Shown: positions 1 through 64,000 of the stretch, one piece after another
Layout of the letters: each line of letters begins with the position of its first letter
Position numbering within the stretch: position 1 is the first letter of the stretch
Origin: Candidatus Marinacidobacterales bacterium
GTDB taxonomy: Bacteria > Acidobacteriota > Vicinamibacteria > Marinacidobacterales > SMYC01
Reading direction: 5' to 3'
Length of the DNA: 64,000 nucleotides
Assembly (NCBI GenBank): GCA_965237955.1
Contig: OZ250169.1
Coordinates: 5,792,001 to 5,856,000, forward strand
Program-made: the position numbers and the translations under genes
Notes under the pieces: model-generated
Told to the model about the DNA's origin: nothing
The model's input: only the letters and a program-made list of their open reading frames with translations
Database searches by the model: none

Positions 1-948
1 GCGATCTACGCCGCCCGCGCCGAGCTGTCTCCGCTCGTGATTGCCGGCTCGGGTGCCGATCCCAAGATTGGGATTCCCGGCGGGCAGCTAATGCTGACCA
101 CCGACGTCGAGAACTACCCCGGATTTCCCGAGGGCGTGACCGGACCGGAGATGATGGAGCTTTTCCGCAAGCAAGCCGAGCGGTTCGGCGCGGAAATCGT
201 CTACGCGGATGCCACTGCGGTCGACGTCTCCGAGCGTCCATTCCGTGTCGGGACCGCGAAGGAAAGTTACCGGGCGGAGGCGTTGATCATCGCGACTGGT
301 GCAGCCGCGAAGTGGCTCGGCCTCGAGTCGGAAACGAAATTGCAGAACCGCGGTGTCTCGGCGTGCGCGACCTGCGATGGCGCCCTGTACCGCGGCAAAG
401 AGATTGCGGTCGTGGGCGGCGGCGACACGGCGGTGGAAGAGGCGTTGTTCCTGACGCGCTTCGCGACGAAAGTCACCGTCATCCACCGGCGGGACGAGCT
501 ACGCGCATCCAAGATCATGCAGGCGCGCGCGTTCGGAAACGACAAGATCGAGTTTCTTTGGGACAGCGAGGTCGTCGAAGTGCTCGGTGAGAAGGAAGTC
601 GAAGGTCTTCGCATCAAGAATCGCAAAACGGGCGACGAGTCGACTACCACTGTCGGAGCTCTTTTCGTCGCCATCGGGCACGAACCCAATACGGCTGCGT
701 TTCGAGAAACCCTCGAGACCGACGACCAAGGCTACATCATCGTGTCGCACGGAACTCAAACGTCGGTCGAAGGTGTTTTCGCCTGCGGCGATGTGATGGA
801 CAAGGTTTATCGGCAGGCTGTCACTGCGGCCGGGACCGGCTGTGCTGCGGCGATCGACAGCGAGCGCTGGTTGGCCGAGCAGGAAGCGGCCCCCGAGAGG
901 AAAGACACGCCAGAGAGGCAAGAAACGATTTCGGAGGCAACGACATGA
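1..948 (+). CDS. trxB: Thioredoxin-disulfide reductase (5' end lies before the window)
   Basis: Frame open from base 1 (AIYAARAELSPLVIAG); CATC active site, GGGDTAVEEA NADPH-binding motif, GVFACGDV FAD motif. Confidence 0.97.
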   Translation, partial: AIYAARAELSPLVIAGSGADPKIGIPGGQLMLTTDVENYPGFPEGVTGPEMMELFRKQAERFGAEIVYADATAVDVSERPFRVGTAKESYRAEALIIATGAAAKWLGLESETKLQNRGVSACATCDGALYRGKEIAVVGGGDTAVEEALFLTRFATKVTVIHRRDELRASKIMQARAFGNDKIEFLWDSEVVEVLGEKEVEGLRIKNRKTGDESTTTVGALFVAIGHEPNTAAFRETLETDDQGYIIVSHGTQTSVEGVFACGDVMDKVYRQAVTAAGTGCAAAIDSERWLAEQEAAPERKDTPERQETISEATT

Positions 949-1484
949 GCCTGAAGAATCAAAAAGGCTTTTGGGTTGGCGTAGGCATCCTCCTCGTGTT
1001 TAGCCTCGCCCGCGTGGTGTCGATGCATGCTGGTGCCCAACAAGACGTGATCGGGAACAAGGCCCCGAGCTTCGAGCTCAAATCCGTCACCGGCGACACC
1101 GTCAAGCTCGCCGAGATGGAGGGTAAGGTGGTCCTGCTCGACTTCTGGGCGGTGTGGTGCGGCCCGTGCCGAAAGTCGATGCCGTTTTTCCAAGAGCTCC
1201 AGGACAAATACGGGAAGGACGGCCTCGAGGTCGTCGGCGTGCACGTCGAAGATCGCATGCCGCCCCCCGACGAGGTGGCCGAGTACCTCGCCAAACTCGG
1301 CGTGACCTACACCAACGTCGTGAGCACCGTCGACACCGACAACGAGTTCATGATCTTCGCCATGCCGACGACGTATCTGGTCGACCGCGAAGGCGTCATC
1401 GTCAAGCGCCACATAGGCTTCAATCCCGCGACCGCTCCCGCCGAACTAGAAGAATACGTCCGCTCCCTCCTGGGTGTGGAGTAG
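945..1484 (+). CDS. TlpA/ResA-family membrane-anchored thiol-disulfide oxidoreductase
   Basis: N-terminal hydrophobic segment; LLDFWAVWCGPC motif; MPTTYLVD cis-Pro loop; ATGA overlap with trxB. Confidence 0.92.
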   Translation: MSLKNQKGFWVGVGILLVFSLARVVSMHAGAQQDVIGNKAPSFELKSVTGDTVKLAEMEGKVVLLDFWAVWCGPCRKSMPFFQELQDKYGKDGLEVVGVHVEDRMPPPDEVAEYLAKLGVTYTNVVSTVDTDNEFMIFAMPTTYLVDREGVIVKRHIGFNPATAPAELEEYVRSLLGVE

Positions 1485-1502
1485 AGACCGTGCCCGAAGC
1501 TC

Positions 1503-2528
1503 CTAATCGATCTCCACCAGATCCTCCGACGGAGCCGGGGGAAACGTAAACGCTTCGACAGCCGGTTGGGTGCCGCCGCTTGCGGCGATATGCGCGTCCA
1601 CTTCGCGATGAATATTGCGGTCGGTCGGGAGCTTTCCACTTCCCTGAATGCGCACCCACAATCTCAAGATCGGGTCGATGTAGTAGTAGCGTTTGTCTCT
1701 CGAAACGATGAGGTCGACTTCTTCGAGCCAACGTAAGTAGTCGCGCGTCGATCCCGGTGTCCTGTCGAGCCGGCGCGAGACTTCGGTCAAGGTCAGCCCT
1801 TCTTCGTGTGCGAGGACGCGCAGTACCCACTTGCACGCGCCATAACCGCGGGCGCGGTGCAGGAGCTCGGCCATCGTTGCTCGGCACTCCGCGTCGATCC
1901 CACCGCCGCGCCGGAGCTCGTCCGTTAACGTCGAGACGATGTCACCGTCCGCGAGGCGCGCGGCATGGACGAGAAGCCCGCCGCTGACCGCGACGGCGAG
2001 CTCGGCATCCACCGCTCCTGCGGCCGAGAGCTCGTCGACGGTGAGTGGCGGGATGGCTCGGACCGGCAAATCGGGAAAGTGCTGGCGCGTCCAAAACGTG
2101 AACCGCGTCGTGGCGACGCTCGGCGCTTTCGAGCGCGTAAGCACGTCGATGAAATCGTCGAGGGGCCGTTCGACACCCGGGTAGTAGGCAAGCGTTCGGA
2201 GCTCGGTCACGTCATCGAGCAACAGCAGCGAGTCGGCAGGTCGCTTCCGAAGCGCGGTATGAAGCGCCTTCAGCGGCGGCCCTCCGCGGGGTGTCGGTCC
2301 GAGAAGTGGTTCCGCGAGTCGGTGGAGCTCGTCGCGCAGGACTTCGGGCGAGCATGCGATCGGCTCCAGTCGTGCGAGAGCGGTCGGACCGCGCCAGCGG
2401 CGCGCCAGCCGGCCGAGCAATGTGGTTTTACCGCAGCCACGAGGACCGGCGAGGAGCAGGAACGGGCTCGTCGTGATCTCACGGAGGAGATCTCTTTCGA
2501 GCTCCGGCCTCGGAATCGCGAGCGACAT
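1503..2528 (-). CDS. P-loop ATPase with C-terminal winged-helix domain
   Basis: Walker A GPRGCGKT, Walker B-like LLLLDD; wHTH-like LTLTEVSRRLDRTPGSTRDYLRWLEEVDLI followed by YYYIDPILRLW. Confidence 0.75.
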   Translation of the reverse strand: MSLAIPRPELERDLLREITTSPFLLLAGPRGCGKTTLLGRLARRWRGPTALARLEPIACSPEVLRDELHRLAEPLLGPTPRGGPPLKALHTALRKRPADSLLLLDDVTELRTLAYYPGVERPLDDFIDVLTRSKAPSVATTRFTFWTRQHFPDLPVRAIPPLTVDELSAAGAVDAELAVAVSGGLLVHAARLADGDIVSTLTDELRRGGGIDAECRATMAELLHRARGYGACKWVLRVLAHEEGLTLTEVSRRLDRTPGSTRDYLRWLEEVDLIVSRDKRYYYIDPILRLWVRIQGSGKLPTDRNIHREVDAHIAASGGTQPAVEAFTFPPAPSEDLVEID

Positions 2529-2634
2529 GCGGCCGCATCATAAGCTATTGAGGCGTCTCGCGGGCCGACTGTTGGGACGAACAATGATTTGTTAGACTTA
2601 TCGCTTGTGATTTAGGAGTCAGTAGAGGCGCTGA

Positions 2635-3972
2635 ATGCCGAGTGTCGTCGTCGTCGGCACCCAATGGGGTGACGAGGGCAAGGGAAAGTACGTGGACTTG
2701 CTGTCCGGGCGAGTGCAACTCGTGGTGCGTTATGGCGGTGGCCACAACGCGGGCCACACCGTCGTCGTGGAAGGTCAGGAATTCATCCTCCACATCATTC
2801 CGTCCGGAATTCTGCATCCGAGTGTAACTTCCGTGATCGGTAACGGCTGCGTCATCGATCCCGACGCGTTCATGACCGAGGTGCAGATGTTGCGTGGGCT
2901 CGACATCGAAGTCGGCGCCAATCTGTTCATTAGCGACCGCGCGCACCTCATTCTTCCGTACCACCGGCTACAGGAGCAGCAAGAGGAAGAAAAGCTGGGG
3001 AACCGCCGGATCGGGACGACTTGCCGCGGCATCGGTCCCGCGTACGAAGATAAAATCGGTCGCCGCGGATTGCGCGTCGGCGATCTGCGACATCCAGACT
3101 TTCTGAAAGAGAAGCTCGCCTACCTCGTTCACCAAAAGACCGCTCTTCTCGGTCTTCCGGGCGAAGAGAAAGAACTCCTTGCCGAGTCCGAAGAAATGAT
3201 TGCGCGCTTCACCGACGAGGCGCTCGCCCACATCACCGACACGTCGCTCCTCGTGCACGAATCGATCCTCGCGGGCAAGAACGTTCTTTTCGAAGGCGCA
3301 CAGGCGACGCTTCTCGACATCGACCACGGGACCTATCCTTTCGTCACATCGTCGAATCCCGTCGCCGGGGGCGCGTGCACCGGTGCCGGCGTCAGCCCGA
3401 AAGCCATCGACCACATTCTCGGCGTCACCAAGGCCTACATCACCCGCGTTGGTGAAGGACCGCTTCCGACGGAGATGCTCGGCGATCTGGGCGAGACCGT
3501 CCGCCAGAAGGGCGCGGAGTTCGGCGCGTCGACGGGACGGCCCCGTCGGTGCGGGTGGTTCGACAGCGTCGTCGTGCGCTATGCGAATCGCATCAACGGT
3601 CTCGATGCACTCGCGATCACGAAGCTCGACGTGCTCGACGGCCTCGACGAGATCCAGGTTTGCACACATTATGACTATCGAGGCGAGCAGGTTCAGGAGT
3701 TTCCCGGCGAGCTCTCCATGCTTGAAGAGTGCAAGCCTGTCTACCGCACGTTGCCCGGATGGGAAACGCCGACCGCGGGCCTCGAGGGGGTCGCGGACCT
3801 TCCGAAGAATGCCCGCGCTTATCTCGAAGCACTCGAAGAGCTCTGTGGGGCGCCTGTGCAAATGGTCTCGACCGGCCCTGAGCGGCACTCGACCATCGAA
3901 GACATGGGCAAAAGCGGTCACTCAGTGCTCGACGACTGGTTTGGCGCTCCAGGCCGGAGTCCGGCCGCGTAA
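2635..3972 (+). CDS. purA: Adenylosuccinate synthetase
   Basis: QWGDEGKGK, GGHNAGHT, IGTTCRGIGPAY and TGRPRRCGWFD signatures. Confidence 0.98.
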   Translation: MPSVVVVGTQWGDEGKGKYVDLLSGRVQLVVRYGGGHNAGHTVVVEGQEFILHIIPSGILHPSVTSVIGNGCVIDPDAFMTEVQMLRGLDIEVGANLFISDRAHLILPYHRLQEQQEEEKLGNRRIGTTCRGIGPAYEDKIGRRGLRVGDLRHPDFLKEKLAYLVHQKTALLGLPGEEKELLAESEEMIARFTDEALAHITDTSLLVHESILAGKNVLFEGAQATLLDIDHGTYPFVTSSNPVAGGACTGAGVSPKAIDHILGVTKAYITRVGEGPLPTEMLGDLGETVRQKGAEFGASTGRPRRCGWFDSVVVRYANRINGLDALAITKLDVLDGLDEIQVCTHYDYRGEQVQEFPGELSMLEECKPVYRTLPGWETPTAGLEGVADLPKNARAYLEALEELCGAPVQMVSTGPERHSTIEDMGKSGHSVLDDWFGAPGRSPAA

Positions 3973-3996
3973 GTGAGTCCAAACGCACGGCACTTA

Positions 3997-4025
3997 TTGA
4001 CGAATCGCGACGAACGCCCTAAGAT
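3997..4025 (+). promoter_or_regulatory. Sigma70-type promoter of the tRNA pair
   Basis: TTGACG-17 bp-TAAGAT ending 10 bp upstream of tRNA-Lys. Confidence 0.7.
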
Positions 4026-4035
4026 CTCCCTTTCA

Positions 4036-4111
4036 GGGCCGTTAGCTCAGTTGGTAGAGCGCCTGCCTTTTAAGCAGGATGTCGATGGTTCGAGACCATC
4101 ACGGCCTACCA
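4036..4111 (+). tRNA. tRNA-Lys(TTT)
   Basis: Acceptor GGGCCGT/ACGGCCT; anticodon arm CCTGC-CTTTTAA-GCAGG; GTTCGA T-loop; encoded CCA; 76 nt. Confidence 0.97.
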
Positions 4112-4120
4112 AATATTTGG

Positions 4121-4196
4121 GTCCCCGTCGTCTAGTGGCCTAGGACTCTGCCCTTTCACGGCAGCAACACGGGTTCGACTCCCGTCGGGGATACCA
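4121..4196 (+). tRNA. tRNA-Glu(TTC)
   Basis: Acceptor GTCCCCG/CGGGGAT; anticodon arm CTGCC-CTTTCAC-GGCAG; GTTCGA T-loop; encoded CCA. Confidence 0.97.
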
Positions 4197-4215
4197 AATG
4201 GAATCAATGAGTTAC
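4183..4215 (+). repeat. attL-like direct repeat (tRNA-Glu 3' end plus IHF-like site)
   Basis: CGTCGGGGATACCAAATGGAATCAATGAGTTAC, 28/33 identical to 16108-16140; contains WATCAANNNNTTR. Confidence 0.85.
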
Positions 4216-4280
4216 AAAGGGCGACACCGAAGAGGGCGGCCCAGGGTAACTATCAGGGCAACTTCTGAGAAAAAAATACG

Positions 4281-5456
4281 ATGACAAATGCTGACGCTTC
4301 GGGGCCATCATCAGCCCCCGCGGACGACTCCGCGATTGCCGAACCGGACCCCGGCTTCTCCGCACGCCTCACTACGTACAAGGCGATCGAAGTCTATCGA
4401 GACCGTCCGCTAATCGTGTACGCGACGAGCACGCGGATGAACGTCGCTGGCGTGATGGCCGGTGACACTTTTCGCGAATTCATCGATCAGATTGACGCCA
4501 TCCCAGATGGCGACACTGTTGACGTGCTGATTCACAGCGCGGGCGGTGACCCACTTGCTGCTTGGAAGCTAATGTCTTTGCTCCGGGAGCGTTTCAAACA
4601 GGTTCACGCTCTGGTCCCCTTCATGCCCTTCAGCGCAGCGACGATCTTTTGCCTAGGCGCCCACGAGATCGTAATGCACCCCCATGCTTCGCTTGGCCCG
4701 ATCGACCCGCAAATCACGGTCGATGTTGGCGGGGAGAAACGTCATTTCTCCTACGAAGATGTTGGCGCGTTCCTGCGTTTTCTTAGCCGCGAAGTCGGCA
4801 TCTCAGACGAAGTAAACGTCACTACAGTCGTCGAGAAGCTGCTGGGGACGGTCGATCCGCTCTCGGTGGGTTACGCGCAACGGGCCAGCGAACTTTCTAC
4901 TGAGGTCGGCGAGCGCCTTCTCCTGATGCATATGAAGTCGAAGGAGCAGGCGCGGGAGATAGCAGAGAACCTAAACAAGAGCTTCTATGCCCACGGCGAT
5001 GCAGTTTCGCGTTCTCGAGCGGCTGAACTCGGGCTGAAGGTCCACAAGCGAGATGAGCAACTTGAGAGTCTGATGTGGGACGCCTACGTGGGCCTTGAGA
5101 ACTTCATGGAGTTGCGGAAGCCTTTTGTCGCGTTACAAGAAGTGCTGGCTGATGAGCAAGCAGCCAGCCAACTGAGTCCGCCCGCACCCCTCGTTATGCC
5201 AGCCAATACCCCGCCGCAGGTTGCGAAGCAATTGTGGGAGCAGGTCGCGAATCAAGCCGTGCAAGCTATGTCTGGTGGAGCGAGAGAGGTGGAATACAGC
5301 ATCGTCAACGCCCTTTCCGAGAGTTTGAGAACCGCGTCCGTCTATAGAACTAGTGGAACCGTTTCAGCGTGTAGATTTATGGGTGGTGAGATCAAGTTGT
5401 CGGCCACGGATCGCGAAGCGGGATGGCGTTCCATACGGATGCCGGAAACGCTGTAG
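4281..5456 (+). CDS. SDH-family ClpP-fold serine protease
   Basis: DVLIHSAGG and FSAATIFCLGAHEIVMHPHASLGPIDPQ motifs; FYAHG candidate catalytic His. Confidence 0.85.
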   Translation: MTNADASGPSSAPADDSAIAEPDPGFSARLTTYKAIEVYRDRPLIVYATSTRMNVAGVMAGDTFREFIDQIDAIPDGDTVDVLIHSAGGDPLAAWKLMSLLRERFKQVHALVPFMPFSAATIFCLGAHEIVMHPHASLGPIDPQITVDVGGEKRHFSYEDVGAFLRFLSREVGISDEVNVTTVVEKLLGTVDPLSVGYAQRASELSTEVGERLLLMHMKSKEQAREIAENLNKSFYAHGDAVSRSRAAELGLKVHKRDEQLESLMWDAYVGLENFMELRKPFVALQEVLADEQAASQLSPPAPLVMPANTPPQVAKQLWEQVANQAVQAMSGGAREVEYSIVNALSESLRTASVYRTSGTVSACRFMGGEIKLSATDREAGWRSIRMPETL

Positions 5457-5488
5457 ACATCGTGGCACGAAATACCGTAGAGTAAGTT

Positions 5489-5701
5489 ATGGAGCAGAGG
5501 GTGAAGACGGATGAGTACCACTGGCAGCGCACACTCTCGACCGATTCGCGCTCCCAGCGGAAGAGCCCCTTTCAGATCGAGCTCACATCTAGCCCAACGA
5601 CGTCGAACATCGAGGTGAGGTCTGCGACAACCGCAAACCGTTCTATCACGATAGAAAGAGCATCTGATGTTCCGTTGGTCCCGAGCTGGATGAGGCTTTA
5701 G
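5489..5701 (+). CDS. Small hypothetical protein (70 aa, Ser/Thr-rich)
   Basis: ATG ORF 32 bp downstream of the protease on the same strand; no recognisable motif. Confidence 0.4.
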   Translation: MEQRVKTDEYHWQRTLSTDSRSQRKSPFQIELTSSPTTSNIEVRSATTANRSITIERASDVPLVPSWMRL

Positions 5702-5911
5702 CCGAATTACGCCGAGGCGGGCGCTTTCACGCCCTGCCCCCGGTTTCCAGGTATTTTACAAGTTGCGCTCGGCCGAGTTCTTCTGGCTCGCGCGCGTCCG
5801 TCGTACGAAGCAGGAGGGAGTGCAGGGAGTCCTTCGCACTTGTCGACGGCACGGTGCATACGGGTTAGCCTGGAAAAAGGCGGAGCCATTACGTCAATTG
5901 GTCTTTTTTAT

Positions 5912-7357
5912 GGAGGTGCCCCCACCATAGTTGAAGGTTCGAGGTGGTGGCGGCTCCTGACACATGGTTTACCCGACTTTGGCGTGCTTGTCGAGCGCTT
6001 GATTCTCAGTGACCTCCGCTAACTTCGCTTCGAGGATCGGTAGCGATTGGTATCCAATGATACGACGGAAATTTTTCTCCGTGGCGAGCAGAGCCGAAGC
6101 GGCCCATCTCAGAACCATCTTGCCATTGCGCCAGCGGGTGACGCGACGGGTACGACCTCGCGCACCGCTGAAGCACGACTCGATGATGTTCGTCGATCCA
6201 AGGCAGCGTTTCAGAGATGCGGGGAGGTCGAGCTCGTCGATGGTGAACATCTCGTCGAGCCCCTCCCGGATGCTCTCCGCCGCCGAGGGGTAGTCGTCCT
6301 CGAGCCACTTCGCCTGTTGCTCCAACCGCGCTTTGCCCTTCTTTGCTGGGAGCTGCCAGGCCGAACGCAGGCTCGCTTGCACTTGCGGCTTCAGCTCCTG
6401 CGGCAGATAACCGAGCACATTGCGCTCCTTGTGCTTCCTGCAACGCTGGACCTTGTTGTGGGTACCGAACACAGCGTCGACGGCGACCCGTAGCGCCTTG
6501 GAGCCATCGATCACGAACAGCCGACACCGCTCTGGGCTCAGGCCTCGTTCGACCAGGTCCTCCAGCAGCGCCTTGCACACTATCTGGTTCTCCGATGCTC
6601 CATCCCGAAGCCCCAGAACATGCTTGTATCCCTCTGTATCTACGCCGATTGCCGCCAGCGCGTGGTGCTCGCCGAAGCGAATCCCGTCCAGGTACACGAC
6701 CGCGATCTCCAGCTCGTCCAGCGGACGCTCCATCAGCCCCTGCAACTGCTCCGCGCTTGCTTCCACGAACTCACGGCTCACCTCGCTCTTGCTAACCCCT
6801 ACCGTCTCCGCCATCTCGGGAAGAACCGACGCGTACTTGCGCGTCGACACACCCAGCATCAGGATTTCCCAGATGCGTTGGCTCAGCCGAGACGAGTTGT
6901 TCACCGCTTCGTAGGCAGGAATCGCAACCTCCCCTCCCTCTGCCTTTCCCTTACGCCGCAGACGTGGCCGGCTCACTCTCAACTTCCGCTCCGCAAGGCT
7001 TACTACGCCACCCTGCCGGCCGTGCCAGCGAACATCGCTACCCTTCTTCCCCGGGTGTTTCTCCCCAGCCACACTTTTGGCTGACAGATCCAAGACCGCT
7101 TCGATCGTCGCTCGGCCAGCAACGTCGATCACTTCGTCGATCGCTATCTCGGTTCGCTCAATCGCATCCAAGAACGGCAACAGAGCTTGCCCCTTCGAGC
7201 TCAGTATCTCTCGAAGCTTCTTCCTGTTCTTCGCATCGATGATTTGGTAATTTGACCATCGTGGTGGCTCCTTTCTTTTTCCTTCACAGCCGGATTCTAT
7301 CGAACCCGGCCTTAGGAGCCGCCACTCCTAACCTTCAACTATCTCAGGGGCATCTCC
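5912..7357 (-). mobile_element. IS256-family insertion sequence
   Basis: Imperfect ~45-bp terminal inverted repeats (GGAGGTGCCCC..ATAGTTGAAGGTT..GTGGCGGCTCCT); 8-bp target duplication TTTTTTAT at 5904-5911 and 7358-7365. Confidence 0.93.
5969..7180 (-). CDS. IS256-family transposase (frame stays open to ~7258; the RBS-preceded ATG at 7259 is out of frame)
   Basis: YLDG..., VIDG..., QRCRKHKERN, STNIIES motifs of the Mutator/IS256 family. Confidence 0.93.
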   Translation of the reverse strand: MPFLDAIERTEIAIDEVIDVAGRATIEAVLDLSAKSVAGEKHPGKKGSDVRWHGRQGGVVSLAERKLRVSRPRLRRKGKAEGGEVAIPAYEAVNNSSRLSQRIWEILMLGVSTRKYASVLPEMAETVGVSKSEVSREFVEASAEQLQGLMERPLDELEIAVVYLDGIRFGEHHALAAIGVDTEGYKHVLGLRDGASENQIVCKALLEDLVERGLSPERCRLFVIDGSKALRVAVDAVFGTHNKVQRCRKHKERNVLGYLPQELKPQVQASLRSAWQLPAKKGKARLEQQAKWLEDDYPSAAESIREGLDEMFTIDELDLPASLKRCLGSTNIIESCFSGARGRTRRVTRWRNGKMVLRWAASALLATEKNFRRIIGYQSLPILEAKLAEVTENQALDKHAKVG

Positions 7358-7995
7358 TTTTTTATCCCGGTGAGACGCACGCGGTCGTGCGATAAGCTCT
7401 CCACACGAAGCGTGGCTTTCTTCTTGTCGTACTTCATCTCGACGGCCAGGCACAACGTGCCTTCCCCTTCGTTGTTTTCGTCTAGGCGGAGCACGATCAG
7501 GCTGAACGGGTACTTCCCCGTAAATTCATACGCATAACCATACATGCCCGGCGCAACTTGGCGCGAAATAGTTGACGGTGACATATAAGAGAGGATGGTG
7601 TCACCGGTGGCCAGTCGGATGATGCGTTTGCCCTCCACTCGGATCTCGCGGGCATAGCGCAAGGGGATGTATCGACCGGACGGAGGGAACACGACGCCCG
7701 CGACTTCCTGTTTCTGAAGCGCATTGCGAAGATCCTCAGCCCCCTTCTCCACGAGCGTTGTGATGAGCTGGTTGTGCTCCTCGTCGGTCGTCCAGCGGTC
7801 GATGCTGATCCTCAACATCAATTGGCTGGGGCGGGGGCTGACCCCGACCCCTAAAGTCACGCTGCGCGCCCGATAGGTTTCCCGGATCTTCTCTTCCTGC
7901 TCTTCCTGCGCCCCGGCCAGGCCGGTTTGAACCACTAGCGCCGCAGCGAGGGCGAGGCCTACAACCACCCTGAACACAGCTGGACTAGATTGCAT
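7339..7995 (-). CDS. Exported hypothetical protein; C-terminus altered by IS256
   Basis: Signal peptide ending AGA-Q; removing the IS restores ...TGIKKTN* instead of ...TGIKKEMPLR*. Confidence 0.75.
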   Translation of the reverse strand: MQSSPAVFRVVVGLALAAALVVQTGLAGAQEEQEEKIRETYRARSVTLGVGVSPRPSQLMLRISIDRWTTDEEHNQLITTLVEKGAEDLRNALQKQEVAGVVFPPSGRYIPLRYAREIRVEGKRIIRLATGDTILSYMSPSTISRQVAPGMYGYAYEFTGKYPFSLIVLRLDENNEGEGTLCLAVEMKYDKKKATLRVESLSHDRVRLTGIKKEMPLR

Positions 7996-8473
7996 TGTTT
8001 CGATACTCCGTTTTTGCTCTCATTGCTCTCATCGTTCTCCCCCCTTTTACTACATCCCGGCGCGGTGCTTCGATCAAAGGGTCGGGCCCGACCCCTTGAT
8101 GGTGCTGGGAATCCCTGATTCCCGCAACCCCCGAGCCCGGCTTCTGCGCGGGGTAGACGGCGCGCCAAGCGGCAGCCTATGAATTCTGCGATCTGCCACG
8201 CCGCTAAATGATGTTCGTCCATGATCTCCTCCTGGTATAAGGAGACGAGTTTCCGGCACGATCCCTCCCTCGACCACTCGGAAAAAGAATCGAGCCCCGT
8301 GAGCGGGCGGTGCACGGGTGCACGGGGTAATCCTCGCGGTGGTACACTCTCGCCACGGCGTAAGCTGGGTAAGGCTGGGCGGTTTCCCTCCCCGTCTCGT
8401 GTTTGCGCCAGTCTTTCCCGGATCTCCCCCCATTTCACCGACCAAATCCCAACGCCATTCCCAACACCCAAGC

Positions 8474-8541
8474 TGCAGCTCTCCCGGATCTTCTCCTGTC
8501 CCACGGACGAGCTCTTCGAGCTCGTCGAGGACGACTCATGA
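8474..8541 (+). pseudogene. C-terminal remnant of an XRE-type HTH regulator
   Basis: LQLSRIFSCPTDELFELVEDDS* resembles the end of HTH_3 proteins; ATGA overlap with the next gene; N-terminus missing. Confidence 0.5.
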
Positions 8542-8736
8542 TCGACGAACGATTCGTGCTCCATCGGTACAAGGCGACGAGCCACGCGGCGGTCGTGGGG
8601 GGGCGTCCTGCTGGGTGGACTCTTCCTCTACGACTTTCTCGCGCGCGACGTCCTCCGCTGGGACATCGCGATCGTCATGGCCGCCATGGCCGTCACCAAG
8701 CTCGGCGTTCTGGCCTGGTACCGCCGGTTCGACTGA
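8538..8736 (+). pseudogene. Small two-TM membrane protein frameshifted in a G7 run
   Basis: Removing one G at 8597-8603 gives MIDERFVLHRYKATSHAAVVGGVLLGGLFLYDFLARDVLRWDIAIVMAAMAVTKLGVLAWYRRFD*. Confidence 0.65.
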
Positions 8737-8798
8737 CAACTGGACGATTCCTCGCGATCCGGCCGCGAGCGGCCTGAGAGCACGGTGGGTACGGGGCC

Positions 8799-9356
8799 CT
8801 ACTTCACGACCTGTAGCGTCACCTCGGTCTTGACAGTCTCGCCTGTGATGGGGTCGGCCGAATCGGAGAGCATGGTGCTCTGGCCGTCCCGGAGGGTGAT
8901 CATCGCCTCCGTCGAGAAGCTGCGCAGCACCGGAGCGGCCGGGGTGATGTCGGCCTTTTCCGGGCTGGTGTCGCCGTTGGTCGGGTAGACCCCTCCCAGC
9001 TCGGTCTTGAGCTCCAGCCCGAAGCGGCCATCCTCGAGCGCCCAGGCCCGGGCGCGGACGGTCCCTCCCGCGTTCTTGAACATCAACGTGTTCGACCCTT
9101 CGATCCGGACGATGATCGGGAACTGGATCCCGCCGTAGACCCTCTGCTCGTTTTTAGTGCCGGTGGTGATGAGCATGCTGTAGGGAAGCCGGGCGACCAC
9201 GTCGTCACCCTGGAACCGGGTCATGACGACCTCCAGTCGCAGCAGCGTTCCGGAATCCTTGGCCGCATCCTCTTCGGGGGCGTCGCCCGCCAGCGCCATC
9301 GTCGATGCCAGTGCGAGACTCGCCGCGCCCCAGACAACCGTCCTGGCCAGCTTCAT
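8799..9356 (-). CDS. Exported protein with secretin-like beta-rich domain
   Basis: Start MKLARTVVWGAASLALASTMALA (signal peptide) with ATGA overlap; LRSFSTEAMITLRDGQSTML resembles the secretin C-terminal pattern. Confidence 0.65.
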   Translation of the reverse strand: MKLARTVVWGAASLALASTMALAGDAPEEDAAKDSGTLLRLEVVMTRFQGDDVVARLPYSMLITTGTKNEQRVYGGIQFPIIVRIEGSNTLMFKNAGGTVRARAWALEDGRFGLELKTELGGVYPTNGDTSPEKADITPAAPVLRSFSTEAMITLRDGQSTMLSDSADPITGETVKTEVTLQVVK

Positions 9357-10021
9357 GTCTTCCTCCCTGCTTTCTCGACCGTGCGGTCGAAGGATGGCGG
9401 CTCGTCGAGGAGCGGCTCGGCTCCCTCGAGGACTCGGTGATCGAAAGAGAGCAGCTCCCGCCGCTCCTCGGTGGGCTCGAGCGCGAGGCTGAAGTCGCTC
9501 TCGACGTCGGGGGTCAGGAGCGCGGCCCGGGCGGCGTGGCCTCGCAGGCGAAGGGCCAACCGGCGCACCACCTGTGCGTCCTCGGCGGGCACGATGACCC
9601 GCGGCCGCGAAGGCGCCACCGCCGGCTCGGGCCGGATGGGGGGTGGCACGCCCTCCGGGACCTGACGCCGGACCGGCTCGGCCTGCTTCATCGGGGCAGG
9701 GGCCGGAGGCCGCGAGCGCGCGACCATGGGTTCTCCTCGGGCGAGGGGCGCCGCGGGAGCGACCCGGGGCGAGACGGCGGTCGAAGGCCCTCGCATGCCG
9801 TCCGTGATGAGAGGACCTCCCACCAGAACCCCGGCCAGCGTCGCCAGCGCCGGCACCAGCCACCGGCGACGGGCGGTCTCTCTCTGGGCACGGAGCTCGG
9901 CCACGCGTCGCCGCACCGCGGGCAGGAAGGCGAGGGACGGCTGCGTCTCCAGCGAGTCCATCAGCTCGGCGTCGATGCGGTCGAGAAGGGCCCTTTCCTC
10001 GGCGGACTCGAACTCACTCAT
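9353..10021 (-). CDS. Putative anti-sigma factor (single TM, Pro-rich)
   Basis: Coupled to the ECF sigma; RRRWLVPALATLAGVLVGG TM segment followed by a Pro/Ala-rich linker. Confidence 0.65.
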   Translation of the reverse strand: MSEFESAEERALLDRIDAELMDSLETQPSLAFLPAVRRRVAELRAQRETARRRWLVPALATLAGVLVGGPLITDGMRGPSTAVSPRVAPAAPLARGEPMVARSRPPAPAPMKQAEPVRRQVPEGVPPPIRPEPAVAPSRPRVIVPAEDAQVVRRLALRLRGHAARAALLTPDVESDFSLALEPTEERRELLSFDHRVLEGAEPLLDEPPSFDRTVEKAGRKT

Positions 10022-10548
10022 CGCAGCGCCTCCGCGAGTCGCTTCCTCGCCGTGTGCATACGGGACCGGACCGTCCCGTGAGGAACCCCGAGCAGCTCAC
10101 TGACCTCCCTGAGGTCGTGGCCCAGGATCCCGGCCAGCAACACCACCTGGCGCAGCTTCTCCGGCAGGGCCTCGATCGCCTTCCAGAGACGGTCGCGAAA
10201 CTCGTTCTCGCAGGCCACGGACTCGACGTCGGTAGGATCTGCGGAGAACGGCGTCTCCTGCTCACGCCGCGCTCGGCGCGTCGCCGCGCGCTGGTGATCG
10301 AGGGCCAGGCGCCAGCAGATCCGCACGAGCCAGGACCGGAAGCGCTCTCGATCGCGGAGCCGGCCGAAGCTCTGGTAGGCACGAGCCAGGGCCTCCTGAG
10401 CGACGTCTTCCGCATCTTCGCGGTGATGAAGGACGCCGTAGGCGACCCGGAAGGCGAGCGTCCCCGAGTCGCTCAGGCGCTCCTCGAACTCTGCGTCGAG
10501 ATCGGTCTTGCCCATCCCGCGCACGAGGCCCTCGACGGCCGCCTCCAA
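10018..10548 (-). CDS. ECF sigma-70 factor
   Basis: DAEDVAQEAL region 2, FRSWLVRI, and region 4 EVSELLGVPHGTVRSRMHTARKRL. Confidence 0.92.
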   Translation of the reverse strand: MEAAVEGLVRGMGKTDLDAEFEERLSDSGTLAFRVAYGVLHHREDAEDVAQEALARAYQSFGRLRDRERFRSWLVRICWRLALDHQRAATRRARREQETPFSADPTDVESVACENEFRDRLWKAIEALPEKLRQVVLLAGILGHDLREVSELLGVPHGTVRSRMHTARKRLAEALR

Positions 10549-10720
10549 CTGATTGACTCATGGGTCTTCCTATTAGACCAGACGCCGGCGGCGGCGGCTA
10601 TGTTCAGATCGGGCGCCGCGCTCCGGGCAACTGGCCTACGAGGAAGGCTTCGCGAGAAAGTCGCGCGCGCGCGCCCGAATGGAGGGGTCCTCCGCGCTTC
10701 GGCAACCGCGCCGTTGCCGC

Positions 10721-10749
10721 TTGACTTTCTAGCCCGCTTCCCGCATTCT
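10721..10749 (+). promoter_or_regulatory. Sigma70-type promoter of the phage/satellite-like transcript
   Basis: TTGACT-17 bp-CATTCT directly upstream of the structured leader. Confidence 0.55.
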
Positions 10750-10780
10750 CACCGCACGGCGCGGGTGATAAACTCGCCCC

Positions 10781-10851
10781 GCCGTCGGCTTACTCGGGCC
10801 TTATAAACCCGGGGACAGCGTGATGTTTCCACGTTGCCGGCGGCTCAACCA
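10781..10851 (+). ncRNA. Candidate P4 CI / c4-like antisense RNA (three-way junction)
   Basis: Outer stem GCCGTCGGC/GCCGGCGGC enclosing hairpins CTCGGG-CCTTATAAA-CCCGGG and CAGCGTG-ATGTTTC-CACGTTG; ends ..AACCA. Confidence 0.45.
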
Positions 10852-10878
10852 GAAACACGCAATCGGGAGAAACAACCG

Positions 10879-11154
10879 ATGCAAGCAACCCACTGTCCCA
10901 CCGGCCATCCGGCCATCCCTGATCCAACCTACAACCAGAGCATCAAGAACTGGTTTCTCGTGCTCGCCCAGACGGACCCTCGGGACGTGGGCGGGATTCT
11001 CGAGGCGCTCGGAATCGTGCTGCTAATCCTCAGCACCCGCGCGCCTCGGGGTCCTGAACCCGCGCTTACCACCACCCGCGACAAGTCCCGCCTCTGGCGT
11101 CGCGCGCTCCGTGATTTCTTTGTCTTTGACGACGAGAACGGCGGTGCGCGATGA
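10879..11154 (+). CDS. Hypothetical protein (satellite-like module)
   Basis: GGGAG RBS, ATG at 10879, ATGA overlap with the next ORF. Confidence 0.55.
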   Translation: MQATHCPTGHPAIPDPTYNQSIKNWFLVLAQTDPRDVGGILEALGIVLLILSTRAPRGPEPALTTTRDKSRLWRRALRDFFVFDDENGGAR

Positions 11155-11636
11155 AGGTCCACGAGACCCACCAACTCTCAATCGTCGACTACGTCCGGGT
11201 CGACGACAAGTTCATCACCATCGATGAAGCCGTCGAGCTCACCGGCATCCCAACGGCTGAGCTCGTCACGCATCTCGAGCTTTTCCGGGACCCGATCCCC
11301 GGCATCGTCCGGGTCTCCACACGCGCGCTTGAGAAGTGGGTCGCCCGAAAGTCGGCGTTATCCATGTTGGACGAAAACGGGAGGGGCGCCCCCGTTTTGA
11401 GCGACGGCGCGGACTTCGAGGACGAGCGCGCCGAGCTCGGACGGAAGCTCGAGCAGGTTGCTGTCATCTCCGATAGCGTGCGTCGTGCTGATAACGTGAT
11501 CAACACGGCTTGCGCAATCGTCCTCCTGGAGCGCTTGCGTCGCGAGCTCGTAGCGTCCGGCGAGAAGGACAACGTTCCCATCCTTGGGCGCGTGGCCTGG
11601 CGCCTGCGCTCGAGCCTGAAGGCGGTGCACCGATGA
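11151..11636 (+). CDS. Protein with an excisionase/MerR-like HTH N-terminus
   Basis: FITIDEAVELTGIPTAEL...VRVSTRALEKWV pattern; translationally coupled on both sides. Confidence 0.6.
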   Translation: MKVHETHQLSIVDYVRVDDKFITIDEAVELTGIPTAELVTHLELFRDPIPGIVRVSTRALEKWVARKSALSMLDENGRGAPVLSDGADFEDERAELGRKLEQVAVISDSVRRADNVINTACAIVLLERLRRELVASGEKDNVPILGRVAWRLRSSLKAVHR

Positions 11637-11856
11637 TCGGGGACGTCACCGACGCCGAGCTTGCCGATGGACTCGGGCGAGCGATCGCGGCCCTTCTCGA
11701 ACGGCTACTCGAGGTAGTACCGAAGCCCGAGCCCGAACCGAAAGAACGGCCAAACCTCACCGCCAAGGAACTCGCGCAGCTGACCACTCTTTCGGAAAAG
11801 ACAATCTACCGCGATGCGCGCCTAGGGAAACTCAAGAGCGTTCGGCTCGGGCGTCG
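11633..11856 (+). pseudogene. Excisionase-like HTH_17 gene truncated by IS3
   Basis: LTAKELAQLTTLSEKTIYRDARLGKLKSVRLGRR cut at the IS3 left end. Confidence 0.75.
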
Positions 11857-11906
11857 TGAACCGCCCCGGCTTTTCCGGAGACTCCAACTCTTGAGAGGAT
11901 GGAGTC

Positions 11907-13141
<1,235 letters not shown>

Positions 13142-13334
13142 AACAGTCTCCGGGATTCCCGGGGCGGTTCAGAGTTTCGTTGCGGCTCCGCCGCGCTGTG
13201 CTCGACCATGTGGCGATGCGTATTGCCAACAATTTCTGATACAGGGGACTAGTCGCAGCGCGGTAATCTATTCTTTCGAAGGCTCGCCTTCCTTCTTGAG
13301 AATGGGAAAGAGATCGTGAACTGAGACCGGTATC

Positions 13335-13438
13335 ACCAAGCGAAGGGCCGTCTTGTAGACCGATCTCATGACGAGCACGGCATTGGCTTCGAACCGTGCG
13401 CGCTTGTCCGAAGAGGCGCTTGCAACGTCCTCCTTCAT
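13335..13438 (-). pseudogene. N-terminal remnant of an ECF sigma factor
   Basis: MKEDVASASSDKRARFEANAVLVMRSVYKTALRL resembles ECF sigma N-termini, then similarity stops. Confidence 0.4.
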
Positions 13439-13539
13439 CGTATAGCATCCCCCCCCCGGCGGCGGGGAATGATTTTTTTGTGGGCGGCGGGAACTTTTCC
13501 AGGCTCCAAATTGTTAACAATTAGGCCTCTCCTGCCATT

Positions 13540-14760
13540 TCAGTGGATCCTCTCGAGGGTGAGACCGCCACAGTTTAGGTAGACGAGACTGATGAGAGCT
13601 TCGGCAGAGTGGAGTCCAAAGCTGCGGTGGCTCAGCAGCCTGATTTTGTTGTTCATTCCTTCGAGTCGGCCGTTGCTGAGTCTCCACGTGACCCACGCGA
13701 TGACGCCATCGAAGTGGCTGCGGATCATCTTCGCCGCGCGTTTGACGGGCTCTATCCTCGAGCTCATAGCGCGCCGCAGCCATCCTCGGAGAAACTTCTT
13801 GGCCCATGTCTCGGTTTTGTAGGTGTAGAGGTCCATGAAGTCGTCGCGCAGAAGCATGGCGCGGTAGAGGCGACGATTAGCTCGCACCTGCTCGCGGAGC
13901 ACCCGTTTGTCTTTCGCGCTGCGGTTGTGTTTGGCCTTGAGAAGGGGAAACTTGGTGTTCTTGAGGTTGCGCCGGGCAGTCCCTTTGAGCTCGCGCACCA
14001 GCTCGCGCCGGGTCTTATCCACGGCCTCGTTCAGATGCTTGACGATGTGGAAGCGGTCAAAGATCACCCGTGCCTGAGGAGCCTTTTTGCCGACGACAGT
14101 TCTGTACGGCTCCCACATGTCCATGCTGACCGCTTCGAGCTCCGCGGCTCTTTGTGGTCCGAGCTTGCGGAAAAACCGCAGCAGCGTCTTGGCCTTGCGC
14201 TCCTTTCCCGCCCAGACGACCCGGCCGCTGAGATGGTCTATTACCACTGTTAAGTACTTGTGGCGTTTGCGGTAGCTGATCTCGTCCATCCCAATCACCC
14301 GCAATCCATCGAGCTCGCGCCGCTCATCCCGCTGCTCGGCAACCACTCGCTGGATGATCCGTCGCACCGAACGCCACGTCACTCGGAAATAGTTCGCTAC
14401 GGCGCTGACGTCCGTCCTCTGTGCCAGCCACGCTACCTCTTGTTCGAAGCTTTTGGTAAAGCGGCTTCCCTTGTCTGCCCAAGGCACCTTTTCTCTGACC
14501 ACTCCACACCGCCGACATAGCACTCGTCGGATCGAGTAGCGAAGATAGGTCCGGACTCCGAACAGGTCCAAGTGCCGCCAGTAGCGATTGTAGCGATCTT
14601 TGTTCTTGCGGACCTTTCGTCCGCAAATCCCGCACAGAGGCTTCCTCCTCCGTGGTACTACATCCACCACCACTCTGGCTTTGTCCGCCTGGAAGTGGAA
14701 ACCTCGGACCCACAGGCCTTGCAATCCGATGAGCTTGTTGACTAACGTAGTAACGCGCAT
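13540..14760 (-). CDS. ISL3-family transposase
   Basis: CGIC...CRRC zinc finger, IGMDEISYRKRHKYLT, VSMDM, FDRFH, SNGRLEGMNNKI; element ends not resolved. Confidence 0.95.
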   Translation of the reverse strand: MRVTTLVNKLIGLQGLWVRGFHFQADKARVVVDVVPRRRKPLCGICGRKVRKNKDRYNRYWRHLDLFGVRTYLRYSIRRVLCRRCGVVREKVPWADKGSRFTKSFEQEVAWLAQRTDVSAVANYFRVTWRSVRRIIQRVVAEQRDERRELDGLRVIGMDEISYRKRHKYLTVVIDHLSGRVVWAGKERKAKTLLRFFRKLGPQRAAELEAVSMDMWEPYRTVVGKKAPQARVIFDRFHIVKHLNEAVDKTRRELVRELKGTARRNLKNTKFPLLKAKHNRSAKDKRVLREQVRANRRLYRAMLLRDDFMDLYTYKTETWAKKFLRGWLRRAMSSRIEPVKRAAKMIRSHFDGVIAWVTWRLSNGRLEGMNNKIRLLSHRSFGLHSAEALISLVYLNCGGLTLERIH

Positions 14761-15041
14761 CGCGGGAACGCTCTTTTCTCTTTCGGAAAAAAAGATTCTA
14801 GCGTTCTCGCCGATGCGCATCTACACATGGCTTACCCTCTCAACCCACGGGCCTCACCAAATGCCACTGCCCCTCAGCGGGAGACGGTGGGGAAACGCCC
14901 CCACGGTTCTGGTCGTTCAGACCTTGCTCACGACTGAGTTCTCTTCGAAGCCTGGAAGGGCGTTTTCTATAGCCTCCACTAATCGAGCCCCCCCTTCCTT
15001 ATTCCATATGAATTAATCTTTCTTGTATATATATCAGGAGG

Positions 15042-15194
15042 GGCCTGTGGGCGCTCGTGGGAAACGCGAAGCGTTTTCCAAGCGATTGTGGAAAACGCCG
15101 CTCCACGTTTGTACGTGCTCACAACCTTTCCCTAAACGCCTCTCTCGCCCGGAGTTTCCGGCGTTTTCCACAATCGCGGCAGCGTCCATAGGCC
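15042..15194 (+). repeat. Nested inverted-repeat element
   Basis: Perfect 19-bp IR at 15082-15100/15159-15177 inside a 14-bp outer stem, plus hairpin GGGAAACGC-GAA-GCGTTTTCC. Confidence 0.7.
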
Positions 15195-15374
15195 ATGCCC
15201 TCCAACACAAATCAGATCCACCGAAACGACAGGAGAACCACAATTAGTGTGGGCGGGCGTCCTTCCTTCTGTGGGAGGTCCCTGCCGAAGTTAGGGGGTG
15301 TGTCTTCAGGAGACGCCACATCCAACCATCGCAGCTAAGTCATTCCCCGGAAGCCAAACAAAAAGGAGGCGGTT

Positions 15375-15884
15375 ATGCGCGGATTCATTTTCACAATAGG
15401 AGCATTGGCAATCGCGGGCGCTCTCGTCGGCGGGTGTCAAAACGAGACACCCATCGTTGGCCCGGACGTCCAGGACAACCCGCTCTCGACCGGAGCGGCC
15501 ACGACGCAAGTCGACCCCCGTAGCCAAGGCGTCCCTAGGCCGCAAACGTGGGTGGATGGTGAGCTCTTCGACGGAGTGGTGACACCGGCGAATTTCAACC
15601 CGGAGAGCGATCCGTTCGACGAGCTTTATCATGGCGTCGTAGGCCAGGAAGGGGAAACGCAAGGTATTGGTTTTCTAGATGGAGTGCCCCTCATTTCCGA
15701 GTCTAAGCCTGGCGATCAAGATTACAACGGTGGAAGGTGGCATTTGAATATCCTAAAGGCCGGTGTGCCGGGGAATATGTATGTGGGCGCCGATAGTTTG
15801 GCCGACCTTGACAAGACCGACTTCTTCTCCACCGACATCTATTTTGAATGCCCGCTACTTCCCAGGCGAGGCAATCGTCAATGA
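15375..15884 (+). CDS. Hypothetical lipoprotein
   Basis: AAGGAGG RBS; lipobox-like LVGGC after a hydrophobic signal; YNGGRWH and YFECPLLP segments. Confidence 0.8.
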   Translation: MRGFIFTIGALAIAGALVGGCQNETPIVGPDVQDNPLSTGAATTQVDPRSQGVPRPQTWVDGELFDGVVTPANFNPESDPFDELYHGVVGQEGETQGIGFLDGVPLISESKPGDQDYNGGRWHLNILKAGVPGNMYVGADSLADLDKTDFFSTDIYFECPLLPRRGNRQ

Positions 15885-15888
15885 TCGG

Positions 15889-15924
15889 CGCCGGTTCACT
15901 CTAGTTGAAATAGAGTAACCGGCG
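15889..15924. terminator. Stem-loop after the lipoprotein gene
   Basis: CGCCGGTT(C)ACTCTA-loop-TAGAGTAACCGGCG; no U-tract. Confidence 0.4.
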
Positions 15925-16107
15925 TGCCGTCGGTAGTAGGAAACGAAAGCGTTGAGCGGTACGGACCACCGTAGAGTGCTCAGCGCTCGCTCCCCTCGCG
16001 CCGGCTGCAGCTGAGTCTTTTAGCAGCCGGCGATGGTGGATGTGCGTCGGCTGCTACGCTGGCAGCGCCACCCGCACCTCGGCCCCCAGTACGTTAGGTA
16101 CTAAACG

Positions 16108-16140
16108 CGTCGGGGATGCCAAATGAAATCAAATAGTTGC
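16108..16140 (+). repeat. attR-like direct repeat of the tRNA-Glu 3' end
   Basis: CGTCGGGGATGCCAAATGAAATCAAATAGTTGC; IHF consensus retained. Confidence 0.85.
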
Positions 16141-16445
16141 TAGAAATCGCCCCCAAAGCTCGACTCAGCTATGGGAAAATTGGGTAACTGAGCTGGGGAT
16201 GTCTCCAGGTGCGCCTCGTAGCTCCGAGGATTTCGACCGACTGGAGAAGATGCTCGACGAGGCAGCGTCCGTTCACAGCGGATTTATCGATCGCGTCAAT
16301 CTCGAAGGGGAGAATCGCACTCAAGCCATTTACATCCTGTTCATGCATCATTATGACCAAAAGTTGTGGGACCGCTACCCGAACCTCGCCCTCCGGTACG
16401 TTAGCTATCAAACCTGTCCGGCGTTCCTTTTCGCGAGACCAGACC

Positions 16446-17372
16446 TCAAGAAACAAGGCGCGTCAAGTTCCCGCCTAAGATCCCGGCGGCCTGATCCTTG
16501 GTCACGCCTAACTCCTCGAGAACGCTGACCTGCGTCTGGAAGTGATCCTTTTGCCACCCTCGGGGGAAGAAGCTCGAGTCCGACCCGTAGAGAATGCGCT
16601 CCGCGCCCAGGACATCCAGGCTCCGCTCGAAAACCTCGGCGAGGGACAGCGGCCTCGGAAGGCGCGACGCCCAGGCGTTGGAGCTCGACGTGTCGGTGTA
16701 GAGGTTCGCGCACTCGTCGGCGACGAGGAGGAGCTCGCGGAAGAAGCCGCTCCCGAAGTGGGGGACGATGAAGGGCACCGTGTCGAAGCTTCGCGCGACG
16801 CCGCTGAGGTCGACGGGGTTCGCGAAGCGCAAGTCGAAGAGGCTCGGGAGACCGAGCTTGTCCCGCACCCCGACCTTGAGGACACCGCAGTGCACGAACA
16901 CGACCCCCCGCGAGGCGGCGACCTCCTCGAGGATGGGCCGGATCTCCTTTTCCCAGATATGGAAGTGGTGCATCGCGGGAAACAGGCTGAGGCCCTTCAT
17001 CCCCAGCTCGCGAAAACAGCGCTTTGTCCGATCGAGGGCATCCGGGGCCCGGGGGTTCAGCATGAAGTAGGGGATGAAGCGCTCGGGGAAGGCGCGCGCG
17101 GCGACGGAAACGGACTCCTCGTCTCCAGGGACGCTCGCGATCAGGACGGAGCGCGCGAGCCCGTGACGGTCGAGCTCCTTGACCCATCGTTTCGCGAGCT
17201 CCTCCGGGTCCTTGGGAGGGAACTCGAAAGCGAGGTGCTCGCCCAGTGTATCGAAGAGCGCCTCCTCGGAAGGCGGCTCGGGAAGAGAGGCCGCGAGCGC
17301 GGCAAAGAACCGATAAGAGAAGAAATGCGCGTGCGCATCGACCACCGCGAGATCGCCAAACGGAGTTTGCAT
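16446..17372 (-). CDS. Amidohydrolase_2 family protein
   Basis: VDAHAH, VFVHCG, IVPHFG, YTDTS and ILYGSD motifs. Confidence 0.9.
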   Translation of the reverse strand: MQTPFGDLAVVDAHAHFFSYRFFAALAASLPEPPSEEALFDTLGEHLAFEFPPKDPEELAKRWVKELDRHGLARSVLIASVPGDEESVSVAARAFPERFIPYFMLNPRAPDALDRTKRCFRELGMKGLSLFPAMHHFHIWEKEIRPILEEVAASRGVVFVHCGVLKVGVRDKLGLPSLFDLRFANPVDLSGVARSFDTVPFIVPHFGSGFFRELLLVADECANLYTDTSSSNAWASRLPRPLSLAEVFERSLDVLGAERILYGSDSSFFPRGWQKDHFQTQVSVLEELGVTKDQAAGILGGNLTRLVS

Positions 17373-17764
17373 GACGGGGGAAGCTTAGCATTCGGGAGCG
17401 AGAAGCCGCACGAGAAACCGCCAACAAGATCGAGGCTTTAGTTCGCAGTACTTTCACTCTCGGCGCGCACATGAAGAAGCTCGGGCGTCATTTCTGAGCC
17501 ATTCGGGTCGCAATACTCCCGGTGGCAGCATCGAAACACGTCGTGTCACACTACATGTAAGTGCCAACAACTAAAACGTCTGGAAAAATGGCGACGACTC
17601 GATTCGTGTCGGCCGGACGCCGCGTGCACCCGGTCGTCCTCCTCGTGTCCGCGGTGTGGTCGACTCCTGTGCATGCGCAGCCGAATATCGATCATTCCGG
17701 CATCGAAGGCATCGAGTTCACCTACGAGCTTCGTCAGTAACCACGCCTGCGCTACACTCCGATT

Positions 17765-18503
17765 GTGAGCTCGCGATTCGCGTTGTCGGCGATGCTGCTG
17801 TTGTGCGTACCCGCGCTCGTGCTCCCGTCGACGTGGGTCGACGTGGAAGTGACGTGTCCCGTCTGCGGCACCGTCAACATCTTCAAAGTTCCCGCGAGCT
17901 TCGGGACGTACGTCTATCAGGAGCCGTCGCGGCTCCAGTACGTTTTTTGGCCCGCGACGACGGACATGTTTCTCTACACGTGCCGCCGATGTCACTTGAC
18001 GGCGTATATGCAGGACTTTGCGGAGATCCCGGCGGATAAAATCACTGCGCTTGCGACGGTGCTCGAGCGGGATGGCGCAATTCAGGGCGCGCTCTTGCCC
18101 GTATTACGAAATCCCGATGGTGACACGTCTCGACATTGCTCGGAAGGTCTACGAAGTTCTCGAGCGCGACGCTGAGTTCTGGTGCGAGTTCGATCGCATC
18201 GCGGGGTACCACCATGCGGAGTCGGGCCGAGCGCGTGAAGCGCACACGGCTCGTGCTCGAGCTCTGACGCGTGCGGAATCGATTCTCGAAACCGCTCCAC
18301 CGGGAGAGCGGAAGGAAACGCTGGTCATCGTTGGCGCGCTTCGATTTCTCACCGGTGATATTTCCGGAGCGAGGGCAGCGCTCGCTGAGGCCGAACTACT
18401 GACGTACGCCGCTCCGGACCGACACTCGAAAGCGCTCGATGAATTCCTTTCGCAGCTGATCCAGGACTTCCGTACCGAACTCTTGTCGGACGGAACCCGT
18501 TGA
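17765..18503 (+). pseudogene. DUF2225-like exported zinc-ribbon/helical protein, frameshifted near 18098
   Basis: VTCPVCG...YTCRRC followed by helical repeats in a second frame; one extra base at TTGCCCGTATTAC. Confidence 0.65.
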
Positions 18504-18579
18504 CATCGCCCCCACCCTTCCAATAGAATCATCATCCCTTCGGGGAGCCCAACCACAGATAAGGAATTATTCTGGATTG

Positions 18580-19966
18580 TTCGCGCCGGGTTGTGGTGTG
18601 GGCCGCCTTCGCGGTGGTTACGACCGCGACGCTTCACGCACAGCCGACGATCGATCACTCGGGGCTCGACTGCATGCGCCCCGGTGAGTTCGTCGTCGTG
18701 CTATCGAGGATCGACCCCGAGGACGACGTTCAAACGGCCAAGGTCTATTAGCCGATACGTCGGTATCCTTCCACAGCCGGGCGGCTGAAACTCCCCAAGT
18801 CATCTACTTACGTCGAGGCGTTGGACTCAGCGTTCAACACCGCCCGATCACGGGAATACGACGCAGACGTTCGGGGCCGCTGTCGCCAGGAGCCGGCCTC
18901 CGCCTATTTCCCCGGTGCCAATCCGAGCATCAACGTGGGGGCGACAGCGTCGGGCGCGTCATCGATTCCGCCCTGGTTCACCGCGGCGGGAATCGCCGGG
19001 ACGATTACCGCTGCCGGACTCGCGTCCGGAGCGGGCGGTGGGATTGGAGCCGGGACGGCTGTTGCGGTCGGTGCTGCCGTGGCTGCGGGCGCAGGTGCGG
19101 GGGTGTTGACGACGGGCGGAGATGATCCGGCGACGTCGTCGGTCGTCGCAGGGGTGCCGACATCGACGACATCCACCATACCCGCGGGTTCCACGAGCTC
19201 GACCACGGCGCCGAACACGGAACCGGGCCCTACCACGTCGACGACAACAACGCCCGGAGCGCCCACGACCACGGTGCCTGGAGGTTCGACTACGACGACG
19301 ACTCCCGCCTCGACGAGTACCACTCCGGCCGCACTCGACGCGTCCTGCTTTACCGTCGCCGTTCTCGGAGCGTGTCGCGTTCCTGTAGACGCCACTTGCG
19401 TCGTCCTTCCCGTCGATCGCTACGAGTGGATACTGGATCTCACCGATCGTTGGAGAAAAGTGGAGTTTCCCGACGGTCCTACCACTCTGACGCACACGTG
19501 GGGAGCGGACGATTGCGACGACGACGGCGAGACGCTTCGTTTTCGGCTAAAGGCTCACCGAGCCGACCTGACATCGACGGCGCACAAAAATCTGTTCGTG
19601 CCCGGCGATGGTTTGAGGGCATCTCCGGCGCACGATCTCTCCGTCCGACTGCGTACTCATCTGGCTCTTCCCGGGCGGGCGACGGGCCAGGTGTCGGTGA
19701 ACGCGACACCTGTTCGACTCGTCGACAACGTGTCGCCGGTCGAGATGCGCGTCCCGGGACGCCGTGGCACGAACACGCTCACCGCCTTTGTGGTAGCGAC
19801 ATCGGGCGAACCAGGAACGTGGCGCTTCGCGCTCGACCCGATCGTTCCCGGAAGTGTTCGCATCGTTTCGGGGAACGTCCTCACGCGGGAGCCGGATGGT
19901 GTCGTGTTTCGACTTGCCGGTCATGTCGGCGAGCGTGTCGAGCTCACCTTCGTCCTCCGCGAGTAG
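18580..19966 (+). pseudogene. Exported Gly/Thr-rich protein with a disrupted N-terminal domain
   Basis: Signal-like VVVWAAFAVVTTATLHAQ, then a stop and frameshifts (IDHSGLDC...KVY*, YVGILPQP, YVEALD); open frame 18821-19966 with Thr/Pro linker. Confidence 0.55.
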
Positions 19967-19997
19967 TCCGGCTACGGCGTGATAGGATCCGCCGTCC

Positions 19998-20366
19998 ATG
20001 AGCGATTCAAAGGTCCCGGCCCGCACCGCAGAGATCAGTTTCAAGGTCGCGTTGAACGCCGATCGAAAGCCTGTTTCGATCGAATGGTCGGCGACGGACT
20101 CACCGGACGCGAGCTCGAAAGATACGAAATCCATCATGCTGTCCGTTTGGAACAGTGAAGAGAAGAAGGCGATGCGCATCGACCTGTGGACCGAGGACAT
20201 GCTCGTCGACGAGATGAAGCTCTTCGTGTTCCAGACGCTCGTGACCATGGCCGATACCTTCGAGCGGGCGACGTCGGACGGGGCGAGGGCGAACGAAATG
20301 CGGAGCTTCGCCCAGCAGTTCGCGGAAAAAATGGGCTTCGTCCGAGAGGACGACTCTCCGAGCTAA
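19998..20366 (+). CDS. gldC: GldC-like protein
   Basis: IEWSATD...MLSVW...MRIDLWT.DM.VDEMK.F..QTL.TMADTFERAT matches the GldC family pattern. Confidence 0.85.
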   Translation: MSDSKVPARTAEISFKVALNADRKPVSIEWSATDSPDASSKDTKSIMLSVWNSEEKKAMRIDLWTEDMLVDEMKLFVFQTLVTMADTFERATSDGARANEMRSFAQQFAEKMGFVREDDSPS

Positions 20367-20377
20367 GATAGAGCCTT

Positions 20378-23300
20378 ATGCCCGCTAAGCTCCGTTTTGC
20401 CAAAGCGGAGGCGATCGTCGACTTCCCGAAGGCGGAGGCGCGCGTTCGTTCGTTTTGGAAGTCAGAGCGCATTTTCGAGAAGAGTGTTGCGATGCGCCAG
20501 GGGCGAGAGACTTTCATCTGGGACGACGGTCCACCGACTGCGAACGGCAAACCTCACAACGGACACGTTCTGACGCGGGTCTTCAAAGACATTTTTCCAC
20601 GATACCGCACCATGCGCGGTTTCTACGCGGAGCGCAAAGCGGGATGGGATACTCACGGTCTCCCCGTCGAGGTCGAAGTCGAAAAAGAGCTCGGTATCCA
20701 CGGTAAGGCCGAAATCGAAGCCTACGGCGTCGAGGCGTTTATCGAGCGCTGCATGGACTCCGTTTTCCGCTACACGAGAGAGTGGGAGCGCATGACGGAG
20801 CAGATGGGCCACTGGGTCGATCTGTCCGATGCGTACGTTACCTACCACAAGAGCTACATCGAGAGCGTGTGGTGGGCGCTCGCGAAGCTGTTCGAGAAGA
20901 ACCTCCTTTATCAAGGACACAAAGTCCTTTGGTGGTGGGCCCAAGGTGGGACCGCGCTCTCATCAGCGGAAGTCGGGCTCGGTTACAAGACCGTCGACGA
21001 CCCCTCGGTCTACGTAGCGTGCCCGCTCCTCGACGAGCCTGACACGGCGCTTCTGGTGTGGACGACGACGCCGTGGACGCTGCCGTCCAACATGTACGCG
21101 GCGGTGAAGCCCGACGTGGACTATGTCGTCGTCGACGACGGCGAGCGCAAGCTGATCGTTGCGGACGCGCTGCGCGCGACCATCGCCGGCAAGCTCGGCA
21201 GAGAGCTCCCCATCGTCCGTGAGCTGAAGGGTGAAGCCCTCCTGGGCAAGCGCTACCGCCCCCCGTTCGACGATTACTACGAACGTTACGGCGAGCAGGA
21301 AGTCGCGCTGAAAGCCGGAGGCACGACACCGCTTTTCTGGAAAGTGCTCGCCGCCGATTTCGTGGAGCTCGATCAAGGTACGGGACTAGTACACGAAGCA
21401 CCGGCCTTCGGTGAAGTCGACCACGAGCTCCACCGCGCGGTCATCTCGGAGTACGAGGATCCGGACGCCGTCCCGCTACTATGCGGGATCGCGCCCGACG
21501 GCAAGTTCACCGACGACGTTCCGTCGCTCGCGGGCCAGTGGGTCAAGGACGCCGACAAACAGATCGTGCGCGCGATGAAAGAGCGCGGGACACTCATCCA
21601 TCAGGAGACCTATCGGCACGAGTACCCCTTTTGCTGGCGCGCTGACGAAGACCCGCTCATCCAGTTCGCGCGCCCCGCGTGGTTCATCCGCACGACCGCG
21701 CTCATCGACAAAGCCATCGCAAATAATGAGGCGGTCAACTGGATCCCGGAGCACATCAAAGAGGGCCGTTTCGGCGATTTCCTCGCGAACAATGTGGATT
21801 GGGCCTTGTCGCGAGAACGCTATTGGGGGACGCCGCTCAACATCTGGGTGAACGACGTTACCGGGAAGATGACGGCACCGAGCTCCGTCGATGAGATCCG
21901 CGCGAAAAATCCCAACGCCTTCGAGTCTTTCGAGAAGGCCAAGAAGAAAAATCCCGACCTATCGGAGCACCTCCTCGTCCACAAGCCGTGGATCGACGAC
22001 GTCACCTTCACCGAGCCTGGAGAAGAAGGTGTCTACCGGCGGGTCCCTGAAGTCATCGACTGCTGGTTCGACTCCGGCAGCATGCCGTTCGCGCAGTGGG
22101 GCTATCCGCGAGGTGGGCACGACAAGTTCAAGGAAACGTTTCCCGCGGACTACATCGTCGAAGCGATCGATCAAACGCGCGGCTGGTTCTACTCGATGTT
22201 GATGATCTCGACCCTCGTGTTCGATCACGACTATCCTCATCCCTTCAAGACCTGCATCGTGCTCGGGCACGTCAATGACAAGAAAGGGAAGAAGGAGTCG
22301 AAGTCCAAGGGCAACTACACGCCTCCCGAAGTCATCCTCGAAAAAGTCGCGATGCATTTCGCGGTGATCGAAGCGCCCAAGGTGCCGCCCCAAGACGGCG
22401 TCGCGCTGATCGCGCGCGAGGATCTCGAAGGTCTCGATTTGAATCCTGGCGCACCAGTTCTGGTGAACGGCGTCGAGCACACGCTCGGGCCGGCGAAGGG
22501 GCTTCCTCGCCGTGTGGTCGTTCTTCCCGAAGACGTCCGCGAAAAGCTCGGCGTCTCGTTCGCGGAACGAGGTCTCTCGATTCTGCCCGCGGACGTACTG
22601 CGACTCGAGGAGAGCCAACGCGTTTCAATAGAAGACCCCAACACCCCGGCGCCGGGCGCGGACGCGTTCCGCTGGTTCTTTCTGGCCAGCAATCCACCGT
22701 GGGGCTCGAAGCGCCACTCGCTCGGCAATGTCCGCGCGCTGCAAAAAGAATTCCCGATCAAGCTCAGAAACGTCTATAGCTTCTTTACGATCTATGCGTC
22801 CATCGACGACTTCGACCCGAGAGCCGAGAAGGGACGGCCCGTCGCCGAACGGTCGTTTCTCGACAGGTGGATTCTCTCGGAGCTCGCGGTGCTCAACCGG
22901 AATGTGATCGATCATCTCGACAACTACCGCGCGTACGAAGCGTCGCGTGAGCTGACGAACTTCGTGGACGTGCTGTCGAACTGGTATCTGCGCCGGAGCC
23001 GAGGGCGATTCTGGAAATCGGAGCGCGATGACGACAAGCTCGACGCCTACGCGACGCTCTATGAATCGCTCGTGACCGTGGCCAAGCTCGCGGCTCCATT
23101 CGTGCCGTTCATGACCGAGGAGATCTACCAAAATCTCGTACGCGCCACCTGTGGAGACGACGCTCCCGAAAGCGTGCATCTGTGTGACTACCCGGGCGCG
23201 GACGAATCGTGTGTCGACACGCGCTTGAACGAAGAGATGACCGTCGTCCGGGACACGGTTTCCCTCGGTTTACGTGTGAGAACCGACAAGAAGCTCAAAG

Positions 23301-24004
23301 TACGGCAACCGCTGTCCAAGGCCGAGATCACGCTGTCCCATCCGGAGCTCGACGAGCGTGTCCGCGCCTATGGTGATCTGATTGCCGAAGAGCTGAACGT
23401 TCGGGAAGTTCGGTTCGTGCACGGCGCCGAAGAGCACATCGAGTACCAGGTCAAGCCGAATTTCCGCAAGCTCGGCCCGCGCGTCGGCAAGAAGATGCCG
23501 GCGGTGAAGGCGGCGCTCGCTGCCGCCGACGGGAGCGCATTGAGGGCCTCGCTCCTGAAAGACGGAAAGACCACCGTCGACATCGACGGCGAAGCGTTGA
23601 GCCTTGGCCTCGAAGACGTCGAAGTCGCCGTGCACGCCAAAGAGGGCTACGCGGCCGCCGGCGACCAGACGGCCGTTGTCGTATTGTCGACCGAGCTCAC
23701 ACCCGAGCTCGTCGACGAAGGTATCTACCGCGAGCTCCTGAGCCGTGTCCAAGCGTTTCGCAAAGACCTAGGCCTCGAATACACGCAGCGCATCTCCCTC
23801 GCGGTCGATGGCCCCGCGTCGCTCCGAGCGATCGTCGACGACCGTCGAGAGCACTTCATGGAAGAAACGCTGTGCGTCGAGCTGGTGGACGATCTCGAAG
23901 GCTCGGAGCGTGAAGTCGAGATCGAGGGCGACCCGGTCACGATCACGCTCGCTAAGGCGCAAGAAACAAACGCAAAGTCGCAAAGTCGCAAAGACGCGAA
24001 GTGA
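20378..24004 (+). CDS. ileS: Isoleucine--tRNA ligase (type 2-like)
   Basis: GPPTANG, GWDTHGLPVE, WTTTPWTLPSN, DWALSRERYWGTP, DCWFDSGSMP, DQTRGWFY. Confidence 0.96.
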   Translation: MPAKLRFAKAEAIVDFPKAEARVRSFWKSERIFEKSVAMRQGRETFIWDDGPPTANGKPHNGHVLTRVFKDIFPRYRTMRGFYAERKAGWDTHGLPVEVEVEKELGIHGKAEIEAYGVEAFIERCMDSVFRYTREWERMTEQMGHWVDLSDAYVTYHKSYIESVWWALAKLFEKNLLYQGHKVLWWWAQGGTALSSAEVGLGYKTVDDPSVYVACPLLDEPDTALLVWTTTPWTLPSNMYAAVKPDVDYVVVDDGERKLIVADALRATIAGKLGRELPIVRELKGEALLGKRYRPPFDDYYERYGEQEVALKAGGTTPLFWKVLAADFVELDQGTGLVHEAPAFGEVDHELHRAVISEYEDPDAVPLLCGIAPDGKFTDDVPSLAGQWVKDADKQIVRAMKERGTLIHQETYRHEYPFCWRADEDPLIQFARPAWFIRTTALIDKAIANNEAVNWIPEHIKEGRFGDFLANNVDWALSRERYWGTPLNIWVNDVTGKMTAPSSVDEIRAKNPNAFESFEKAKKKNPDLSEHLLVHKPWIDDVTFTEPGEEGVYRRVPEVIDCWFDSGSMPFAQWGYPRGGHDKFKETFPADYIVEAIDQTRGWFYSMLMISTLVFDHDYPHPFKTCIVLGHVNDKKGKKESKSKGNYTPPEVILEKVAMHFAVIEAPKVPPQDGVALIAREDLEGLDLNPGAPVLVNGVEHTLGPAKGLPRRVVVLPEDVREKLGVSFAERGLSILPADVLRLEESQRVSIEDPNTPAPGADAFRWFFLASNPPWGSKRHSLGNVRALQKEFPIKLRNVYSFFTIYASIDDFDPRAEKGRPVAERSFLDRWILSELAVLNRNVIDHLDNYRAYEASRELTNFVDVLSNWYLRRSRGRFWKSERDDDKLDAYATLYESLVTVAKLAAPFVPFMTEEIYQNLVRATCGDDAPESVHLCDYPGADESCVDTRLNEEMTVVRDTVSLGLRVRTDKKLKVRQPLSKAEITLSHPELDERVRAYGDLIAEELNVREVRFVHGAEEHIEYQVKPNFRKLGPRVGKKMPAVKAALAAADGSALRASLLKDGKTTVDIDGEALSLGLEDVEVAVHAKEGYAAAGDQTAVVVLSTELTPELVDEGIYRELLSRVQAFRKDLGLEYTQRISLAVDGPASLRAIVDDRREHFMEETLCVELVDDLEGSEREVEIEGDPVTITLAKAQETNAKSQSRKDAK

Positions 24005-24063
24005 AGGCACTTGCGGCGCCGACACTTTCTCTTTGCGGCCTTGCGCCTTGGCGCCTTTGCGTT
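23969..24063. repeat. REP-like palindromic element built from CGCAAAG units
   Basis: AACGCAAAGTCGCAAAGTCGCAAAGACGCGAAG ... CTTTGCGGCCTTGCGCCTTGGCGCCTTTGCGTT between convergent ileS and valS. Confidence 0.75.
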
Positions 24064-24079
24064 GAAAATAGTCGCCGTT

Positions 24080-26956
24080 CTACCCGGCTAAGTCCTTCTT
24101 CAGCGCTTCGAGCTTTTCCAGCATCTCTCGAAGTTCTTTGTCCTTGGTTTTCTGCGCTTCGACGACGTCCGGTTTAGCGCCTTTCAGGAACTTGGGGTTT
24201 TCGAGCTTCTTCGTGACTTGCGTCAACTTTTTCTCCAAGTCGGCGCTTTCTTTTTCGATGCGCTTCAGCTCGGCATCGATGTCGACGTGGCGTCCCAGAT
24301 CCACATAGAGCTCGAAGGCCGGATCGACGACGGTCACCGCCCCATCGGGTTTGGCGTTCGCTATTTCGAGCGATTCGAGGTTTGCCAGGCTCGAGAGCAC
24401 CGGGCGGGTTTTTTCTAGAAGCGAGGCGACCGCATCATCGAGAGGCTTCACGGCAACGTTCAAGCGCACGTTGTCGGGGATGCGCGCGTTGGAGCGACTT
24501 GTTCGCACGCGGCTGACGAGACGCTGGAGCGATTCGAACGTGTCTTCGAGCGCAGCGTCGGGCTCTCGTTCTCCCTTAGGCGCTCTCTCGAGAATCAGCA
24601 GGTCGGACTCGGGACGCTTGCCGAGCCATAGCTTCTTCGCGTCCATCGCCTCGAGAAGCTTGCCCCAGAGCTCTTCGGTGATGAACGGTGCGACGGGGTG
24701 GAGCATGCGGAGGATCTCGGCGAGGGTCACCCCGAGCTCGTGTGCGGCCCGTCGGGCCGCGGCTCCGTCGTCGCCTGTTGTCCGGGGTTTCGTGAGCTCC
24801 AGATACCAATCGCAGTAATCGTTCCAAATGAATCGGTAGAGCGCGTGGCCGACGGGCGCGAAGTCGTACCCTTCGAGCGCGGCGCGAACTTCGCGTACCG
24901 TTGATGCGGTTCTCGAGCCGATCCAGTCGTCTTCGACAGTCGGCTCGGCCTCGCCCGCATCGGGGCCGGGGCCGGGGGCTGCCTCGAGCGATAGCAATAC
25001 GTAGCGGCTCGCGTTCCAGAGCTTGGTCATGAAACGGCGCCCAATCTCGTTGAAACGGTGAAGCGATAGGCGCATCTCCTGTCCTTCGGAGCAGGAGTGG
25101 ACCAGCGTGAACCGCAACGCATCCGCACCGACGGCCTCGAACCCGTCGGGGAAGTTCTTGTCCACGCGCGCGGTGAGCTCTTTCATGTTGTGCGGACGCG
25201 CTTCGTAGATGGGGCCTTTGAGATCCTCGGTCGTGGCGCCATCGATGACGACGAGCGGATCGATGCCGTTGCCTTTGCTCTTGCTCATGACCGCGCCACG
25301 ATCGTCGAGCACCGTCGGATGGATGTAAACGTCCCGATAGGGGAGCTTTCCGGTCATCTCGAGGCCGGAGAAGTTCATGCGCGCGACCCAAAAAAAGATG
25401 ATGTCCTTGCTCGTCGACAGCACACTCGTGGGGAAGTACCGCTCGAAATCCTTCGTCTGATCCGGCCAGCCGAGCGTCGTCATCGACCAAAGCCACGAGC
25501 TGAACCAGGTATCCAAAACGTCAGGGTCCTGATACCATTCGTCCGGAGCTTGGCGCACGGCCTTCGGCGTGTCGATATCGACGGCGATCTCACCGGTCTC
25601 CTTGTGGAACCAAGCTGGAATCCGGTGTCCCCACCAAATCTGCCGGCTGATGGTCCAATCCCGAATGTTGGTAAGCCACGCGTAGTAAATCTTTTCCCAG
25701 CGCGGCGGATGGAAGAACAGACCACTCTCGCCCGTCTTTTCCCAGCCGTCTCCGCCTCGTGCACGCCGGTAGCCGCTCGCCTCGAGAGCTTTCTCTGCAA
25801 GCGGCTTCATGCGGACGAACCACTGATCCGAAAGGCGGTACTCAATGGGAGCTCCGGAGCGCTGCGCGCGGCCGATAGGCACCATGCGGTCTTCGATTTT
25901 GTCGAGAAGGCCTTCCTCCTCGAGAGCCTTCACGGCTTCTGCGCGGGCTTGGTAGCGATCGAGCCCACGAAACCGCTCGGGAACAACGTCGTTCATCGTG
26001 GCATCGCCGTTCATGACGTTGATGGGCTCGAGGTCGTGCCGCTGGCCGACGTCGAAGTCGTTGGCGTCGTGTGCGGGCGTGATCTTGAGACAGCCGGTGC
26101 CGAACTCGCGATCCACGTAGTCGTCGGCGATGATGGGGATCAGCCGTCCCTGGAGAGGTAGCCGTACCTGCTCGCCAATGAGCTTACGGTAGCGATCGTC
26201 TTCGGGGTGGACGGCGACGGCCACGTCGCCGAAAAGCGTTTCCGGTCGCGTCGTGGCGACGGTCAAGTGCTCGACGCCGCTTTCGAGATTGCCCGGCTCG
26301 ACGAGTGGGTAGCGGATGTGCCACAGGTGTCCCGGCTCGCCGCCGTCTTTCGTGTTCACCTCGTCGTCGGAGAGGGCGGTCTGGTCCACCGGACACCAGT
26401 TCACGATGCGCTTGCCCCGGTACAAAAGGCCTCGATCGTAAAGTGCTTTGAAGACGGTGCGGACGCCGCGCGACGGCCCATCGTCCATGGTGAAACACGT
26501 TCGCCGCCAATCACACGAGCAGCCCAGCTTTTCGAGCTGCGTCAAGATCATGTCGCCGAACTTCTTCTTCCACTCCCAGGCCTTCTCGATGAACTTCTCG
26601 CGACCGAGCTCGCGGTAGTCGACGCCCTCGGCGTCGAGATGCTTGCGCACGACGGTTTGTGTCGAGATGCCGGCATGATCCGTACCGGGGAGCCACAACG
26701 CGTCGTAGCCGTCCATCCGCTTGTAGCGGATCAAGACGTCTTGAATGGTGTTGTTCAGAGCGTGGCCCATGTGGAGGCGTCCGGTCACGTTCGGCGGCGG
26801 GATGGCGATGGTGAACCGAGGCTTATCCGCCTCTTCGGGCGAACGGGGCTTGCCGTCCCGATCGTAAACGCTATCGAAGCAGTGGCGATCCCGCCAGAGT
26901 TGGTAGATGCGTTTTTCGGTGCTCTTGAAGTCGTATCGTGTCGGGATTTCCATCAT
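24080..26956 (-). CDS. valS: Valine--tRNA ligase
   Basis: PPPNVTGRLHMGH, GTDHAGI, ATTRPET, DWTISRQIWWGHRIP, DVLDTWFSS; C-terminal coiled coil. Confidence 0.97.
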   Translation of the reverse strand: MMEIPTRYDFKSTEKRIYQLWRDRHCFDSVYDRDGKPRSPEEADKPRFTIAIPPPNVTGRLHMGHALNNTIQDVLIRYKRMDGYDALWLPGTDHAGISTQTVVRKHLDAEGVDYRELGREKFIEKAWEWKKKFGDMILTQLEKLGCSCDWRRTCFTMDDGPSRGVRTVFKALYDRGLLYRGKRIVNWCPVDQTALSDDEVNTKDGGEPGHLWHIRYPLVEPGNLESGVEHLTVATTRPETLFGDVAVAVHPEDDRYRKLIGEQVRLPLQGRLIPIIADDYVDREFGTGCLKITPAHDANDFDVGQRHDLEPINVMNGDATMNDVVPERFRGLDRYQARAEAVKALEEEGLLDKIEDRMVPIGRAQRSGAPIEYRLSDQWFVRMKPLAEKALEASGYRRARGGDGWEKTGESGLFFHPPRWEKIYYAWLTNIRDWTISRQIWWGHRIPAWFHKETGEIAVDIDTPKAVRQAPDEWYQDPDVLDTWFSSWLWSMTTLGWPDQTKDFERYFPTSVLSTSKDIIFFWVARMNFSGLEMTGKLPYRDVYIHPTVLDDRGAVMSKSKGNGIDPLVVIDGATTEDLKGPIYEARPHNMKELTARVDKNFPDGFEAVGADALRFTLVHSCSEGQEMRLSLHRFNEIGRRFMTKLWNASRYVLLSLEAAPGPGPDAGEAEPTVEDDWIGSRTASTVREVRAALEGYDFAPVGHALYRFIWNDYCDWYLELTKPRTTGDDGAAARRAAHELGVTLAEILRMLHPVAPFITEELWGKLLEAMDAKKLWLGKRPESDLLILERAPKGEREPDAALEDTFESLQRLVSRVRTSRSNARIPDNVRLNVAVKPLDDAVASLLEKTRPVLSSLANLESLEIANAKPDGAVTVVDPAFELYVDLGRHVDIDAELKRIEKESADLEKKLTQVTKKLENPKFLKGAKPDVVEAQKTKDKELREMLEKLEALKKDLAG

Positions 26957-27172
26957 GAGTCAGGCGAAAAGTGTCCGCAGTACCAGTCGAGGGCGACCGA
27001 GGGGAACACGTAGTGGAGCTTCCCGTCGTGGGATACGACCTGGGGTGGGTTCAAGTTACAAGTTCCCGAATGGCCTGCCGTTTGGCTCGGTAACGCGTGG
27101 TAGAAGATGCATTTGCGGCAAACGGGTTGGCCCAGCTCCTTCAGTTGTTTGAAATCGCTTCCAAAGACTCAT
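26953..27172 (-). CDS. Small four-Cys protein (~72 aa) absent from the ORF track; one extra base near its start
   Basis: Frame reads GSDFKQLKELGQPVCRKCIFYHALPSQTAGHSGTCNLNPPQVVSHDGKLHYVFPSVALDWYCGHFSPDS*; stop overlaps the valS ATG. Confidence 0.65.
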
Positions 27173-27219
27173 GGCGTCTCGGGATTATAAGCGATACTCT
27201 CTGTGAGAGGAGGTCAATT

Positions 27220-28224
27220 ATGTCTTTTGGAGGCAGTGGTAAGGGACCGTTCGATTTCGATCCGTCCAAAATGCCGCACATTAACATTCCCAAGTTCGTG
27301 CCGAAGAACGTCATCGGAATTCTGGCGGCATTGTTCGCCGCGGTGATGTTGTTCAGCTCCGTCTACCAGATCCAGCCTGACGAAAATGGGGTCGTGCTCC
27401 AGTTTGGTGAATTCACCGCCATCACCAACCCGGGGCTTCATTTCCTGATTCCCTTTGTCGAGCACGTCATCAAAGTGCCGGTCGAACGAGTAATCAAGCA
27501 AGAGTTCGGTTTCAGAACCGCGGACGCTGGCGTGCGGACACAATACAGCAGCGCCGACTTCACCCACGAATCCGCCATGCTCACAGGAGATTTGAACGTC
27601 GCCGTGGTGGAGTGGATCGTGCAGTACAAGATCAAGAACGCCGAGGAATACACGTTCAACGTGCGCAATCCGGAGTCGACGTTTCGCGATATGAGCGAAG
27701 CAGCGATGCGGCAGGTCGTGGGTGACCACGGCGTGGACGAGGTCATCACCACCGGACGCGCGAGTGTCGCTGATCAGGCCCAGGACATTTTGCAAAGGCT
27801 ATGCGACCTGTACGAGATCGGCATCGATGTCCAGCAGCTCGTCCTCCAGGACGTGAACCCGCCCGATCCGGTGAAGCCATCGTTCAACGAGGTGAATGAA
27901 GCCATCCAGGAGAAGGAACAGCTCATCAACCTCGCCCGCACCGAGTACAACCAGGCCATTCCCAAAGCGAGAGGCGAAGCCCAGCAGCTGATTCAAGAGG
28001 CCGTAGGCTACGCCGCGGCGCGGGTGAACCGCGCCCAAGGCGAAGCGACGCGATTCGAATCGATTTACGCGGAGTACCGCAAGGCGCCTCGGGTGACGCG
28101 CTCTCGCATGTATCTCGAGATGCTCAACGAAGTGTTACCGCGAGTCGGCAAGAAGGTCATTCTCGATGAGGACGGCACGGGAGTGCTCCCTCTGTTGAAC
28201 TTGACCGCGGAGGGAAAGAAATGA
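27220..28224 (+). CDS. hflK: FtsH protease modulator HflK
   Basis: GAGGAGG RBS; SPFH domain with MLTGDLN, LQDVNPPDPV, ARGEA, YRKAPRVTRSRMYLE. Confidence 0.95.
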   Translation: MSFGGSGKGPFDFDPSKMPHINIPKFVPKNVIGILAALFAAVMLFSSVYQIQPDENGVVLQFGEFTAITNPGLHFLIPFVEHVIKVPVERVIKQEFGFRTADAGVRTQYSSADFTHESAMLTGDLNVAVVEWIVQYKIKNAEEYTFNVRNPESTFRDMSEAAMRQVVGDHGVDEVITTGRASVADQAQDILQRLCDLYEIGIDVQQLVLQDVNPPDPVKPSFNEVNEAIQEKEQLINLARTEYNQAIPKARGEAQQLIQEAVGYAAARVNRAQGEATRFESIYAEYRKAPRVTRSRMYLEMLNEVLPRVGKKVILDEDGTGVLPLLNLTAEGKK

Positions 28225-29150
28225 CGCGCGCGTTTATTATCGTTGTAGTTTTGTTCATCATTCTCTTGGTCCCGGGCGCTCTCTTCGTCGTGGATCAGAG
28301 AGAACAGGTGATCATCACCCAGTTCGGCGAGCCGGTCGGGGACGCCATCACCGAACCGGGACTCAAATTCAAGCTGCCATGGATCCAGAAAGTCTTGCGC
28401 TTCGACAAACGCTGGCTTCCTTGGGACGGGGACGCGAATCAGATTCCGACCAAAGACAAGAAGTTCATCTGGGTCGATACTTATGCGCGCTGGCGGATCG
28501 CGGATCCGTTGGCGTTTTACAAGGCCGTCCGTAACCAGCAGCGAGCGCAGAGCGTTCTCGACGACATCATCGATGGCGAGACGCGCAACGCGGTGGCAAG
28601 CTACAACCTCATCGAGATCGTCCGCTCTTCCGATCGCGAGTTCGAAATCACCGAAGAGATCGGCGGGTTCGTCGACGAAACGGTCGCGCAGGAGATCGTG
28701 AGTGGACGGGATGCGATCACCCGCAGCATCCTCGAACAATCCTCGCTGGTTACGCCGAACTTCGGCATCGAGCTCGTGGACGTGCAGTTCAAGCGCATCA
28801 ACTACACGGTAGAAGTGCGCGAGTCGGTGTATCAGCGGATGATCTCAGAGCGGAAGCGGATTGCGGAGCGGAGTCGCTCCGAAGGTCAAGGTCGCTCGGC
28901 GGAAATTCGGGGAGAGAAGGAGCGTGACCTCCAGGAGATCGAGTCCGAAGCGTTCAAGACCGCGGAAGAAACTCGCGGACGTGCGGACGCGGAGGCGACG
29001 CAGATCTATGCGGCCGCGTACAGCAAAGACCCCGATTTCTACCAGTTCTTGAAGACGCTCGAAACTTATCGAAGTAGTCTCGACGAGGACGTGACGCTTG
29101 TGCTCAGTAGCGATTCCGAGTTCCTGAAATTTCTCAAGACCTCGCGCTGA
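28221..29150 (+). CDS. hflC: FtsH protease modulator HflC
   Basis: SPFH domain; TKDKKFIWVD, RMISERKRIA, YSKDPDFYQF. Confidence 0.95.
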   Translation: MTRAFIIVVVLFIILLVPGALFVVDQREQVIITQFGEPVGDAITEPGLKFKLPWIQKVLRFDKRWLPWDGDANQIPTKDKKFIWVDTYARWRIADPLAFYKAVRNQQRAQSVLDDIIDGETRNAVASYNLIEIVRSSDREFEITEEIGGFVDETVAQEIVSGRDAITRSILEQSSLVTPNFGIELVDVQFKRINYTVEVRESVYQRMISERKRIAERSRSEGQGRSAEIRGEKERDLQEIESEAFKTAEETRGRADAEATQIYAAAYSKDPDFYQFLKTLETYRSSLDEDVTLVLSSDSEFLKFLKTSR

Positions 29151-29196
29151 TTGATGATGATGAGATGAGTTTCCCGTTCACTCGGAGGTGGAAAGC

Positions 29197-31689
29197 ATGA
29201 AGGCAGTGCTTTGGCTAGTTTCGGTGTTTCTTTTTGCCCTTTTGGCGAACGCTGAGGAGGAGACGCCCTCGATCGCGGACAAGACCGCAGGGATGGAGCG
29301 TCTCGACGGTTTCTTCGACGTCTATTGGGACGAAACCACCGGGAAGTTGTATTGGGAGATCGACAAGTTCGACGAGGAGTTTCTCTACGCGGTCTCGCTG
29401 AGCTCCGGCCTCGGGAGCAATCCTGTGGGGCTCGATCGCGGCCAACTCGGTGGCGAGCATATCCTCGAGGCGAAGCGCATCGGTCCCCGCGTGCTGCTCA
29501 TGGAGCCGAACTACACTTATCGAGCCATCAGCGACAATCCTGACGAAGTGCAGGCGGTCAAAGACGCCTTTGCTCCGTCGGTCCATTGGGGGTTCGAGGT
29601 TGCCGCGGAGACCGGTGGCAGCGTCCTCGTGGACGCGACCGATTTCTTCCTGCGCGATACCCATGGAGCGGCCCAGCGGATCGAGCGTTCTGGACAGGGA
29701 AGCTTCCAGTTGGATCGTAGTCGCAGCGCGTTCTACATGGCGCGGACGAAGGCGTTCCCGAAGAACACCGAGATCGAGACGTTGCTCACGTTCACGAGTG
29801 GAAAACCGGGGCGGCTGGTGCGCTCGGTGGCCGCGAGCGGTGAAGCCATCACCCTGCGACAGCACCATTCCTTGGTCGAGCTTCCCGACGACAGCTTCGA
29901 GCCGAGAGTCGCCGATCCGCGTATCGGGGTCAACGGACCGACGTTCTACGACTACGCGACGCCCATCGACGAGAGCCTCACGGTACGATGGGTCGCGCGC
30001 CATCGCCTGGAGAAGAAAAACCCGGAGGCCGCTCGCTCCGAGCCGGTCGAGCCCATTGTGTATTACCTGGATCGTAGTGTTCCCGAGCCCATACGCAGTG
30101 CCCTCCTCGATGGAGCTCGGTGGTGGAACGAAGCGTTCGAAGCGGCGGGGTTCCTCGACGCGTTCCGCGTCGAGGTGCTTCCGGCCGGCGCGGACCCCAA
30201 CGACGTTCGTTACAACGTCATCCACTGGACCCACCGCTCGACGCGTGGATGGTCGTACGGCGGGTCGGTCGCCGATCCGAGGACCGGCGAGATTATCAAA
30301 GGCAACGTCAACCTTGGAAGCCTGCGACTTCGTCAGGACTACTTGATGGGCTCGGGGATGGCGCCGCTCTTCGACGGCGGAACCGCGAGCCCCGTGGGAT
30401 TGTCCGGTTGCGGCATGAGCGGGGTGCCGGGCTTTTCCTACCTCGCCCAGGTTGGGAGCGGTGCGAGCCCGCTCGAGATGGCTCTCTCGCGCGTGCGCCA
30501 GCTTTCGGCCCACGAGGTAGGTCACACCCTGGGCTTTCCCCACAACTACATGGCGAGCACCTACGGGGCCCGTGCGAGCGTGATGGACTATCCGGCGCCG
30601 CTGGTGCACATCCGCGACGGTGAGCTCGAGCTCTCCGACGCGTACGGAGTCGGTATCGGCGAGTACGACAAGCTTTCCGTCCGTTGGCTCTATAGCGATT
30701 TTGCCGGCGGCGTCGACGAAGTCCAGGCCCTCGACGCCATCGTCGAGGAAGGGCTCAGGAGCGAAATCCGGTTCATGACCCACACCGACAACTACATCGG
30801 TGCCGGGGCGCATCCTCTCGCGTCGGTGTGGGACAACGGCGCGAACCTCGTCGACATGCTCGACCACGAGCTCGAAGTGCGACGTATCGGCCTCGACAAC
30901 TTCGGCCCCGCAGTCATTCGCATCGGCGAGCCGATGTCACTTCTTGAGTTGGCGCTCGTGCCGCTCTACCTCCATCATCGCTACCAGATGAAGGCGGCGA
31001 TGAACACCGTTGGTGGTGCCGACTACTACTACGCTTTGCGCGGTGACAACCAGACTCCGGTCACGATCGTGGCTGGCCGCGAGCAACGTCGCGCGCTCGC
31101 GACGATCGTGCGGACGCTCGAGGCCGATTTTCTCGCGGTCCCCGAAGATATCCTGGAAATGATTCCGCCGCCCGCGTACCGCTACTCCGAAGGCGAGAGG
31201 TTTCCGCGGCACACCGGCCTTCTCTTCGATCCTCTGACGGCCGCCGACGTGTCGGCCGACTACACCGTGGAGTTGCTGCTGCATCCGGAACGCATGGCGC
31301 GCGTTGTTGACTATCACAGCCGGAGCAGCGACTATCCGGGGCTCGGTGAAGTCGTCGACGCGATGTTGGGCGTGACGTGGAATGCGGCGACGCCGGCCGA
31401 CACCTACTATGCTCAAGTGCAGGAAGTTGCTGAGCGGAGCGTTCTCGACGGTGTCATGGAGCAGGCCTCGAGCGCGGACAATCCGGCGCGTGTACGAGCG
31501 GTGCTCTCCGCCAAGCTCGACGAGCTGGCCGAGCAGTTGGATGCCTCGAGTGCTCGAAGCCCACACGAGAAACTCGCACTCGAGGATATTCGACGCTGGC
31601 AAAGTCGTCCCGAGGGCACGGTGCCAGGATCGAAACCACCCGAGATACCACCGGGAAGCCCAATCGGAGGCAACTCAAGCTCGAACTGA
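29197..31689 (+). CDS. Exported zinc metalloprotease (EcxA / DUF5117-DUF4953 type)
   Basis: Signal peptide; DPRTGEIIKG; HEVGHTLGFPHN zinc motif; SVMDYP Met-turn. Confidence 0.92.
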   Translation: MKAVLWLVSVFLFALLANAEEETPSIADKTAGMERLDGFFDVYWDETTGKLYWEIDKFDEEFLYAVSLSSGLGSNPVGLDRGQLGGEHILEAKRIGPRVLLMEPNYTYRAISDNPDEVQAVKDAFAPSVHWGFEVAAETGGSVLVDATDFFLRDTHGAAQRIERSGQGSFQLDRSRSAFYMARTKAFPKNTEIETLLTFTSGKPGRLVRSVAASGEAITLRQHHSLVELPDDSFEPRVADPRIGVNGPTFYDYATPIDESLTVRWVARHRLEKKNPEAARSEPVEPIVYYLDRSVPEPIRSALLDGARWWNEAFEAAGFLDAFRVEVLPAGADPNDVRYNVIHWTHRSTRGWSYGGSVADPRTGEIIKGNVNLGSLRLRQDYLMGSGMAPLFDGGTASPVGLSGCGMSGVPGFSYLAQVGSGASPLEMALSRVRQLSAHEVGHTLGFPHNYMASTYGARASVMDYPAPLVHIRDGELELSDAYGVGIGEYDKLSVRWLYSDFAGGVDEVQALDAIVEEGLRSEIRFMTHTDNYIGAGAHPLASVWDNGANLVDMLDHELEVRRIGLDNFGPAVIRIGEPMSLLELALVPLYLHHRYQMKAAMNTVGGADYYYALRGDNQTPVTIVAGREQRRALATIVRTLEADFLAVPEDILEMIPPPAYRYSEGERFPRHTGLLFDPLTAADVSADYTVELLLHPERMARVVDYHSRSSDYPGLGEVVDAMLGVTWNAATPADTYYAQVQEVAERSVLDGVMEQASSADNPARVRAVLSAKLDELAEQLDASSARSPHEKLALEDIRRWQSRPEGTVPGSKPPEIPPGSPIGGNSSSN

Positions 31690-31756
31690 CGAAATTGTTC
31701 TCGCTACGAGTGCGGGACCGGGGCAATAGCCAATTGGGGTTTACGTGCCGGATTCC

Positions 31757-31860
31757 GCACTCGAGCAACAAATTCTCGCTCTCGAAGAACGTCTGCTCAC
31801 CCGGAACTCCGCCGGTCGCGTGAGGAGCTCCCGAAGCTCCTCGCCGACGATTTTCGGACG
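31757..31860 (+). pseudogene. Remnant of a DUF4440/NTF2-like gene
   Basis: LEQQILALEERLL / PELRRSREELPKLLADDF across a frameshift. Confidence 0.45.
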
Positions 31861-31905
31861 TTTCGACAGGGAGGCAATCATCACCGTTCTGCAAGGAGCA
31901 CTCCG

Positions 31906-32220
31906 ATGAAAACGCTCTATCTGATTCTCGCGCTCGTCGGCGCCGTCGTTCCCTACATATTCTTCATGCAGCACTTTTCGAGCGAAGGGATCGGCCTCGT
32001 CGGTTTCGTAAAGGCGTTGTTTGCAAATCCCGCTGCTTCTGGTTTCACGGCGGACTTGCTGATAACCTCGTCGATATTCTGGATATTCATGTTCCATCAA
32101 CACAAGCGCAGAAAGGGGCCGAGCCCCCTAATCTTCATCCTTCTCAATTTGCTCATTGGCCTCTCGTGTGCATTCCCCGCATACCTCTATGCGCGCGAGC
32201 GGCGGGAATCAGCCGCATAG
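31906..32220 (+). CDS. DUF2834-like membrane protein
   Basis: LFANPAASGFTADL...IGLSCAFPAYLYARE; AAGGAG RBS. Confidence 0.8.
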   Translation: MKTLYLILALVGAVVPYIFFMQHFSSEGIGLVGFVKALFANPAASGFTADLLITSSIFWIFMFHQHKRRKGPSPLIFILLNLLIGLSCAFPAYLYARERRESAA

Positions 32221-32263
32221 AGCCGCCAAGTGTTTCGCATACTAGACGTGAAGGCGCACAGCT

Positions 32264-32620
32264 ATGGACATTTGGATTCTCTTCGTAATGAACGCCGCAG
32301 TGCTCGCTATCCTGGTTGCGGGCTTCTTCGTCGTCACGAACGTGATGCTACGGAATGTTCCAGACAACCAGCGAGCTGCGGTCTTTCGCGGAGGTTCGTT
32401 TCTGAAGCTCGGCGGGCCTGGACGGACGCTCGTATTGCCGATGGTGGACCGGGCTGTCATGCTCACCATCGGCGATGAAGGCACCGCCCTGGTCGAGGGA
32501 CGCGCGCAGTTCGGGGGCGCGGATATCCCGGTGCGCTCGTCGGCGCATCTCGAATCAGGGGAGCGAGTTCGCATCATTGGTTTCGATCGCGAGGAAGCAG
32601 CGGTCATCTTGAAGGCGTGA
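32264..32620 (+). CDS. Small membrane protein with SPFH-like stub and NfeD-like C-terminus
   Basis: TM helix; [22 protein letters not shown]; IGDEG...GERVRIIG. Confidence 0.55.
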
Positions 32621-33078
32621 GCGTCATCTGTTGGGAGAACTACATGCCGCTCGCACGTATGGCGATGTACGACAAGGGTGTGGAGGTCTACCTCGCGCCG
32701 ACTGCCGATGCGCGGGATACGTGGCAAGCCACGCTACGCCACGTCGCTCTCGAGGGGCGGTGTTTCGTTCTGGGATCCAACCAGTACGTCACCAAATCGA
32801 TGTACCCGGACGATCTCGCGAGCATCGAGGAGCTCGAAGATCAGCCCGAGGTCATGTGCCGTGGCGGCAGCGTCATCGTCTCACCCTTGGGCGAAGTGCT
32901 CGCGGGACCGCTCTTCGATGAAGAAGGCATTTTGACCGCGGAGCTCGACCTCGGCGAGATCGCTCGCGCGAAGCTCGATTTCGACGTCGTAGGTCACTAC
33001 GCCCGCCCGGACGTATTCAAGCTCAGCGTCGACGAACGGCCGTCCCGCTCCGTCACCCGCGAGTCCGATTCAACGTGA
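32617..33078 (+). pseudogene. C-terminal half of a nitrilase
   Basis: [11 protein letters not shown] nucleophile motif at the very start and [14 protein letters not shown]; region carrying catalytic Glu/Lys absent. Confidence 0.75.
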
Positions 33079-33103
33079 GCGGTCGAGTTGCTACTCTAAC
33101 CAG

Positions 33104-33664
33104 GTGAGACTTCTGGCCGCGGTCGTCGCCATCGTTCTATCGGCCCTCAGTTGCGCTCCACCGACAAACTGGACGGATCTGCGTTCGGTCGACGATCTGA
33201 AAGACGCTTTCAACCGCGATCAAGGGCAAGTGCGCCTCGTCCTGATCTTGTCGCCGACGTGAGGGGTTTGCGTTCAGGGCGCCCGGTGGGTGCAAACGAA
33301 CATTCTCGACGCCAAGCCGGACGCCGCGATTCGCGTCTATGCGATCTTCTTCGAGATCGTCGCCGGAGACAAAGGAGCGAAATACGAAGTCGAACCTCAC
33401 GAGCTGCTCGATGACCCGCGGGTGACACACTTTTGGGATGAACGCAGGCTGACCGGCCGCTGGTTCGACGAGAACGTGACACGGATCGGAAAGCGCACCG
33501 GCGAAGAAGGCCGCATCGAGTGGGATACGTTCATCCTTTACGATGATCGCGCGGAGTGGACCGACGAGCCGCCGCACACCGTGAGCTGGGGACGGCCGGT
33601 TATTCAGGAAAAAACTCGCCTCCTCCGAGATCTGGAGGAAGCGTTGGCGCGCCTTCCGGAATAG
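33104..33664 (+). CDS. Candidate selenoprotein: thioredoxin-like lipoprotein with U-x-x-C (in-frame TGA at 33260-33262)
   Basis: MRLLAAVVAIVLSALSC...FNRDQGQVRLVLILSPT-U-GVCVQGARWV continues in frame into ORF 33290-33664; hairpin just after the UGA. Confidence 0.8.
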
Positions 33665-34830
33665 CTTCGCTCGGCGCAGGCCTTGGCGCGAGAAGCTTGA
33701 AAAGCGTCGGGAAGACGACTCCGGTCACGATCGCGAGGAGAATGACGGCGGCGCTCGTCGGGGAGTCGATCACTTCCATTTCCCGTCCCAGCGTTGCGAT
33801 GGCGACGAGGAGGGTCAACGGCGTCGCCAGCAGAAACGCGCCGGCGGCGACGGCGCGGAGTTGAAGTTCCAGCAACAGTAACAGGGTAGAGGGCACGAGC
33901 TTCGCGACCAGCGAGGCGAGGCCGAGAACGACGAGCGCTCGTCCCAACGTCGACACGTCACCAAGCGCGGACCATTCGAACGTGACACCCACATTAATAA
34001 AGAAAATAGGCACGAAGAAGCCCTGTCCGAGGGCCACTAGCTTGGTCTCGAGGACTCCGGTCTCGCGGAAGACGTAAGCGAACAACATCCCGGCCAAGAA
34101 CGCGCCCAGGATTGCCTCGAGACCCACCCACGCGGCGAGTGCCGCCAGGCCCAGCATGAGCACGAACCCGAAGCGCACGCCGAGCTCCGATGGGTCCTCC
34201 TCCCGCACCCATCGTTGAAAGCTGTGTGGAAACCACCAAGCCGCGAGCCGCATCAGCGCGAGCACCGCGAGGGCAACGACGAACAGCAGAAGCACCTGAA
34301 AGGCTGCCGCGCCCAGCTCGAGACTGATACCGTGCTTGATGGACGAGGTGGTATGCGGTAAGCGTCAGGAGAGTGAGGAACTCTCCGATGGAGCCCACGA
34401 GCAGGAGGATCTGGCCCCAGCGTGTTTGGGACGCGTTGGCCTCGACGAGCGCGACGAGAAGAACGCCGACCGACATCGCGCCAATCACGAGCGCCATGAA
34501 GGGTGGCATCTCGAGTCGCACCACGATGAACGCCGCGGTCGCGAGGACGAGGGAGGCCACCACGAACGCGAGGGTGACCGCCTTTCGTCCTTCACGCTCG
34601 ATGCGGTTGAAGTCGATCTCCATCCCGACGAGGAACATGAGGTAAATGAAGCCGAGCTCGGCGAGAAAATCGGTGGCTTGGCTCTCGTGGACCACGCCGG
34701 CGGCGCCAATGGCTAGGCCGAAGAGAATCTCGGCAACGGCCGCCGGCACGTGGATCCGGGACGCGACCAGGGGCATGAGAAACGCCCCGGTGTAGAAGAC
34801 GACGAGAGATAGGGCTTCAGCCAGCTCCAT
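33600..34830 (-). CDS. Cation:proton antiporter (CPA2/Kef-like), split by a frameshift near 34336
   Basis: LAELGFIYLMFLVGMEID in the first frame; GLEAILGAFLAG and GFFVPIFFINVG in the second. Confidence 0.85.
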
Positions 34831-36331
34831 GCACTCGCTCGCGGTGAGAGAGCGCGAGGACCGAGCTCGGACACCTCGTGATGATCTGAAGAGCTGTGTC
34901 GGGGTTGAAGAACGACGACTTTTGCCCCGCTCGGTGGGAAATCACGAGGAGGTCGCCATCGCCGGCGATGGTTTCGATCTCCTTGGCGGGGTTACCCTCT
35001 TTCACGATTTGATCGATCTTGATGTGATAGAGCGAGCCGACCTCCATGACCGTCTTGAGCGCTTCTTTTTGGTCGTCGACCGCTTCTTGGCCGACGATGA
35101 ACGCCGGTGGGGTCACGACCACGGCGGCGATCTCCAACGTCAGCTGCCGCGACAAATCGATGGCAAGCTCGGCCGCGAGCACGGTCGCGTCGGGGTCGAG
35201 CACCGGTAGCAGAATACGTCGATAAGGTTGGGTTCCGGCGGCGAGCAGCATCGGGCACGCGACGGTGTCGAGCACTTCCGCGAACGGAGGTCGGCTGAAA
35301 CCGATACGGCTCCAGAAACCGACGTGCGGTTTCGGGATCACGAACAGCCCGCAGTCGAGCCCGGGCAGGTCGCGCCGCACGATCGTGAGCAGGCTGTCGG
35401 TGGTGTTCACCGTTTGGGTCTCGATCCTCCCACGAGAAAGCTCGAGCGCGGGAGCGGGAGCACTCTTCGACGTCAACGCGCGAGCCGCCCGGGTTCGTGT
35501 GTTGTCCACGACGTACACGACTTCGTCCCAATAGGTATTGCTTTCCTCTGCTTGTGCGTACGCCACGGTGCGGACACCGTACTGAAGAGGAAAGCGGGCC
35601 ACGCCTTCGCGCAGGTAGTCGGCGATGTAAGGAAGTATCTCGGGCTCGCCCGTCAATAGAAGCCTGTCGCCCTCGCGAATGATGACGTGTCCGTGCGGGA
35701 CGACGTAGCGGTCTTGACGGTAGATCGCAGCGACCAGCCACCGTCGCGCACGAAGATCACGGACGCGCGCGTCGACGGCCGGCGAGCTTCTCAAGACCGG
35801 AATCTCCAGAATCTCGCCTTCGCCGAGCCCGACACCGCTCGCGACCTGGTGTGCTCGCTCGATCCGGTTCTTGATCAGTCCCGCGACCGCTTGCGGGCGG
35901 CTGACCATTTCGGCGCCGGCGCTCTTGAACCACTCCTCGTGCTCGGGGCGGCGCACGAGCCCGATCGTCGTCGGGGGAACCGGAATCGAGCTTGCCACGC
36001 GGCACGCCTCGGCGTTGATCTCGTCCTTGTTCGTCACCGCGGCCAGCCATTCTGCGCCGTCGAGACCCGCCTCTTTCAAATTGAGCAAACTCGTCCCGTC
36101 TTTTTCGAACAGGCGCACGTCGCGATCGGGAAGCTCGCGCTTGAGCCGTTCGAGGCGATCCGCGTCGATATCGAGCACCGCGATATCCCAACTATCGGAG
36201 AGCGTGCGCGCGAGGGCGCGGCCCGTTTGCCCAGCACCGACGATGACGACACGGCGTCTCGTCGGGCTCACTTCTTCGGTGGCATTAGCTTCGGCCGCGG
36301 TCGGTTTTTCCGGCTCGGGCATGGAGGTCAT
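34817..36331 (-). CDS. TrkA_N / TrkA_C / universal-stress-domain protein
   Basis: IVGAGQTG Rossmann motif; VPHGHVIIREGDRLLLTG RCK_C; C-terminal USP-like domain (EGNPAKEI, DLLVI). Confidence 0.85.
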   Translation of the reverse strand: MTSMPEPEKPTAAEANATEEVSPTRRRVVIVGAGQTGRALARTLSDSWDIAVLDIDADRLERLKRELPDRDVRLFEKDGTSLLNLKEAGLDGAEWLAAVTNKDEINAEACRVASSIPVPPTTIGLVRRPEHEEWFKSAGAEMVSRPQAVAGLIKNRIERAHQVASGVGLGEGEILEIPVLRSSPAVDARVRDLRARRWLVAAIYRQDRYVVPHGHVIIREGDRLLLTGEPEILPYIADYLREGVARFPLQYGVRTVAYAQAEESNTYWDEVVYVVDNTRTRAARALTSKSAPAPALELSRGRIETQTVNTTDSLLTIVRRDLPGLDCGLFVIPKPHVGFWSRIGFSRPPFAEVLDTVACPMLLAAGTQPYRRILLPVLDPDATVLAAELAIDLSRQLTLEIAAVVVTPPAFIVGQEAVDDQKEALKTVMEVGSLYHIKIDQIVKEGNPAKEIETIAGDGDLLVISHRAGQKSSFFNPDTALQIITRCPSSVLALSHRERVHGAG

Positions 36332-36344
36332 TGTACCTGACCTA

Positions 36345-38066
36345 TCAATAACCGATCGCGGCGCTGGCGCGATAAGGTTCCACGCCCCCGCGAAGGCGCG
36401 TCTCGTCCCAGTCGATCAAGATGCCGCTCGGTCGACCGAAGTGAGAGCTCATGAAGCTTTCGAGCGCGGTGGTGACGTCGTATCCGCGCTCGCGCAAGCC
36501 ATCGGCAACTTGGGAACGAAAAAGTCCGTCGACGAGGACCCCGCTCGCTGCCTCGCGGTGAATACGGGGCGCGGCGATGGCTTCCTGTATGCCCATGTCG
36601 TGGTCCACCAGGTTGAGGAGGACTTGCAACACCGCGCTCATGATCTTGCGCGCTCCCGGGGAGCCGACGGCCGCGAACGCGCCGTCGCTATCGAATAGCA
36701 AGCACGGGGCAGCCGCATGGAGCGCACGCTTGCCGGGAGCGATCGAGCTGATGTGGCCGGGCTCGGGGTCGAACCACATCATCCCATTGTTGAGGACCAC
36801 GCCGAGACCCGGAACGGTGACGGCCGAGCCGAACCTCGCACCGAGCGTCGCGGTCAACGCGACCATGTTCCGTTCCCGATCGATGACGTTGAGGTGAGTC
36901 GTGTGCTGGCCGGGAGCATCGCCCGAGCCTTCGACTGAGGTTGCCCTCGTGTCATAGCGCCAAGGATCGCCAGACGGGAGAGGCTCGATGGTGGGACCGT
37001 TCGCATCGATCAGGGCCCGGCGCTCGTCAACGTAACCTTTCGCGCTAAGCCCTTCGAGCGGCACCGGAACGCTTCCAGGGTCGCCGAGAAAACGAAACCG
37101 ATCGGTGTACGCCATGCGAAGCGCTTCGGCGATGAGGTGCAGCCGGGTTATCGAGTCGTGAGCCAGAGGCTCGAGGGCGAAGCCGTCCAGCAGTTGGAGC
37201 GCAAACGCAACGGTAGGTCCACCGCTGTTCTCCGGCAGGCACGCGATTTCACAATCCCGGTAAGGCACGACCAACGGCTCGAGGACACGTGCCCGGTACG
37301 TTTCGAAGTCCTCCAGCGTGAGCACGCCCTCATGTTCACGGAGAAAGTCCACCGTCGCCGCGGCGAAGCGCCCCGAGTAGAAAACGTCAGGCCCTTCGTC
37401 CGCGATAACGCGCAACGTCTTCGCGAGCTCCGGCTGACGAAGACGTTCCGGCCGCGCAACCTGGAAGCTCGGAACCAGGGGCGTGCCGTCTTCGTGAAAA
37501 AAGATCGCCATGGTTTCGTCGAATGGGCCCAACCGTGACGCGGACGCGGCCGACTGGACGAAGAAATACTCGTCGACAGCGTAACCGTCTTCGGCGAGAC
37601 GAATCGCGGGCCCGAACAGGTCACACCATGGCAGGTCCCCGGATCCTTCGTGAAGCTTCTTCAAGGCAGCGAGGGCTCCCGGGACGGTTGGGGCCCGATA
37701 GCCTGTTTCCGAAGCATCGTCTGCGGTCGCTCGCCAGCCGTAGAGTCCGAGGCTCGTCGTCCCGTGGTCGGCGAGCTCGAACATGTCTTCCCGCGTTTCG
37801 CGCGGCGCTAGCGCGCTTCCGTCGTAGCAAACAGTGCGCTCGGTCTTCGCATCGTAAGAGACAGCGTACGCGCACCCACCAAGTCCGCTCAGGAACGGCT
37901 CGACGACACCAACCGCGAGCGCGGTGGCGACAGCTGCATCGGCGGCGCTACCGCCAGCGCGCAGTATCTCGACACCGGCCTCGGCGGCGAGAGGGTGCAT
38001 CGCCGTTACCATGCCGTTATCAGCAACGGCCTCGGTCTTCGCGATCGCTTGTTCGGTGCGGTTCAA
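36345..38066 (-). CDS. ggt: Gamma-glutamyltransferase family protein
   Basis: GGSAADAAVA, VVEPFLSGLGG, HTTHLNVID nucleophile, GSPG; TTG start at 38066 overlaps the upstream stop. Confidence 0.9.
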   Translation of the reverse strand: MNRTEQAIAKTEAVADNGMVTAMHPLAAEAGVEILRAGGSAADAAVATALAVGVVEPFLSGLGGCAYAVSYDAKTERTVCYDGSALAPRETREDMFELADHGTTSLGLYGWRATADDASETGYRAPTVPGALAALKKLHEGSGDLPWCDLFGPAIRLAEDGYAVDEYFFVQSAASASRLGPFDETMAIFFHEDGTPLVPSFQVARPERLRQPELAKTLRVIADEGPDVFYSGRFAAATVDFLREHEGVLTLEDFETYRARVLEPLVVPYRDCEIACLPENSGGPTVAFALQLLDGFALEPLAHDSITRLHLIAEALRMAYTDRFRFLGDPGSVPVPLEGLSAKGYVDERRALIDANGPTIEPLPSGDPWRYDTRATSVEGSGDAPGQHTTHLNVIDRERNMVALTATLGARFGSAVTVPGLGVVLNNGMMWFDPEPGHISSIAPGKRALHAAAPCLLFDSDGAFAAVGSPGARKIMSAVLQVLLNLVDHDMGIQEAIAAPRIHREAASGVLVDGLFRSQVADGLRERGYDVTTALESFMSSHFGRPSGILIDWDETRLRGGVEPYRASAAIGY

Positions 38067-38740
38067 GCGAGAAGCTTTCCGAAGAAATCCAAAGTGCGTT
38101 CTTTGGCGAGCTTCGACGCTGCTTCGTCGAAGGCTCCTCGTCGGTCGCAGTTGAACCCGTGTCCCGCGTCGTAGACGTGGACCTCGGCATCGGGATGGGC
38201 TTTTTGGATCGCTTCGATGTCGCTCGAGGGAATGGACGCGTCCTTTGCTCCGAAATGCATGAGCAGAGGACAGCGCGCGGTTTCGTTCACGTAGGGCATG
38301 ATTTGCCCGCCGTAGTAGACGACGGCCGCGTGGATGTCGACTCGCGTAGCGGAAAGGTAAGAGATCGACCCGCCCCAGCAATAACCGACCGTCCCGACTT
38401 TCAATCCTTCATCGCCGAGCACCGTCACTGCTGCTTTGACGTCGAGGATCGTATCGTCCCACGAGAACTCTCCACGAAGTTTCCTTCCGAGAGACACGTT
38501 TTCTTTCGTATAGGTGAGCTCCGCGTTCTTGTGAGAGCTGCGGTCGTAGAGTTCGGGAGCGATCGCCGCGTACCCGTCTTCGGCGAAGCGATCGCACACG
38601 TCGCGAATGTGGGTGTTGACCCCGAAGATCTCCTGGAGGACGACGACGACGCCCTTGGCGCTGCCATCCGTACCGGCGCGATAGGCACCCAACGAGTGGC
38701 CGTCCGATGCTGTGAGGGTGAAGGTTGTACCCATGGTCAT
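38063..38740 (-). CDS. Dienelactone hydrolase family protein
   Basis: QEIFGVN, GYCWGG, AGHGFNCD. Confidence 0.93.
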   Translation of the reverse strand: MTMGTTFTLTASDGHSLGAYRAGTDGSAKGVVVVLQEIFGVNTHIRDVCDRFAEDGYAAIAPELYDRSSHKNAELTYTKENVSLGRKLRGEFSWDDTILDVKAAVTVLGDEGLKVGTVGYCWGGSISYLSATRVDIHAAVVYYGGQIMPYVNETARCPLLMHFGAKDASIPSSDIEAIQKAHPDAEVHVYDAGHGFNCDRRGAFDEAASKLAKERTLDFFGKLLA

Positions 38741-39684
38741 TCTCCCGACACGTTGCTCCCCGAAATCAACACTGCGAGACGCTTATCGCGAAACCGTTCA
38801 CGATGCGCGGTGGCGGCGGCCAAAGGGACCGCCCCCGCGGGCTCGACCTTGAGACCCAGGTCGCGTTCGATTGCGGTCATCGCTCGCCGGATCGCCTCGT
38901 CGTCGACGAGCAACATGTCGTCGGTGACTTCGACCATGGTGGTCACGGCTTCGGGAACGGGAACCCGCGTCGCGACCCCGTCGGCGATCGTGGATACGCT
39001 TTCGGTGGTGACGACTTTCTGTTCGCGGAACGATCGCTCCATCGCGGGCGCAGCGACCGCACCGGTACCGATGACGAGCGTCGCCGGGGCGTGCGCCTTG
39101 ACCCAGGTGCCGACGCCTCCGATGAGCGCTCCGTTTCCAACCGGAATCAGTACGGCGTCGAAAGGCTCAGGCCACTGCAATAGCTCGACCGCGAGTGTCC
39201 CCGCGCCCTCGGTGATGGCGACGTCGCGGCCGTCCTCGATGAACGTCCGGCCTTCGTCGGACGCGAACTGCCGGCAGGCATTCTTCGCCGCATCGAAATC
39301 GTCACCGACCAGGCGAACCTCGGCGCCGAGTTGGCGCATCCGCTCGACTTTGAAAGGGTTCGCCGCGGTCGCGGCGTAGACGATGAGCCTGATCTCGTGC
39401 TTGCGAGCGGCGTAGGCCAGTCCCTGTCCGAAATTTCCGGCGGACGCGCACGTCCATGTCTGCAAGAGTGGAGTCGAGGCTTTGTGGACGTGGGTGAAGT
39501 ACGCAGCACCTCTCCCTTTGAACGAGCGCACCGGGTTGACGCATTCGACTTTGACGATGATCTCTGCGCCGACGACGTCGCTGAGCGCATCATTTTGGAA
39601 TTGTGGCGAGTCGAGAAAAACGGGATCGATGACGGAGCGCGCCTCGGCGATGTGCTCGAGCGAGACCGAAGGCGCCGGGTCCAT
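38737..39684 (-). CDS. PLP-dependent threonine/serine dehydratase family enzyme
   Basis: NPVRSFKGRGA PLP lysine, ASAGNFGQG, PVGNGALIGG, VEPAGA, ISGSN. Confidence 0.9.
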   Translation of the reverse strand: MDPAPSVSLEHIAEARSVIDPVFLDSPQFQNDALSDVVGAEIIVKVECVNPVRSFKGRGAAYFTHVHKASTPLLQTWTCASAGNFGQGLAYAARKHEIRLIVYAATAANPFKVERMRQLGAEVRLVGDDFDAAKNACRQFASDEGRTFIEDGRDVAITEGAGTLAVELLQWPEPFDAVLIPVGNGALIGGVGTWVKAHAPATLVIGTGAVAAPAMERSFREQKVVTTESVSTIADGVATRVPVPEAVTTMVEVTDDMLLVDDEAIRRAMTAIERDLGLKVEPAGAVPLAAATAHRERFRDKRLAVLISGSNVSGE

Positions 39685-39719
39685 GGCGGCCGATTCTATC
39701 GTACTTGGAGAGAGCGCTC

Positions 39720-39968
39720 TTAGTCGTCTGTCTTTTCCGGAGTGATGTTCTTCATCTCCGATTCACGATCGTCTCGGCTGCGCCACATGCCGAGCATGAC
39801 GGCGAGCACACCGAGGATCGCCTCGTCGATGAGAAAAATCGGATCGGGTGTGACTATGTCCACCGTGAAGAGCGCGACGAGCAGCAGAAAGAGCTGCGGG
39901 AACCTGAGGCTCGATAGGAACTTCCGGATGATTCCTTGCCGCTCTTCCTTCCCAATAGATGTAGGCAT
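39720..39968 (-). CDS. DUF6116-like small membrane protein
   Basis: LRFPQLF...DIVTPDPIFLIDEAILG. Confidence 0.75.
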   Translation of the reverse strand: MPTSIGKEERQGIIRKFLSSLRFPQLFLLLVALFTVDIVTPDPIFLIDEAILGVLAVMLGMWRSRDDRESEMKNITPEKTDD

Positions 39969-40139
39969 ATCCCCATATTAACCTTGATATGCGTTGATGG
40001 AAAAGCGCCGACACTTTTTCCTTGAGTGCGAGCGCACGCGACGTGTATAAGGAGGTAACAGAGAGCCGGCCCCCAACCCGGCGGTGCGTTCTTGTAATGC
40101 AAAGCCTCGAAAGGGAGGGCGCAATGTCTTTCAGGCTCA

Positions 40140-43100
40140 GTGCGGTTCTCTCTGCTCGCCATCATCGCCTCGGCACCATTCGTGGACGTCGAAGGCGCTC
40201 AAACGCGTACCCGAAGGAATTTCTACGGGATGCACAACTTGAAAGACGGTGGTGCCCCGATCCCCGAAGGCATGAATTGGACCCGTCACTTGGTCGGTCG
40301 GGGCGGCTACGTCTTCGATTGGGTGAGAGGCGACTACGGGCAGTGGGTCGTCGACGCGATGGACCGGGAGCTAATCCCGGTGCTTCGAGTTCAAAACTGT
40401 AACGGGGGGTGTCTGCCCGATGCAGGCCATGCGGAGATTGTTGCCGACGTCATTCGGGAACATCTCGAACGGCACCGTCCTCAGTACACCAACCGGCTCG
40501 TCTACTTCCAGCTGTGGAACGAGCCCGGCGATGCGAGAGATTTCGTGACCCCCGAAGATTTCGCCGACTTCCTCGTGGCGGCGCACGCGGGCGTCGGGCG
40601 CGCGGACGCGAACGACGTATTCCGTACGATGACGCCGGGGCAAAACGGTCCTGATTGGTGGCGGCAGGCCATCCGCCACAACCCCGCCGTGTGCCAGGCG
40701 TTCGACGTGTGGGCTACGCACCCGTATCCCGAGTCTTACCCGCCGCACTACAACCATCACGACGGCGTTCCCTACATCAATCAAGTCAAAACGATCGACA
40801 GCTACCTGTTGGATCTCGACGCGGTCGTGAGCGAGTGCGCCGCCCAAGGCTCATCGCGCCGCGGGTTCCCGGTCATGATCACCGAGACCATTTACGGGGA
40901 TCGTCTCGGCATCGCTTACGAGGGATACCCCAAGACGACGCGCGGGGGCGTGTGCACCACCGATGGACCGTGCGACTTCCTGCTTGCTGCGCAGTACAAC
41001 CTTACCGCGTTCACCGAGTTTTGGCATCGATGGCCCGAAGTCATCGCGGTGCACCCGTTCATCCTTCAAAACTGGTCCTGGGATCCTTTTGCGTTCGTGA
41101 ACCGGGGAAGCCAATCGCGCGACGATCAGCCGATTCCCGATTGGTGTCCACCCGAGGACATCGGGGCGGCAACGCCGTGGCCCCCTGGATACAACCCCGG
41201 CGCCCAACGCTGTGGCATGCCGCAAGCGATTTACCCGCAGTACAAGGCGATCCTCGACGTCCCCAAGCCGCCTCCGGCCAGTCTCGAGCCTTATCGTGGG
41301 CCCGTCGGTGTCCTCAGGGGACGGGTCACGCGTCAGGGCACGGCTGAGCCCGTACGGTTCGCGACGCTCTTTACCGACGGTTACGAGTTTGGCGGACCGA
41401 CGATGTCCGACGGCATCTATGTCATCCGCGACGTTCCCGTGGGCACCTACACGCTGACGGTCGATAAAGTCGGCTATCGCGGTGACAGTCGGAGCGTGAC
41501 CGTCGCAGCGGGCACGGAAGCGATCGTGGAGTTCGATCTCGTGCACGAAGGGCGCGTATCGAAAGGGATTTACTTTCAGAACCAAGGGACGTGTCACGAC
41601 TGCAATCTTTTTGCGCCGTTTCTCGGCCAAACGCTGACGCTCCCCGACGATGTCGGCTTCATCAAGTTTGCCGCCGCGATGCCTAACGTTGGTGGCGTAA
41701 CCATGAAGCTCTCGATTCACGAAGGAGGTCCCACAGGTCCCCAGGTGGGAAGCTCCATCACCGTTGTTCCCGAATGGGGCGGTGAGATGATCGGGGCGGA
41801 GTGGCCCGGTGACGGCGTAGCGGTGATGCCAGGCGGAACCTACTTCCTCCGCGTCGAGCGAGCTGACGGCGAAGGTGTGTACCTGTACGCCACGGATGCA
41901 AACCCTTACGCCGGGGGCATGGCGTTCACCGGGACGACGCCCCACGCCGGGTGGGATCTTTTTGCGACGGTGCGCGGGAAAACCGCCGCCGTCGATTCGG
42001 TGTTGGGGACCGTGGTGGGCACCGTGGAAGACGAGAGCAACAATCCTCTCGCGGGCGCGAGCGTCACCGCGGAGCCGGGCGGGCTCACCGCGACGACGTC
42101 GGCGAGTGGGGAGTACTCGCTCATCCTTTCGGAAGGGGTTTATTCCATCACCGCGTCGCTTGTGGGCTTCGAGTCGGCGACCCACACGAATGTCTCGGTC
42201 TTGGAAGGTCAGACGAGCGTTTGGAGCTTCACGTTGGTGCGCGATGCGACACCGCCACCGCCACCACCTCCAGCGTCGGGGCTCATCACCAACGGTGATT
42301 TCTCGGCCGGGCTCGACGCGTGGTCGACGTGGACCGAGCGCGGTGCCTTGTCCCCGACAATCGACGGAAGTGGGGGGCTTCATCTCGCCGCCGTCGGCCA
42401 CAATGGGGGTGTGTACCAACAGTTTCTCACCGGCGGTTCCGGGACCGAGATTACCATCGATGGATTTTGGGCGAGTGACCCGACCGTCAGCAACGCGCAA
42501 TGGGCGGAAGTGCTCGTCATCGATTCGGATCGTCTGCCGGTAAACGGTCGAGATTTGAACGCCGGTGAGTCCGACGTTGTTCTCATCCACAAGATGGATA
42601 CGTGGGCGCACCCATCAGGGTGGTCCGGCAGCATGTCGCCGGGGACGTTCACCGCGACATTCATCGCATCTGGGGACGTGGCGACGATCATCCTCAAAAG
42701 CGGTAACCTTCTCGGAGTCGACTCGGGAACGCGGTTCGACGACATCGTGGTTCGTGCATCGTCACCGCCTCCACCGCCGGACAATAGGCCGCCGACGGCC
42801 GAGCTTGCCGCTGCGCCGACATCCGGAGCGGCGCCTCTGTTTGTCAGCTTCGACGGCTCGGGCTCGAGCGACGCGGACGGCGACGCGCTCACGTTTGCGT
42901 GGGATTTCGGCGACGGCGCGATCGCGTCGGGTTCGATATCCACGCATACGTACGTGAGTGAAGGCACGTTCATCGCGAGTCTGACCGTGAACGATGGTCG
43001 CGGTGGCGTTGCAACGGCGACGACGACGATCGGAGTCACACCTTCGGCCCCGGTCAGCGACCTCATTAGCAACGGCGATTTCGCGCGCGGGCTGGAAGCG

Positions 43101-45115
43101 TGGTCCGTGTGGGTGGAGCGGGGTGCGCTCAATCCAGTCGTGCAAGCGGGCAGGTTGGAGCTCGTGGCCGTGGGCACAACGGCGGCGTCTATCAGCAGTT
43201 CGCCACCGGCGGTGCGGGCTCGACGATTACGATCGATGGTTTCTGGGGAAGTGATCCAACGGTTGCCAATGCGCAATGGGCCGAGGTGCTCGTGATCGAT
43301 GGCACCCGAACGCCGACGAGCGGTCAGGACCTCAATGCCGGCCAACCCGACGTCGTTCTGATCCACAAAAACGATACTTGGATATCGCCCGGCGGTTGGT
43401 CGGCTCCAATGCCTCAGGGAAGCTTCACCGCGTCCGGCGACGTGGCAACGATCGTTCTCAAGAGCGGAAATCTCCTTTCCGTGAGCTCGGGAACGTTCTA
43501 TGACGACATCGTCGTTCGCGGCGCAGGCGGAGCTCCCCCCGGCAACCGGACGCCCACGGCACGCGCGACGGGGAATCCGTCCACGGGAACGGCGCCGCTT
43601 ACCGTCAGCTTCGATGCCAGCGCGTCGAGCGATCCCGATGCCGACACCCTCTCGTTCGCATGGGAGCTTGGAGACGGTGCGACAGCGTCGGGGCCTCTCG
43701 CCTCGCACACGTATACGGTTGCGGGGAGCTTCACTGCATCGGTCACGGTGAGCGACGGCCGCGGCGGAGAGGATACAGCGAATGTGTCGGTCACCGTCAG
43801 CGGTGCGAGTCCGCCTCCGGGTGGAGTTTCATGGGACCCGCGGCTTTCCACGCTCGGTCTCGAAGTCATCGAGGCGGACGTGCCGCCGGGCACGTGGTAT
43901 TGGAAGCTGACGACGGCGGTCTTCGAAAGCGACGGCGAGATCCTTCCACCCCCCGGTGGTGGAAGCGAATCGCACGGCACTCACGCGATCTACGTCAAGG
44001 CGCTCAATCCGGACGGCTCGCCGATCGAGAACCAGGAGGCGTTGGTATCGTGGCCGCGCGAGGACCCGACGCAACAATCGTCGATACGCACGAAGGCGGC
44101 CATCGACGATTTCTGGGGCGATTTTCCCATGGCGGGCGGATGGTGTCCTTTCTTTCCCGACGGGCCGCGCGGTCCCTATGGTGCGCGGGTCGCACCGGTC
44201 ACGGACGTCGCGAGCGACGAGGTTTGGGGCATGGGCATGCCGTGCAACCGCCACGTCAGCTACCGGCTGACGTGGAAATGGTCGCAGAAGGATTCAGGCC
44301 AGAGCAAGCTGAGCATCCATGGAGGCTTCGGCGGTCCACTGTCAATGCAGTTCGTCGACCGCGCCAAGCCGCGCATCGTGAAGATTCTCGACTCGTTCTC
44401 TGCGGCGCCCGAGATACGAAGACTCTCGCCCGAGACCGAGATCATCGGGCGCGCGTTTCTTCCAACGCAGCCGATGGACGGCGATCCCATACAGCGTGCA
44501 CGCGAGTGGTGGGATTCCCAGAGGGCCCTCATCCTCCAGTATCCGGACATCGACTATTGGGAGGCCTATAACGAGCCGATCATCCAAACCCCCGAGCTCA
44601 TGGCGTGGTATGCGGCCTTCGAGAGCGAGCGCGTGCGTCTTCTCGCCGAACACGGGCTCCGTGCCTGCATCGGGAACTTCTCGGTCGGAAATCCCGACCT
44701 GCCGCTGTGGCCACACTTTTATCCGGCATTCGATGCGGCGAAAGCACATGGCGGCATCCTCGGACTCCATGAGTACGGGACTCCGATGCAGCAACACTTC
44801 GACGAGTCCGTAGGCGAGGGCTGGTTCACCGGCCGGTACCGCAAACTCTATCGCCAGTACCTCATCCCGGCGGACAAGGACATTCCGCTCGCGATTACCG
44901 AGACCGGAGTCGACGTCGTAGCGCCGGTGGGGTGGAAGCACCATTTCACCGAGGAGGAGTACCTCGATCAGCTGATGTGGTACGACAGCATATTGCTCGA
45001 AGACGACTACGTTCTCGGGGCGACGATCTTCGCGCTCGAGATCCCCGGGTGGTGGAGCTTCGACATCGCTCCCATCGTCGATCGACGCGCCGATTACGTT
45101 GCGGTAGATCCTTAA
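40140..45115 (+). CDS. Giant secreted modular protein: GH-like, carboxypeptidase-regulatory-like, 2x(CBM-like + PKD), GH-like; frameshift near 43170
   Basis: QLWNEP/WATHPY/VMITET and YWEAYNEP/LGLHEY/LAITETG; WDFGDG and WELGDG PKD motifs; comparison with repeat 1 (AAVGHNGGVYQQ) shows one base missing in repeat 2. Confidence 0.8.
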
Positions 45116-45159
45116 AGCCTCTGCGGTGATCTTTTCTTTTCGGAGAGTACTATAATAAA

Positions 45160-46251
45160 GTGGTGAGCGCGTTCACCGAGGTCGTTCCGACGCAATACTG
45201 GCACGAGCTGCCGGATGGTCGCATTCAATGCGACGTTTGCCCCCGGTTTTGCAAGCTGAAAGAGGGCCAACGGGGCATGTGCTTCGTGCGCGGGCGCGAG
45301 GAGGACGCGGTCGTCTTGACCACCTACGGCCGCTCGAGCGGGTTCTGCATCGACCCGATCGAGAAAAAGCCGCTCAATCACTTCTATCCCGGAAGCGCGG
45401 TGCTATCGTTCGGCACCGCGGGCTGCAATCTCGCTTGTCAGTTCTGCCAGAACTGGGACATCAGCAAATCACGCGAGGTGAATCGGCTCTCGGATAGCGC
45501 GACGCCGGACGCGATTGCGCGCGCGGCGGAAGAGCTCGGGTGCAAGAGCGTGGCGTTCACTTACAACGATCCGGTGATCTTCATGGAGTACGCCGTCGAC
45601 GTCGCCGATGCGTGCCGCGCGCGCGGCGTGAACGCGGTTGCGGTCACCGCGGGCTACATCGCCGAGGCTCCCCGCGCCGAGTTTTACCGGCACCTGGACG
45701 CGGCGAACATCGACCTCAAAGCATTCTCCGAGCGCTTCTACAAGAATGTATGTGCCGCGAGCCTCGCGCCGGTCCTCGAGACGCTCGAGTACGTGAAGCA
45801 CGAGACCAACGTGTGGTTCGAGCTCACGACACTCCTGATTCCGGGCGAGAACGATTCGGAGGAAGAGCTCGACGCGATGACCCAATGGGTGGTGTCACAC
45901 CTCGGACCGGACGTGCCGATGCACTTCACTGCGTTTCATCCCGATTGGAAAATGCTCGACAAACCAGCGACGCCACCGGCGACTCTGTTTCGCGCGCGCA
46001 CCATCGCTCTCGGGAACGGTGTCCGCTACGCCTACACCGGAAACGTCCACGACAAATCCGGGGGAAGCACGTACTGCCACGAGTGTGGTGAGGTACTCAT
46101 CGGGCGAGATTGGTACGAGCTGTCGGATTGGAACCTGATTGATGAAGGACGGTGCCGATTCTGCCGGTCGTCGTGTCCGGGTGTCTTCGAGGCCGAGCCC
46201 GGCGATTGGGGGGCGAAGCGTTTGCCGGTGCGGATGAAGGATTTTGCGTAG
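45160..46251 (+). CDS. amrS: AmmeMemoRadiSam system radical SAM enzyme
   Basis: CDVCPRFC, DPIEKKPLNHFYPG, GCNLACQFCQNWDIS, HFTAFHPD. Confidence 0.92.
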   Translation: MVSAFTEVVPTQYWHELPDGRIQCDVCPRFCKLKEGQRGMCFVRGREEDAVVLTTYGRSSGFCIDPIEKKPLNHFYPGSAVLSFGTAGCNLACQFCQNWDISKSREVNRLSDSATPDAIARAAEELGCKSVAFTYNDPVIFMEYAVDVADACRARGVNAVAVTAGYIAEAPRAEFYRHLDAANIDLKAFSERFYKNVCAASLAPVLETLEYVKHETNVWFELTTLLIPGENDSEEELDAMTQWVVSHLGPDVPMHFTAFHPDWKMLDKPATPPATLFRARTIALGNGVRYAYTGNVHDKSGGSTYCHECGEVLIGRDWYELSDWNLIDEGRCRFCRSSCPGVFEAEPGDWGAKRLPVRMKDFA

Positions 46252-46287
46252 ATCTGCCGCGAGCCGTTTACTAGTGAGAGGATCTCA

Positions 46288-47394
46288 ATGACAAAGAAAC
46301 TCAGCCGACGTGAATTCGTGAAGACCGGTGCGGCCGCTGCAGGCCTGTCGGCGGCTCCGACGGTGTTGACCCCCCAGACGGGGAAGCCGGTCGTGATCTC
46401 GTCGAGCAACGGGTACCGCTACAAGAACGGCGGCACCGAGACATGCGTCGAGCGAGCGTTCCGGATGATTACCGAGGGTGAAGACGTTCTCGAAAGCTTG
46501 GTTGCGGGCGTGAATATCTTGGAGCTGGATCCCGCCGATACCAGCGTTGGATACGGTGGGCTCCCGAACGCAGACGGAGTGGTGCAGCTCGATTCGTGCT
46601 GCATGCATGGCCCCAAGAAGCGGGCCGGCGGAGTCGCAGCTCTCGAGGGTGTCCGCACGCCGTCTCTCGTGGCCCACGCGGTGATGGAGATGACCGACCA
46701 CCACCTGTTGGTCGGTGCGGGGGCGCAGACGTTCGCGCGGAACATGGGGTTCGAGATCCAAGACGACTTGAATACCGAAACGTCGCGCGAGCGCTGGCTC
46801 GACTGGAAGCGACGCATCGACCCGGGCCACTATCTCAATCCGCAGGAGCGAGCGGAGGCTGGCTACAAGGCGGGTCTTCAGATGGTGCGTGAAGGCCTCA
46901 TCGACGAAGACCATTTCTACGGCACCATCAACTGCAACGGCATCGCCCCGAACGGTGACGTTTGCGGAGTGACGACCACCAGCGGTATGGCGTTCAAGAT
47001 TCCGGGACGGGTCGGCGACTCTCCGATCCTCGGAGCCGGGCTCTATGTGGACGGCGACGTCGGCGCGGCGGGGTCGACGGGACGCGGCGAGGCGAATCTC
47101 TACGGGTTGTGCTCGTTCGTCATCGTAGAAGAAATGCGTCGCGGCGCCCACCCGAAGGATGCTGGCATGGAAGCGCTCCGTCGGGCGAAGGAGGCTACGG
47201 TGGAAAGGCGGCTTTTGAACGACCGCGGCCTCCCGAATTTCGATCTGACGTTCTACGCGCTCAACAAGAAGGGCGAATTCGCAGGAGTCGACTTCTACGC
47301 GTCCGAGACATCCACATACGCCGTGTGCACCGAGAACGGACCGGAGCTACTACCCATAGAGCCGCTGTTCGAGGAAAGCGCCACCGACGACTAG
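46288..47394 (+). CDS. Tat-exported N(4)-(beta-N-acetylglucosaminyl)-L-asparaginase
   Basis: SRREFVK Tat motif; SVGYGGLPN, YGTINC, TTTSG..KIPGRVGDSP, STGRGE. Confidence 0.9.
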   Translation: MTKKLSRREFVKTGAAAAGLSAAPTVLTPQTGKPVVISSSNGYRYKNGGTETCVERAFRMITEGEDVLESLVAGVNILELDPADTSVGYGGLPNADGVVQLDSCCMHGPKKRAGGVAALEGVRTPSLVAHAVMEMTDHHLLVGAGAQTFARNMGFEIQDDLNTETSRERWLDWKRRIDPGHYLNPQERAEAGYKAGLQMVREGLIDEDHFYGTINCNGIAPNGDVCGVTTTSGMAFKIPGRVGDSPILGAGLYVDGDVGAAGSTGRGEANLYGLCSFVIVEEMRRGAHPKDAGMEALRRAKEATVERRLLNDRGLPNFDLTFYALNKKGEFAGVDFYASETSTYAVCTENGPELLPIEPLFEESATDD

Positions 47395-47470
47395 AACGGC
47401 AATCGCGCGAACAACTTGCGGGGATCGTTCCTCCGGAATAAGATGACTTTTTTCGAGCAGGGAAGCTTCG

Positions 47471-48823
47471 TTGAGAGTTCTGGGAATCACCGCAGGTGCG
47501 GCCAACATGTACTGCGGGAGCTGTCTTCGCGACAACGCTCTTGCGGCCGAGCTGAGACGTCAGGGTCACGACGTGACCCTCGTCCCCGTCTACACCCCGA
47601 CCCGCACCGACGAGCCGAACGTCAGTGAAGAGCGCGTCCTCTACGGAGGCGTGAACGTCTACCTGCAACAGGTCGTTCCGCTATTCCGGCGGACTCCCGA
47701 GTTCGTGGATCGGGTCTTCGACTCGAAGTGGGTCATGAAGCTCTTGAGCCGACTGCCGGTCTCGACCGACCCAGCGGAGCTCGGCGATTTGACAGTCTCG
47801 ACTCTCAAAGGCGAAAGCGGTTTCCAACGGAAAGAAGTCAACAAGCTCACTGCTTGGCTGACCGCCCAACCCCGGCCCGACGTCGTCGTCCTTCCGAACT
47901 CGTTGATGATTGGCCTGGCGCGGCCGCTAGCGCGGGCACTGCAAGTGCCCATCGCGTGCACTCTTCAAGGAGAAGATTTGTTTCTGGATGGGCTCTCCGA
48001 AGCGCACCGGGCCGAAGCCATCAGCCTCATTCGCGACCAAGTGCAGTTTGTCGACGGCTTTATGGCGGTGAGCGACTACTACGCCGGGTTCATGGCGAAT
48101 CTTCTCTCGATCCCGGCGGAGAAGATGGCGATAGTGCCACTCGGGATCAATTTCGACGGCTACGCGCCGAGCACGCCGCCGAGTACGTCGACGGACACGC
48201 CGCTCAAGATCGGCTATTTGGCTCGAATCGCTCCCGAAAAAGGTCTGCACAACCTCGTCGAGGCGTATCGGCTGTTGCGCGAGCGCGACGACGTGCCCCC
48301 GACTCGGTTGGAAGTGGCCGGCTATCTGGGGCGTGAGCACCGTGGCTACCTGGCAAAACTCAGCGCCGAGATCGCACGCTACGGTCTGGCGGACGAGTTT
48401 CATTACCACGGTGTTTTGGACCGACGCGAAAAGATCGAATTTCTCCAGTCTCTATCGCTGGTGTCGGTTCCGACGGACTACGAGGAGCCCAAGGGAATCT
48501 TTGTGCTCGAGGCCATGGCTGCCGGCGTTCCGGTAGTGCAGCCACGACGTGGCGCATTTCCGGAGCTTCTCGGGCGAACCGGCGGTGGCAAGCTCGTCGA
48601 GGCCGGCAACAGTGGGGAGCTCGCCGAGGCTTTGGCCTCTCTCGTGCGGGACGCCGGCGAGCGACGCGAGCTCGGACGCCGAGCGGCGGAAGGCGTCCGG
48701 CTTCACTACCCGGTAGAGATGATGGCGCGGCGATCCATCGCTGCATTCGAGAAACTGGTCGAGCGGGAGCGGGTCGGCCCTGTCGGTAAAGTAGAGGGCG
48801 TTGCGACGGGAGTGACGATTTGA
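47471..48823 (+). CDS. Glycosyltransferase family 4
   Basis: GAANMYCGSCLRDN N-terminal motif; YLARIAPEKG; EPKGIFVLEAMAAG. Confidence 0.9.
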   Translation: MRVLGITAGAANMYCGSCLRDNALAAELRRQGHDVTLVPVYTPTRTDEPNVSEERVLYGGVNVYLQQVVPLFRRTPEFVDRVFDSKWVMKLLSRLPVSTDPAELGDLTVSTLKGESGFQRKEVNKLTAWLTAQPRPDVVVLPNSLMIGLARPLARALQVPIACTLQGEDLFLDGLSEAHRAEAISLIRDQVQFVDGFMAVSDYYAGFMANLLSIPAEKMAIVPLGINFDGYAPSTPPSTSTDTPLKIGYLARIAPEKGLHNLVEAYRLLRERDDVPPTRLEVAGYLGREHRGYLAKLSAEIARYGLADEFHYHGVLDRREKIEFLQSLSLVSVPTDYEEPKGIFVLEAMAAGVPVVQPRRGAFPELLGRTGGGKLVEAGNSGELAEALASLVRDAGERRELGRRAAEGVRLHYPVEMMARRSIAAFEKLVERERVGPVGKVEGVATGVTI

Positions 48824-49923
48824 ACGAGTTGAGCACGAGTCTCGAAGAAAGAAAGTCGGGAGCCAAAGCGGCGCTCGACGATCACGTTCGTGAGATCGTC
48901 CAATGGCACTTCGACCCGGACAAAGGAACGCCTTTTTGGCTCGAGTACGCCGAGAAACTGAACTTTGATCCACGTAAAGACATCCACAGTTTCGAAGACC
49001 TGCGCAAGTTCCCCCTGTTCGAGGACGAGTGGCTGCGTGGAGGACCCGTGAGGCGATGGGTACCGAATCTGTACCACGATCGCCCCATCCATGTGTTCGA
49101 GACGGGAGGCACGACCGGGATTCCGAAGAGCCGGATCGCCATCGAAGATTTCCGAATCGACTATGAGCTCTTCAGCGACACGTTGCCCGATGAGTACTTC
49201 CCCAAAGGCTCGAACTGGCTCATGCTCGGCCCCAGCGGGCCGCGCCGCCTCCGTCTCGCGGTGGAGCATCTCGCTCAGTATCGTGGAGGCATTTGCTTTT
49301 GCCTCGACCTCGATCCGCGATGGGTGATCAAGCTCATCAACAAAGGTTGGAAGGAACACCTCGAAGCGTACAAGAATCATGTGATCGACCAGGCGATGAC
49401 TCTCTTGAGCGCCGGACACGACCTCAAAGTTCTATTCACAACACCCAAGCTGCTCGAAGCGTTCGCGCTCCGCCTCGAAGACGAAGGCTCGAGCCTGAAA
49501 GAAGCAGGATTTACAGGGGTCTTCTCCGGCGGTACCGAGTTCACGCCGCAGTGGACAAGGTTTGCGGTGGAGGAGCTTCTCGACGGTGTCTACATCACGC
49601 CGACTTACGGAAACACGCTCATGGGGCTCGCGGCCTCGCGACCGGTGGGCCCGGACGACGGCTACAAGATCACGTACTACGCCCCGCAGCCGCGGGCGGT
49701 CGTCGAAGTCGTCGACCCCGATGACGGCACCACCGTTGTCGACTACGGCGAGACCGGCCGGGTCCGTCTCACCACCTTGACGAAAGAGTTCTTCGTCCCC
49801 GGTTTTCTCGAACGGGACGAGGGTGAGCGCGAGCCTCCCTACGATGCTTACCCGTGGGATGGAGTCAGCGGCGTGAGACCCTTCCAGAAATTCGCGTCGA
49901 CCACGACGGTGGGCGTCTACTAG
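48820..49923 (+). CDS. GriC/EhpF-like adenylate-forming (LuxE/PaaK-like) protein
   Basis: WHFDPDKGTPFW, FETGGTTGIPK P-loop, TYGNTLMG, ERD motif; no C-terminal subdomain. Confidence 0.7.
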   Translation: MNELSTSLEERKSGAKAALDDHVREIVQWHFDPDKGTPFWLEYAEKLNFDPRKDIHSFEDLRKFPLFEDEWLRGGPVRRWVPNLYHDRPIHVFETGGTTGIPKSRIAIEDFRIDYELFSDTLPDEYFPKGSNWLMLGPSGPRRLRLAVEHLAQYRGGICFCLDLDPRWVIKLINKGWKEHLEAYKNHVIDQAMTLLSAGHDLKVLFTTPKLLEAFALRLEDEGSSLKEAGFTGVFSGGTEFTPQWTRFAVEELLDGVYITPTYGNTLMGLAASRPVGPDDGYKITYYAPQPRAVVEVVDPDDGTTVVDYGETGRVRLTTLTKEFFVPGFLERDEGEREPPYDAYPWDGVSGVRPFQKFASTTTVGVY

Positions 49924-49956
49924 TAATTAGTAATTAGTGTTAGCGGCGATCCGACC

Positions 49957-51384
49957 ATGATCAACATTCCGGTTCTGCGGTGGGGAAGTCCTTACGAAAG
50001 CCTCGAGACCGACACCGTCGTTCACTTCGATACCGGCGAGGAGCTCGCCAAAGTCGGTCTCGCGAACGGCGGGCTCATCCAGCGAGACATGCGCAAAGCG
50101 CAGCGGGCGCGCGACTTGCTGCGTGAGATCCCACCCGTCGAGTTGATCGGCATGGTGACGAAGGCCGCGGACCTCTACATGGAGGCCGAGTTGCCGCTTG
50201 GTGATGGGACGCAGGGACCTGACGATTTCCTCAAGTATCAATCCGCGACGACAGGGCTTCCCGAGCACATGTGCCGGGCGAACATGGAGAAAAACCATTT
50301 CGTTCTGACTCGCATGGACGAAGTGCTCGACGCCCTCACCCGCGGATTGGATCTGTCCATCCTGAGTCAGGGGCACGGTGTCGAAGAACGCGGAGTGCGA
50401 CTCAGCTTCCAGGCGCAAACACCGGTGTTGGGGCTGGTGCTACCGTCGAATTCTCCCGGTGTCCACACGTTGTGGATGCCCGTGATCCCGCTCCAAGTCG
50501 GGCTCGTGTTCAAACCCGGACCCCAAGAGCCATGGACGCCCTACCGCATGGCGGGCGCGTTTTTCGAGGCGGGCGTTCCGCGAGAGACGATCTCCATCTA
50601 TCCGGGACTCGGCGACATCGGCGCCGCGGTGCTCGCGAGATGTCCCCGTAGTATGATTTTCGGCGGTACCCCGACCGTCGAGCGCTACAAGAACGATCCG
50701 CGAGTGCAGGTACACGGCCCGGGCTTCAGCAAGATCCTTCTCGGCGACGATGTTGTCGACGATTGGGAGAAATACCTCGACGTGATGGTCGACAGTGTTC
50801 TCGTCAACAGCGGACGAAGCTGCATCAACTGCTCCGGAATCTGGGCATCGCGGAACACCCGAGAGATCGCGGAAGCCATCGCCGAGCGTATCGGTCCGAC
50901 CGCGCCGCTGCCGCCGGAGAATCCGGAAAGCGCTCTCGCCGCATTCACCGTTCCGGGAGTCGCCGAAACCATCTCCGCTGAGATCGACCGCCATCTCGAG
51001 GAGGCGGGCACGGAAGAGGTGACGAAAAAATATCGCGGAGAAGACTCCGAGCGCCTCGTACCCCGAGATCGGTGTGACTACCTTCGTCCCACCGTGATCC
51101 ATTGTGAGTCGGCCGATCAATGGCTCGCGAACAAGGAGTACATGTTCCCCTTTGTTTCAGTGGTCGAGTGCGAGCAGAAAAACATGATCCGTGAGATCGG
51201 ACCGACACTCGTCGGTAGCGCTATCACCTTCGATGAGTCGTTCCGTCAACAACTCCTCGACGCCGTTCACATCGACCGACTGAACGTCGGACCAGTGCCG
51301 ACGATCCGGCTCAACTGGCTGCAACCGCACGAGGGCAACATCATCGACTTCCTGTTCCGCGCTCGCGCCTACCAGGAGGCGTGA
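49957..51384 (+). CDS. GriD/LuxC-like aldehyde-dehydrogenase-fold reductase
   Basis: LPSNSPGVH, FKPG..EPWTPYR, HGPGFSKI, NSGRSCINCS, EYMFPF, PHEGN. Confidence 0.78.
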   Translation: MINIPVLRWGSPYESLETDTVVHFDTGEELAKVGLANGGLIQRDMRKAQRARDLLREIPPVELIGMVTKAADLYMEAELPLGDGTQGPDDFLKYQSATTGLPEHMCRANMEKNHFVLTRMDEVLDALTRGLDLSILSQGHGVEERGVRLSFQAQTPVLGLVLPSNSPGVHTLWMPVIPLQVGLVFKPGPQEPWTPYRMAGAFFEAGVPRETISIYPGLGDIGAAVLARCPRSMIFGGTPTVERYKNDPRVQVHGPGFSKILLGDDVVDDWEKYLDVMVDSVLVNSGRSCINCSGIWASRNTREIAEAIAERIGPTAPLPPENPESALAAFTVPGVAETISAEIDRHLEEAGTEEVTKKYRGEDSERLVPRDRCDYLRPTVIHCESADQWLANKEYMFPFVSVVECEQKNMIREIGPTLVGSAITFDESFRQQLLDAVHIDRLNVGPVPTIRLNWLQPHEGNIIDFLFRARAYQEA

Positions 51385-52061
51385 TCGAAGGCGACTCAGT
51401 GCTCGAAGCCCACGATCTCTTCAAAGAATTCCCGACACCTATTGGTGCTCTTCGGATCCTGAAGGGCATCTCCCTCGACCTTGCTCCGGGCGACGCCGTT
51501 TCGATCATGGGCCCGTCCGGCGGCGGGAAGAGCACGCTCCTGTTTCTTCTCGGCGCGCTCGACACGCCGACTTCGGGGAGCATCGAACTCGACGGGCGAA
51601 ACCCGTTCGAGCTCTCGGAGCCGGAGCTCGCGGAGTTTCGCAATGCACAAGTCGGCTTCGTTTTTCAGGATCACTGCCTGTTGCCGCAATGCACCGTCCT
51701 CGAGAACGTGCTCGCCCCGACGCTCGTCGCCCCTCCAGGCGAATACCGGAAGCGGGCGGAAGAGCTTCTAGACCAAGTCGGCCTGCGTGAGCGGATCACC
51801 CACCGTCCCGCCGAGCTCTCCGGTGGCGAAAAGCAACGCGTTGCGATCGCGCGCGCGCTGATTCGTCAACCCCAATTGTTACTCTGCGACGAACCGACAG
51901 GGAACCTGGACGGCGACAACGCGCAGACGGTGACATCGCTGTTGCTGGATCTGCAAGAACGCGAAAAGAGGATCCTGGTTGTCGTCACCCACAGCCCCGA
52001 GCTAGCGGATCGCTTCCCTAAGCGAATGGAGCTGAAAAACGGGACGCTTCGAGAGCGATGA
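51381..52061 (+). CDS. ABC transporter ATP-binding protein (LolD/MacB-like)
   Basis: GPSGGGKS, LSGGEKQR, DEPTGNLD. Confidence 0.95.
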   Translation: MIEGDSVLEAHDLFKEFPTPIGALRILKGISLDLAPGDAVSIMGPSGGGKSTLLFLLGALDTPTSGSIELDGRNPFELSEPELAEFRNAQVGFVFQDHCLLPQCTVLENVLAPTLVAPPGEYRKRAEELLDQVGLRERITHRPAELSGGEKQRVAIARALIRQPQLLLCDEPTGNLDGDNAQTVTSLLLDLQEREKRILVVVTHSPELADRFPKRMELKNGTLRER

Positions 52062-55000
52062 AGCTTCGCGAGCTCGTCCACAGAAACCTCGTCTACTTCT
52101 GGCGGACGAATCTGGCGGTTTTCGGCGGGGTGGCGGTCGCGGTCGGGGTCCTTACCGGAGCGCTCTTCGTTGGGGATTCGGTTCGGGGGAGTCTTCGCGA
52201 GCTGTTCTTGTCGCGACTCGGCAACACAGAAACCGTCATCATCGCCAACAACTTCCTTCGGGAAGAGCTTGCGAGCGACATCGGGGCGGACCCTGTACGT
52301 ACTGTCCCGCTCATAGCGTTCGTCGGAATGGTGACGCACGAGCCCAGTGGTCGACGAAGGGCGGATGTCCAAGTGTACGGCGTCGACGAGCGTTTTTGGT
52401 CGTTTCACGATGTTGGCAATCGTGAGCTTTCCGGGCGTGATGCGCTCGTGACCTCGAGTCTTCGAGATGAGCTCGGAAGCCGCGGCGGAGATGTACTGTT
52501 ACTTCGCGTCGAGCGTCCTTCCGCCGTCGCACGTGGATCGCTCCATGGTCTCAAGGAAGACAACGGCCGGACGCTGAGACTCACGGTGCGCGACGAGGCA
52601 GCGCCCGAGCTCTCGATGTATCCACAACAGGATGCGGTGCGGGCGGTGTTCGTGCCGCTCGCGCGGCTCCAGCGGGATCTCGGTCAGGAGGACAAGGTCA
52701 ATAAAATTCTCGTCGGAGGCGATCTCGATAGCGCGGAGGTTCGGGAGCGGTTGCGAACGAGCGCCAAGCTTTCGGATCTCGGCGTGCGTGTTCGTGTGCT
52801 CGAAGCGCGTGGGGCGCTCTCCGTCGAGTCGGACGCGCTGATGTTGAGTGAGCCTATCGTCGCTGCTGCTCGCGCGGAGGCAGCGGCGCGTAGCATGGCG
52901 TCGACCTCCATTTTCACCTATCTCGCGAACACGCTCGAGGTGGGTGACAGTACAGTGCCCTATTCGCTCGTGACCGCACTCGACGACAAAGCCTACACGT
53001 CACTCCTCGAAGGTGAGCGACCTATGTCGCCGAGCCTCGTTCTGAACTCGTGGGCGGCGTCGGACTTGGGCGCGGAGCGGGGTGATTCGCTCACGATGGA
53101 GTTTTACGTCTGGCGGAACGAGGGGCAGATCGAAACCCACACCGCGGATTTCGTCGTCGATGGCGTGATCGAGATGGAAGGGTGGGGGGCCGATCGTGAT
53201 GTCGCGCCCGAGTTCCCAGGCATCTCGGCGACCGAGGATCTCGCCGATTGGGACCCGCCATTTCCGATCGATTTGCGGCGTGTGCGTGACAAAGACGAAG
53301 ACTACTGGGATGAGCATCGGACGACGCCGAAGGCATTCATCCGCCTTGCTCGGGGTCAACGTCTTTGGCCGGTGCAGCAGGGGACACTGACGTCGTTTCG
53401 GCTCGAGAGCGATCAACCGACGGAAGACGTTTTTGATATCGAATCCGGATTGCGAGCGCGGCTAGACCCGCTCGACATGGGATTTTCCGTCATCCCCGCG
53501 CGCGTGGAAGGCGTTGCCGCTTCACGTGGGGCCACAGACTTCGGCGAATATTTTGTCTACTTCAGCTACTTTCTCGTCGTAGCCGCACTCCTTCTGACCG
53601 GGTTGTTCTTCAAGCTCGGTGTCGAGCAGCGCCTTCGCGAGATCGGGACGCTACGCGCAGTCGGTTTTTCCGTCGCCACCATCCGACGCGTTTTTTGGCT
53701 CGAGGGTGCGGCGCTGTCCGTCGCTGGAGGTATCGTTGGGATCGGCATTGCCTTGGGCTACGCGTGGATCGTCATGTACGGTCTTCGTACCTGGTGGGTC
53801 GACGCCGTCGGAACGCGTTTGCTCACACTTCACGTGAGCACGACGTCGCTCGTCATCGGCTTGGTGGGTGGCGTCACGGTGGCGAGTGTTTCGATCGCCC
53901 TGACGCTCCGGCACTTGGAAAAGATTCCACCCCGTCGCTTGCTCTCCGGAGACGTCGGACGGGAAACGTCGTCAACTGTCAGAAAGACCTCACGCAGGGC
54001 GGGGGTGACGGCATTGGTGACGCTCGCTCTTGGCATTGCGCTCGTTGCAGCCGCGAGCACCGACATCGGCATCATCAGTCAAGTGTTCGGGTTCTTTGGC
54101 GCGGGGAACCTGTTTCTGGTCTCGGCGCTCCTGTTCCAGTGGGTATGGTTGCGATCCGACTCGCAACGCGCGGTCGCCGGACACTTTGGCCAGGGTTTGG
54201 TGGCGATCTCACGCCTCGGTTTTCGGAACGCAACCTATCGGCCGGGTAGAAGCCTGGTCGCCATTGCCCTCATCGCCTTCGCGAGCTTCACCATCGTCGC
54301 CATGGACGCGTTTCGAAAAAACGATGACGCCATCGAGTTGGTGCGCAACTCGGGAAGCGGGGGCTATCCGCTCGTGGCCGAATCGCTGCTGCCACTCCAC
54401 TGGGATCCGAACACCGAAGAAGGCCGGGACGCGGCCAACTTGCCGTACCCGGGTGACCCGGATGCCGTCGACATGCGCATCGAGACGTTTCGTTTGCGAC
54501 CCGGTGATGACGCGAGCTGTCTCAATCTCTACCGTCCGCAGAACCCGAGAGTGCTCGCCGTCAGCGCGGAGTTCATTCACGAGAGCCGCTTCCGGTTCAA
54601 CGCCTCTCTCGCATCGACACCTGAGGAAGAGGAGAACCCATGGCTCTTGCTCAACGAGAGCTTCTCCGATGGTGCCGTTCCTGTTATCGGCGACGCCAAC
54701 TCGATGACCTATGTCCTCCATCTCGGACTCGGCGACGATTTCCTGTTGCCGCGCGTCGGAGAGACACCGTTGCGGCTGCGTCTGGTAGCGACTCTCGCGG
54801 ACAGCATCTTCCAAGGTGAGTTGTTGATGTCGGAAGATCGCTTTCTCACTCAGTTTCCGCGGGTCGACGGGTTTCGCTTCCTTCTCGTGGACACGCCAGA
54901 ACCGGAAGCCGCTTTGAATCTTCTCGAGCAACGTCTTTCGGATTTCGGCCTGGACGTGCAGTCGACGTCTCAGAAGCTCGCGGGATTTCACCGCGTGGAG

Positions 55001-55384
55001 AACACGTACCTGTCCACGTTCCAGACGCTCGGCGGGCTCGGATTGGTGTTGGGAACGTTCGGGCTCGCGGCGGTATTGCTGCGGAACGTTCTCGAGCGTC
55101 GCCGGGAGCTCGCGCTGTTGAGAGCGGTAGGGTATCGACACAAAGACTTTTCCCTCATGATCGCTGCCGAGAACAGCCTGCTATTGCTTCTGGGGCTCGT
55201 GACCGGAGGCGTCGCTGCGGTAGTGGCGATTGCACCGGCTCTTTGGGCGCGAGGCGGCAGTTTCGGGGGCGGCTCGCTCGGCCTCCTGCTGCTCGCCGTC
55301 GTTGTGAGCGGGTTTCTCTCATCCGTCCTTGCCGTGTCGGCAGTGTCGCGAGCACCGCTTCTCTCGAGCCTCAAAGCCGAATGA
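52058..55384 (+). CDS. Large duplicated FtsX/MacB-type ABC permease
   Basis: Two FtsX motifs (EQRLREIGTLRAVG, ERRRELALLRAVG) and two large extracytoplasmic domains. Confidence 0.9.
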   Translation: MKLRELVHRNLVYFWRTNLAVFGGVAVAVGVLTGALFVGDSVRGSLRELFLSRLGNTETVIIANNFLREELASDIGADPVRTVPLIAFVGMVTHEPSGRRRADVQVYGVDERFWSFHDVGNRELSGRDALVTSSLRDELGSRGGDVLLLRVERPSAVARGSLHGLKEDNGRTLRLTVRDEAAPELSMYPQQDAVRAVFVPLARLQRDLGQEDKVNKILVGGDLDSAEVRERLRTSAKLSDLGVRVRVLEARGALSVESDALMLSEPIVAAARAEAAARSMASTSIFTYLANTLEVGDSTVPYSLVTALDDKAYTSLLEGERPMSPSLVLNSWAASDLGAERGDSLTMEFYVWRNEGQIETHTADFVVDGVIEMEGWGADRDVAPEFPGISATEDLADWDPPFPIDLRRVRDKDEDYWDEHRTTPKAFIRLARGQRLWPVQQGTLTSFRLESDQPTEDVFDIESGLRARLDPLDMGFSVIPARVEGVAASRGATDFGEYFVYFSYFLVVAALLLTGLFFKLGVEQRLREIGTLRAVGFSVATIRRVFWLEGAALSVAGGIVGIGIALGYAWIVMYGLRTWWVDAVGTRLLTLHVSTTSLVIGLVGGVTVASVSIALTLRHLEKIPPRRLLSGDVGRETSSTVRKTSRRAGVTALVTLALGIALVAAASTDIGIISQVFGFFGAGNLFLVSALLFQWVWLRSDSQRAVAGHFGQGLVAISRLGFRNATYRPGRSLVAIALIAFASFTIVAMDAFRKNDDAIELVRNSGSGGYPLVAESLLPLHWDPNTEEGRDAANLPYPGDPDAVDMRIETFRLRPGDDASCLNLYRPQNPRVLAVSAEFIHESRFRFNASLASTPEEEENPWLLLNESFSDGAVPVIGDANSMTYVLHLGLGDDFLLPRVGETPLRLRLVATLADSIFQGELLMSEDRFLTQFPRVDGFRFLLVDTPEPEAALNLLEQRLSDFGLDVQSTSQKLAGFHRVENTYLSTFQTLGGLGLVLGTFGLAAVLLRNVLERRRELALLRAVGYRHKDFSLMIAAENSLLLLLGLVTGGVAAVVAIAPALWARGGSFGGGSLGLLLLAVVVSGFLSSVLAVSAVSRAPLLSSLKAE

Positions 55385-55463
55385 GTTGACGCTCCTCTCC
55401 GGGGACGCGACAATAACAGAAGGAATCCAGTTCCCACCAAATCCAGCTTCAAAGGACTCCGTT

Positions 55464-55994
55464 CTGACCGACTCTCACTCTTCCGACATCAGCGCCGAGC
55501 TGAAGGAATCGCTCCTGGAGGCTATCCAGGATTTCTTCGATGAGCGACTGATGCCGCAGCGGAAACCCGGGGCCGCCTCGAAGGTGGAGCGCACTCGGGT
55601 CACGGACCGTCAGCTGCAGCTCGCGACCGCGGTTTTGCTGCTCGAAGTCGCTCGATGTGACTTCGACTTGAGGGCGGACGAGCTCAATGCCGTGTCTCGT
55701 GGCGTGCGTGAGGTTCTCGGGCTGACGGAAGACGAAGCCGTCGCGGTCGTTCGTTTCGCCGAAGAGGAAGTGCGTCAATCGAAACGTCTCTACCAGTTCA
55801 CCGATCTCATCGACAAGAACTACTCGCCCGACCAGAAGAAACTCGTCGTCCAGTACCTGTGGCAGGTCGCGTTCGCGGATGCTCAGCTGGTCGCGACCGA
55901 AGAGTACATCGTGCGCAAGATCGCGGATTTATTGCACGTGTCGCTCGCTGATTTTCTCGACGCCAAAATCAACGCCCGCGATTCCTTTCGCTAG
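55464..55994 (+). CDS. TerB-family protein (start uncertain)
   Basis: [14 protein letters not shown]...LYQFTDLI...LWQVAFAD...[12 protein letters not shown]. Confidence 0.8.
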
Positions 55995-56055
55995 TCTGAT
56001 TTCGCTTGCGCTCCGGCTAGATTCGCGCGACACTTCGTGGCAACGGAGGGTTTCG

Positions 56056-56706
56056 ATGTTCCTTGCCAACAAGAAGCTGGAGTTCCCGACCCAAGACGAA
56101 GCGCTCCCCGGCCGCACGGAGACGATGGAAGTTCCGGACGCCCATTTCGTCAACGGAAACCCGTTGACGCCCCCGTTTCCGGAAGGCATGCAGAGAGCGC
56201 TCTTCGGCCTCGGCTGCTTCTGGGGCGCCGAGAAGGCGTTTTGGGACCTCGACGGCGTATTCACCACCGCCGTGGGGTACGCGGGTGGCATCACCCCGAA
56301 TTCCACCTACCAGGAAGTGTGCACGGGGAGGACCGGCCACAACGAGGTGGTGCTCGTCGTGTTCGACCCGAAGGTCATCTCGTACGAAGAGCTTTTGAAG
56401 ACGTTTTGGGAAAGCCACGACCCGACACAAGGGATGCGCCAGGGCGGGGATACCGGAACGCAATATCGCTCCGGGATTTATACCTACGGTCCCGACCAGG
56501 CGAAAGCCGCGGAGGCGTCGTTGGAACGCTATCAGGAGAAATTGCGCGAGGCCGACTACGATCCGATTACTACCGAGATTGTGGACGCACCGGAGTTTTA
56601 TTACGCGGAGGAGTACCACCAGCAGTACTTGGAGAAGAATCCGGGAGGGTATTGCGGTTTGGGCGGTACTGGGGTTGCGTGTCCCATGAGCCTCGCTGTG
56701 GAGTAG
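56056..56706 (+). CDS. msrA: Peptide-methionine (S)-S-oxide reductase
   Basis: [35 protein letters not shown]; GGAGG RBS. Confidence 0.97.
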
Positions 56707-56842
56707 GCCGCAGTACGTAATCAAAGGAGAGCGGCAGCACCGGGATCTTCACGAGTATTTTCGCTTCGCTGATATCCAGACGTGCCTGATCGGTCTTAGC
56801 GCCGAAGCTCTTGGTCCGACGTAACGCGTCCAAGTTTCCCAC

Positions 56843-58156
56843 TCAGTTCCTTTGTTGTGCCGATGATGCTTTTCGAATCAGCTCGGCCACGTCCGTCAGG
56901 CCTTGCTGCTCCGCGTAAGTCCTCAACCGGTTCGATTCTTTCTCATCGATCGTGGCGCCGCGGTCCAACAGGCTTTCGATGAGATCGGAAAAAGCACCCT
57001 CGGCAGCGACGATCAGCGGCGTGCGACCCTTGGCATCTTCGACGTTGACATCGGCGCCCTCGTCCGCGAGCCGTTCGACGAGCCGGGTACGCCCCTCTTC
57101 GGCTGCTTTGAAGAGCGCGCTCGCACCGTGTCCGTCGGTCGCGTCGACGGACGCACCTGATTTCAGAACGAGCTCGACGATCGCTTCGTGCCCACCGTGT
57201 GCGGCGGCGATGAGCGTGGTCGTGCCGTTCTCCGCTTTCGAGTCGACCGACGCGCCCCGCGACAACATCGCTCGGGCGAGCTCGACGTGACCGCCGGTAG
57301 CGGCAAGGATCAGCGCAGTGCGCCCAAGGCGGTCACATTCGTCGATCGCTTGGCCGTGGTCGAGCATGGTTTCGGCAAGATCGACATGTCCGTACATCGC
57401 GCTTCGAAGAAACGGACTGAGCCCGTGACGATCTTTTTGAAGTGCATCGGCCCCGGCGTTCAATAAAAGCTCGACCATCGCGCGATTACCAACCGACGCA
57501 GCCGTCATGAGTCCGGTGCTGCCATCTTCTCGCGCGGCGTTCGCATCAGCGCCGATGTCGAGGAGCCGCTGTGCCAGCTCTCGGTTCCCCGACTCGGCAG
57601 CGAGCATGAGAGACGTCGTTCCATCGGCGTCCTTGAGGTCGACCGGAACCCCGAGCTCCAACAGGGCGGACACGACGTCGTCGTGGCCGTCGACCACCCC
57701 AAGCGTCAAGACGGAATGGCCATCGTCGTTTCGTGCAGCTCTGTCGGCACCGGCTTCGATCAGAAAGCGAACCGCACCGACTTGTCCGTTCTGACTCGCC
57801 ACCATGACGGGCGTATTGGCTTTGCGGTCTTTGGCGTTGATGTCTCCACCTCGAGCCAAAAGCCGCTCCAAGACTTCGGTGTGTCCGGCGAAAGCGGCGG
57901 CACCGACCGGTGTCACCCCGAGCGGGTTCCGTGTGTTCGGCTGCGCGTCGGCGTCGAGAAGAAAATCGACGACCGCCGTGTGACCTTCTTGCGCCGCGAG
58001 CATGAGAGCGGTCGCGCCTTGTCGGCCCCGCTCCTCCACGAAACCACCTTCGTCGAGTCGCTTTTTCACCGCGGCCAGCTCACCCGCATAGGAAGCCTCG
58101 TGGAGGGTTGGCTCGCGCGAGCCACGCTTGAAAAACCTCAGAATCAGCACACACAT
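56843..58156 (-). CDS. Ankyrin-repeat protein (~12 repeats)
   Basis: Tandem 33-aa G.T.L..AA..G...V..LL..GA units. Confidence 0.92.
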   Translation of the reverse strand: MCVLILRFFKRGSREPTLHEASYAGELAAVKKRLDEGGFVEERGRQGATALMLAAQEGHTAVVDFLLDADAQPNTRNPLGVTPVGAAAFAGHTEVLERLLARGGDINAKDRKANTPVMVASQNGQVGAVRFLIEAGADRAARNDDGHSVLTLGVVDGHDDVVSALLELGVPVDLKDADGTTSLMLAAESGNRELAQRLLDIGADANAAREDGSTGLMTAASVGNRAMVELLLNAGADALQKDRHGLSPFLRSAMYGHVDLAETMLDHGQAIDECDRLGRTALILAATGGHVELARAMLSRGASVDSKAENGTTTLIAAAHGGHEAIVELVLKSGASVDATDGHGASALFKAAEEGRTRLVERLADEGADVNVEDAKGRTPLIVAAEGAFSDLIESLLDRGATIDEKESNRLRTYAEQQGLTDVAELIRKASSAQQRN

Positions 58157-58177
58157 GGAATTGTTCGCGCTCCGAGT

Positions 58178-59620
58178 TTATCGCGAACGCCCTCGCGGCG
58201 TCTCCTTGAAGTGTTCCTTCCGCAGACCATGGCGCTTCATCATTCCGTAGAGCGTGCGTTCGTTCAGCCCGGCGAGGCGCGCGCTCTCACCGACGCGGCC
58301 TTTGGTCGCATCGAGGATGTGTTCGAGATAGTCGTGCTCGAACGCATGAAGAACCTCGACCCGCGCGGCAGAGAACGGCTTTCCCAGAAGCGACTGCCAT
58401 GCGGACGCGGCTCCGCTCTTGGAAGGAGTCGACTCGGTGTCGTCGAGCGTCCAGCTTTCGCCGCCGCGCAAATCGGCGATACGAATCTCGGATCGCGGTG
58501 CGAGCAAGACAGCCCGTTCGATGACGTTGATGAGCTCGCGGACGTTCCCCGGCCACTGGTGGCGCAGCATGGCCTGCATCGCGTCCGGCCGGAAACCGAC
58601 GACATGACGTCCGAGTTGGCGCCGACTTCGTTCGAGAAACGCGTGGGCGAGATCCGGAAGATCTTCGAGCCGCTCACGGAGCGGCGGCACCGTGAGCGTG
58701 ACCACGGCGAGACGATAGTAGAGGTCCGCGCGGAACGTCTTTTCGTCGACTTCGCGTTTCACTTCGCGGTTGGTTGCGGCCATGATGCGAACGTCGATCT
58801 CGATCGGCTTTTCGCTGCCGACGCGCCGGACGCGCCGGTCTTCGAGTACCTGCAGAAGCTTCACTTGAAGGTGGAGCGGCATCTCTCCGATCTCGTCGAG
58901 GAAAATAGTTCCGTGGTGAGCGAGCTCGAAGTAGCCGCGCCGCGCTCTCGTGGCGCCGGTAAACGCTCCCTCCTCGTGTCCGAAGAGCTCGCTCTCGAGG
59001 AGCGTTTCCGGAAGCGCGCCACAGTTCACGATGATGAACGGACCGCCGCTACGCCCGCTCTCTGAATGGATCGAACGCGCGAGGCGTTCTTTGCCGACGC
59101 CGGTCTCGCCGAGGATCAAAAGCGCGCTGTCGCCTTTTACGACGCGCCGCGCCATTTGAAGAAAGCGTTGCATCGTGGGACTCGCGGAGATGAAGTCGTC
59201 GAGCGTGGAGCGTTTCTCCGCGCGCTCTGCGCCGAGGCGCTCCAGCACCTCGTCGCCTTGGCGGCGGGCGAGCGAGATCAAAGCATCACCGAGGACCGCG
59301 TCGTCGAGCCCCAGCCACAGAACTGCCAGAGCGCCGGAAGCGAGAAGCTCGGCGCGTTGGTTCGCCTGGTCCTCGCGAGCGAGGACGATGACGCCGGGGT
59401 GTTCCGGGAGCGCTTGGAGGGAGCCGAGGAACTCTCTTGGCGATGCCGGCAAAAGGCTGCGATCGACTATCAAGAGATCGAAATCCTCTCGCGTCAGCTT
59501 CTCCCAGAGGTCGTCGAGGCCGCGCGCGCTGACGGAGGCAACTGCACCGTGGCGCAGGAGCCCGTCGAGACGGTCAGACGTAGGCTCGTCATCCGTTGCA
59601 ATCAAAACTCGGGTCAGCAT
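58178..59620 (-). CDS. Sigma54-dependent activator with an atypical receiver domain
   Basis: GETGVGKE, ESELFGHEEGAFTGA, FLDEIGE, WPGNVREL; Fis-like HTH. Confidence 0.93.
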   Translation of the reverse strand: MLTRVLIATDDEPTSDRLDGLLRHGAVASVSARGLDDLWEKLTREDFDLLIVDRSLLPASPREFLGSLQALPEHPGVIVLAREDQANQRAELLASGALAVLWLGLDDAVLGDALISLARRQGDEVLERLGAERAEKRSTLDDFISASPTMQRFLQMARRVVKGDSALLILGETGVGKERLARSIHSESGRSGGPFIIVNCGALPETLLESELFGHEEGAFTGATRARRGYFELAHHGTIFLDEIGEMPLHLQVKLLQVLEDRRVRRVGSEKPIEIDVRIMAATNREVKREVDEKTFRADLYYRLAVVTLTVPPLRERLEDLPDLAHAFLERSRRQLGRHVVGFRPDAMQAMLRHQWPGNVRELINVIERAVLLAPRSEIRIADLRGGESWTLDDTESTPSKSGAASAWQSLLGKPFSAARVEVLHAFEHDYLEHILDATKGRVGESARLAGLNERTLYGMMKRHGLRKEHFKETPRGRSR

Positions 59621-59720
59621 TGCTGATTTACGCCTGGGAGCATTGATTCAGCAATATATACCTGATTAAAGCAGGTGTCAAATACCGATCCTGGCGGTTG
59701 CGTTCTAGCGATGCTAATAG

Positions 59721-59761
59721 AATCAGTTACTTACGAGGACAGCGCCTGGCACCTTTCTTGC
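59721..59761 (+). promoter_or_regulatory. Sigma54 promoter with upstream IHF-like site
   Basis: TGGCAC-CTTTC-TTGC at 59747-59761; AATCAGTTACTTA at 59721-59733; divergent from the activator gene. Confidence 0.8.
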
Positions 59762-59791
59762 CTATAGGGGGGTAGCAGGAGGAGCGTAATT

Positions 59792-60112
59792 ATGAAGCTA
59801 CGCACACACCGAGGCGACGAGTTCCAGCCGCAAATGACCGACGAGCGCAAGCCCCTACGCCCGGTCTACGTGACGCTGACCCGGCGACCCATCAAAGTCA
59901 CCAAGCCGATGTCCTTGGGCGGCGAAACGTTGCCCGTCCGCCGAACCCGGCTAGCCGTCCCGCAGCCGCTCCCAGCGCGGCCTGCGGCTGCGACCACAAG
60001 GGATGGCCACAGAGTCACAGCGCGGCGGAGCCGCGCTGTGCTAACCCATAGAAGCTTCCATTTCTTGCAAGAAATTGGGCGGCGGTGGTCGGATCAGCCA
60101 GACGGTAAATGA
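59792..60112 (+). CDS. Small basic hypothetical protein (true end possibly ~59954)
   Basis: AGGAGGAG RBS and ATG after the sigma54 promoter; 3' half runs through palindromic repeats. Confidence 0.55.
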   Translation: MKLRTHRGDEFQPQMTDERKPLRPVYVTLTRRPIKVTKPMSLGGETLPVRRTRLAVPQPLPARPAAATTRDGHRVTARRSRAVLTHRSFHFLQEIGRRWSDQPDGK

Positions 60113-60268
60113 GTTAGCAGAGGACACGGCGGCGAGGATTTTGGACGGTCCGTACTGAGAATGGGATCGAGGCGCCAAGCGGCGAGTTCCACAGAGCTGA
60201 TGGCTGATGGCCCGCGGCGGCCAATTGGTTGCGGCTCCGCCGCGCTGTGTCTTGGTGTCTCTGTGGCC
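60005..60268. repeat. MITE/REPIN-like element
   Basis: GGCCACAGAG..CACAGCGCGGCGGAGCCGC inverted as GCGGCTCCGCCGCGCTGTG..CTCTGTGGCC; 22-bp core also at 13179-13200. Confidence 0.7.
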
Positions 60269-60498
60269 AAACGTTTTTCCAGCTTTATGGAGCGAAGAAA
60301 GACTGTCACGTGGGCGACAACCCAAATGGGCTACCGGAATCACAAATCGGGCCACGGGCGTCGTCACTTAATTGGTGTCGTATCAGCGAGTTCCGGCAGT
60401 TGAACGCCGCGTTGCCGTGAGGTGACATTTGCGGGGCGACTCGTCAAAGCGAAAACTTCGTAGTTGTACCCCAAATGGGGTGTGGCGGATTTCCGGTC

Positions 60499-61523
60499 CT
60501 ATGGATTCACTTGCGGGATCGCCTCGAGCATGCGGCGCACGAGCGTAGCTTGACGGTGGGTTCCGGTCTTTCGCTGGATCTTCTTCAAGTGAAGCCGCAC
60601 GGTATGGACGCTGATGTCGAGATGAGCGGCGATCTCGTCGACCTTGTGACCGACCGCGAAAAGTGATCCTACCCGGGCTTCAGCCGGCGTCAGGTCGAAG
60701 GCGTCGATCAAGAGCTCTGGTGCCAGGGAGCGCTCCTGACGCTCGCGCGCAATGTACGCGACGGCGCGATCGCGGCCGAGTCCGCGGAGCCAAAGCGTCG
60801 CTCCGGAGGCGAGCGGTTGGCCACACAAGGATCGCTTTTGGCCGGACGTTGCGCTTTTGAGATTCTGCTGGAACGTCTGGTTGACGTTGCAGTTCGGGGC
60901 GCACAGTTTGCCGTTTTCGTAGACGAGCCCACACTGTCCATCGAGGTAGTCGAGCGCGGCTTGATTCGCGTACAGCACGGTGGCGTTGGTGTCGAGAAGC
61001 ACCATCCCGGTGGAGAGCTCATCCAGGCACGTGGTGAGATTGTCGTGCTCCCGTTGGAACGCTTCAGCTGGAAATGGAGCACCAAGGCACGATGGAGGTG
61101 CGGCAGCACAGCGCGGAGCAGAGCCCGGTCATCGGCATCGAGTGAGCGCGTCTCGTCGGCGAAAACCTGAACCCCCGTTGGCGCGGCGCCGTAGGGCTGG
61201 AGTTGCGACCAATCCTCCACGATCTCGCCGGAAACGTAGGCGATGGCGAAGCTGCGTTTGGAAAGAGCTTTGTTTTCGAAAACTCGACTCGGGTTGATGG
61301 TGTCGAATCTGCTCCCCGGCGCATCCAAACACACGTAGCGCGTCGGTCCGAAGCCGTGGATGACGAGGTTCGAAGCGCGATGCCCGACACTCGCGGCGAG
61401 CGCGTCGAACCAAAACGGCCAGCGGGACGGCTCGGCTGCGGCCTCGTACAGGAGCCCGATGAGCTCGGACGGCGGAAAGGCGGAGGTTTGGCTCGGCTGA
61501 AATTGCGGGTCCAAGGTGCTCAC
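60499..61523 (-). CDS. LuxR-family HTH regulator with PAS-like domain, frameshifted near 61058
   Basis: LIGLLYEAAAEPSRW N-terminus; LPHLHRAL; second frame FDLTPAEARV...IAAHLDISVHTVRLHLKKI. Confidence 0.8.
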
Positions 61524-61589
61524 GTCGGTACCCTCCTCGGAGGATAAGACGGGACTCAGCGCCGAGATTCTACCGACAAAATGTAACGT

Positions 61590-63611
61590 CTAGTTGAAGA
61601 CCCTCAACTCGATGCCGCCGTGCACCGTTCTCGGTGGGCCGAGAAGGGGGAGCGGATCGGCGCGAACTGCGTACTCCTCATCGAGGAGATTCTCGATCGC
61701 GACGTAGATTTGCAGTTTGGGCGCCACGGGGACGCGCACGGATAAATCGAAGAGGGCATAGCTTGGCAGCACGATGTCGTTGAGATCGTCTTCGAACGCA
61801 TCCCCGACGAGGCGAAGATCGGCGGTGAACTGCAAGCGACCGTCGTAGCCGATACCGAAGGGACCGTCGAAGCCGAAGGGACCGTCGTAGCCGATACCGA
61901 GGTTCGCTTGGTTCTTCGCAACCTGCGGAAGGCGAAGGTCCGTGTCGTCGTTAATGGCGTTCGAAAACAGGTAGCTGGCGCGGGCCGTCCACACGCGCGC
62001 GAAATTGTAGTTCACAGCGGCTTCGAACCCGGCGACGGTTGCGTTTCCGATGTTTTGACGTTGGCGAAGAATCGTTCCCACGGGATTGCCGGCGCAGTCC
62101 GCGCCGCCCACCGGGTCCGGTCCGACGCAGAGCGTGCGGTTCGCCACCGCGTCGAGGAGCCTGTTGTAGAACGCGTTTAGCCGGACGAGCAGGTCGCGGG
62201 TAGGGTAGAAATCGACGCCGATCTCGCCGCCCCACAGGTACTCTGCGATGAGCCCGTCGTTGGCGGTGGTGACGACGTTTCCGACGCGGAACGGCCGGTA
62301 GAGCTCGTTCAACGACGGAGCCCGGAAACCTCGATAGACCGAGGTCCTGACCGTAGCGTTGTCGGTGGCGCGGAACGTCAGGCCCGCGCGGTGGTTGAAC
62401 GTCCCCTTGGTGGTCGTGGTCTGATACAGGTCGAATCGTCCGCCGACGAGGAGATCGATCCGATCGCCAAACGTGAATACATATTGCGCGAACGTGCCGG
62501 CAAAATTCTGGGTCTCGTTGTTGCCGTCTATGTCGTCGTCCGGATCCCAGCTCACATACCGCCAGTCGAGCCCCCACTGGATGCCGATCGGCGTCCGCAT
62601 CGAGAACGAGCTGCCGAAGCCGACGGATGGAAAACGGGTCTCACCGAACGAGATTTCTCGATCGCGTCCAGGCAGGACGCGAGAGAACGTGCTCGCGAGC
62701 TCCTGCTTCTGCCCGTAGAAATTGAAGCTCCATGTGTCGGTGTCGTATCCGGTCTCGACGAGAAGGATCTGCGAGTCGTTCCTTTGTGCCTGCGTGCCGT
62801 TGTTACGCTTCTCGTCGTAGATGTTCACGCCGACGTGGAAATCGCGATACTCGAGACGCCCGAGGAACGTCTGAAACTTCGTCTTCATCGGCTCGTCGAC
62901 GTAGCCGCGGAGCGGCTCTCCCTCGTCGTTGGTTTCCGCCACGGGGATGTACCCGTCGGTGTCGAACACGCGACCCGACGCGATCCACGCCCAGTCGCCG
63001 CTGCGATGGGACGCGAAGATATCGGCATCGTAGGTACCCCGGTTGCCGATCTGGAGGCGAGCGTCGAGAGTACGTTCTTCCGGCGGACGCGGGATGAGCT
63101 GGATCGTGCCACCCAGTGCCGAGCTGCCGTAGAGTTGGCTGGTCGCACCTCGCGCGATCTCGGCGGAGCGGTTGGATGTCGCCGGTAGCCGGTTCCAATA
63201 GACCCAGTTACCGAACGGGTCGTTCAGGGGGATGCCGTTCCACAGAACGAGGCTCCGGCTCGCCCCGCTCGGGCCGATGCCGCGTAGCGACACTCCCTGC
63301 GTCGTCGGATGGGAGTAGAGGCTCGACGAGCGACGGAACAAGCTGAAGCCGGGCACCCGGCGCAGCGTGTCGTCGATGACGAGGGCGGGCGAGCGCTCGA
63401 GGGCTTCCGCGGTGAACGCGGTTACCAGCGAGGAGGCGTCGATGAGCTCCTGCGGTTCGTTGGCCGCGGTGACGACAACGGTCTCCTGGTAGGTGAGAGG
63501 CTCCTGCTCCTCGGCCTGGGATTCGGTGTCGTCCTGCGGTTTCTGCTCTTCTTGGTCCTGGTCAGCGGTAACCGCCGCGAGCGCGGCGGAGAGAAGAAAG
63601 ATCTTGAGCAT
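61590..63611 (-). CDS. TonB-dependent receptor
   Basis: Signal peptide; ETVVVTA TonB box; LRRVPG, LRGIG, YGSSALGG plug motifs; FRAPSLNELY; IENLLDEEY. Confidence 0.93.
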   Translation of the reverse strand: MLKIFLLSAALAAVTADQDQEEQKPQDDTESQAEEQEPLTYQETVVVTAANEPQELIDASSLVTAFTAEALERSPALVIDDTLRRVPGFSLFRRSSSLYSHPTTQGVSLRGIGPSGASRSLVLWNGIPLNDPFGNWVYWNRLPATSNRSAEIARGATSQLYGSSALGGTIQLIPRPPEERTLDARLQIGNRGTYDADIFASHRSGDWAWIASGRVFDTDGYIPVAETNDEGEPLRGYVDEPMKTKFQTFLGRLEYRDFHVGVNIYDEKRNNGTQAQRNDSQILLVETGYDTDTWSFNFYGQKQELASTFSRVLPGRDREISFGETRFPSVGFGSSFSMRTPIGIQWGLDWRYVSWDPDDDIDGNNETQNFAGTFAQYVFTFGDRIDLLVGGRFDLYQTTTTKGTFNHRAGLTFRATDNATVRTSVYRGFRAPSLNELYRPFRVGNVVTTANDGLIAEYLWGGEIGVDFYPTRDLLVRLNAFYNRLLDAVANRTLCVGPDPVGGADCAGNPVGTILRQRQNIGNATVAGFEAAVNYNFARVWTARASYLFSNAINDDTDLRLPQVAKNQANLGIGYDGPFGFDGPFGIGYDGRLQFTADLRLVGDAFEDDLNDIVLPSYALFDLSVRVPVAPKLQIYVAIENLLDEEYAVRADPLPLLGPPRTVHGGIELRVFN

Positions 63612-64000
63612 AGCTCGCTTCTACCCTACGTGTTGGAGGCCCCTTCATGGACGGGAGAATAGCACAAGCGTGAAGCGGCGGGCTGAGCCCGCCGCGGGGC
63701 TGGCCAAAGCAACGTGCCATGTTCTTACTCGTGAGGAAAACGAAGAATCGTCGAATTTCGGTGTTGGTTTGAGCTTAGCGGGCGGATTAGAGGAACGTGC
63801 AGCGGTGCCGACGAGGGGAGATCGACTCAGAACGTCATTCTTTGTCGACAATTCTGGAGTGCGGGCAAACGGGGGGGTGTTGCTAGACGACCAAAAATGA
63901 TGAGGTGCCGCGATAAAACCTTGTTACGTAGGCGCCCGGCTTTCCACATACGGGAGTCGTGGAGGAAAGCATCCCTCGGGAAAGCGCACGTCAGTCTCAC

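Follow-up and report, generated by a model that had tools for sequence, protein, structure and literature searches.

An uncatalogued family of UxxC thioredoxin-fold selenoproteins and its predicted exported member in a Marinacidobacterales bacterium

Selenoproteins with a UxxC motif in a thioredoxin fold have been catalogued as Trx, Prx-like oxidoreductase, redoxin, TIGR02187 PDO, SaoT, UGC-TlpA, HUIPC, and GOS_C (PMC13188914, Table 1), and bacterial SECIS (bSECIS) hairpins are recognized by a G-starting loop of 3–9 nt, located 16–37 nt after the UGA, on a stem of at least 4 pairs with an MFE of -7.5 or lower (PMC13188914). Thioredoxins and TlpA-type proteins have a cis-Pro at the start of strand β-3, where peroxiredoxins have Arg, and this residue is more conserved than CxxC itself and may keep CxxC from binding metal (PMC2757866). 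Within a 64,000-nucleotide stretch of DNA (the window), sequence comparison supports a real selenoprotein gene, assigned here to an uncatalogued family within the known UxxC thioredoxin-fold kind. The protein shares UxxC in a thioredoxin fold, TGA/Cys pairs, and a bSECIS hairpin with the catalogued members (PMC13188914), and it is set apart from the Table 1 families, as judged by family models, in that none of 39 family members matched NCBIfam 20.0, selenoprotein models included, better than E 0.0064. The extracytoplasmic TlpA/ResA/DsbE(CcmG)/DipZ reductases (PF08534, PF00578; PDB 3gl3, 5cyy, 2f9s) have the same fold, extra helix and strand (Z 11–13), with a CxxC-type site at the start of helix 1, and are further alike in the predicted membrane anchor and, at some loci, CcdA-like neighbours. 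Unlike them, the protein has Sec for the first Cys, SPT rather than W(A)xW before the motif, and apparently Trp-Asp without Pro at the start of β-3, as placed by the secondary structure of the model; the same 39 members gave only weak thioredoxin matches in Pfam (best E 0.0011) and did not reach the cut-offs of PF08534, PF00578, or the NCBIfam TlpA/DsbE models. The MerP/CopZ/HMA chaperones (TIGR02052, PF00403) also have an exported two-chalcogen site, and relatives directly follow merT or have MerT or HMA domains fused to them, but the fold is a different one, no HMA domain (PF00403) was found in this protein, and a merT match is absent from the genome and from the neighbourhoods of the clade. 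Similarly, GPx and deiodinase-like selenoproteins (PF00255, PF00837) are alike in the extended thioredoxin fold (Z 11.4 and 10.4), in Sec at the start of helix 1, and in Trp before β-3, but have CxxT or UPPF instead of UxxC and show no profile match.

The frame opens with GTG (33104–33106) and closes with TAG (33662–33664), which gives 186 aa with exactly one TGA, at codon 53 (LILSPT*GVC), and the 124-aa ORF at 33290–33664 is the downstream part of the same frame, as had been proposed in the sequence-only reading of this DNA (Table 1). Contigs from runs X1 (32400–33638) and X2 (33208–33739), either of which is possibly the source sample, cross the TGA with 0 differences, and an assembly error was therefore dismissed; TGC or TGT in the reads would have spoken for an ordinary Cys, and both assembled contigs give TGA. 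Among the RNA runs, contigs of X18, X19, and X20 also extend over the TGA (33118–33304 or 33126–33278) and X17 covers 33564–33716, but these were left out as evidence because contigs show no transcription and the shares are small, with X19 only guessed to be RNA and X18 and X19 yielding the same piece. From the comparisons below, the TGA is almost certainly read as selenocysteine; it aligns with Cys codons of homologues, and gene finders split the gene in two.

Table 1. Features of the selenoprotein gene and its surroundings (positions in the window)
Feature	Position	Strand	Basis
Selenoprotein gene, 186 aa, TlpA/DsbE-like thioredoxin fold	33104..33664	+	Frame, homologues, predicted model
In-frame TGA, predicted Sec53 of SPT-U-GV-C	33260..33262	+	Codon counts at 143 sites and CxxC relatives
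Cys56, second residue of the UxxC motif	33269..33271	+	Cys in 132/133 distinct genes
Putative bSECIS hairpin GCGCCC-GGT-GGGTGC, loop +23 to +25 (register B)	33279..33293	+	Folding, comparison, bSECIS model
W140-D141, start of strand β-3, place of the thioredoxin cis-Pro	33521..33526	+	Secondary structure of the model (inferred placement)
Predicted lipoprotein signal peptide, lipobox ALS-C17	33104..33154	+	Sequence pattern, clade conservation
Extended -10-like box TG-C-TACTCT, 6 nt upstream of GTG	33089..33097	+	Likely promoter of a leaderless mRNA (inferred)

Across 143 homologous sites (loci L009 and L040–L186), the codon at the Sec position was TGA in 123, TGC in 11, TGT in 8, and TCC in 1; the metagenome and GTDB loci among them were fetched by patterns from close relatives and are biased toward this gene's clade, and the 67 whole-genome sites alone gave TGA in 49, TGC/TGT in 17, and TCC in 1. 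TGA occupies the same codon across lineages down to ~30% identity, relatives carry TGA or Cys there and run through, and both redox residues are retained in 132 of the 133 genes. Exceptions include Ser at the Sec site (L136), short or shifted downstream frames (these and the Ser case comprising L033/L136, L093, L097, L099, L119, L138, and L139), and Trp at the Sec column in three representative proteins. An exhaustive search returned 953 clusters at 50% identity (E<=0.001), and the 149 top-ranked new representatives, with 152 domain hits, comprised 102 with CxxC, 40 that stop short of the motif, and 10 with other residues. The closest named relatives are Acidobacteriota; of 301 genomes sampled from the phylum, 51 carry the family, and within the host's own family it has members in 15 of 18 other genomes, where all 34 matches contain a TGA (anywhere in the match). 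The expectation that gene callers truncate such proteins was borne out, as none of 65 close database proteins contains the SPT motif and 63 of them measure 109–135 aa. Databases hold the Sec forms only as fragments without the active site, in a family that is mostly Sec-containing at the DNA level.

Searches of the protein against Pfam and NCBIfam gave no match above any cut-off, PDB sequence searches gave nothing significant (best E 0.035), and the family is not modelled in Pfam or NCBIfam. It is likewise not described in the examined text of PMC13188914 (Table 1 included), PMC13326102, PMC12013277, and bioRxiv 2022.07.06.499078, literature searches turned up no paper devoted to it, and the string "SPTU" is absent from the deep-Sep text and from the examined portion of the BSepDB supplement; supplementary data elsewhere in this literature may bear on the claim. 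One added HMM would fix many annotations and extend the selenoproteome known for Acidobacteriota, Actinomycetota, and Nitrospinota.

The hairpin after the TGA has a GGT loop 22 nt past the codon, 6 pairs, a free energy of -8.5 kcal/mol, and pair probabilities of 0.96–0.98, and it agrees on every point with the bSECIS model of PMC13188914. Its stability did not differ significantly from shuffles in four windows (z -0.75, -0.48, +0.16, and -0.71), and its support, drawn from aligned sequences, is comparative. The sequence, position, and G-starting loop given in the earlier reading stood, but not the extension by GTTTGC/GCAAAC; this pairing needs G33292 and C33293, both in the 3' arm of the hairpin, and is therefore an alternative to it and no extension, the predicted lower stem being CGUU/AACG. 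Two registers, A (pairs +13/+25 to +17/+21) and B (pairs +17/+31 to +22/+26), were defined on the first 30 loci and noted before the other loci were read. A hairpin in register A and/or B was present at 100 of 106 distinct TGA sites vs 0 of 17 Cys sites, resampling of synonymous codons (1000 draws) yielded 36 on average and never more than 50 against the 100 observed, and such a hairpin was found in 57 of 59 held-out loci. In a quick, midpoint-rooted tree of 125 of the 133 genes (8 short or broken ones omitted, SECIS-coded residues kept in the alignment), a 53-row clade containing this gene is entirely TGA and entirely register B (47 B only, 6 both), and the remaining 72 rows comprise 38 A, 6 both, 5 B, 5 neither, 17 Cys, and 1 Ser. 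Within the 53-row clade, +18 pairs with +30 in 51 rows (CG 39, GC 8, TG 3, TA 1), with the GC rows at three separate places on the tree. As +18 is the third codon position of Gly/Ala and +30 the third position of Val/Ala, compensatory pairing at these silent sites points to selection on RNA structure. The two putative clade-specific SECIS registers are new in this analysis, and the family offers a test of one SelB reading two registers, with natural Sec/Cys pairs as controls.

The machinery for Sec insertion, which had been named as a check, is present in the 8.13 Mb host genome (98% complete), where selA (544 bits), selB (366), selD (275), and tRNA-Sec (72.6) all score above cut-off. Within the phylum sample, selB occurs in 49 of the 51 genomes that carry the family vs 230 of all 301, where the lists were compared by eye, related genomes are not independent data points, and these tallies, like the 51/301, include the unpublished G024, on which nothing else here depends; the two family-bearing genomes without selB both have selA and a tRNA-Sec match (one over and one just under cut-off). 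On each of the three points at which the selenoprotein proposal could have failed, namely the sel machinery, the codon, and the homologues, the findings agree with it. A paralog at G000:C1:6706879-6707409 (-) (L009:6880-7410) is 33% identical, has TGA at the same codon (SPT-U-HN-C), a register-B hairpin, and its own N-terminal hydrophobic stretch; the single dsbD of the genome is ~14 kb away from it, and a TlpA-like gene is 8 kb away. The host genome is selenoprotein-rich. Further TGA-containing Prx/redoxin-like and deiodinase-like genes occur at its loci L189, L190, L194, L196, L197, L199, L205, L225, and L232, and folding nine such genes gave, for most of them, a hairpin whose loop begins with G or has G close to its first base. 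Redoxin genes at G000:C1:2853555, 2988689, and 8045530, at 2917183 and 7826395, and at 2081058 and 2979278 have equal or near-equal scores in two to three places, a pattern that suggests segment duplication or a redundant assembly (contamination 6.2%).

No clear Shine-Dalgarno site was found before the GTG and a promoter scan gave no sigma-70 site with a -35 box, and a leaderless mRNA starting at the GTG, a reading new in this analysis, is likely from the -10-like box. The same box with the 6-nt spacing and different spacer letters occurs in L040, L044, L101, and L102, a longer spacer in L043, and no box in L041 and L042. Family-wide, TANNNT precedes an in-frame start by 5–8 nt in 27 of 120 genes vs 22 of 1054 shifted tests, a comparison that is indicative only because the units differ. 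The lipoprotein-like signal that the GTG had been said to open was found again by pattern (MRLLAAVVAIVLSALS-C): the layout MR-LLAAVVAIVLS-ALS-C has a short basic n-region, a hydrophobic h-region, and a lipobox with Cys17 at 33152–33154. The lipobox-like Cys matches the pattern in 19 of 21 clade genes, and the remaining 2 keep a Cys there without matching the pattern. By a rule of our own, 106 of 114 TGA genes encode an N-terminal hydrophobic stretch, as do 14 of 19 others. The protein is likely to be exported and lipid-anchored.

The AlphaFold2 model of residues 21–186 (pLDDT 97, pTM 0.92) is one compact fold across both halves, with the core β1-CxxC-α1-β2...β3-β4-α3, and is consistent with the thioredoxin-like fold assigned from the sequence. 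The structure matches were led by 7djk (Z 13.2, rmsd 2.8, 131 aligned), followed by DsbE 3gl3 (Z 12.4, rmsd 3.4, 128 aligned), DipZ (Z 12.1), GPx (11.4), ResA (11.3), and deiodinase (10.4), and Foldseek ranked DsbE first with GPx close behind. In a profile comparison in which only the active-site region matches and the GPx and Prx profiles are small, TlpA reached an hhalign probability of 89 (43 columns), Prx 15, GPx 1, and deiodinase 1; the β-3 loop could not be placed in global profile alignments against these four. W140 is Trp in 115 of 124 genes and D141 is Asp in 121 of 124, with Pro absent from the D141 column and present three residues before it in 35 of 147 representatives. Asp appears to replace the cis-Pro in the model, the placement having been made by secondary structure. 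The family offers a test of whether a thioredoxin fold without cis-Pro is a reductase or a metal binder.

There is about an even chance that the protein serves as an exported selenol/thiol reductant of the envelope that works on the outer face of the cell membrane and is recharged by DsbD. The mRNA would probably begin at the GTG; SelB would almost certainly bind the hairpin and insert Sec, to judge from the machinery and the covariation; the predicted signal would be cleaved and Cys17 lipidated. From the fold and the motif, Sec53 would attack an envelope-protein thiol that is oxidised or blocked by a metal, Cys56 would resolve the adduct to leave a selenenylsulfide, and DsbD/CcdA would give electrons back; a conserved neighbour, an exported-type met-zincin protease, is a candidate substrate only. 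The reductant reading was chosen because the fold, paired redox residues, export, and DsbD fit it and because this copy is without a metal transporter partner. The nearest solved folds are of DsbE/TlpA/ResA/DipZ types, the active-site region fits the TlpA profile best, CcdA-like genes adjoin 10 of 133 members, and the host genome has one DsbD, no match to MerT, zf-CopZ, DF, or CcdA-like genes, and no MerA over cut-off. Against the reductant reading stand the apparent Asp for cis-Pro, the GPx folds that score nearly as high (Z 11.4), and the metal-type neighbours (27/133), which outnumber CcdA-like ones (10/133, 8%; 0/21 in the clade). The designation "oxidoreductase" stays tentative, as the cis-Pro of disulfide oxidoreductases is apparently missing and part of the family lies in metal-handling operons.

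The main rival is that the same selenoprotein is a periplasmic binder or chaperone for soft metals (Hg, Cu, Ag, and Au) like MerP, in which Sec53, Cys56, and Asp141 would hold the metal and then hand it to a transporter or sequester it; this is the less favoured but serious possibility, given that a merR-merT-copZ context recurs among other family members and that the protein apparently lacks the cis-Pro, which may otherwise block metal binding by CxxC (PMC2757866). ORFs clustered within 4 kb of the 133 distinct genes included MerR-family (13), MerT-like (12), CcdA-like (10), ArsR (8), zf-CopZ (7), and DF-family (7) neighbours, our own HMM found 18 MerT-like neighbours plus 2 fusions, and a MerT, MerR, or zf-CopZ neighbour or fusion accompanies 27 of 133 members (about 20%) in both main clades. 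Of 67 representatives scanned, 6 carry a fused HMA domain, and DF-family fusions and neighbours occur. However, 106 of 133 members lack such a neighbour (31 have <1.2 kb of upstream flank), by which a constant pairing with MerT was rejected, and six MerR neighbours scanned all fell below the MerR, CueR, and ZntR cut-offs, so that no metal was assigned. Moreover, some loci have their own HMA domain, the thiols of which the fold may instead keep reduced. In the 21-gene clade containing this gene none of the neighbour types listed above occurred, with 0/21 for MerT, MerR, zf-CopZ, and CcdA-like genes, and merR/merT were not found among the neighbours in the window; a MerT-free clade is new in this analysis. 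The label of the CcdA-like neighbours is weak, which counts against the reductant reading: one of six tested matched Pfam DsbD_TM, below cut-off, and their alignment to the DsbD of the genome, which covers both Cys motifs, is a weak one (E 5.5e-4).

Reductant and metal roles could coexist, since a reductant that frees metal-binding thiols would explain both contexts. A wider proposal, about as likely as the chaperone rival, is a selenium-based soft-metal trap of the envelope, in which Hg, Cu, or Au would be bound by Sec, Cys, and Asp owing to the loss of cis-Pro and the SECIS moved by five nucleotides during family evolution via overlapping intermediates; if true, the protein would replace MerP in merA-less merR-merT operons and be a stand-alone scavenger in marine Acidobacteriota. 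Operons of the order merR-(DF or zf-CopZ)-merT-family gene occur in L121–L186 (for example, L153, L181, L184, L139, and L128), and no MerA cluster was found among recurring neighbours within 4 kb. Actinomycetota-type members (L057, L060, L064, and L109–L118) adjoin CcdA-like, ArsR, and DF-family genes, and CcdA-like fusions were detected by motif in P0097, P0100, and P0101.

The Trp-Asn of GPx has a catalytic role. The GPx Trp-Asn motif was seen in L211–L213, and the same selenoprotein could act in the periplasm as a peroxidase of GPx/Prx type, with Sec as the peroxide-reducing residue and the invariant Trp-Asp in the role of the GPx Trp-Asn. Such a role is improbable, less likely than that of a reductant or a soft-metal chaperone: GPx is among the top Foldseek and VIA matches (TM 0.53–0.56, Z 11.4) and the host genome has no GPx match at E<=1e-15, but there is no similarity to the (small) GPx or Prx profiles, several TGA-containing Prx-like genes already exist in the host, and UxxC with an invariant second Cys is a dithiol pattern.

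That the TGA is a true stop, in a nonsense pseudogene, through an assembly error, or between two small genes, is very improbable; two neighbours are broken in this strain (a nitrilase by 5' deletion and an antiporter by frameshift) and the hairpin alone is unremarkable, but TGA or Cys (19 sites) is conserved at the codon, the SECIS covaries, both halves form a single compact fold, and the X1 and X2 contigs are identical, on which grounds pseudogene and assembly error were rejected. Genome-wide reading of TGA as Trp or another standard residue, to which the Trp of the three representatives would lend itself, has next to no probability and was rejected, since TGA is an ordinary stop that terminates 9 of the 11 genes checked in the window, every one of the 11 encodes Trp as TGG, and the column is Cys in most homologues.

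In this clade the chromosomal position is stable: valS and a met-zincin (DUF5117/DUF4953) gene precede the family gene, and genes for GGT, DLH, and threonine dehydratase follow it. The arrangement may simply reflect synteny among related genomes. The met-zincin gene (window 29188–31689, +; DUF5117 and DUF4953) is directly upstream in 11 of 21 clade members; here it follows hflK and hflC and is set off from the selenoprotein gene by three small genes. A nitrilase remnant (window 32617–33078, +), in which the X1 contig agrees with the window with 0 differences, corresponds to residues 162–312 of a 312-aa nitrilase that is whole in L101. A CPA2 cation/proton antiporter gene (window 33600–34830, -), whole (405 aa) in L042 and apparently also broken in L101, has a frameshift near 34300–34340 that leaves two overlapping ORFs; an X2 contig agrees with the window there, and the contig of X9 is one base short at 34336.
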